From UHGV virus genome UHGV-1794905: a stretch of DNA of 16,627 bases; one strand, written 5' to 3'. Shown here piece after piece: positions 1-16,627 of the stretch. Numbering within the stretch: position 1 is the first letter of the stretch; every line of letters starts with the position of its first letter. The notes under the pieces are model-generated. The model had not been told where the DNA came from. It worked only from the letters and a program-made list of their open reading frames with translations, and ran no database searches. Source of the stretch: a virus. The translations under genes and the position numbers were made by a program.

Positions 1-686
1 CTGCCGAACTGCTCCGAGTCCACCTGTACGCCGACCAGTGCCGTGTTCGGGTAGCACTGTTTCACATCGATGATTTCGGTGTATGACGACCAGAGCGTTT
101 TGTTCTGCAGCTGGTCTGTGGTGCTGTCCGGCGTCATCCTGCGCATCCGGATATTGAACGGGCGCGGCGGCAGGTTACCCACCACCACCGATGCCAGATA
201 CTGCGAGGTGGTTTTGCCCTTAATGGTGATGTCTTTTTCCGTCACCCAGCCACCATTACGCTGTATCTGAACCAGCAGGCGGACTTCCGACGGATTCCGG
301 TCCCCCTTTGAGGTGGTTTCCACCAGTGCCTGCACACCGAAGGTAAAGCGCAGACGGTCGATGTTTGCCGACGTGATGGTCCTGGTAATCGGCGTGTCGT
401 ACTTCACTTCCGTACCCAGCACCGTCTCGGAGCCGGAGGATTCAAATCCCTCCGGCGGTGTCTGCTCCTGCTCACCGGCCCGGAACACCACCGTGACGCC
501 GGATATATTGGTATTCCCCTCACTGTCCAGCACCGGCGTACTGTTCAGCAGCACGCTTTTTAATCCGTCCACCGGACCTTCAACCGGCCCTTCGCTGATG
601 GCATCGATCACACTCAGCAGCTGCGTGGACTTCAGGTTGTCCTTCGCTTCGCGCGGGGTATGCCCCTTACTGCTGCCTTTACCCAT
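1..686 (-). CDS. J: Tail tip / host-specificity protein J, N-terminal 228 codons only; gene continues past the window start
   Basis: ATG at 686..684 preceded by GGAG; translation begins MGKGSSKGHTPREAKDNLKSTQLLSVIDAISEGP..., matching the lambda J N-terminus as I recall it. Frame stays open to position 1. Sits 60 nt downstream of I, as in lambda. Confidence 0.88.
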   Translation of the reverse strand, partial: MGKGSSKGHTPREAKDNLKSTQLLSVIDAISEGPVEGPVDGLKSVLLNSTPVLDSEGNTNISGVTVVFRAGEQEQTPPEGFESSGSETVLGTEVKYDTPITRTITSANIDRLRFTFGVQALVETTSKGDRNPSEVRLLVQIQRNGGWVTEKDITIKGKTTSQYLASVVVGNLPPRPFNIRMRRMTPDSTTDQLQNKTLWSSYTEIIDVKQCYPNTALVGVQVDSEQFG

Positions 687-708
687 TCGTCATGCTCCAT
701 AAACGATA

Positions 709-728
709 AAACCGCCCGGAGGCGGTTT
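709..728 (-). terminator. Terminator-like hairpin in the I-J intergenic gap
   Basis: Minus strand reads AAACCGCC-TCCG-GGCGGTTT followed by TATCGTTTAT; 8-bp stem with a 5-bp GC core and a U-rich tail, about 18 nt after the I stop codon. Confidence 0.4.
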
Positions 729-746
729 CACATAAAACATTTTGCA

Positions 747-1388
747 TCAGCGACCAATCACCACAACCTGACCACCATCCCCTTCGTCTGCCGTGCTGAT
801 CTCCTGAGAAACCACGCGTGACCCCACGCGCATTTCACCGTACAGAACCGGCAGAACATTGCCCTGGGCAACCATGTTATCCAGTGAAGAAAAATAGGTA
901 TTCTGTTTGCCGTTATCCGTTGTCTGTGTGCGGGGGGTTTTGGGTTTAGGGGCCAGCATCTGTGCAACACCGCCAAGCGTCATACTGGCACCGAGAGAAA
1001 ACAGCAGATTACTCGCCATAATTCCTACCCCCGGCATCCATATAGCAACCGCCATAACAGCCGCCCCCAGCACAGCCTGAAACACACCGCCACTTTTGGC
1101 TCCTGCCAGACGCGGCACGATATGGATCACGGCACCATTTTCCAGCGGCTCATTAAGACGGGCAGACAATTCGGTTTCACCTGCATCACGCCCGGCAATG
1201 CGTACCTGGTACCAGCCGTCGCTCAGTTTCTGACGAAATGCCGGGATCTGCATGGCCAGCGCCCGGATGGCTTCGGACCCCGTTTTCACTCGAAGGTCGA
1301 TGCGGCGGCCAAATCGTTGTAAATCCCCGTAAAGGCAGATGCGTGCCATGCCCGGTGACGCCAGAGGGAGTGTGTGCGTCGCTGCCAT
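747..1388 (-). CDS. I: Tail assembly protein I
   Basis: 213-aa ORF beginning MAATHTLPLASPGMARICLYGDLQRFGRR and ending ...SQEISTADEGDGGQVVVIGR, recognised as lambda gpI. Its 5' end overlaps the K 3' end by 103 nt, the same overlap I recall for lambda K/I. Confidence 0.9.
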   Translation of the reverse strand: MAATHTLPLASPGMARICLYGDLQRFGRRIDLRVKTGSEAIRALAMQIPAFRQKLSDGWYQVRIAGRDAGETELSARLNEPLENGAVIHIVPRLAGAKSGGVFQAVLGAAVMAVAIWMPGVGIMASNLLFSLGASMTLGGVAQMLAPKPKTPRTQTTDNGKQNTYFSSLDNMVAQGNVLPVLYGEMRVGSRVVSQEISTADEGDGGQVVVIGR

Positions 1389-2029
1389 TTGTCGGTGTAC
1401 CTCTCTCGTTTGCTCAGTTGTTCAGGAATATGGTGCAGCAGCTCGCTGTCACCACAGTAAATGGCGGCATGATTCGGCACCGATGAACCAAAACAGCACA
1501 GCAGCACATCGCCCGGCTGCGCCGCTGACAACGGCACCTGATACAGCCCTGTGGCCTCCAGATTATCCAGATAGAGATTCTGACCGTTACGCCACCAGTC
1601 ATCCCCGCGATGAAAATCCGGCATCTCAATTCCCGCCAGATGGTAAGCGTCCCGGAACAGCGTGTAACAGTCCGTTACCCCGTGCTCAAAGCGCCGCCCG
1701 GTGAGATGCGGCACACAGCGGAATTTATGAATCGCCCCCCGGCAGACCAGCCACCACGGCAAATCACTCTGCACCTGCAGCCGCCGGTCGGCCTCACTCA
1801 GCCAGGGCAGACCACCGGGGTGGCTGTGGACCAGCGCCACCACCTCACCCTGCATTTCTGCCTGCAGCCAGTCTTCCGGCGACATACGGAAATACGCCTC
1901 CGGCTCACCGGAGATATTCACGCAGGGAAAATATCTTTCCCCCTCCGGCGTTCTCACCACGAAGCCGCACGACTCCGCTGGCGCACATCGTCGGGCGTGC
2001 GCCAGAATCGCTGATTCTGTCTGTGTCAT
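1286..2029 (-). CDS. K: Tail assembly protein K with N-terminal JAMM/MPN metalloprotease motif and C-terminal NlpC/P60-like domain
   Basis: ATG at 2029 lies 4 nt after the L stop (TAATCCCATG coupling). Contains HSHPGGLPWLSEAD, an exact H-x-H-x7-S-x2-D JAMM motif, and downstream Cys/His residues typical of NlpC/P60. The ORF-track start at 2071 overlaps L and is rejected. The classical 199-aa lambda K corresponds to an internal Met (MSPEDW...). Confidence 0.85.
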   Translation of the reverse strand: MTQTESAILAHARRCAPAESCGFVVRTPEGERYFPCVNISGEPEAYFRMSPEDWLQAEMQGEVVALVHSHPGGLPWLSEADRRLQVQSDLPWWLVCRGAIHKFRCVPHLTGRRFEHGVTDCYTLFRDAYHLAGIEMPDFHRGDDWWRNGQNLYLDNLEATGLYQVPLSAAQPGDVLLCCFGSSVPNHAAIYCGDSELLHHIPEQLSKRERYTDKWQRRTHSLWRHRAWHASAFTGIYNDLAAASTFE

Positions 2030-2033
2030 GGGA

Positions 2034-2732
2034 TTACTGCGAAAGTTTGTTAATGGAAAGGAAGCCGCCAAAGTTGCCGACGTTATTGCGGAACTTACAA
2101 CCGCTCAGGCATTTGCTGCATTTATCCTTCGTGATATCGGACGTTGGCTGGTCATATTCATCCGCGACCGCCGGACCGTGATAACCGCACTCATCGCCGC
2201 GATAGGTCCAGGTGCAGGTGTTGGCCAGCATGATACGTCCCGGAAAAACAGCGCCGTCCGTTTCCGTCGGCGTGGACAGTACAAAAGAGGCACTCACCGC
2301 GCTCAGTTCGCTGCACTGCTCGATGCGCCAGCGGCTGATCACCTCCTGCTCCGGATCGGCGTCACTGTTTCCGTTGACGAAGTTCACCGCATCCAGAAAA
2401 CGGGCGTAAACCTTACGCCGGACCACCGTTCCGCCGACCAGACTCTGCAGATCTTCCGCCATCCCGGTGACCATACCGTACAGGTTAGAAACCGTCAGCG
2501 TGGGGCGCGTACTGGTGCCTTTGCCATTCAGTTCGAAACCACTCCCCTGAATGGGATACGCCTGATACTGTCGCCCCTGCCAGGTGACTGGTTCACCTTT
2601 TTCGTTCTGCTCATTACAGAAAAAATAACGTTCTCCACCAACCTCTGTCAGATCGATTTCCCAGAGCACCACGCTGGCCGACTGCTCCGCACGGGTGCAT
2701 TCACTCTGTGTTTCCTGCCGGATATCCTGCAT
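2034..2732 (-). CDS. L: Minor tail protein L
   Basis: 232-aa ORF MQDIRQETQSECTRAEQSASVVLWEIDLTEVGGERYFFCNEQNEKGEP..., near-identical to lambda gpL by recall; its ATG overlaps the M stop codon by 1 nt. Confidence 0.92.
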   Translation of the reverse strand: MQDIRQETQSECTRAEQSASVVLWEIDLTEVGGERYFFCNEQNEKGEPVTWQGRQYQAYPIQGSGFELNGKGTSTRPTLTVSNLYGMVTGMAEDLQSLVGGTVVRRKVYARFLDAVNFVNGNSDADPEQEVISRWRIEQCSELSAVSASFVLSTPTETDGAVFPGRIMLANTCTWTYRGDECGYHGPAVADEYDQPTSDITKDKCSKCLSGCKFRNNVGNFGGFLSINKLSQ

Positions 2733-3061
2733 CAGTTCACCACCTGTTTAAACTCTGCACTGAACTCAACACGCAGCATACTGACCCGCGACGACCATTT
2801 TGCGCAGGTCACCTTTATCTGCCGCCACTCATAAGGCGGCGTCCACAGAAAGGATTTCCAGCCACCGTGCTCAGCCAGAAACGACTCCAGCGCCGTGGCC
2901 TCCCAACGGGGAACAGAAAGCGTCACGCTGTACGTTTTCAGGTCGGCATTCAGCCCGGCAGGCGCTCGCTGGGAGTAACCATCCCCAAAACGCACTTCCC
3001 TGACTAAAGGAGTCGAAGCCACCTCCATACCAGGTTTTACCTTCCAGTGAAACGTTTTCAT
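2732..3061 (-). CDS. M: Minor tail protein M
   Basis: 109-aa ORF MKTFHWKVKPGMEVASTPLVREVRFGDGYSQRAPAGLNADLKTYSVTLSVP..., near-identical to lambda gpM and the same length; ATGA overlap with the H stop. Confidence 0.92.
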   Translation of the reverse strand: MKTFHWKVKPGMEVASTPLVREVRFGDGYSQRAPAGLNADLKTYSVTLSVPRWEATALESFLAEHGGWKSFLWTPPYEWRQIKVTCAKWSSRVSMLRVEFSAEFKQVVN

Positions 3062-6000
3062 CGCCCGCCTCCTGAATACAGTCCGCCATCACGGGACTGC
3101 TGTTGCATAAAGTCCGCTGCCGCTTTTTTCCCGAGATCATAAACCGCCTTCAGGGCAGCCGGACCTATCTGCCCGTTCGTGCCGTCGTTATTGATCTCGA
3201 TGTTGTACTGCGGGGCAAACATCGCCATACCTGAACCACTAATATCCGCCACAACCCCCAGCTTACCGTCAGCACCACGACGCAGTGGCAGAATGGCTTC
3301 AGGTCCAGCTTCCCCCATCACACCCGCGCCTTTTGCAAAAGCAAAAAATGTTGGACGGTTAACCACCGTGCCACTGTAGCGACTCAAATCAGCAGACTGA
3401 TAAACACCGCCATCAGCATTAGCCGTAAAGCCAAATAAAGAACCGACGCCCTTTACCGCCTGCATCATAGTCATCTGCGCCATAATTTTTGCCATATCTG
3501 ACAGCAGGGAAGAGGTGAAGGATTTGAAATTGAGTTTGCCAGTGGTACAGAATGTCGCCAGCCCGTCGCTCGCACTGCTGAATGCCGATGTAAACATTTG
3601 TTCAGCAGTTCCTGCCGCATTATCCGCTTCTGCCGTAAAATTCTGAAACGCACGTATGGCACCGTTTTTCCAGTTACCCTGCACAACTTCAAGCTGTTGC
3701 CAGTAGCGGCGATTCTCATTCAGTTGTCGGTTCAGGCTCTCCGTCAGCGCCTGCTCGGCCTTTCTGTAGTCATCCGTGTTATATGTCCCTTTCTGCTCAC
3801 TATCCCGCCTCAACTGCTCCAGCTGTTGCTGGTATTTCTGGCGAAGACTCAGTTGTACCTGATACCGCTGCCGCAGCTGTTCGCCCATACCCACCGTGGC
3901 GATATCCAGGTCATGTTGCTGACGCTGAGCGCGTTCTTCTTCAGCCAGTTGACTGGTCAGCTGAATTGTTTTTTTCTTCAGCTCGTTGAGTGCCGTCTGC
4001 TTCTGAAGCTCCTGCTGTTTTACATCCAGCAACGTCAGTGCCTGAATCAGTTCATCTTTACGGGCCAGCACACTCTTTTCATCTGCCGTCAGTTTTTTCC
4101 CGTCCAGGTCGCTGATGCGCTGCTGCAGAGCCAGAAGCTGTTTATGCGCTTCTGTCATCCTGTCAGTGGCAATGCCTGCTGACTGTCTGGCAGCAGCAAT
4201 CTGCCCTTCCACCTGTGCCTGTTGCTGACTGTACTGCAGCAATAACCGGGTGGCCTCATCATTACGGGTTTCGCGTGTTTTTTTCTTACCGGATGCCAGG
4301 GCTTTCTCGTAACGTTCATTTTCACGTTGTATCGCCGCATCCCTGACAGCCTGGTCGGCGTACTGCATGGCATTAATACGCGCAATTTCACGCTGATGTC
4401 GTGCTGCTTCCGTTTCATTCATCCGGTTCAGTGCAGCATTTTCAGCATTACGGCGTTTCTGTTGCTCCTGATAATTCCGCTCTGCCTGCTCTTTTGCATC
4501 CAGCAAATCCTTCTGGCGTTTTTTCTCCTGAAGATCGTTAAGACGCTGCTGATCGTACTCCACCTGAGTGGATGAATTCGTCCACGAAAACTTTTTCGCC
4601 CGCTGAATTTTTTCCTGTAAGGAAGCTATCTGCCCATCCAGTGAATCTTCACGACCGATGTTCAGGGCCGCGTCCCAGAAACGGCTCCACAAATCAGACA
4701 GATATTTCAGCGTACTGCCCAGCGCATTAAGATTATTATCAATATCCGCAGTACGCCGACCGGTTTCCTCTGCCAGTGCAGACATAGCTATCCGTGCAGC
4801 ATCACTGGACCGTCCCTGTTCCCCAAGAACGCGTATCTGCTCAAGCTGAGTGGCAGTAAGAAAATGCAGCTCATTGTCCAGAGCCTTCGCGACATTTACA
4901 GGATCATCCTTCAGCCGCTTAAACTGATTTATGGTATCGCTGACCGACTGACCAACCGATCGCTCCATCTGTGCGGCAGCTCTCGCCACCATACCGATAT
5001 CGTTTCCACGAAATGCACCACTCCCCACCACCTGAGCCAACGCACCGGCTGCAGCATGTTGCGTGATACCATTCCCGGAAATAGCACGACTGAGCGTCCA
5101 CAGCTGCCCGGCAGTGACTCCGGCATAATGCCCCGTCAGCGACAGCTGGCGGTTAAATTCTTCCCCCTCCTTCTGACCGTCATACCAGGCTTTACCCAGA
5201 CCATAGACGGCCGCGGCAATACCGCCAATAACCCCGCCCAGCATCATACCTTTCGGTGACATCAGTGTGTCTATCCATCCGGCACGGTTAGCCAGCGTTA
5301 TCCCGGATCCCCTCAGCGCCCCTAAATTGCCGCGGGCCAGTTCACCTATCAGAACGCCTATCTCCCGGCGGGCCGCTGCACTTTTCAGCCCCAGCGAATG
5401 CGTGGCTTTTCCTGCCTGCTCCATTTTGCGGATATACACTTCTGCAGCACTGCTTACCCCCAGCTGGGCAGCCTTAGCACGAAGCAACTCAGAAGAAGAA
5501 AGATTCTGGCGGGTTGCCTGCTCTTTAAGCTGACGGATAAACGCCACTTTCTGTCGGGTGGCCTCTTCCTCAGCCTGTGTAAGAACACGGGTTTTCGCAG
5601 TAACCTCAGAAATCAGCGCCAGATAATCCTGCTGACCAATCCCGCCACTGTTTCTGGCCTGTCGGATCTGCTGCTGAATACGCTGTAATTCCTGCAGCCC
5701 CGCACTGGCCTGTTTCACACTGTCAATCTGACGATAAAACGCGGCAGCCGCTTTATCCTGAGCCTCCGCCAGAGCCATGGCCTGTGCCTGTTCCTCGCGC
5801 ATTTTCTGGCTCAGCACCTCCATGCGCTGGCGGGTTTGCTCCACCTCGCTGGCCATGCGTTCATGAGCCTGTGCGCTCTTCTCCACCGTCTGCGCATGGA
5901 CGGATGCGGCTGTTGCAGCCGAAGAAGCCGCCTGCGTTGTCTGCCGGGCGGCCTGAGTCTGACGCTCCATAAAACGCTGCATACGGGCAGAAGACCGTTC

Positions 6001-6108
6001 TGCATCGCTGGCTGCACCATTCAGAAGGTTTTTGATACGGGGAATTTCATTTTTAAACTCTGCCGCATCAATCCCTAAATCAATGACCAGGTTGGCTATC
6101 TGGTCCAT
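3058..6108 (-). CDS. H: Tail tape measure protein, 1016 aa
   Basis: C-terminus NDGTNGQIGPAALKAVYDLGKKAAADFMQQQSRDGGLYSGGGR matches the lambda gpH C-terminus; N-terminus MDQIANLVIDLGIDAAEF resembles lambda H; long Q/E/R/K-rich coiled-coil centre. Start set at ATG 6108 (GGAGG 9 nt upstream) rather than the ORF-track start at 6138. Confidence 0.9.
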   Translation of the reverse strand: MDQIANLVIDLGIDAAEFKNEIPRIKNLLNGAASDAERSSARMQRFMERQTQAARQTTQAASSAATAASVHAQTVEKSAQAHERMASEVEQTRQRMEVLSQKMREEQAQAMALAEAQDKAAAAFYRQIDSVKQASAGLQELQRIQQQIRQARNSGGIGQQDYLALISEVTAKTRVLTQAEEEATRQKVAFIRQLKEQATRQNLSSSELLRAKAAQLGVSSAAEVYIRKMEQAGKATHSLGLKSAAARREIGVLIGELARGNLGALRGSGITLANRAGWIDTLMSPKGMMLGGVIGGIAAAVYGLGKAWYDGQKEGEEFNRQLSLTGHYAGVTAGQLWTLSRAISGNGITQHAAAGALAQVVGSGAFRGNDIGMVARAAAQMERSVGQSVSDTINQFKRLKDDPVNVAKALDNELHFLTATQLEQIRVLGEQGRSSDAARIAMSALAEETGRRTADIDNNLNALGSTLKYLSDLWSRFWDAALNIGREDSLDGQIASLQEKIQRAKKFSWTNSSTQVEYDQQRLNDLQEKKRQKDLLDAKEQAERNYQEQQKRRNAENAALNRMNETEAARHQREIARINAMQYADQAVRDAAIQRENERYEKALASGKKKTRETRNDEATRLLLQYSQQQAQVEGQIAAARQSAGIATDRMTEAHKQLLALQQRISDLDGKKLTADEKSVLARKDELIQALTLLDVKQQELQKQTALNELKKKTIQLTSQLAEEERAQRQQHDLDIATVGMGEQLRQRYQVQLSLRQKYQQQLEQLRRDSEQKGTYNTDDYRKAEQALTESLNRQLNENRRYWQQLEVVQGNWKNGAIRAFQNFTAEADNAAGTAEQMFTSAFSSASDGLATFCTTGKLNFKSFTSSLLSDMAKIMAQMTMMQAVKGVGSLFGFTANADGGVYQSADLSRYSGTVVNRPTFFAFAKGAGVMGEAGPEAILPLRRGADGKLGVVADISGSGMAMFAPQYNIEINNDGTNGQIGPAALKAVYDLGKKAAADFMQQQSRDGGLYSGGGR

Positions 6109-6807
6109 AACGCACACCTCCGGAAATACCTTCCCCAAGATGCATCAGTTCTTCGTCCGTTCGCTCCGGTATCCCGTTCTCTTCCGGTAAAAGGCTGAAA
6201 TCAGCCACCGCAGCATCACTGCTGCCGGACACCATTCTCACGATCAATGCCTTCAGCGAGGCAAACTGCGCATCCATCCACACATCACTGAAGCTCTGCA
6301 TCCGGAAATAATCGCCCCACTCACCAAGCTCAGTGGCCGACATTTCCGACAACATCCGCCGCCAGTCTGCCCGCCGGAACTCCCGGGCAAGCCGCATGAC
6401 AAACTGCATTTCCCGCGTCAGGACTTTTCCGGCGTCAGCGCCTCATGCTCATCATCCCCGGCATTCTCAATGGCTCCCATACCGCTCAGCGACAGAACCA
6501 TCTCCGCCCCCGCTCCCAGGGCATCATACGACCATGTTGTAATAACGGATGCGCAAAGCGCCTCTACATCCTTAGACTGATCCGCATTCCACAGGGAGCG
6601 GGAAACCAGCCAGGCATTGATATCCATCCCCATCCGCAGAAAAGCAATCTGTCGTTCAGCCTCCGGCAGTTCTCCCTCCCCGGCATCAAACTTTGCCGTT
6701 CGCTGCTGAACAAACGCCAGATATTCAATTCTCTGCAGCCCGGACAGCTCACTGAGCATCACGGACTGTTTTTCATAATTAAACGTGTCCTGTTTCAGAA
6801 ACATCAT
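6080..6807 (-). CDS. T: Tail assembly chaperone G-T fusion, made by a programmed -1 ribosomal frameshift near the 3' end of G
   Basis: The T-frame ORF (…MQFVMRLAREFRRADWRRMLSEMSATELGEWGDYFRMQSF…) lies in the -1 frame relative to G. The T frame is closed by a stop at 6445..6443 and the G frame ends at 6420..6418, so the shift must occur inside 6421..6442, which contains CCGGAAAAG. Exact junction not determined. Confidence 0.7.
6418..6807 (-). CDS. G: Tail assembly chaperone G
   Basis: 129 aa from the ATGATG at 6807 (GGTGGAGAAC upstream); MMFLKQDTFNYEKQSVMLSELSGLQRIEYLAFVQQ resembles lambda gpG (MFLKTESFEHNGVTVTLSELSALQRIEHLALMK). The ORF-track start at 6846 is upstream read-through. Confidence 0.85.
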   Translation of the reverse strand: MMFLKQDTFNYEKQSVMLSELSGLQRIEYLAFVQQRTAKFDAGEGELPEAERQIAFLRMGMDINAWLVSRSLWNADQSKDVEALCASVITTWSYDALGAGAEMVLSLSGMGAIENAGDDEHEALTPEKS

Positions 6808-6820
6808 GTTCTCCACCTGC

Positions 6821-6844
6821 AAAAAAGCCCCGGATAACCGGGGC
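6821..6844 (-). terminator. Intrinsic terminator between V and G
   Basis: Minus strand reads GCCCCGG-TTAT-CCGGGGC followed by TTTTTT: a perfect 7-bp GC stem, 4-nt loop and U6 tract, about 20 nt after the V stop and just before the G ribosome-binding site. Confidence 0.6.
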
Positions 6845-6864
6845 AAATGATGAGTATCGTCCTG

Positions 6865-7608
6865 TTAACCTGCGGCGCTGACAGCCACCGTAGCCACTGC
6901 CACAAAATCGCCGTCAGAAGTCATGCCCACAATGCTGACACTGCCCTGCTTCACGCCTTTCACCGTGGCCACAAGCCCGTTCAGGGTCACCGTGGCAGTC
7001 TGTGGATCTGTCGAATGCACACTGATCGCTTTGTCACTGGCTCCGTCAGGTTTTACTGTAAAGGTCAGCGTGGTGGTTGCTCCCACTTTTACACTGGCAG
7101 ATGCCGGTGCCACCGTCAGCCCGGTAACGCCCACGGTTTCAGTGCCTTCCTCTGCCAGATACGGACGCCCCACACCGCTGATTTTCACTGTGCGGGTCAT
7201 CACGTCTTTTGAGGCAATGGTTTTACCCAGTGAGCTCAGCCAGCCACGGAAAACATCAACAGTGCCGTTGGGATATTTGATACGAAACGCGCAGACTTCA
7301 CCGGAGTCGAACAACTGAACCAGTTTTTTCTGCCCGCTGTCACCCGGACGCCAGGCCAGCGTCGCCGAAGTATCACCGACGGATTTCTGCCCCTGGGTTG
7401 TCGTTTTCCAGTCTGCATCTTCATCATCGAGATAAGTGTCATCTTCTGCATCAGCGGTCATTTCGCCAGGTTGCAGATCCTTCACCATCGCAAGACGCAG
7501 CCAGTCAGTGTCCGATAAAGGGTTCGCAAACGCATCGTCCTTGCCGGTGTACATCCAGAACGTCGTTCCCGCACCTTTCGTTTTTGCCAGTGGATTTGGT
7601 GTGGTCAT
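6865..7608 (-). CDS. V: Major tail tube protein V, with C-terminal Ig-like domain
   Basis: MTTPNPLAKTKGAGTTFWMYTGKDDAFANPLSDTDWLRLAMVKDL...DDEDADW...GQKS.GDTS.TLAW resembles lambda gpV ([45 protein letters not shown]). The T/V/S-rich C-terminal ~90 aa is Ig-like. Start at ATG 7608 preceded by AAGGAGGTGGTA; ORF-track start at 7683 rejected. Confidence 0.9.
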   Translation of the reverse strand: MTTPNPLAKTKGAGTTFWMYTGKDDAFANPLSDTDWLRLAMVKDLQPGEMTADAEDDTYLDDEDADWKTTTQGQKSVGDTSATLAWRPGDSGQKKLVQLFDSGEVCAFRIKYPNGTVDVFRGWLSSLGKTIASKDVMTRTVKISGVGRPYLAEEGTETVGVTGLTVAPASASVKVGATTTLTFTVKPDGASDKAISVHSTDPQTATVTLNGLVATVKGVKQGSVSIVGMTSDGDFVAVATVAVSAAG

Positions 7609-7618
7609 TACCACCTCC

Positions 7619-8020
7619 TTAATTCGTGTACGTGATCTGGTACGTGATTTCCGCCATCGCCCAGGTGGCCATCTCATTATCACGTTGATAGTTAAAACCG
7701 AGTGGGTTCAGGGTGTCGATGAGTCCGGAAAGGGCCGGCATATCACTCAGGGCCGGAAAAATGGTGCTCTCCATCCACGTATCCAGCTCCGAATCCGGTG
7801 CCTGTGCCCGGATGAAGACGGCAATATGCAGAACAGCCTGCCAGTCATCTTCATCCGTCATTTTTCCGGTGTACTGTGCATCACTCAGCCACACCGCCAC
7901 AGCAGGCAGTTCCTGCGCATCAATAAATGCCGGAAGCCCGTCAAAAAACGTGGCGCTGTCTCCACACTGTTCCCGAAGGCGTGCCAGTACGACCTGGCGA
8001 ATTTGTGTATGTCGGTTCAT
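7619..8020 (-). CDS. U: Tail terminator protein U
   Basis: ...ATFFDGLPAFIDAQELPAVAVWLSDAQYTGK...WQAVLHIAVFIRAQAPDSELDTWMESTIFPALSDMPALS matches lambda gpU (GATFFDGRPAVFDEADFPAVAVYLTGAEYTGE...DSELDAWMESRIYPVMSDIPALS). Start chosen at ATG 8020 (ATGA coupling with the Z stop); the in-frame ATG at 8032 is an alternative. Confidence 0.85.
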   Translation of the reverse strand: MNRHTQIRQVVLARLREQCGDSATFFDGLPAFIDAQELPAVAVWLSDAQYTGKMTDEDDWQAVLHIAVFIRAQAPDSELDTWMESTIFPALSDMPALSGLIDTLNPLGFNYQRDNEMATWAMAEITYQITYTN

Positions 8021-8595
8021 CGGGTCAGCCATAACCTCAGTTGTTGTTTCAGTGCATACCCCAGTTGCTTCGGCATTTCCGCAGTAATGATGCGGTCGCG
8101 GGCATCTTCAAATGCCTGTGTCAGCGGTCCGGACAGCGGGATTTTCACCACATCAATGGGGTAACGATTTTTGCCATCAATACGCCGCATCACATGCCAG
8201 CGACCATTCGCCAGCTGCTGAATAAACGCATCCCGGAAAAGATATTTACCCACCTTCAGCACACTGCCACGGTACTGCAGTTTTCCACCACGCCGGGCCA
8301 GTCTGACCTGGGCCGTCCCCAGCTTAATGGCGGGCAGGTTGCCCCGGTTAACGCGGATCCTGGCCGTCATTTTTCCTGACGGACTGGCTTTAAACACCCG
8401 GACACGCTGACGTACCAGTTTCAGGGGTATCCCTTTCACCTGGTTATCTCCCGCAACGGTATTCCCGGCAACCTGCCGGGTGGCAACCGAGACCGCTTTC
8501 TGCGCCACACGGTTTATCGCCCATGCGCTGGCCTGTGGCACCATACGGGTATCAAGGCTGTTCAGATTGCGGATGGCATTCTCAAGCCCCTTCAT
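8017..8595 (-). CDS. Z: Tail completion protein Z
   Basis: 192 aa, the same length as lambda gpZ; MKGLENAIRNLNSLD...AWAINRVAQKAVSVATRQVA...RIRVNRGNLPAIKLG...FIQQLANGRWHVMRRIDGKNRYPIDVVKIP...LGYALKQQLR aligns with lambda Z motif by motif. GAGGTG ribosome-binding site 5 nt upstream. Confidence 0.9.
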   Translation of the reverse strand: MKGLENAIRNLNSLDTRMVPQASAWAINRVAQKAVSVATRQVAGNTVAGDNQVKGIPLKLVRQRVRVFKASPSGKMTARIRVNRGNLPAIKLGTAQVRLARRGGKLQYRGSVLKVGKYLFRDAFIQQLANGRWHVMRRIDGKNRYPIDVVKIPLSGPLTQAFEDARDRIITAEMPKQLGYALKQQLRLWLTR

Positions 8596-8606
8596 CCCAC
8601 ACCTCT

Positions 8607-8882
8607 TTACTCAATAAAGATCATTGGCTTACCGTTAAAGCGTTCATGCCGTGTGACCGTCCATTGTTGTCCGTCATAAACAACGCGATCCCCGCGCCGT
8701 GGGCGGTATCCCGAAGAAAACACCACCAGAGAGACCGCAGGTCCGGACAGAGCATTCAGCTCTGCCAGTGTTTCTCCCGGGATCACTGTCATATCGACAT
8801 CATTAATCGAGGCTGTCTTTCCCATCTTTCTGACCGTGATCGCATCCATACGCGCTGCCAGCCGGGAAAAGGGATCAGACAT
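8607..8882 (-). CDS. Head-tail connector (head completion) protein, FII-like
   Basis: 91 aa in the position of lambda FII, between the head genes and Z. Weak similarity to gpFII: RRGDRVVYDGQQWTVTRH versus RRGDTLTIGEENFWVDRV. Start overlaps the upstream gene's stop by 8 nt. Confidence 0.55.
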   Translation of the reverse strand: MSDPFSRLAARMDAITVRKMGKTASINDVDMTVIPGETLAELNALSGPAVSLVVFSSGYRPRRGDRVVYDGQQWTVTRHERFNGKPMIFIE

Positions 8883-9198
8883 TGAGTTTTACCGGCACTT
8901 CTTCTGCACTGGTTCCGGCATCTGCCCAGACAACCCCGACCAGCGGATCAGAGCCGCTGTTCGTCAGCTGAACTTTTCCGGATTTCAGATAAACCTTCTT
9001 ACCGGTTTTCATATCATCCGTTTTCAGTTTCGGCAGCATAAATACACCTTCAGTCATACCGTCCCCAATTTCGCCTTTTGCAATATCGGTCAGTGCCACA
9101 GCAAAAATATCGCCCACCTGTACCAGCTCTCCGCTACTGATATTTGCACCAGCGACAATCTCCACCGTTTTCCCGTCTTCCACAAAATTCTTTGCCAT
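8875..9198 (-). CDS. Small head-associated protein, possible capsid decoration/cement protein (DUF2190-like)
   Basis: 107 aa from ATG 9198 (GGAGACAGTT upstream); Gly/Val-rich beta-type sequence directly downstream of the capsid gene. Not lambda gpD-like. Family assignment is from memory only. Confidence 0.5.
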   Translation of the reverse strand: MAKNFVEDGKTVEIVAGANISSGELVQVGDIFAVALTDIAKGEIGDGMTEGVFMLPKLKTDDMKTGKKVYLKSGKVQLTNSGSDPLVGVVWADAGTSAEEVPVKLNV

Positions 9199-9211
9199 AA
9201 CTGTCTCCACA

Positions 9212-9262
9212 CAGCCCCTGAACGGGGCTGATTTCAGGTACAAAAAAAGCCCTTACGGGCCA
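9212..9262 (-). terminator. Terminator plus second hairpin downstream of the major capsid gene
   Basis: Minus strand reads GGCCCGTAAGGGC followed by TTTTTTT (9262..9242), then CAGCCCC-GTTCA-GGGGCTG (9230..9212), about 22 nt after the capsid stop and just before the ribosome-binding site of the next gene. Confidence 0.55.
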
Positions 9263-9284
9263 TCTGAGTTGTTGTCTGCGACGT

Positions 9285-11348
9285 TTACGCCGTACATTTC
9301 ACCAGACCGCGGTGATCAACTGGCGCGACACCAGCGTCAATACGCACTTTCGTTGTCACGCCGTCCACGCTGAAGCCCTCCATCTGATCAATATATGGCG
9401 TATCCACACCGTTGAGATAAGCCACTTCGATGGTATCCGTACCTTTCGCCGCAGCCAGATAAAAGGTGGTCTGGCTGTTATCATCAAGACGAGGCTCTGC
9501 AATAACGGTCGCAAAATCTTTCACCGGGTTAATAATACCGGCGTTAATGTCAGCCCCCTTGACACTTGAGGAGCGAATGACCTGGTTAGCAACAGACTCC
9601 ATCGCTGTCGGTACCAGTACGAACGCAGGACGAATATTCAGATGACGCTCCCCCTCTTTCTGAACGCGCATCAACTGGCGAGCTTTATCCAGTGATGCCA
9701 CGTCCATTGCAGCGTTCTCCAGTACGTTTGCATGTTTCGTTTTATCGAACAGGTTCACATTATCCGTGGAGATCTTCGGATTAGACGTCAGAATGGCATA
9801 AACCAGATCGGCAATCGTGGATTTTGCCGCACGCCCCAGTTTCATCGGAACATCGGTCAGCATATTCAGATCATCGTTGATAATGGCCTGACGGGTGATG
9901 CTGAACAGTTCACCATAAGTCGCCAGTGCAATCGTGGCCTGTTTATCTCCGGTGGTGACGTACTTATATTCCGCCCCTTCTCGCACCTGACGCAGAGAAC
10001 TGAAGCCCCCCATCCCCACACGATGAGCAATTTTAAAATCAGACAGCTGACCTTTCCGGGTCCACTGTTCGTAAGTCTCAGGGGCTTCTTCCCATCCCTG
10101 CAGAATGGCTTTGTTCGCGACATCCAGCAGAATATTACCAAAATCAGACGTACTGTGCGTGAACGCTGCCCCGACCATCTGCATTGGGTTATACCCGGAA
10201 ACCCCAATCCCCCGTTCTGTCAGTGACATTCGGGCATATTCACGCAGGGTCATCCCGTTATAGACGTTATCCTGTTCACGCTCAGCAAATCCGGCACGCG
10301 CCATCAGCGCCTGACGGATCCCGTCCCCCACAAAATTACCGTTGCCAGCATAAATATGGGCCGGGGTATTTTTATTTGATGGTGAAAATTCCTTACCCAT
10401 TTCGTTAAGTAATTTCTCACGGGCCTGCTCAAGCGAGCACTCCGGATCGGAAAGACAACTGGCCTGCAATGTCTGATAGCGCCCGCCAAACATACCAAAC
10501 AGTTCATTAATACCACTCACACGTGCTTTTTGCTCTGCCAGTACCTGCGCACGGATACTGCTTTCATCTGCGGAAGGTGCATTTGTGGTAGTCGCGGTTG
10601 TGGCAACCGGAGCCGTAGTAGTCTTATCCTGTGTCTGAGATGCAGTATTTTTGTTTTCAGGTTCACGCGTTGCACTGTTGCGTGGCGGAATAATCATATT
10701 TCGAATGGATTCCGGCATTTTTTTAAATTCCTCTGTACGTTTTGACTGAATACATGCCATTGCCTTAACTTCCGGTGTCACCTGGTCAGCAAATCCGTGT
10801 GCCAGACATTCGGCACCGGACATCCAGGTTTCATCCGCCAGCATGGCAGCAATTTCATCGGTGGTTTTCCCGGTTTTCTGCGCATAAGCAGGCAACAGGA
10901 CCGACTCAACTTTATCAAGCAGGTCAGCATAATCACGCATATCATCCGCATCGCCACCACTCACTCCCCATGGTTTATGGATCATCATGAATGCGTTTTC
11001 CGGCATGATGACGGGATCACCCACCATTGCAATGACCGATGCCATGGATGCCGCGACACCATCCACATAAACAGTGATGGACGCCCCATGATTTTTCAGC
11101 GCATTAAAAATGGCGATGCCTTCAAAGACATCGCCACCCGGTGAATTGATATGGAGATTAATGTGGGTGATATTACCCAGCGCATTCAGATCGCTGACAA
11201 ACTGCTTCGCCGTAACTCCCCAGAAACCAATCTCGTCATAGATATAAATATCTGCGTCACTTTTATGACCCGCCTTCATTCTGAACCAGGAATTATTCTT
11301 CAGGCTGGCCTTCGGTTCGCCGCGAAACCACGCGTTCTGTTTCAGCAT
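9285..11348 (-). CDS. Prohead protease (ClpP-like, S14) fused to HK97-fold major capsid protein, 687 aa
   Basis: N-terminal region carries ClpP signature motifs (…GVAASMASVIAMVGD… catalytic Ser; …MMIHKPWGVSGG… catalytic His). A T/A/P-rich low-complexity linker (TASQTQDKTTTAPVATTATTTNAPSADESS) follows, then about 380 aa of capsid-like sequence. Start at ATG 11348 with AAGGAGGTGGTA; the ORF-track start at 11540 is read-through of the portal 3' end. Confidence 0.8.
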   Translation of the reverse strand: MLKQNAWFRGEPKASLKNNSWFRMKAGHKSDADIYIYDEIGFWGVTAKQFVSDLNALGNITHINLHINSPGGDVFEGIAIFNALKNHGASITVYVDGVAASMASVIAMVGDPVIMPENAFMMIHKPWGVSGGDADDMRDYADLLDKVESVLLPAYAQKTGKTTDEIAAMLADETWMSGAECLAHGFADQVTPEVKAMACIQSKRTEEFKKMPESIRNMIIPPRNSATREPENKNTASQTQDKTTTAPVATTATTTNAPSADESSIRAQVLAEQKARVSGINELFGMFGGRYQTLQASCLSDPECSLEQAREKLLNEMGKEFSPSNKNTPAHIYAGNGNFVGDGIRQALMARAGFAEREQDNVYNGMTLREYARMSLTERGIGVSGYNPMQMVGAAFTHSTSDFGNILLDVANKAILQGWEEAPETYEQWTRKGQLSDFKIAHRVGMGGFSSLRQVREGAEYKYVTTGDKQATIALATYGELFSITRQAIINDDLNMLTDVPMKLGRAAKSTIADLVYAILTSNPKISTDNVNLFDKTKHANVLENAAMDVASLDKARQLMRVQKEGERHLNIRPAFVLVPTAMESVANQVIRSSSVKGADINAGIINPVKDFATVIAEPRLDDNSQTTFYLAAAKGTDTIEVAYLNGVDTPYIDQMEGFSVDGVTTKVRIDAGVAPVDHRGLVKCTA

Positions 11349-12798
11349 TACCACCTCCTTTATCGCAGGCCGGATCGGTATCAAACACCAGATCCAGCCT
11401 GCGGTTTTCATCAATTTCGGCCTTGCGCCGACGTTTAACATCATCCGGATTACGACCACTGGCGCGCACCCAGTCTGATTCTGTTGCCGCACCACCACGA
11501 ATCTGGATTTTCCAGGCTTCAGCTTCCTTGACAGGATCAATCCACGGCATGACCGGACCAGAATATGTTGCGTTATATAATGTTTTTATATCCACATCCG
11601 ACGGAATTTTCAGCACCCCCGCGGCAACCACCATATTCAGCCATGCCCGGTACACCGGACGGGTTACAGCACCAATAAAACAGTCCTGCAGGATCAGATA
11701 GCCATCGGTGGACTCAACCAGCTCCTGTCGCTGGGAACTGTAGGTACCGTTATAGTTACGTGCTGCACTGGAAAAACTCAGACGAGTGCCCGCCGCCATG
11801 GCCCGCAACTGACCATTACGAAAAGTTTCCAGATTAGGGTTAGGCCGATCAGATTTGACCATGCCAATATCTTCCCCCTTACGCAGATCGTCATAAATAA
11901 TGCCGGGAGTGATATGCAGTTCCCGATCATTATCTTTATTCGTCACAGGTTCCTCATAATCCTGCCCGTCTCCTTTACGAATATACAGCCCCAGTGCCGC
12001 AGCAATGCGCGCCGCTACCAGCTCAGCATCTTCATATTCCTTAAGCGCACTGATCCGTATCAGCACACCTGACAACATGGATGTGCCACGCGTCTGATGA
12101 AGGCGGCGGGTAAACTTCAGATGCACCATATTTTCAGCGGCGATCTCTTTGGTTTCACTCTGTCGCCCGGTAACCGGATAATTTTTATAAACCAGGTATT
12201 TTTTCGGCCTGCCCCATTCATCCAGAAAAACCCCCTGATTCATTCCCGCAGACTCATCACTGAGCATGGGCACAAAATCCGGCTCCATTGCCTCGAGCCA
12301 GAAAGGCACACCGGCAGTCCGCGCCAGCCCGGCACCTGCGCCTCTGACCATCTGGGCAAACACTTCTCCATCACGTAACCAGGTACGCAACAGCAGACGT
12401 TCGAGCATGGGGCGCGTATGCTGCCCGGTCACATCCGGACTGACAGACCATTCCGCCCACAAACGACGGATAATAATTGCCAGCTCTGTAGCCATATCAC
12501 CATTTTTCAGTAATGGTTGTGGTTCAACAATGATCCCCTTTGCACCAATCACCCGCTCCTCAAGTTTGTCGAAAACACCGATTACCAGGTCATGATTAAT
12601 GTCCAGAAAACGGGCCTGTTCCCGCAGGGAAACCGCCCCGTACTTACTGAGCTGGTCGGCAGAACGGTTTTCCCGTCGAGCTTTGTGTGTGCGGGTGGGT
12701 TTCACGGCCTCATAAGCGCGGATTAACGCTCTTGATCGCAACCTCGCAGCTTTCCAGCCGGGAGAAAAAACACCAATCACATCATCAAGAATTGCCAT
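11293..12798 (-). CDS. Portal protein
   Basis: 501-aa ORF between the W-like gene and the protease/capsid gene, with an acidic C-terminus. The ATG shares a base with the W stop. Not similar to lambda gpB by recall. Call rests on size and position. Confidence 0.8.
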   Translation of the reverse strand: MAILDDVIGVFSPGWKAARLRSRALIRAYEAVKPTRTHKARRENRSADQLSKYGAVSLREQARFLDINHDLVIGVFDKLEERVIGAKGIIVEPQPLLKNGDMATELAIIIRRLWAEWSVSPDVTGQHTRPMLERLLLRTWLRDGEVFAQMVRGAGAGLARTAGVPFWLEAMEPDFVPMLSDESAGMNQGVFLDEWGRPKKYLVYKNYPVTGRQSETKEIAAENMVHLKFTRRLHQTRGTSMLSGVLIRISALKEYEDAELVAARIAAALGLYIRKGDGQDYEEPVTNKDNDRELHITPGIIYDDLRKGEDIGMVKSDRPNPNLETFRNGQLRAMAAGTRLSFSSAARNYNGTYSSQRQELVESTDGYLILQDCFIGAVTRPVYRAWLNMVVAAGVLKIPSDVDIKTLYNATYSGPVMPWIDPVKEAEAWKIQIRGGAATESDWVRASGRNPDDVKRRRKAEIDENRRLDLVFDTDPACDKGGGNAETERVVSRRTEGQPEE

Positions 12799-13010
12799 CA
12801 GAACCTCGCCAGTTTATACCCTGGATTTCCCCGTCGCCGCGCGGTCAGAGCTACAAGGCGGCGCTCCCACTCCTGCCGCCCCTGCCGGATCTCAGATAAA
12901 TTTTCCATGGTCATCTGCTGACCATTAAAGGTGACGGATTTTCCGTCCAGCACAGCCATTTCCGCATCAATATAACGCTGGATCATGGCTTCAATATCAT
13001 TCTGATTCAT
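12798..13010 (-). CDS. W: Head-tail joining protein, gpW-like
   Basis: 70 aa from ATG 13010 (ATGA coupling with the terminase stop; GGAGG 6 nt upstream). Size and position between terminase and portal match lambda W. Confidence 0.7.
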   Translation of the reverse strand: MNQNDIEAMIQRYIDAEMAVLDGKSVTFNGQQMTMENLSEIRQGRQEWERRLVALTARRRGNPGYKLARF

Positions 13011-15106
13011 AACCATCCTCCGGATGTCACCCAGGGGTTATCCTCATCGGGTGCCATTTTTTTTCGTTTCTTTTTTCTGGCCGGGGGACGTTCCGGCTCC
13101 GGCAGAACAGGTGGCTCCGCGTTGTCACTGACACACTCCAGCCAGGTTTCCCGGTACGCCCACTCCGGCGCATCAGGCCACTGAATTTTCTCGTACCCAT
13201 GCAGAATGACCAGCGCCTCGGCATACACCATCAGGTCAAAGGCTTCGTTCGCACCGCGCCCCGGCTTACTCCATTTCCCGTCACTGCTCCGCTCTTCATA
13301 CGTCAGTTCGTCGTAAAACCAACTCCCCAGCCAGTCGGGAAAATGCACATAGCCAGGACCGGGAGAATCACGCCATAACGCGTTATTCACCCGGTCTTTC
13401 AGAACGTCAGTCTGAAGAAGCCAGAGAGGCACATCACCCGCAGCCTGCGCCCGTCGCCCCGTTCGTCCGGTGTTATCCGGAAATGTACGGGTTATCAGTT
13501 TTGCACGTCGGATACTGTCGCCCTTAAACAGGTAAATACGCTTGCCAAGACCATCAAGACGGCAACGACGCCAGAATTTATAGGCATTATCGGTAACCCC
13601 GTCTTCACCGCCGGAGTCCACCGCCATTGCCATTACCCGCATGCGCTGAGAAGAGTCAGAAACCAGCGGCCAGCCTTTATGAAAAACATCCGTCAGCAGA
13701 ACATCCCAGTCTTCCGGATAACCGGCGGGATCAATACGCAGGCTTTCTCCGTTATTGTCACAACGCAGCGACTGCGTGATGTTGTAACGATCAACTATCC
13801 AGCGCTCGCCGCGACTACCATAGCCCGTTACCTGAACCACAAAACGGCGATGGCGTCCCGCCTGCACATCCACTGTCGCTACAAGGAAATTTACGCCATC
13901 CGGCACACTGCGGGGAGGAACTGGCTCTGCACGTTGCTCAAGCAGTTCGCTTTTTCGTTGCTCCATGCTGGCGCGGGGAAGATAAGGTAACCCCCAGTCA
14001 GTATTGATAACCGCCTTGAGAGTTTCTTCGCTTCCGGTTGCCTCGTATTCCTGTTCAGCGGTCAACAACTTATAAATCAGTTGCGCCCAGGTCTGATAAG
14101 CGGCAGCGGGTCCCTCCATCCAGAAGCTGGCTATCCTTGATTGACGTGGCATTCCGGTAACATTCCCTTCCATGTCAATCTGCTCACCATCCCGTAACCA
14201 GACCCCGCGCCCGTTCAACTCACGTTTCATGTCTGCGGTGATTCTGGAGCCACAATGAGGACATAATATATGGGCCGCTTTACTGGCTTTTACAGGATCG
14301 GGATTGTCACGGTACCCCGTCATGGCCTCCATGGAGGGTTGAAAATACCCCCCGCAATCCGGACAGGGCCAGTACCAGCGACGACGATCACCACGGTTAT
14401 AAAGTGACAGGATCCCCGTGGTGGGTGGAGCTTCATGTGGAGAGGTTTTTCGCCACTTACTGTCCGAAATTTCGCGTCCAGGTGAACTCTCCACAAGAGT
14501 CATACCTGCTGACATAAACGTCGTGGTACGTTTTGAAGCCAGGGAGAAACCATCACCTTCACCATCAATATCATCAGGCCAGCGGTCATAATCTGTTAAG
14601 GCAACAAATCTATAATCAGATGACGACATAATATTGACTGAGGGCCAACCAATCTTTAGATAATTACCCGCCTTAAAAGTCTTATCATGAACGTTGTTAT
14701 CATTGGTTCGTGGACTCATTCGCCGTGCGACTTCTTTACTGACCCGAAATGTGCGATCAAGACGTTTTCTGGAATGCTCTCTTGCTTTCTCTTCTGTCAT
14801 TTGAATTAACAAAAAATCTGCAGGCTCACAAACCACGCTGTATACAATCCAGCCATCAATTAACCCAACCGTTTTTCCTGTTCGTGCTGGCCCGACAAAA
14901 ACAACCGCATCATAGTCACGGGAAGACAAGCAATTCATTGGCTCAATGATATAAGGCGTCAAAGATGCATCCCATGGCAATGAACTTCCCCCGCCCAGTG
15001 GTACTCGCATATATTTCTCAACCGCTTCTGCCACTGGCATTCTTGTGGGGGGTTTTAGCAATTCGGAAACATCACGCCTGATAGCACTTGCTGAGGCAAA
15101 AACCAT
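13007..15106 (-). CDS. Terminase large subunit (lambda gpA family), 699 aa
   Basis: Walker A-like VFVGPARTGKT near the N-terminus; Cys-rich WYWPCPDCGG...HILCPHCG segment; ATG overlaps the small-subunit stop (TAATG). C-terminus is basic (ARKKKRKK). Confidence 0.88.
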   Translation of the reverse strand: MVFASASAIRRDVSELLKPPTRMPVAEAVEKYMRVPLGGGSSLPWDASLTPYIIEPMNCLSSRDYDAVVFVGPARTGKTVGLIDGWIVYSVVCEPADFLLIQMTEEKAREHSRKRLDRTFRVSKEVARRMSPRTNDNNVHDKTFKAGNYLKIGWPSVNIMSSSDYRFVALTDYDRWPDDIDGEGDGFSLASKRTTTFMSAGMTLVESSPGREISDSKWRKTSPHEAPPTTGILSLYNRGDRRRWYWPCPDCGGYFQPSMEAMTGYRDNPDPVKASKAAHILCPHCGSRITADMKRELNGRGVWLRDGEQIDMEGNVTGMPRQSRIASFWMEGPAAAYQTWAQLIYKLLTAEQEYEATGSEETLKAVINTDWGLPYLPRASMEQRKSELLEQRAEPVPPRSVPDGVNFLVATVDVQAGRHRRFVVQVTGYGSRGERWIVDRYNITQSLRCDNNGESLRIDPAGYPEDWDVLLTDVFHKGWPLVSDSSQRMRVMAMAVDSGGEDGVTDNAYKFWRRCRLDGLGKRIYLFKGDSIRRAKLITRTFPDNTGRTGRRAQAAGDVPLWLLQTDVLKDRVNNALWRDSPGPGYVHFPDWLGSWFYDELTYEERSSDGKWSKPGRGANEAFDLMVYAEALVILHGYEKIQWPDAPEWAYRETWLECVSDNAEPPVLPEPERPPARKKKRKKMAPDEDNPWVTSGGWL

Positions 15107-15606
15107 TATTCCTCCTCATCATCTCTTTCTCTCATTTCAGTTGATAATGCCTCACGGATATCATCAACTGCTCGTTGAGCCTCAGCGATTTGTGATGCAT
15201 TCCAGCCCCGATCTCGCTCCAGTTTGTCAGGCCACGTATCCAGTACCTGAGTAACAACCTTCAACATCAACGCCATTTCGCGATGCACGTCACTGGCAGG
15301 AACAAGTTGTTTTAATGTTGTTTCCATCTTGATACGTTCGTTTTCTGACTGGAACCAGTCTTTACGCTCTTTCGGTTCCATTCGTGACGGATCATGTATA
15401 TCGGAATCAATGACTGATTTACTCTCAAACAAAGCAGGTCCGACATCTCTCAATGCATAAACAGGATTACCACGAACGGTGCCGGCAACAGGGATATTGG
15501 CCTCCAGCAGTCTTTTTTTAACCACCTTTCTGTCCATAGCAAAGGCTTCTGCGATTTTCGCGATACTCCAGCGATAAACGTCTCCGATATTACTGATATT
15601 CGACAT
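15106..15606 (-). CDS. Terminase small subunit (Nu1-like DNA-recognition subunit)
   Basis: 166 aa from ATG 15606 (GAGGTGGGG upstream); N-terminal helix-turn-helix-like segment (DVYRWSIAKIAEAFAMDRKVVKKRL), acidic C-terminus, immediately upstream of and coupled to the large subunit. The ORF-track start at 15612 is a GTG. Confidence 0.8.
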   Translation of the reverse strand: MSNISNIGDVYRWSIAKIAEAFAMDRKVVKKRLLEANIPVAGTVRGNPVYALRDVGPALFESKSVIDSDIHDPSRMEPKERKDWFQSENERIKMETTLKQLVPASDVHREMALMLKVVTQVLDTWPDKLERDRGWNASQIAEAQRAVDDIREALSTEMRERDDEEE

Positions 15607-15789
15607 CCCCACCTCTTCACACCAGCTCGAATATCATTTTTCTTTTTAAAAACAGAATATTAAAAACTGGTCAGATGTCCCACAAAAAGCAAAATTGGAC
15701 AGGTGAAAATCAATTTTTATTTTACTTTTCAACATGTTAATTGATGTGGTGGTGTCCCATGAAAATTCAAAAACTAGCCGTTTTCCGCG

Positions 15790-15801
15790 CCGCTCCCGCC
15801 C
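15790..15801 (-). other. Candidate cosN cohesive-end site
   Basis: Minus strand reads ACG-GGGCGGGAGCGG-CGCGGAAAACGGCTAGTTTTTGAATTTTC, which aligns with my recollection of the lambda cos region (ACG-GGGCGGCGACCT-CGCGGGTTTTCGCTATTTATGAAAATTTTC). It is a GC island in an AT-rich gap about 185 nt upstream of the small terminase start. Confidence 0.5.
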
Positions 15802-15915
15802 CGTGGCAAGGGTACCCCACCGGGAGGACCCGCAAAATGAGAGCGATTATCATTTGTACACACTCTAACACCTGCATTATCGCAGCTCCTCGCTGAAGGG
15901 CTGCTGTAATGCATG

Positions 15916-16215
15916 TTACTCAGTAACAACTGCGCCTTCCGGTAATTCCATACCGGCAAATACCGGACAACCAGGATGACGATCATCTTCTGTTGCTTCC
16001 AGCATTGACTCACCAAACCACTCCGTCGTGGCGCGACCATCAGCAGCTTTGTAGTGGAGTAAGTACTGGTTTTCGCCATCCGCATACTGCGCGCGGGCTT
16101 TAACCTCACCCCATTCATCACTGATGCGCATCTCCACCAGTTGAGACAACTCAAACTTAAACGGGACAGCAGCGGCACCAATTACAATCGGTTTGTTTTC
16201 TGTTGTTTCCATCAT
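15916..16215 (-). CDS. Hypothetical acidic protein, 99 aa
   Basis: ATGATG at 16215 with AGGAG 5 nt upstream; MMETTENKPIVIGAAAVPFKFELSQL..., no transmembrane segment, acidic. Lies on the operon strand upstream of cos. No family recognised. Confidence 0.55.
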   Translation of the reverse strand: MMETTENKPIVIGAAAVPFKFELSQLVEMRISDEWGEVKARAQYADGENQYLLHYKAADGRATTEWFGESMLEATEDDRHPGCPVFAGMELPEGAVVTE

Positions 16216-16386
16216 CGTCTCCTGATATCGAAGCCCGTCGCCGCACCGGGCACTGATCAACATTTGAGTATTCGCGGCGACAGAAAGAATTTATTTTATT
16301 GAGTAGCCACAAACACAGAATTTCATGCTTTCCGGACGCTGACTCATCCTTCATTTTTCAGCAAAATATTCTGCTCTTATAGGCGA

Positions 16387-16569
16387 TCAGTTCTGCAGAC
16401 ACTGCCGAACACCGTCGACAATTTCACAGACCTGAGAAGCTGTATCGAAAAGCTGGCGCGCCTTATCCAGACTGACGCATCCCACCAGAAAAAAAGGCAC
16501 CAGTATCGCTACCAGTGCCCATTTCGCCGCCGTTCGCGGCATTCTGTGCGTCCAGTGTTTTCTGCTCAT
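16387..16569 (-). CDS. Small predicted lipoprotein, 60 aa
   Basis: Signal peptide plus lipobox (AAKWALVAILVPFFLVGC); predicted mature peptide about 30 aa with three Cys. AGGTG 6 nt upstream of the ATG. The same frame stays open to the window edge, so a longer product cannot be excluded. Confidence 0.5.
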   Translation of the reverse strand: MSRKHWTHRMPRTAAKWALVAILVPFFLVGCVSLDKARQLFDTASQVCEIVDGVRQCLQN

Positions 16570-16627
16570 AACACACCTGGTTATCAGCGTTTCAACTGAA
16601 AGTGAGGCCCGTCTTTCAGTGTTTTCC

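Follow-up and report, generated by a model that had tools for sequence, protein, structure and literature searches.

The 16,627-nt window (i.e., the whole stretch of UHGV-1794905 that was analyzed) contains a lambdoid head-tail operon on the minus strand (Table 1), which is ~95% identical to mEp460, cdtI, and phi458. Successive genes are separated by gaps of 13, 86, 11, 10, 57, 4, and 60 nt, and the remaining junctions overlap. Only three gaps exceed 13 nt, namely, those following the capsid fusion gene (86 nt; the capsid gap), V (V-G; 57 nt), and I (I-J; 60 nt). The original prediction described the genes as coupled or overlapping except at three gaps of exactly these sizes, each with a GC hairpin and a coding-strand U-run located about 20 nt past a stop codon. 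The gene map agrees with this description, all three gaps contain such a hairpin and U-run, and the hairpins start close to the predicted distance (Table 1).

Table 1. Genes and RNA features of the window. Gene coordinates are start>stop in plus-strand numbering; every gene lies on the minus strand.
Feature	Coordinates	Strand	Remarks
Nu1	15606>15106	-	
A	15106>13007	-	
W	13010/13016>12798	-	
Portal	12798>11293	-	
ClpP-protease/capsid fusion	11279>9285	-	
Capsid-gap hairpin 1, GGCCC-GUAA-GGGCU	9261-9248	-	Short GC stem, tetraloop; 23 nt after stop
U7 run after hairpin 1	9242..9248	-	First U pairs with G9261
AU-rich single-stranded linker GUACCUGAAAU	9231..9241	-	Consensus AUAYCURAAAU
Capsid-gap hairpin 2, CAGCCCC-GUUCA-GGGGCUG	9230-9212	-	No U-run; ends 3 nt before SD GGAG
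SD GGAG of cement-protein gene	9208-9205	-	AUG 9198-9196
Cement protein	9198>8875	-	Pfam PF09956 Phage_cement_2, E 2e-20
FII-like	8882>8607	-	
Z	8595>8017	-	
U	8032>7619	-	
V	7608>6865	-	
V-G hairpin, GCCCCGG-UUAU-CCGGGGC	6844-6827	-	7 GC pairs; 20 nt after stop
U6 run after V-G hairpin	6821..6826	-	SD of G 3 nt further on
SD GGUGGAG of G	6817-6811	-	G start 6807
G	6807>6418	-	T reached by frameshift
H	6108>3058	-	
M	3061>2732	-	
L	2732>2034	-	
K	2029>1286	-	
I	1388>747	-	
I-J hairpin, AAACCGCC-UCCG-GGCGGUUU	728-709	-	18 nt after stop
U-rich tail UAUCGUUU, interrupted	708-701	-	
SD GGAG of J	698-695	-	J start AUG 686-684
J	686>off window	-	

Perfect stems of 5, 7, and 8 bp are present in capsid-gap hairpin 1, the V-G hairpin, and the I-J hairpin, respectively, all on the coding (minus) strand. 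The calculated free energies are -8.3 kcal/mol for capsid-gap hairpin 1, -16.2 kcal/mol for V-G (z, -3.8), and -17.4 kcal/mol for I-J (z, -4.8). Each site combines the features of an intrinsic terminator (a GC stem-loop, a 3' U-tract, and a position past a stop codon), with the I-J tract being the weaker one: it consists of UUU within the stem and then UAUCGUUU, is interrupted, and falls short of the U7 and U6 runs of the other sites. The capsid and V-G U-runs occur on the coding strand only, and both sites thus share the orientation of the operon; at I-J, a weak U3 tail is also present on the opposite strand. The order of elements at the gaps is stop codon, spacer of 18 to 23 nt, hairpin, U-run, SD, and AUG. 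One such cassette takes up ~57 to 60 nt, which is the length of the V-G and I-J gaps, and the 86 nt of the capsid gap are made up of a cassette, an AU-rich linker, and another hairpin.

A lenient scan for hairpins with T-tails returned 17 coding-strand sites, of which 3 fall in the three gaps (203 nt in total) and 14 in the remaining 16.4 kb; by this in-window scan, the probability of one such site in each of the three gaps is ~2e-4. A generic scan also found the sites at 6844 and 9261. Looser combinations of a hairpin and a U-rich stretch lie inside coding sequence at 11137-11110, 1525-1493, and 12640-12611. Searching the entire window on both strands against the curated RNA families of Rfam 15 gave no match at an E value of ≤1.

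The first hairpin of the capsid gap is weak, with a stem of only 4 to 5 bp and an energy of -8.3 kcal/mol alone and -9.7 kcal/mol with flanks, and its GCCC/GGGC stem is invariant across 29 enterobacterial loci. In alignments of relatives, the U7 run is invariant between genera (column identity of about 1.0), the linker has column identities of 0.6 to 0.9, and the spacer from the stop codon to hairpin 1 is unconserved (0.2 to 0.4). Hairpin 2 (-14.8 kcal/mol; z, -4.4) is formed in all 22 distinct relatives from differing stem sequences; the stem is contiguous over 6 to 10 bp in 21 of them and interrupted in Fels-1, and RNAalifold reported compensatory changes at all five consensus pairs. Despite complete sequence turnover, the hairpin always ends 0 to 3 nt from the SD. 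A covariance model of the element yielded exactly one strong match per locus (55 to 84 bits), and a DNA pattern including the linker matched at least 120 IMG/VR contigs, with 117 of the 117 testable matches located directly 3' of a capsid homolog. Hairpin 1, the U7 run, and the linker between the two hairpins, kept across genera, have the anatomy of a stabilizing or processing site, the match being one of anatomy only. These comparisons indicate that the capsid hairpin belongs to a two-hairpin RNA element of many enterobacterial prophages, and the element is old and under strong purifying selection.

Positional conservation was assessed in ~55 species-level relatives (57 diverse loci). Terminator-like sites are present after the capsid gene in 86% of the loci, compared with 47% for gene I, 24% for gene V, and 0 to 16% for the other gene ends (e.g., 4% for the cement gene). 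The V-G and I-J hairpins are lineage specific. The start of the capsid hairpin ranges from +6 to +32 relative to the stop codon, and loci of Pasteurellaceae and Pseudomonas have unrelated hairpin sequences at the same place 3' of the capsid gene. A U-run adjoining the next SD is also found between D and E in lambda and phi80 and after gene I in phi80-like tails. All three hairpins of the window are genuine and point in the direction of transcription, and their conservation, strongest for the capsid one, is well above that expected by chance.

Variants of the V-G hairpin in close relatives are confined to loop-proximal pairs. The hairpin is retained without a good U-run in Fels-1 (UUUG), Buttiauxella, and Symbiopectobacterium, which favors a role of the hairpin itself over strict termination. 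It is missing from most phages with the same V/G/T/H arrangement (lambda, phi80, Proteus, Rahnella, Citrobacter, and Pasteurellaceae among others), in which the gap is 15 nt or less. The same I-J stem is present in lambda and mEp460, and its core, ACCGCC/GGCGGU, is found again in Fels-1 and Edwardsiella, where the loops and flanks differ. Within the Escherichia coli lineage, conservation of this hairpin is little informative because the flanks are conserved too. An extended I-J fold, in which the SD region of J pairs with an upstream UUUU, has an energy of -23.2 kcal/mol (z, -4.1).

Hairpins of this type are known from phage late operons and have been annotated in part. The capsid-gap and V-G hairpins occur as the same sequences in mEp460 (NC_019716/JQ182728; ~95% identity), the record of which labels both as "rho-independent terminator" (6334-6353 and 8751-8774); these labels are predictions with no experiment stated. 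The I-J hairpin, capsid-gap hairpin 2, and the conserved linker carry no annotation in that record. Lambda has a hairpin with U7 after D and a hairpin with a U-rich tail after E, and its I-J hairpin has a stem identical to that of the window, with a UGCG rather than a UCCG loop. The lambda head module is a different one, however, and its hairpins flank D and E, whereas that of the window sits between the capsid fusion and cement genes; the V-G hairpin is absent from lambda, in which this gap is 15 nt. In T7, the terminator T-phi directly follows gene 10, which encodes the major capsid protein, and read-through feeds the downstream structural genes. T-phi acts on T7 RNA polymerase with a measured efficiency, unlike the sites of the window, which would face an antiterminated host polymerase. 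Leaky terminators have been described as a phage strategy, T7 included (PMC9163698), and terminators within late operons have been noted in P22/L (PMC8022706), mycobacteriophages (PMC4351075), and T7 (PMC9163698). In the P22-like phage L, a predicted intrinsic terminator follows the procapsid/head genes within a single-promoter, antiterminated late operon, as it does here, and the authors asked whether it serves partial termination or the stopping of transcription without antitermination (PMC8022706). The head module and sequence of phage L differ from those of the window, and no two-hairpin architecture was described. In Cluster O mycobacteriophages (Corndog), a stem-loop with a U-rich tail is located directly after the major tail subunit gene within the structural operon (PMC4351075); the host, polymerase, and sequence are unrelated to those of the window, and the terminator is only predicted.

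The original prediction further proposed that stoichiometry is set by partial termination, which would occur behind the genes of the two most abundant virion proteins. If each hairpin terminated a sizeable fraction of late transcripts, less mRNA would extend past capsid and V, giving high levels of capsid and tail tube and low levels of chaperone, tape measure, and J. The sites do resemble canonical terminators (V-G especially, with 7 GC pairs and U6), two of the three follow abundant proteins, and the capsid site is widely kept (86% of loci); leaky terminators that balance phage gene expression have a precedent, with T7 cited (PMC9163698), and partial termination is among the options raised for phage L (PMC8022706). 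However, the gene behind the capsid hairpin encodes a Phage_cement_2 decoration protein and itself lacks a terminator (4% of loci); decoration (cement) proteins are generally high-copy. Lambda and phi80 have a canonical hairpin with U7 between D and E, the products of which are needed at ~1:1. The V-G hairpin, being missing from most relatives with the same arrangement and the same stoichiometric need, cannot be a general means of keeping G, T, and H low, and gene I, which encodes a low-copy assembly protein, has the second most frequent terminator-like site (47%). Lambdoid late transcription is antiterminated by Q and passes intrinsic terminators, and Sampson et al. in 1988 reportedly attributed the relative expression of the lambda late genes to translation initiation; both points count against attenuation. 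The evidence thus argues against a simple dialing down of the rarer proteins by the hairpins; this claim is weakened, and we regard attenuation of this kind as unlikely.

It is conceivable, if rather doubtful, that the V-G and I-J hairpins (possibly all three) stop non-antiterminated prophage transcription, as has been proposed for such terminators (PMC8022706), or that they are remnants of, or insertion points for, morons and contribute little to lytic expression. Both hairpins are sporadic across lineages, and extra genes or insertions occupy these junctions in relatives: in Fels-1, a reverse-strand gene separates I from the conserved hairpin; in phi80, morF lies between I and J; and in Providencia loci, 1.3 kb is inserted between the V terminator and G. 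Fels-1 also carries a lom-like gene between M and L with terminators on both sides, and phi80 has a terminator there too. The V-G and I-J hairpins are, by these comparisons, predicted lineage-specific terminators located at junctions into which morons are also inserted. Yet none of the three gaps of the window has an inserted gene, no ORF fitting the 57, 60, or 86 nt, and this reading would leave unexplained the near-universal capsid element, its sequence-level selection, and the second, covarying hairpin beside the SD. Another, tentative possibility is that the U7 run and AU-rich linker form an S1-binding or standby platform and hairpin 2 exposes or tunes the cement SD, the terminator look of hairpin 1 being secondary. 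The fixed end of hairpin 2 (0 to 3 nt from the SD despite sequence turnover), the conservation of the linker and U-run at the sequence level, the abundance of the cement product in a gene without translational coupling, and the U-runs adjoining the SD in the other gaps and in lambda D-E would all fit; but relatives in Pasteurellaceae have a single long terminator-like hairpin only, the invariant GC hairpin 1 is left without a reason, and the predicted linker-SD pairing is weak and not consistent from one sequence to another. A terminator hairpin with a poly-U tail is also the standard Hfq-binding module, and many Hfq-bound sRNAs come from lambdoid prophages (PMC4104026; Pas sRNA preprint), so the sites might be 3' ends of sRNAs derived from 3' untranslated regions. 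This is very improbable: the stop codon and hairpin 1 are separated by unconserved sequence, which offers no candidate seed, AgvB/AsxR, PasA, PasC, and PasD map to the PR'/Q-lysis region away from these gaps, and Rfam has no match in the window. Functionless inverted repeats arising by chance in short, AT-poor gaps, for which the looser sites in coding regions could be cited, are effectively refuted by the comparative data, as the positions are conserved and the stems covary across genera, in addition to the low in-window probability.

The explanation that we prefer, with moderate confidence, is that leaky-terminator and 3'-end-protecting hairpins are fused to independent ribosome-binding sites. 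The three sites are genuine intrinsic-terminator-type hairpins of a lambdoid late operon, and each is combined with a separate ribosome-binding site for the gene that follows. The spacer of 18 to 23 nt is about the stretch expected under a terminating ribosome, and the stem could therefore still fold. During lytic growth, most antiterminated polymerases would read through, and the hairpins would act mainly posttranscriptionally, with 3' ends, whether left by leaky termination or by an endonuclease cutting in the AU-rich stretch, being shielded against 3' exonucleases. Such protection would raise the steady-state levels of the capsid and V mRNA segments, and the U-rich tract (together with hairpin 2 abutting the SD in the capsid gap) would give the uncoupled downstream gene an efficient start site of its own. 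In the lysogen, the same hairpins would stop polymerases that lack antitermination. The fallback offered in the original prediction, that the hairpins are processing or stability elements given that late transcription is antiterminated, is fully viable and is the preferred reading; we infer termination, processing, and stabilization at the three sites from their sequence features.

The leaky-terminator model does not account for everything at the capsid gap. Hairpin 1, being very short (4 to 5 bp; -6 to -8 kcal/mol), may function poorly both as a terminator and as a barrier to exonucleases, and its invariance in sequence, beyond structure, hints at recognition by a specific factor, which the model leaves unexplained. 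Many relatives assemble the same tail without the V-G and I-J hairpins, suggesting that any benefit of these hairpins is dispensable. The capsid-cement element is absent from Rfam and widespread in Enterobacterales prophages. We tentatively suggest that this ~65-nt junction (i.e., the invariant GCCC-N4-GGGC, U7, AUAYCURAAAU, the covarying hairpin, and the SD) may represent a dedicated, ancient cis-regulatory RNA of the head module that is more than a terminator, possibly a late-mRNA cut site that would stabilize both halves while setting cement translation, or the target of a specific host or phage factor.

The 16.6-kb window carries, on the minus strand, the late head-tail operon of a lambdoid phage or prophage most closely related to phi458, mEp460, Ayreon, and cdtI (~95% identity over the tail region). 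With gene starts placed by start codons, Shine-Dalgarno (SD) sequences, and the mEp460 annotation, the head genes run in the order small terminase (DUF1441), large terminase, W-like, portal, capsid fusion, cement, and FII-like, followed by the tail genes Z, U, V, G/T, H, M, L, K, I, and J. The capsid gene encodes a fusion of ClpP-protease (PF00574) and major capsid (PF25209) domains, and the gene directly after the capsid gap encodes a cement (decoration) protein (PF09956). Most junctions overlap or span no more than 13 nt; the exceptions are capsid-cement (86 nt), V-G (57 nt), and I-J (60 nt), exactly the large gaps named in the original prediction. Relative to mEp460 (locus L001), the window is a mosaic, with protein identities of 37% for Nu1, 54% for M, 78% for portal, 81% for A, and 98 to 100% for V, Z, and FII; its M protein shares 91% identity with lambda M. 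A cos-like, G-rich sequence (including CCACGGGGCGGGAGCGGCGCGGAAAACGGCUAGUUUUUGAAU) lies upstream of the small terminase gene, and a similar sequence follows a capsid-like match in three comparison loci (L118, L138, and L151).

Each of the three gaps holds a perfect compact stem followed by a U-run on the coding strand, located 23 nt (capsid gap), 20 nt (V-G), and 18 nt (I-J) after the stop codon, in line with the predicted GC hairpin about 20 nt downstream of each stop. Calculated free energies are listed in the table. Under a lenient definition of a hairpin plus T-tail, the coding strand contains 17 sites, of which 3 fall within the gaps (203 nt in total) and 14 within the other 16.4 kb; the probability that all three gaps are hit by chance is ~2e-4. 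Terminators acting on the opposite strand were rejected for the capsid and V-G sites, and in that orientation the I-J hairpin is followed by no more than a weak U3 tail.

Hairpins and related features in the window
Feature	Position	Strand	Sequence	Free energy (kcal/mol)	Remarks
Capsid-gap hairpin 1	9261-9248	-	GGCCC-GUAA-GGGCU + U7	-8 to -10	Weak stem
Capsid-gap hairpin 2	9230-9212	-		-14.8	No U-run; ends 3 nt 5' of next-gene SD
V-G hairpin	6844-6827	-	GCCCCGG-UUAU-CCGGGGC + U6	-16.2	
I-J hairpin	728-709	-	AAACCGCC-UCCG-GGCGGUUU + UAUCGUUU	-17.4	
Extended I-J fold	684-740	-		-23.2	z, -4.1
Within-gene hairpin	11110-11137	-			U-rich tail
Within-gene hairpin	1493-1525	-			U-rich tail
Within-gene hairpin	12611-12640	-			U-rich tail
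Within-gene hairpin	12278-12302	-			U-rich tail
60-aa ORF	16387-16569	-			Upstream of small terminase gene
Hairpin within 60-aa ORF	16520-16495	-	U7 tail	-15.6	Coding, not gap
Cos-like sequence	15780-15850	-			

Several fairly stable hairpins with U-rich tails also occur within genes, in the protease domain, gene K, and the portal gene. A further, strong hairpin (16520-16495) was not counted, as it lies inside an ORF whose product carries a lipoprotein-like signal (...LVPFFLVGC...) and has no Pfam match. At the I-J junction, AUGUUUUAU, 5' of the hairpin, pairs with AUGGAGCAU, which includes the SD of J; the same extended fold is predicted for lambda, and it might act as a damper of J translation. 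As candidate gap-derived small RNAs, the prophage sRNAs AgvB/AsxR, PasA, PasC, and PasD were rejected, as they map to the PR'/Q-lysis region. The ArcA-modulated sRNA-17 of Escherichia coli K1 maps to an mEp460-like prophage and was likewise set aside, its source being an intergenic region of >1 kb outside the gaps studied (PMC7719688).

When the capsid fusion protein was used to scan a single genome of each species, it recovered ~55 loci with full-length homologs (42 to 91% identity) from Enterobacterales, Pasteurellaceae, Pseudomonas, and others. ORFs were labeled by similarity to the window proteins, and the 78 nt after each stop codon were scanned. A terminator-like site followed the capsid gene in 49 of 57 loci (86%), gene I in 14 of 30 (47%), and gene V in 9 of 37 (24%). 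Elsewhere, such sites followed M (16%), L (14%), H (13%), portal (7%), K (6%), cement (4%), and Nu1, A, and U (2%), and none was detected within 78 nt after W, FII, Z, or G. The Pasteurellaceae loci have one long hairpin at the capsid site, with no sequence relationship to the others; its position is conserved and its sequence is not. V-G hairpins occur in few lineages (mEp460-like phages, Fels-1, Providencia, and Edwardsiella), with differing stems, and lack the U-run in Buttiauxella and Symbiopectobacterium. The hairpins after gene I show sequence turnover between tail types. The 80 IMG/VR loci recovered with the V protein were all 98 to 100% identical and thus useless for covariation; they served for polymorphism counts only.

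The capsid gap of Enterobacterales has a fixed order: spacer, GCCC-N4-GGGC (hairpin 1), U7, the linker AUAYCURAAAU, hairpin 2, the SD GGAG, and the cement AUG. Column identity is 0.2 to 0.4 in the unconserved post-stop spacer, ~1.0 in the hairpin 1 stem and U-run, 0.6 to 0.9 in the linker, 0.3 to 0.6 in hairpin 2, and 0.9 at the SD. Counting pairs by column on a covariance-model alignment scored hairpin 2 no better than shuffles, and a +1 slide scored higher; this approach suits hairpin 2 poorly because variation in its stem and loop lengths shifts the register, and we therefore used per-sequence folding and RNAalifold. Hairpin 2 folds in all 22 distinct versions, with a stem of 6 to 10 bp in 21 (that of Fels-1 is interrupted) and at least 14 different stem sequences, and it ends 0 to 3 nt from the SD in every version. 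RNAalifold independently predicted both helices, with compensatory double changes at 5/5 consensus pairs of hairpin 2 (e.g., one pair occurring as CG 14, UA 7, GC 5, and AU 1 times). A covariance model of the element gave exactly one strong match per locus (55 to 84 bits), and the pattern GCCCN4GGGCT7N3YCTRAAA matched at least 120 IMG/VR contigs; among the matches listed, all 117 that could be tested lie directly 3' of a capsid homolog, in 58 distinct versions. An E-value scan of the whole window against Rfam returned no family for this element or any other part. Pairing of the linker YCU with the SD as a sequestering helix was inconsistent across sequences and was not adopted. The hairpin 2 loop in the window is GUUCA, the exact reverse complement of the UGAAC found in most close relatives; the commonest UGAAC form of the gap occurs in 58 of 76 IMG/VR loci and GUUCA in 1, and the loop looks like it has been flipped between the inverted-repeat arms.

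Among model phages, lambda carries a canonical hairpin with U7 between D and E (locus L084, 5126-5180) and a hairpin with a U-rich tail between E and FI (6207-6247). Its I-J hairpin has a stem identical to that in the window and a different loop; unlike the window, its 15-nt V-G gap contains no hairpin. Phage phi80 also has the D-E hairpin, with small differences in the stem, has tight E-FI and V-G junctions, and carries a terminator between M and L. Fels-1, whose head is of the window's type, retains both capsid hairpin 1, in which the loop is altered, and the V-G hairpin, whose U-run has decayed to UUUG. The tail-gene hairpins also coincide with insertion sites of extra genes. In Fels-1, a reverse-strand ORF with its own terminator (locus L082, 15837-16361) has been inserted and separates I from the conserved I-J hairpin, which still lies just upstream of J; in phi80, morF lies between I and J (locus L083, 15095-15628); and two Providencia loci (L102 and L109) have a 1.3-kb insertion, containing an ORF starting MNNIIPLEYQGHPVRFN, after the V terminator and before G.

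Phage late operons are expressed as one long transcript, with protein amounts differing by orders of magnitude, and terminator-like hairpins have repeatedly been seen within them. In the GenBank/RefSeq record of mEp460, the hairpins of the capsid and V-G gaps already bear the label of rho-independent terminator, as do further sites downstream of J, downstream of lom, and within T; the I-J hairpin is unlabeled. In the phage L genome, a terminator is predicted downstream of the procapsid gene module, within a late operon with a single promoter, and the roles of such intra-operon terminators were described as not known (PMC8022706). In Cluster O mycobacteriophages, a terminator is described that follows the gene for the major tail subunit (PMC4351075), and leaky terminators that balance expression have been documented in other phages, T7 being the cited case (PMC9163698). 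The phenomenon is thus of a known and already partly annotated kind.

According to the original prediction, these hairpins may set virion protein stoichiometry by dialing down the genes that follow abundant proteins, or may instead act as processing or stability elements. The leaky terminators of other phages offer a precedent, and the hairpins stand as real RNA-level features; simple attenuation nonetheless fits poorly, and the comparative data speak against it. Downstream of the capsid hairpin lies the gene for a cement protein, and proteins of this class are generally present in many copies; lambda and phi80 place such a hairpin between D and E, whose products are required in approximately equal amounts. 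The V-G hairpin is missing from most relatives with the same V/G/T/H requirement, while a hairpin follows gene I even though its product is not abundant. Moreover, lambdoid late transcription is antiterminated, and translation initiation reportedly controls relative lambda late gene expression (Sampson et al., 1988). The hairpin observation of the original prediction is confirmed, and its interpretation is supported in part only.

We lean slightly toward a reading in which the gap sites would combine leaky-terminator, 3'-end-protecting hairpins with the independent ribosome binding sites (RBSs) of translationally uncoupled genes. The recurring layout of stop codon, ~20-nt spacer, hairpin, U-run, SD, and AUG accounts for the V-G and I-J gap sizes, because this cassette needs 57 to 60 nt, and the 86-nt capsid gap corresponds to the cassette plus the linker and hairpin 2. 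The capsid element would be an old module under selection, and the V-G and I-J hairpins would be terminators particular to certain lineages, at junctions where morons can also insert; they probably also stop non-antiterminated transcription in the lysogen. This reading does not fully account for the invariance of the hairpin 1 sequence or the conservation of the linker, and something more specific may be at work, for example, endonuclease cleavage between two protective hairpins, a platform for ribosome standby or S1, or recognition by a dedicated factor.

The comparative data narrow the options for the roles of late-operon hairpins. The conserved bipartite element may be the one aspect worth description and experiment: the capsid-cement junction carries a strongly selected two-hairpin element suited to mutational tests, which is also a marker for where the capsid gene ends in prophages with this common head module. 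Compact terminator-plus-RBS cassettes of this kind could be natural parts for tuning expression within operons.

Follow-up and report, generated by a model that had tools for sequence, protein, structure and literature searches.

[quoted passage not shown] The window (the whole stretch of viral DNA that was analysed, 16,627 nt) carries a tail-gene block, on the minus strand throughout this part, with the gene order V-G-T-H, in which, by annotation and Pfam matches, the major tail gene and the tape-measure gene flank two overlapping ORFs. Together with the genes in the rest of the window these form a full morphogenesis block of the lambda type (terminase, portal, protease-capsid, Z, U, V, G, T, H, M, L, K, I). 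At the DNA level, the match to mEp460, cdtI, Tritos and related phages is at ~98 % identity. Gene G (6418..6807, minus strand; ATG at 6807, TGA at 6420..6418 by translation) encodes a tail assembly chaperone of 129 aa that matches PF06894 (Phage_TAC_2; E=9.5e-40, 135.8 bits, cut-off 27) and is 97 % identical to mEp460 gp11. The T frame, −1 relative to G, is open over 6442..6080 (minus strand; stop at 6082..6080) and matches PF06223 (Phage_tail_T, minor tail protein T; E=5.1e-15). The upstream neighbour is a homologue of major tail protein V at 6865..7608 (minus strand; PF16461 and Big_2, mEp460 annotation), the start of which was taken from homology to mEp460 gp10, with the mechanical ORF reaching 7683. 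Downstream lies a homologue of tape measure protein H at 3058..6108 (minus strand; PF06791, PF09718 and PF24622, mEp460 annotation), which shares 29 nt with the end of T. A reading of the sequence made earlier, prior to any database search (the sequence-only reading), had assigned this pair to the lambda-type G-T −1 frameshift, and the two domain matches together with the position between V and H homologues support that assignment.

In the G frame the sequence ends GAG GCG CTG ACG CCG GAA AAG TCC TGA, with the stop at 6418..6420 (minus strand), whilst the −1 frame, shut upstream by a TGA at 6443..6445 (minus strand), continues from it as GGC GCT GAC GCC GGA AAA GTC CTG ACG. Three-frame translation confirmed every coordinate that the sequence-only reading had given for the two stops and for the T frame. 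Because the −1-frame stop and the G stop bound it, a −1 shift giving GT is confined to the 22 nt at 6421..6442 (minus strand), as had been proposed, and the A-site codon at the shift must fall between 6441 and 6421, a space of seven codons. The claim that this stretch holds only one slip-prone sequence also stood: among the seven possible heptamers, GGAAAAG at 6424..6430 (minus strand; 0 frame ccG GAA AAG, −1 frame GGA AAA G) is the sole one at which both tRNAs retain any pairing, and it ends 3 nt 5' of the G stop. The other heptamers were considered as alternative slip sites and rejected, since none of them re-pairs meaningfully; the +1 frame was likewise rejected as a product, being open for just 34 codons and without homology.

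Judged against the canonical X_XXY_YYZ pattern, the A-site half of the heptamer conforms, as the in-frame A_AAG at 6427..6424 shifts to AAA and YYY is three identical bases, but the P-site half does not, its first triplet being GGA and its codon passing from GAA to GGA. The Lys codon alone therefore re-pairs cleanly, as the sequence-only reading had it. The anticodon of tRNA-Glu is UUC, and the 'middle-position mismatch' previously ascribed to the GAA to GGA movement holds as an imperfection, although G opposite U35 of tRNA-Glu is a possible G.U wobble rather than a complete non-pair. Past the shift, the T-frame codons run from GTC over 6080..6424 (minus strand; 114 codons plus stop, by translation and PF06223), and the predicted GT fusion joins G residues 1-128 to 114 aa, giving 242 aa with the junction ...ALTPEK|VLTREMQF.... 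The gene identities, the frame geometry and the uniqueness of the heptamer are results of this analysis, as are the conservation, the codon-level selection and the start of T conservation described below.

All 92 mEp460-type loci found in IMG/VR and GTDB genomes carry GGAAAAG, whilst nearby synonymous sites vary. Among complete E. coli genomes, 1,844 of 5,426 contain a 261-nt junction stretch. Together these findings exclude the suggestion that resequencing might return GGGAAAG. Conservation of the heptamer across related prophage junctions was also observed, with GGAAAAG present in Gifsy-1, Gifsy-2, Fels-1, phi80, N15, HK225, mEp043 and many distant lineages. Gifsy-1, Gifsy-2 and Fels-1, of Salmonella and therefore of another host genus, belong to the same clade as the window (53-58 % G identity) and retain CCGGAAAAG(T/C)CCTGA identical or nearly so, despite 68-70 % overall nucleotide identity and acidic tails around and upstream of the site that are unrelated to that of the window. 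The heptamer-to-stop spacing of 3 nt is common to the window, Gifsy-1, Gifsy-2, Fels-1 and Kp4865-4.

Across a wider set of junctions from Escherichia, Salmonella, Citrobacter, Xenorhabdus, Morganella, Atlantibacter, Trabulsiella, Phytobacter, Pluralibacter, Buttiauxella and others, 217/217 (71 unique) carried G[G/A]A_AAG or A_AAA_AAG in frame within the overlap. Elsewhere in G genes an in-frame A_AAG occurred at 11 of 3,305 codon positions; in the overlap it was present in all 27 divergent lineages, against ~1/27 expected by chance. The slip Lys codon was AAG in 27/27 lineages (background 31 %), the slip Glu codon was GAA in 23/23 (background 62 %) and heptamer position 1 was G in 20 of the 23 GAA lineages versus 9.8 expected from synonymous usage, figures for which P-values are optimistic, the 27 lineages being related rather than phylogenetically independent, but of which the direction is unambiguous. 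The synonymous codon bias towards AAG and GAA indicates constraint at the nucleotide level. Among 51 full-length G representatives (50 %-identity clusters), 39 carried E-K, counted where it fell 0-5 residues from the C-terminus, compared with four G-K (lambda type), around three K-K and three A-K. With G-K in 4/51 and E-K in 39/51, the textbook lambda heptamer is a minority form in its own family, and the majority form is the one that has served biochemists as a 'poorly slippery' control. The heptamer does differ from that of lambda, which reads GCG GGA AAG at the homologous place, but the unusual departure that the sequence-only reading implied is not one, GGAAAAG being the majority form of the family and annotated as the slippery sequence in N15 and phi80. 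That reading was right in substance and overstated the oddity.

Other lineages depart from GGAAAAG in ways that leave A_AAG as the invariant core: A_AAA_AAG, A/C_GAA_AAG (the Morganella-type lineages, with A_GAA_AAG or C_GAA_AAG) and N_GCA_AAG. The A-K lineages retrieved (3/3) use GCA, as A_GCA_AAG_TCC_TAG, A_GCA_AAG_CCC_TGA and G_GCA_AAA_TAG, with the A_AAR core retained; they correspond to loci L237 (LR134155.1), L238 and L239, one of which has AAA, not AAG, directly before the stop. Stx-type lambdoid phages (L226 and L227; CP-1639, Stx1 phage) have a dnaX-like A_AAA_AAG (TCA AAA AAG) at the homologous G/T position. In the lineages compared, the base 3' of AAG was always a pyrimidine and the stop lay 0, 1, 4 or 5 codons past AAG. 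Published work ascribes some influence on shifting to the 3' base after AAG and to a nearby stop, but in these junctions both features are confounded with protein-level constraint on K-V/A-L. A Serratia-type G query gave no match in the viral collection.

Taken together with the gene context, we consider it highly probable that the locus holds a programmed −1 site making both tail chaperones of a lambdoid (mEp460/cdtI-type) prophage by a slip on G_GAA_AAG. Most ribosomes would translate G to its stop, giving the 129-aa chaperone, and a minority would slip back one base on G_GAA_AAG into the T frame, giving the 242-aa G-T fusion (...TPEK|VLTRE...). We infer the occurrence of this shift, its rate and the identity of the moving tRNAs from the features above. 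The main driver would be the single E. coli tRNA-Lys shifting from AAG to the better-matched AAA. In published work, AAA is a better partner than AAG for the one E. coli tRNA-Lys (mnm5s2UUU), a property to which the shift-proneness of A_AAG is ascribed (PMC5009743), and no tetramer in E. coli is more prone to shift than A_AAG (PMC4066793). Peptidyl tRNA-Glu passing from GAA to GGA would hold G1:C36 and A3:U34 with G2 opposite U35, and this near-cognate, imperfect re-pairing may be helpful without being essential; G:U-mediated GAA to GGA re-pairing has been proposed at actinophage chaperone sites (PMC10885494). The existence of A/C_GAA_AAG and N_GCA_AAG lineages, in the latter of which tRNA-Ala is unable to re-pair, contradicts dual re-pairing as a requirement and indicates that P-site re-pairing is dispensable. 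The excess of G at position 1, in turn, suggests that the imperfect GAA to GGA re-pairing is still selected.

In lambda, G and GT are made at ~30:1 by a −1 shift on G_GGA_AAG, and the ratio is essential (PMC5009743, citing Levin, Hendrix & Casjens 1993 and Xu, Hendrix & Duda 2004, 2013 and 2014 for work on the G/GT frameshift). Because no extra stimulator was detected in the window lineage, a low GT yield is expected, which would suit a product that lambda needs at ~1 per 30 G. Two published results count against our explanation. In a reconstituted E. coli system AUG_GAA_AAG, the 'less slippery' control, was translated chiefly in the 0 frame whatever the EF-G concentration (PMC6924986). In E. 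coli reporters a tetramer by itself scarcely shifts, and a strong stimulator is stated to be necessary for such sites; the best V_VVA_AAG heptamers reach ~0.3 % on their own and, given the most favourable 3' context, up to ~3.7 % (PMC4066793). No such stimulator was found at the window site. The sequence-only reading had predicted either lower frameshift efficiency or single-tRNA slippage, a reasonable expectation that is in line with both studies.

The search for stimulators covered both sides of the heptamer. Downstream folding of the window RNA compared with shuffles gave z = −0.35, +0.99, −0.28, +0.16 and −0.61, with no significant structure. Upstream, an SD-like GAGG lies 10 nt from the heptamer, but its anti-SD energy of −5.6 kcal/mol was equalled at 38 % of G control positions and the element showed no consistent trend across the 27 lineages. 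In Gifsy, Fels and relatives, AGGA, GAGGA and GGAG stand 9-12 nt before the heptamer, with energies no better than those of control codons in the same genes, and an upstream SD-like stimulator is not supported; such strings arise anyway because the tail is acidic and GA-rich. Other lineages display a stem right after the heptamer in some cases and a distal stem 45-75 nt downstream in most. These were rejected as a common stimulator, being inconsistent and showing no correlation with GAA versus GGA sites, and the distal stem is too far away to influence ribosomes decoding the heptamer.

At loci L160, L171, L122, L123, L208, L219 and L220 a stable stem starts 1-8 nt past the slip site; one example, CCTCGCCGGC...GCTGGCGAGG, has a folding energy of −23 kcal/mol (z ~ −2.7) and is absent from the window lineage. 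Post-heptamer stems of this type could be genuine frameshift stimulators in the phages carrying them. A second stem, CCGGCG(N10)CGCCGG, lies within the T codons for REFRRPDWRRM (window ~6345..6375) and at homologous positions in most loci, where it makes the +1..+90 region fold far more stably than shuffled sequences in most lineages (mean z = −2.6). The window has a weakened version (CGGCGG), and the stem is too far downstream to act at the heptamer.

The main rival to a slip with tRNA-Glu assistance is one in which tRNA-Lys alone moves from AAG to AAA, either from the A site or, as peptidyl-tRNA with UCC next to be decoded, from the P site, so that GAA merely supplies the A of an NNA_AAG-type A_AAG, as at B. 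subtilis cdd or IS1222. Shifting of this kind is established in bacteria (PMC5009743), and the lineages with A_GAA_AAG, C_GAA_AAG, A_GCA_AAG and G_GCA_AAA, in which P-site re-pairing is poor or impossible and A_AAR is nonetheless retained, argue for it, as do lineages reading AAG TAA or AAG TAG, the classic P-site 'shifty stop' layout. The preference for G at position 1 is difficult to account for without a role for tRNA-Glu pairing, however, and strong downstream stimulators, on which known tetramer and hexamer sites rely, are absent in the window. We regard a pure single-tRNA slip as possible but rather unlikely, and a slip driven by tRNA-Lys with imperfect help from tRNA-Glu as the best reading of the sequence evidence. 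Mass spectrometry would be unable to separate these models because all give the ...PEK-VLT peptide.

A related proposal is that an unrecognised stimulator makes a bare A_AAG enough, and that the lambda-type G-T shift is generally a single tRNA-Lys slip rather than a tandem one. The family presents a graded set of slip sites at one homologous G position, namely A_AAA_AAG, G_GGA_AAG, G_GAA_AAG, A/C_GAA_AAG and N_GCA_AAG, which by reporter ranking would be >10-fold apart, and yet presumably all build tails. Candidates for such a stimulator are the nascent [T/S]-[P/A]-[E/G]-K peptide, which is conserved, the identity of the E-site codon and the nearby stop. We hold this proposal to be improbable.

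Production of T alone, from a start at ATG 6409 and possibly by termination-reinitiation after the G stop, would dispense with a frameshift altogether. The T-frame ATG at 6407..6409 (minus strand) lies 8 nt past the G stop with GGGAA before it, and it is the start used by PGAP and most phage records for a separate T of 109 aa. This ATG is clade-specific, however: across the lineages the first in-frame T ATG varies between codon 6, 10, 16, 24 and 28 or is lacking, and it often falls inside the conserved segment, within LAREFRRPDWR. T-frame conservation instead starts immediately past the slip Lys (K-V/A-L/F-x-x-E-x-x-F...LAREFRRPDWR), so that conservation extends over the stretch from the heptamer to the ATG (K-V/A-L-x-x-E); mean pairwise amino acid identity in the T frame was 0.47 and 0.68 downstream of the slip Lys versus 0.23 upstream, and a T-frame stop lies ≤8 codons upstream of the site in 19/27 lineages. 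With conservation beginning at the slip Lys and the ATG wandering, independent initiation is not a conserved route to T. Selection on the GAA_AAG codons would also be purposeless if T were made separately, and T of lambda exists only as GT (PMC5009743). We accordingly judge a frameshift-free origin of T very improbable, although an extra reinitiation product may conceivably be made in the mEp460-type clade alone.

It might also be supposed that GGAAAAG does not work, being either a sequencing error or the decayed lambda heptamer (GGGAAAG) of a defective prophage. It is one base off the lambda form, and G_GAA_AAG was 'less slippery' in vitro. Against this, the heptamer is found in plaque-forming mEp460, cdtI, Tritos, phi80, N15, HK225 and mEp043, the junction occurs in the 1,844 E. 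coli genomes, 39/51 family representatives agree with it at the protein level and its synonymous sites are selected, such that a decayed or erroneous site is extremely unlikely and effectively refuted. Slippage of RNA polymerase on the A4 within the site, giving a −1 mRNA, has a negligible likelihood, as known productive transcriptional slippage takes much longer homopolymer runs (reviewed in PMC5009743) and the G flanks and strict AAG (27/27) fit tRNA-Lys rather than a polymerase.

Read as a tRNA-Lys-driven slip with imperfect tRNA-Glu help, the site can be set against known systems. It resembles lambda in its G (PF06894) and T (PF06223) homologues, the V-G-T-H order, the −1 direction, the position of the shift near the end of G, the A-site codon AAG and the K-V junction. 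The lambda P-site codon is GGA (Gly), with a first triplet G_GG, in contrast to GAA (Glu) and G_GA in the window; the overlap is 22 nt in the window versus 61 nt in lambda, and the G stop comes 3 nt past the heptamer versus 15 nt. Genes 14/15 of N15 and G/G-T of phi80 have the same heptamer at the homologous place and belong to the same protein families. Their G is ~30-35 % identical to that of the window and, unlike it, runs five codons past the heptamer (AAG CCC TYG CCA GYG AGC TGA).

Beyond tail genes, B. subtilis cdd (A_CGA_AAG), IS1222 (G_CGA_AAG) and IS3 (A_AAG) share the A_AAG core and a single tRNA-Lys(UUU) (PMC5009743, PMC4066793), and at cdd/IS1222-type sites, as in the window, the P-site tRNA is unable to re-pair fully. 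Sites of the cdd, IS1222 and IS3 type use strong pseudoknots or hairpins 5-9 nt downstream, of which none was detected in the window, and the near-cognate P-site re-pairing of the window is absent in NNA_AAG-type sites. The G_GAU_UUU_UGG_UAG of pea enation mosaic virus (PMC5009743) also has a non-canonical G_GA triplet and a 0-frame stop 3 nt past the heptamer, but that virus is eukaryotic, with another A-site codon and structured 3' stimulators, and the likeness is formal only. E. coli dnaX (A_AAA_AAG), the heptamer of Stx-type G relatives, shares the A-site codon and tRNA-Lys slippage with the window; its SD-like element, of the kind placed 6-17 nt upstream of the heptamer, its downstream hairpin and its high shift rate set it apart, neither element being supported in the window.

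The site is a known variant of a known feature, the ordinary lambda-type G/GT frameshift site of a prophage that is very common in E. coli. The RefSeq record of N15 marks 10027..10033, reading GGAAAAG, as 'slippery sequence for -1 translational frameshift', the phi80 record likewise marks GGAAAAG as a slippery sequence and has a joined gpG-T CDS, and the Gifsy-1 and Gifsy-2 records annotate T as a frameshift product. In contrast, the frameshift is unannotated in records of the mEp460 clade, for which PGAP and most phage records call the separate 109-aa T CDS. PGAP entries with a stand-alone 'phage tail assembly protein T' and no G-T fusion include NZ_CP146650.1 and others, amounting to about a third of complete E. 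coli genomes, and the missing fusion is a systematic annotation gap. Within accessible full text, the only paper on GGAAAAG with respect to phage tail genes was the EF-G study in which the motif was a control (PMC6924986), and no experimental detection of GT for the window phage or any GGAAAAG phage was found in the accessible literature. With a 242-aa G-T fusion as the expected product, GGAAAAG merits annotation as in N15 and phi80. The natural series from A_AAA_AAG to N_GCA_AAG also provides a ready test of the weight of P-site re-pairing in vivo, and probes how tightly the G:GT ratio is constrained. These implications for annotation and for frameshifting leave the identity of the element unchanged.

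Several further observations were made on the window and the collections. G genes of lambda or E. coli-prophage type (93-100 %) were found in assemblies labelled Bacillota, 'Proteobacteria' MAG, Pseudomonas, Shewanella, Kitasatospora, Neobacillus, Chromatium and others (genome contigs L087, L092, L109-L121 and L124-L128). Most of the lambda-type matches of this kind are on short contigs, or have coverage near 1 where the title states it, and these off-host matches are almost certainly lambda or E. coli contamination of assemblies. The mEp460 record carries a second 'rho-independent terminator' within the T coding region (GGCTGAtttCAGCC followed by TTTT), corresponding to ~6189..6206 of the window (minus strand), which a consensus scan did not report. 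A terminator-like hairpin with a T-run, annotated as rho-independent terminator in mEp460, lies between V and G at 6827..6844 (minus strand); it is strong (GCCCCGG-TTAT-CCGGGGC plus T6), has a stem-loop counterpart in N15 and HK225, and would lower transcription of G, T and H relative to V. Finally, a single long ORF at 9285..11540 (minus strand, 751 aa when read from a TTG) combines ClpP-type protease and major capsid domains (PF00574 and PF25209) and shares ~250 nt with the 3' end of the portal gene.

Follow-up and report, generated by a model that had tools for sequence, protein, structure and literature searches.

Whether the protease and the major capsid protein of a phage head are specified by one polypeptide, or whether two neighboring genes have been joined by error, is the question raised by a long open reading frame in the virus genome UHGV-1794905; it leads on to how such a polypeptide would mature, and whether it belongs to a known type of head gene. 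The window, by which the whole analyzed stretch of 16,627 nucleotides is meant, contains this frame between terminase and tail genes (Table 1). The coordinates and the single 687-amino-acid frame given in a preliminary description are correct: according to the ORF list and its translation, the frame runs from an ATG at 11348 through 687 codons to a stop codon at 9285-9287. The strand had been left unstated there; the gene lies on the minus strand, and the plus-strand translation of 9285-11348 is riddled with stops. The minus-strand frame is open from 11540 down to this stop codon, and the ATG at 11348, preceded by AAGGAGG at a distance of 5 bases, is its credible start. Because of its Pfam matches and its length, this is not a chance ORF.

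The protein scored 994.1 bits (cutoff 475) against NCBIfam model NF045540, a curated model for the fusion as such under the name ClpP-like prohead protease/major capsid protein fusion protein, and residues 32-686 aligned to model positions 2-651 of 652. The match to PHROG 133 spans residues 15-687, and Pfam recognized CLP_protease at residues 45-191 (1.6e-36) and Phage_capsid_4 at residues 389-684 (2.2e-54). The full-model score and the combination of a ClpP-related N-terminal and an HK97-fold C-terminal domain in one ORF place the protein within NF045540; the proposal of a ClpP-like N-terminal and an HK97-fold C-terminal part is upheld by profile searches, by matches to ClpP structures in the PDB, and by a structure model of residues 261-687. 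The protein is an intact copy of an already known type of phage head gene, the Gifsy-2 type, and since this type is common in E. coli prophages it is an ordinary feature. At its N-terminus, the window copy has the uncommon sequence MLKQNAWF instead of MPQRNDRS, and its linker is a long variant. Taken together, the gene is very probably the head-shell gene of a lambdoid prophage of the Gifsy-2/mEp460 type, with protease, flexible linker, helical scaffold-like segment and capsid protein in one chain; no result spoke against this assignment.

Table 1. Features of the fusion gene and of its neighbors in the window, with nucleotide positions in the window and residue numbers of the fusion protein.
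Feature	Residues	Position	Strand	Basis or remark
Small terminase subunit		15106-15612	-	
Large terminase subunit GpA, lambda-type		13007-15106	-	
Small W-like adaptor		12798-13016	-	
Lambda-family portal, directly upstream of the fusion		11293-12798	-	Pfam Phage_portal_2, 4.8e-81
Shine-Dalgarno sequence AAGGAGG		11354-11360	-	Sequence; anti-SD duplex -12.9 kcal/mol, strongest in the gene
Whole gene: ClpP-like prohead protease / scaffold-like segment / major capsid protein fusion		9285-11348	-	687 aa
ClpP-related head-maturation protease domain	32-190	10779-11255	-	NF045542, Pfam CLP_protease, ClpP structures
Conserved junction peptide MACIQSKRTEEFKKMPESIRNMII, contains in-frame Met211	197-220	10689-10760	-	Nearly invariant in 26 relatives
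T/A/P-rich low-complexity linker	221-260	10569-10688	-	Composition
Three-helix scaffold-like segment	261-320	10389-10568	-	AlphaFold2
Low-confidence variable loop	321-337	10338-10388	-	pLDDT < 50
HK97-fold major capsid domain	338-687	9288-10337	-	
Head decoration (cement) gene, directly downstream		8875-9198	-	107 aa from Met16 of the listed ORF

Protease, linker and capsid domains

The N-terminal domain scored 224 bits (cutoff 120) against NF045542 ("head maturation protease, ClpP-related"), and residues 56-196 matched solved ClpP structures in a PDB sequence search (best match 4.8e-17). Both motifs named in the preliminary description were located in the translation, AASM at residues 99-102 and MIHKP at residues 122-126; they contain Ser101 (minus-strand codon 11046-11048) and His124 (10977-10979), whose counterparts in the alignment are the catalytic Ser and His of ClpP. 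The position of the ClpP catalytic Asp is occupied by Glu173, with Asp172 adjoining, and the third catalytic residue is therefore uncertain. Membership in the cellular ClpP family is not indicated, as the domain reached 58.9 bits against TIGR00493 (cutoff 308.6) and stayed far below the cutoffs of other ClpP models as well; the score for SppA/S49 was 22.7 bits (cutoff 155). Judged from its sequence, the domain shares the fold and motifs of ClpP, yet it is no ClpP ortholog. The glutamate at the aspartate position and the large shortfall against the true ClpP cutoff could also indicate that the domain has lost its activity and serves as a structural or scaffolding module, with maturation cleavage either absent or carried out by another enzyme. 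However, Ser101 and His124 are embedded in canonical motifs and, like Asp172 and Glu173, do not vary among 26 relatives; the domain scores above the cutoff of the curated head-maturation protease model, and profile searches of the window ORFs found no second protease gene in the interval between terminase and tail genes that could take over the cleavage. A dead protease is thus very unlikely, and a catalytically competent domain is the preferred reading.

The junction peptide that follows the protease domain retains its core F/Y-x-x-x-P in 65 of 79 aligned ClpP-type fusions (78 distant representatives and the window protein). The T/A/P-rich low-complexity linker noted previously is present as well; its T/A/P/S/N/Q content peaks at 83% within residues 231-260, and among the 26 relatives it varies in sequence and, by whole codons and in frame, in length (by up to ca. 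24 residues). Since the linker is variable between two conserved neighbors, residues 197-220 and the helical segment, it looks like a tether; too variable for the scaffold role that had been considered for it, it gives way to the conserved residues 261-320 as the better scaffold candidate. AlphaFold2 predicts three helices in this segment (residues 262-285, 292-300 and 306-320; pLDDT 80-91), and conservation of the motif around R276 and I280 extends to 66 and 64 of the 79 aligned fusions, respectively. By analogy, these helices may correspond to the delta domain of HK97 or to lambda Nu3.

The structure model of residues 261-687, built from 104 sequences of 24-99% identity, reached a pLDDT of 85.5, and its structural matches were to HK97-fold shells only. 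A prediction for all 687 residues with 26 close relatives was unusable (mean pLDDT 36.7); the protease domain was assigned from its sequence. The HK97 fold of the C-terminal part, which the preliminary description had begun at about residue 310, is borne out by the partial model, but the boundary has to be moved: the capsid fold starts at about residue 338, and residues 261-320 are separate helices. The intervening loop is the sole segment of the model with such low confidence, and it differs between the E. coli and Pseudomonas groups. Matches of the capsid part to PDB chains were weak, with Mu gpT-like capsid proteins at 4.5e-5 (single sequence) and 9e-9 (profile); no close relative of the capsid part with a solved structure was found in sequence and profile searches of PDB chains. 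The mature N-terminus may lie in one of two candidate regions: the loop at residues 321-337, or residues ca. 385-397, at which alignment to the Pfam capsid model and to the solved Mu gpT-like capsids sets in.

Conservation of the single frame and its operon context

The gene is widespread. Matches were found in 2074 of 5426 complete E. coli genomes and cover 80% of the gene or more in 1818 of these, and all are annotated under the NCBIfam name; the nearest is 98.5% identical at the DNA level. NF045540 members of E. coli and Shigella prophages and phages are full length, carry the same annotation and show 72-99% identity. The full-length gene also occurs in 74 phage records, with carriers such as mEp460, cdtI, Tritos, Ayreon, several Stx-converting phages, mEp213, mEp043, LLS and Fels-1, and the Pseudomonas phages F10, MD8 and JBD68; the copy of VT1-Sakai is interrupted by IS629. 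Among species-representative genomes, 17 loci were found, and one open frame extends across the match in 15 of these, with nine genera and 36-89% identity; intact frames occur in Escherichia, Edwardsiella, Pantoea, Psychromonas, Pseudomonas, Spongiibacter and Luteimonas (36% identity), among others. A scan of viral contigs with the alignment of close relatives recovered loci at 89-99% identity only.

This distribution bears on the concern that separate protease and capsid genes were joined by a recent frameshift or by an error of sequencing or assembly. No finding speaks for it; the concern is an a priori one, in that many phages encode the two proteins separately, including two Firmicutes loci where a separate ClpP-like protease of 246-249 aa precedes a separate capsid gene. 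Against it stand the uninterrupted frame in the 1818 E. coli genomes and the 74 phage records, its persistence across the 15 loci, a curated model devoted to the fusion itself, and a linker that stays in frame while it varies by whole codons; the probability of such an error is negligible, and a frameshift joining two genes is excluded by the single frame kept down to 36% identity. The fusion is therefore taken as a genuine single gene. Some homologs are portal-protease-capsid ORFs of 1135-1159 aa that at first resemble a four-part fusion; since the frameshifts, late in the portal gene, fall at no fewer than five different positions, the portal-fused ORFs are best regarded as sporadic mutations or sequencing errors rather than a conserved arrangement.

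A search with the capsid domain alone yielded 10,592 cluster representatives at E ≤ 1e-3. The closest 150 of these comprise 83 with a ClpP-type N-terminus, 31 with an N-terminus like that of the NF045541 family, and 36 with neither; because an N-terminal protease domain is found in 114 of the closest 150 (the NF045541-like ones counted), fusion is the usual state in this capsid clade.

The gene neighborhood is that of a phage late operon. The portal gene and the fusion gene share 56 nt, in different frames, at the end of the former and the start of the latter. On the other side, the decoration gene (PHROG 122 "head decoration", 1.1e-45; Pfam Phage_cement_2, 3.6e-20) is followed by a 91-aa protein of the Pfam family "Gifsy-2" (PF13856) and then, in lambda order, by two sets of tail genes: Z, U, V and G, recognized by Pfam families of lambda type, and T, H, M, L, K and I, assigned through PHROG tail families. 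Profile searches found no other protease or capsid gene among the listed late genes, from the small terminase through tail gene I. The previous characterization of the tail module as lambda-like and the head module as not lambda-like holds for the tail and for the shell, but not for the GpA terminase and the Phage_portal_2 portal, which are of lambda type; the head module is a mosaic in which only the lambda C/Nu3/D/E block has been replaced, by the fusion gene and a Phage_cement_2 gene. The slippery heptamer GGGAAAG of lambda G/T was sought at the G/T junction, and no site was found there; this has no bearing on the fusion gene.

Proposed maturation and the methionine at the junction

Under the preferred reading, the capsid domains would assemble around the portal into a prohead, probably of T=7 geometry, with the N-terminal 320-390 residues of each subunit facing inward and the helical segment serving as an internal scaffold, like the delta domain of HK97. 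The protease would thereby be carried into the prohead attached to the capsid subunit and would then cut itself free, as the preliminary description had proposed: crowding within the shell may activate the tethered proteases, so that protease, linker and scaffold are cut off at one of the candidate regions and a mature capsid protein of ca. 300-350 residues is left. The shell would expand upon DNA packaging and would presumably be stabilized by the product of the adjoining decoration gene.

A variation on this scheme concerns how many of the ca. 415 subunits carry a protease. If ribosomes also started at the in-frame Met211, a second, protease-less product of 477 aa would be made, consisting of linker, scaffold and capsid protein; only a minority of subunits would then carry the protease, an arrangement known from lambda C/Nu3 and herpesvirus UL26/UL26.5, and the capsid gene would contain a Nu3-like nested gene that sets the protease-to-capsid ratio. 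When all in-frame ATG, GTG and TTG codons were scanned for Shine-Dalgarno pairing, only Met211, Met548 and Val661 emerged besides the true start, and Met211 is preceded by GAGGA 10 bases upstream (-6.0 kcal/mol). Among loci at 50% identity or more, 17 of 18 have Met211 with AGGA or GGAG 9-10 nt upstream, and the codon that supplies the AG of this motif is GAG, CAG or AAG, with G invariably in third position even where the residue changes between E, Q and K; the two stand-alone Firmicutes proteases, as far as their translations can be compared by eye, appear to have T and V at the corresponding position. In the Vibrio phage 1.055.O-type family, an ATG with an SD-like motif 6-9 nt upstream occupies the equivalent junction in 17 of 17 loci, even though the residues differ, and within each gene it ranks first to third of 16-24 in-frame ATGs. 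Nevertheless, the pairing at Met211 is weak compared to that of the true start (-12.9 kcal/mol) and its 10-nt spacing is long; protein-level conservation of the peptide around Met211 is in itself enough to preserve the nucleotides; and the estimate of ca. 0.004 for the codon bias is post hoc, stems from ca. 9 lineages and would fail a correction for the number of sites examined. Conservation of Met211 is confined to the clade with at least 50% identity; of 65 more distant ClpP-type fusions in which the adjacent Pro is retained, only 5 have Met there and most have A, V, P or I, and an internal start is therefore no general property of the family. On balance, a second product from Met211 is unlikely for the window gene, and a single full-length product remains the preferred reading; the signature of an internal start is clearer in the marine sister family of the NF045541 type than in the window gene.

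Gifsy-2 and other known systems

The closest well-described counterpart is the Gifsy-2 protein STM1034.3n (NC_010393), with 68% identity over 685 aligned residues and the same domain order as the window protein. The Gifsy-2 decoration protein of 107 aa is 63% identical to its counterpart in the window, in an alignment that begins at Met16, and the gene order is the same: terminases, W-like gene, portal, fusion, decoration gene, small head-tail gene, Z, U, V, G, T and H. With an orthologous tripartite gene between a lambda-family portal and a small decoration gene, the window contains a head module of the Gifsy-2 type, and the earlier guess that similar fusions exist in Gifsy-type prophages proved right. 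Judged by eye from the pairwise alignment, protease and linker have diverged from Gifsy-2, and the capsid domains are much more alike. The 2010 work of Effantin and colleagues on Gifsy-2 reportedly recognized a ClpP-like N-terminus, a central domain of ca. 200 residues with a possible scaffolding function, and a C-terminal capsid protein, and is said to have modeled the shells with HK97 gp5 and lambda gpD. A paper that cites Effantin et al. (2010, Virology 402:355) describes the prohead protease and coat genes of Gifsy-2 as fused (PMC12315714), and a capsid-prediction study gives T=7 and a 45.8-kb genome for this phage (PMC8814770). In the Pseudomonas phage MD8, protease, scaffold and capsid protein are encoded in a single gene, and the product gp5 was modeled on ClpP and the HK97 prohead (PMC8508860); MD8 gp5 (693 aa; F10/JBD68 group) is 57% identical to the window protein, whereas host and flanking tail genes differ.

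With a curated NCBIfam model, a cryo-EM study of Gifsy-2, the description of MD8, and a presence in more than one third of complete E. coli genomes, the finding adds little to what is known of this gene; its practical value lies in annotation. Many phage records label the gene merely "Clp protease", "head maturation protease" or "Nu3", and annotation pipelines can therefore conclude that the capsid gene is missing in such phages; in the capsid-prediction study, no HK97-fold capsid protein was obtained for Gifsy-2 (PMC8814770).

The fusions of the NF045541 type, found in Vibrio phage 1.055.O and its marine relatives, share a homologous scaffold-like segment and a Phage_capsid_4 domain with the window protein (ca. 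29% identity), followed by a Phage_cement_2 gene. Their N-terminal domain, which the NCBIfam name takes for a protease, has neither a ClpP match nor a Pfam hit; therefore, the same capsid module seems to occur with two N-terminal domains that are apparently not related to each other. Likeness to HK97 is limited to the fold and to the principle of a fused scaffold: the protease gp4 of HK97 is encoded apart from gp5, in which the delta domain is fused to the capsid protein, and the window protein had no S78 or Phage_capsid family hit in Pfam, PHROG or NCBIfam. The HK97 protease belongs to the S78 family, and HK97 has no decoration protein but a covalent chainmail instead. Lambda resembles the window in the place of the head genes within the late operon, in a protease of the ClpP/S49 superfamily upstream of the scaffold, and in the combination of an HK97-fold coat with a decoration protein; a trimer at each 3-fold axis of the capsid is also described for both lambda and Gifsy-2 (PMC8538268). 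In contrast to the separate lambda genes for an S49 protease, the gpD decoration protein and the gpE coat protein, the window combines CLP_protease and Phage_capsid_4 domains in a single gene and has a decoration protein of the Phage_cement_2 family, which sets it apart from the C/Nu3/D/E type.

Internal ATG codons in the sister family

The fusion genes of the sister family, represented by Vibrio phage 1.055.O and its marine relatives, carry an in-frame ATG at the junction of protease and linker in 17 of 17 loci (drawn from L001 and L023-L040). Located 6-9 nt upstream of this codon, a Shine-Dalgarno-like motif (GAGGT, GAGGA, GGGGA or GAGGG) is found in every one of the 17 loci, and it is kept despite differences in the residues that it encodes; each gene has 16-24 in-frame ATGs, and the junction ATG is always one of the three strongest of them in Shine-Dalgarno strength. 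At the protein level, the corresponding alignment column is occupied by methionine in 63 of 71 sequences, with valine in four and leucine in two. Judging by these sequence features, the junction ATG appears to be a conserved internal start of translation, which would yield a protease-less scaffold-capsid product.

Table. Features discussed in this part, with positions or protein identifiers
Feature	Position or identifiers	Strand	Assignment
91-aa gene	window 8607-8882	minus	Pfam family 'Gifsy-2' (PF13856)
Protease/linker junction in L001	residue 197 of L001:3134-5152		Vibrio phage 1.055.O-type fusion
Portal-protease-capsid ORF proteins	P0049, P0053-P0061, P0072, P0075		
Small ORFs beyond small terminase gene	window 15774-16569	minus	PHROG matches of unknown function or none
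129-aa ORF opposite tail genes	window 313-702	plus	no match

Joined portal-protease-capsid reading frames

Approximately 12 database proteins of 1135-1159 aa combine portal, protease and capsid protein in a single ORF. These ORFs trace to one-base frameshifts in the 3'-terminal part of the portal gene, at no fewer than five different positions. The shift in L002 and L003, two loci with homologues of the window's fusion gene, has turned CCGCAA into CCCAA at 4441-4470, two codons inside the fusion gene. What permits the joining is that, upstream of its ATG, the fusion frame remains free of stop codons: for 64 codons in the window (within 11293-11540, minus strand) and for some 24-260 codons elsewhere among the loci examined. 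The 1135-1159-aa ORFs most likely reflect either sporadic mutation of prophages or errors in their sequencing.

Neighboring and peripheral genes

Flanked by the decoration and Z-like genes, the 91-aa gene is labeled as a minor tail protein in PHROG, and its Pfam family is described as 'ATP-binding sugar transporter from pro-phage'. Its location makes it a probable substitute for lambda FII as a head-tail joining protein; given this probable role, the sugar-transporter description looks misleading. Past the gene for the small terminase subunit, the small ORFs either matched only phrog_1935 and phrog_7528, both of unknown function, or gave no match. The 129-aa plus-strand ORF gave no match and is probably not a gene.

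Fusion-gene homologues in public records and known phages

Public phage records label the homologues of the fusion gene (window 9285-11348) inconsistently, as 'Clp protease', 'head maturation protease', 'head-tail preconnector protein Nu3', 'scaffolding protein', 'major capsid protein' or 'terminase protein'. In a capsid-prediction study, Gifsy-2 yielded no HK97-fold capsid protein (PMC8814770). Helper-embedded PICI satellites are reported to integrate into the late genes of lambdoid prophages, at a site named C:CLP_protease:110 (PMC10111431); this site falls within Gifsy-2-type fusion genes, in homologues of the CLP_protease domain at window 10779-11255. The fusion-gene copy in the window is uninterrupted; in phage VT1-Sakai, the homologue is interrupted by IS629.

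Follow-up and report, generated by a model that had tools for sequence, protein, structure and literature searches.

The stretch of DNA analysed here, which we refer to as the window, is 16,627 nucleotides long and comes from the virus genome UHGV-1794905. Its minus strand is organised as a lambda-type late operon (Table 1). The product of the small terminase gene, terS, matches Pfam PF07278 (E = 2.4e-44) and PHROG 141, "terminase small subunit" (E = 2.8e-54), and that of the large terminase gene matches PF05876 (E = 1.8e-75) and PF20454 (E = 2.9e-85); these proteins are called TerS and TerL below. Each packaging or head ORF of the window is of full length and has a strong family match.

The GC fraction of the DNA upstream of terS is 0.25-0.33 over 15630..15779 and 0.70 at 15780..15839. 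An earlier, sequence-only reading had noticed this GC island, had placed a site resembling lambda cosN in it about 185 nt upstream of the small terminase gene, and had given the minus strand there as ACG-[sequence]-CGCGG. That is exactly what the minus strand carries, since positions 15803..15785 read directly as ACG-GGGCGGGAGCGG-CGCGG. The predicted 12-nt 5' overhang, GGGCGGGAGCGG, occupies 15790..15801, and distances (bp) are counted here from its first base. On this scale the terS ATG at 15606 is bp 196, and the measured gap between the overhang and the ATG is 183 nt.

Table 1. Genes and cos-related features on the two strands of the window, in order of position; bp are relative to overhang base 1.
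Feature	Position	Strand, orientation	bp	Sequence or family	Remarks
Fused ClpP-protease/capsid gene	9285..11540	-			
Portal gene	11293..12798	-		lambda family	
Adaptor gene	12798..13016	-		Ad1 type	
Large terminase gene	13007..15106	-		gpA family, GpA_ATPase + GpA_nuclease	699 aa
Small terminase gene	15106..15606	-		DUF1441 / phrog_141	166 aa; ATG at 15606
Candidate cosB site D	15616..15628	+, degenerate inverted copy	174-186	TTCACACCAGCTC (+ strand reading)	
Putative cosB site C	15670..15682	-, direct like A	120-132	TGGGACATCTGAC (GGGACATCTGACC)	
Putative cosB site B	15694..15706	+, inverted relative to A and C	96-108	ATTGGACAGGTGA (GGACAGGTG, + strand reading)	
IHF-like site	15727..15739	-, direct	63-75	TAACATGTTGAAA	1 mismatch to YAANNNNTTGATW
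Putative cosB site A	15747..15759	-, direct	43-55	TGGGACACCACCA (GGGACACCACC)	position equivalent to lambda R3
I2-like conserved segment	15758..15789	-	13-44	CGCGGAAAACGGCTAGTTTTTGAATTTTCATG	
cosN core	15788..15803	-		CG-GGGCGGGAGCGG-CG	ungapped lambda alignment, record/contig starts, mEp460 12-mer
cosQ-like heptamer	15825..15831	-	-30..-24	GGGTCCT	

The junction and its match to lambda and to phage records

Lambda-like cos sites are recognised by a small set of sequence features, namely cosQ, CG flanks, an overhang with a conserved left and a variable right half, and I2 (PMC4669245, PMC9026076); the group as defined by the Feiss laboratory, with 12-nt 5' cohesive ends that resemble lambda's and the subsites cosQ, cosN and cosB, comprises lambda, 434, phi80, 21, N15, Monarch and Gifsy-1 (PMC4669245). 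We slid an 85-nt segment of lambda cos (-35..+50) without gaps along both strands of the window. The top match, at 15752..15836 on the minus strand, had 46 identities of 85 (z = 6.0), and these were gathered in blocks of 8 nt at cosQ (CGGGTCCT), 9 nt (ACGGGGCGG) and 5 nt (CGCGG), with partial identity extending across bp 13-44, so that the I2-like segment can be partly aligned with its lambda counterpart. The runner-up matches (42 and 40 identities) were dispersed and had no such block structure. The window contains a single exact copy of the pattern ACGGGGCGG-N6-CGCGG, and with up to two mismatches 0.23 matches would be expected there by chance. A second, partial match to this pattern falls within the portal gene (12622..12641); its identities are all scattered, and it was set aside as a chance occurrence.

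The lambda record (NC_001416) ends ...GGTTACG and starts GGGCGGCGACCTCGCGG, in agreement with the cohesive-end sequence that the sequence-only reading had given for lambda. The predicted overhang is identical to that of lambda at seven of twelve positions: bp 1-6 are the same and the differences fall at bp 7, 8, 9, 11 and 12, which bears out the earlier expectation that it would depart from lambda's at several positions. Natural variation in lambda-like cosN is confined to bp 7-12, the changes relative to lambda being at bp 9 and 12 in N15 and at bp 8, 9 and 11 in Gifsy-1 (PMC4669245); the window, with five of its twelve bases changed, is thus further from lambda than N15 (two) or Gifsy-1 (three). 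The ACG flank, the CGCGG and the 12-bp interval between the CG dinucleotides that flank both predicted nick positions are shared with lambda, as is the cosQ-like heptamer, which is identical to lambda's, lies at an equal distance from cosN and would be the packaging-termination element. The terS start about 195 bp downstream and a TerL of the gpA family are further points of likeness, and the order of the genes that follow (terS, terL, adaptor, portal, ClpP-capsid fusion) also speaks for a cos here. With cosQ, the CG flanks, a variable right half and an I2-like segment all at the expected spacing, the cosN-like reading is supported, and by the sequence definition of Feiss, all of whose sequence-level features are present, the site belongs among the lambda-like cos sites.

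Alignment with the cos regions of lambda and of related phages, which had been proposed as a check, yielded not only the ungapped lambda match but also homologous cos sites in the relatives. For cdtI (AB285204) and Tritos (OV696610) the phage record starts GGGCGGGAGCGT CGCGGAAAAAGGCTAG and ends ...CCTGCCACG (CCACG), so that its base 1 is homologous to position 15801 of the window. In mEp460 (JQ182728) the identical 12-mer GGGCGGGAGCGG is internal to the record. The LLS record (PQ299149) annotates its bp 1-12 (GGGCGGCGCGCT), at the homologous position, as a 5' cohesive site, and the record of Hafnia phage yong2 has been opened at the opposite edge of the same 12 nt. The authors of the LLS genome deduced its cos from the family of its TerL and from what Feiss had found for mEp213, as their reads did not cover the ends (PMC12315714). 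Judged as sequence comparisons, the starts of the cdtI, Tritos and LLS records are supportive of the cos position and are not experimental proof of it. The exact overhang allele is accordingly already represented in GenBank, by mEp460, and the allele that differs from it only by T in place of G opens the records of cdtI and Tritos. A full-text literature search for GGGCGGGAGCGG, its T variant and their complements returned papers on G-quadruplexes or unrelated subjects and no phage paper.

The ends of assembled contigs offer a second type of hint. The first base of the metagenomic viral contig L184 (IMGVR_UViG_3300038809_000004) is exactly bp 1 of a related cos (GGGCGGCGGACT|CGCGGAAAACGG...), which has a different right-half allele and a DUF1441 terS start at bp 196; we regard this as one independent physical hint of a cos end. 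It is the sole exact coincidence among the matches listed. None of the contigs with the window's own allele, among the at least 120 metagenome and at least 120 viral-contig matches listed, begins exactly at the nick, and a few of those listed break 8-30 nt upstream of it. Most contigs that carry this allele are probably integrated prophages, and the absence of starts at the nick is for that reason neutral.

Conservation and modular inheritance of the core

A set of 18 loci from more than 10 genera (including Trabulsiella, Pantoea, Erwinia, Citrobacter, Providencia, Morganella, Rahnella, Rosenbergiella, Rouxiella and Scandinavium) was assembled on TerS protein similarity alone. In 20 of 20 DUF1441 loci from more than 10 genera, 193-206 nt separate a cosN-like block from the terS ATG downstream of it; in lambda the Nu1 start is at bp 191. 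Across the 18 loci conservation is 0.33 bits per position at bp -60..-36, a moderate 1.12 at cosQ, 1.62 at bp -5..-1, 1.50 in overhang positions 1-6, 0.74 in the variable positions 7-12 and 1.68 at bp 13-33. The CG flanks reach 1.6-1.7 bits, and the I2-like segment is the best-conserved non-coding block across the genera (1.3-1.7 bits per position). Every cos subsite of the window agrees with the consensus of these relatives, and the asymmetry between the two halves of the overhang is, at the level of sequence, the pattern published for lambda-like cosN.

The alleles of the right half were surveyed in 125 cosQ-cosN matches listed from viral contigs, the search pattern having fixed bp 1-6. Lambda's own bp 7-12, CGACCT, accounted for 68 of these matches, GAGCGT for 23, CGCGCT for 10 and GAGCGG, the allele of the window, for 5; seven further alleles made up the remaining 19, so that there are at least 11 alleles overall. 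Among the matches listed, CGACCT was paired solely with lambda-type terminase genes wherever these could be typed, and the non-lambda right halves mostly with TerL of the window's type. Contigs with a 100% identical TerL have either G or T at bp 12, and a cosQ-cosN spacer of either 19 or 20 nt; two contigs (L157 and L160) that are identical to the window at 294-295 of 297 positions here nonetheless carry the allele GAGCGT; and the T:G ratio at bp 12 was 100:23 at 123 viral-contig sites and 105:19 at 124 metagenome sites among the matches listed.

The identity of the window's TerL to that of other phages descends in steps: 84% for cdtI and Tritos, 82% for mEp460 and Ayreon, 77% for mEp213 and LLS, 71% for VT1-Sakai, 69% for Gifsy-2, 43% for the cyanophage Cr-LKS3, 41% for the Salmonella phage Chi and 24% for lambda gpA. 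The cosQ-cosN-I2 block is common to the window and to cdtI, Tritos and mEp460. In cdtI and Tritos, where TerS is also of the DUF1441 type, the differences are a T as base 12, a spacer between cosQ and ACG of 19 nt (20 in the window) and another class of cosB and TerS (H-R-D, see below). In mEp460 TerS is of an unrelated family and cosB is different. LLS and mEp213 have the same Gifsy-2-like head-gene organisation, with a fused protease-capsid gene, but differ in their overhang allele (GGGCGGCGCGCT) and in having a TerS of another family; the LLS cos of this comparison is the inferred one (PMC12315714).

The limits of homology at the site are sharp on both sides. In the Stx2e phage P27, 96.8% homology over the ORF at 15916..16263 ends at about 15866, and beyond this point P27 has an unrelated, annotated 10-bp cos. 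Homology to the mEp460-type phages is limited to about 15746..15832 (some 87 bp), that is, from cosQ through I2, with unrelated flanks; these phages combine a different TerS family with a TerL of the same clade, and have a different sequence at the position of site A. Such limits imply that cosQ-cosN-I2 travels with the TerL clade, and that the DNA beginning at about bp 43 travels with TerS. One would expect such a division if cosQ-cosN-I2 is the substrate for the nuclease and for termination and the downstream part is cosB.

The putative cosB and the DUF1441 small terminase

The sequence-only reading had expected a cosB with an IHF-binding region in the AT-rich stretch between the island and terS, and a comparison of loci did locate repeated sites and an IHF-like site there. 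The core of site A is fixed at bp 45/46 in all loci, and reads GGACA in the window and TGTCA, CGACA or another sequence in the other TerS classes. An inverted class-specific core (site B) is found at bp 101/102 in the class A and class B loci, and a direct one (site C) at bp 122/123 across the loci. Of 20 loci, 15 have an IHF-like match with at most one mismatch at bp 63/64, always in the same orientation, and in seven of them it is perfect. These putative sites thus form a layout with a direct core at bp 45, an inverted one at bp 101 and a direct one at bp 122, and their positions are conserved in 20 genome or phage loci and 76 viral contigs. In lambda-like cos sites the series of TerS-binding sites begins some 45-65 bp from the left end. 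In lambda itself R3 is found at bp 50-65, and R2 has the opposite orientation to R3 and R1 (PMC9026076). The succession of a direct site, an IHF site, an inverted site and a direct site is therefore that of lambda's R3-I1-R2-R1, whereas the sequences of the sites are unrelated to those of the R sites.

A candidate fourth site, D, is the weakest of the four: AGCTGGTGTG is kept in all class A loci, and the class B loci hold CACCTGACAG with an inverted TGTCA core. It is preceded by a weaker IHF-like stretch at 15649..15662. The possible site D and this second IHF-like stretch suggest an arrangement of two tandem site-IHF-site units in place of lambda's R3-I1-R2-R1.

The cores within each locus change together, and they track residues 25-27 of TerS. 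The core GGACA accompanies D-R-K (D25-R26-K27) in the window, 5 genome loci and 11 viral contigs; TGTCA accompanies N-R-G in 9 genome loci and 62 viral contigs; CGACA accompanies N-R-S in 2 viral contigs; and a further core class, that of the cdtI type, accompanies H-R-D. Because adjacent DNA is inherited together, an association between TerS and its sites is by itself no proof of contact. That three to four separate sites change in concert argues, as a pattern of sequence, for one common binding protein.

BLASTP found no similarity of TerS to lambda Nu1, a winged helix-turn-helix protein that binds the R sites; the only Pfam match of TerS was DUF1441, and a phmmer comparison with PDB sequences gave no match. 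The top hhalign pairing aligned TerS 16-49 with Nu1 6-39, a segment that contains the recognition helix (17-24) and the wing (31-39), with a probability of only 7.7%. A single-sequence AlphaFold model of TerS has helices at 8-21 and 26-35 and a hairpin at 43-48, at low confidence (pLDDT about 51). On the pairing with Nu1, TerS residues 25-27 would lie where the recognition helix begins, which is suggestive only.

We found no description of cosB organisation or of specificity classes for DUF1441 small terminases in the literature searched, and these may be the only new part of the present analysis. It seems to us an even bet that they represent an undescribed packaging-recognition system, in which two tandem units, each with an IHF bend between a direct and an inverted site, and with at least four core classes tracking three TerS residues at the beginning of the predicted recognition helix, have been set on a cosQ-cosN-I2 that remained lambda-like while TerL diverged to 24% identity. 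If true, this would constitute a natural "code" for terminase-DNA recognition, and would predict which co-resident prophages can and cannot package each other's DNA.

Cut geometry, prophage activity and the meaning of the site

We consider that the island is the cos site of a lambdoid prophage with head genes of the cdtI / mEp460 / Gifsy-2 type, with a probability of about 0.85; described more precisely, it would consist of a lambda-like cosQ-cosN-I2 core and a DUF1441-specific cosB. The events at such a site can be proposed as follows. The DUF1441 TerS would bind sites A, B, C and perhaps D in the AT-rich cosB (15616..15759), aided by an IHF-induced bend at 15727..15739, and this binding would place the gpA-family large terminase on cosN. 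The large terminase, presumably the enzyme that nicks cosN, would cut the minus strand at 15802/15801 and the plus strand at 15789/15790, and the virion DNA would thereby receive 12-nt 5' overhangs, GGGCGGGAGCGG at the left end and the complementary CCGCTCCCGCCC. Packaging would then proceed toward decreasing window coordinates, with the terminase genes entering first, and would end at the next cos of the concatemer, for which cosQ, cosN and the I2-like block would be needed. The nick positions, the length of the overhang, the binding of TerS and IHF and the activity of the prophage are what we infer from these comparisons; since TerL is only 24% identical to lambda gpA and TerS has no similarity to Nu1, the transfer of the lambda mechanism rests on DNA-site homology and on family membership.

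The exact geometry of the cut deserves particular attention. A genuine cos with an overhang that is shorter or shifted (9-10 nt, for example), and hence not exactly GGGCGGGAGCGG, is improbable in our estimation, and is the best of the competing explanations. Documented mapping of virion ends is confined to relatives with at most 50% TerL identity. Among the members of the wider TerL family with mapped ends (Chi, Cr-LKS3 and lambda) all have 5' cohesive ends, which is the type of end predicted here. In Cr-LKS3, whose TerL, at 43% identity, is closer to that of the window than lambda gpA, at 24%, the flanks are lambda-like and overhang bases 1-4 are retained, but the 5' overhang, GGGCTCGCG, is 9 nt long (PMC9303873), so that a length of 12 nt is not guaranteed here. 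Chi, with a TerL of similar closeness (41%), has by contrast 12-nt 5' cohesive ends, as established by primer extension (PMC4342425), and the records of Chi-like phages annotate a DUF1441 TerS, as in the window; it differs in having an unrelated overhang, GGTGCGCAGAGC, and terminase genes more than 10 kb from cos. Against a different geometry there is also the interval between the CG flanks, which is exactly 12 bp here and in all of the enterobacterial relatives, and the fact that the cdtI, Tritos, LLS and yong2 records all mark off the same 12 nt.

Slightly less probable still is that the site, although intact in sequence, is an unused relic, its prophage being defective or its DNA never being packaged. 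Many lambdoid prophages of the enterobacteria are indeed defective (PMC2669165), and the window is a partial prophage that runs from the cos region through the head genes and into the tail genes, the replication, regulatory and integration genes lying outside it. Nonetheless, the packaging and head ORFs are complete, all of the cos subsites agree with the consensus of the relatives, and at least 74 index blocks of assemblies contain an identical TerL, in every case next to an intact module. The same cos core is also known from free-living phages (mEp460, Tritos and Ayreon). The identical TerL comes from gut-metagenome contigs and from one NCBI assembly, and the contigs that carry it have holin and endolysin genes upstream. 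In RefSeq, 247 complete E. coli genomes match a 361-bp region in part, with a coverage of at most 76%.

To the idea that the GC island is a chance match, belongs to a small protein-coding gene or acts as a terminator, a promoter or another regulatory element we attach hardly any weight: mechanical ORFs do overlap it (15774..16181 on the minus strand and 15741..15896 on the plus strand) and in the mEp460 record a hypothetical CDS runs over the homologous site, but the conservation is that of a DNA site and not of codons, with sharp blocks and six variable positions between invariant CGs, only about 87 bp are common to the mEp460-type phages in otherwise unrelated flanks, and the exact cosN pattern is unique in the window. 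The terminator, promoter and RNA-structure readings could be ruled out, as there were no intrinsic terminators in the region of the island, no excess of RNA folding (z = 0.32) and, against a chance expectation of 1.0, just two weak promoter-like matches, neither of them in the island; nothing, therefore, points to a regulatory element.

If the cos reading is adopted, the type of packaging predicted for this phage is cos packaging with defined ends, and the location of cos fixes the true ends and the gene order of the virion chromosome. Because the overhang differs from lambda's at five positions, the ends should not pair properly with lambda-type ends. Two of these mismatches adjoin the bottom-strand nick, and a 2-base mismatch between cohesive ends is known to cost about fourfold in yield (PMC4669245); poor pairing of the ends of this phage with those of lambda type is a reasonable expectation from the sequences. 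As a lambda-like cos, the site extends a known family and is not a new kind, and the current understanding of such sites is unchanged by it. The cosQ-cosN-I2 core is, however, common to many enterobacterial prophages with different TerS proteins, and it follows that the class of cosB and TerS, rather than cosN, should decide which co-resident prophages and satellites get packaged. Such a choice would bear on the spread of the toxin and effector genes that relatives such as cdtI and the Stx phages carry.

Variation in the overhang and in cosQ

The last position of the predicted 12-nt overhang, bp 12 (window 15790), which adjoins the predicted bottom-strand nick, is either G or T among contigs with a 100% identical large terminase (the window versus L155-L160). 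T is about 4-5 times more frequent than G in the viral and metagenome contigs among the matches listed. The spacer between cosQ and cosN (window 15804..15824) is either 19 or 20 nt long, again among contigs with a 100% identical large terminase (L155-L160 compared). The cosQ heptamer itself is GGGTCCT in both lambda and the window, whereas in many loci (L139, L140, L145-L148, L150, L152, L153 and L135; Providencia, Morganella, Rahnella, Citrobacter, Trabulsiella and Scandinavium) it is replaced by AGGTACT at bp -30..-24. According to Feiss 2015 (PMC4669245), no natural variation of cosQ is apparent.

Contig ends at cos and paired cos cores

The first base of a metagenomic viral contig (IMGVR_UViG_3300038809_000004; L184, 1..230) is exactly bp 1 of a related cos. 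This contig begins GGGCGGCGGACT|CGCGG..., with an allele of the right half of the overhang (bp 7-12) that differs from that of the window, and its start agrees with a physical end of the DNA at bp 1. The virome-derived assembly LR595868 (mEp460_4F5; L007 1..30 and the end of L008) has its opening point 5 nt before the predicted nick, and 3 nt are absent inside its overhang region (GGGCGGGAGCG-CGG); this opening and gap look like an assembly artefact generated from reads that end at the cohesive ends.

Two cos cores in the same orientation, some 2.5 kb apart, were observed in IMGVR_UViG_2606217105_000007 (L241, 7102..9627), and similarly paired direct cores occur in loci L288 and L033. Such a double-cos layout may be satellite- or PICI-like, or else a duplicated module.

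Head genes and the predicted right chromosome end

The protease-capsid ORF of the window is 686 aa long as called in the contigs with an identical TerL, and 751 aa when read from the first TTG. The LLS paper (PMC12315714) describes such a fusion for heads of the Gifsy-2 type.

Features of the window and of the L241-type double-cos arrangement
Feature	Window position	Strand	Description
Protease-capsid ORF	9285..11540	-	ClpP-type prohead protease and major capsid domains in one ORF
115-aa ORF	15916..16263	-	phrog_1935, function unknown
60-aa ORF	16387..16569	-	phrog_7528
L241-type, SSB-like gene			upstream in the arrangement
L241-type, first cos core			cdtI-type cosB; not followed by a small terminase gene
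L241-type, downstream of first core			80-aa ORF, then 638-aa ClpP-protease/capsid fusion
L241-type, second cos core			mEp460-type cosB and mEp460-type TerS

Upstream of cosQ, the 115-aa ORF shares 96.8% DNA identity with gene L33 of the Stx2e phage P27, a homology that stops about 35 nt short of cosQ, and the N-terminus of the 60-aa ORF resembles a signal peptide with a lipobox (…LVGC…). These two ORFs lie where the right end of the virion chromosome is predicted.
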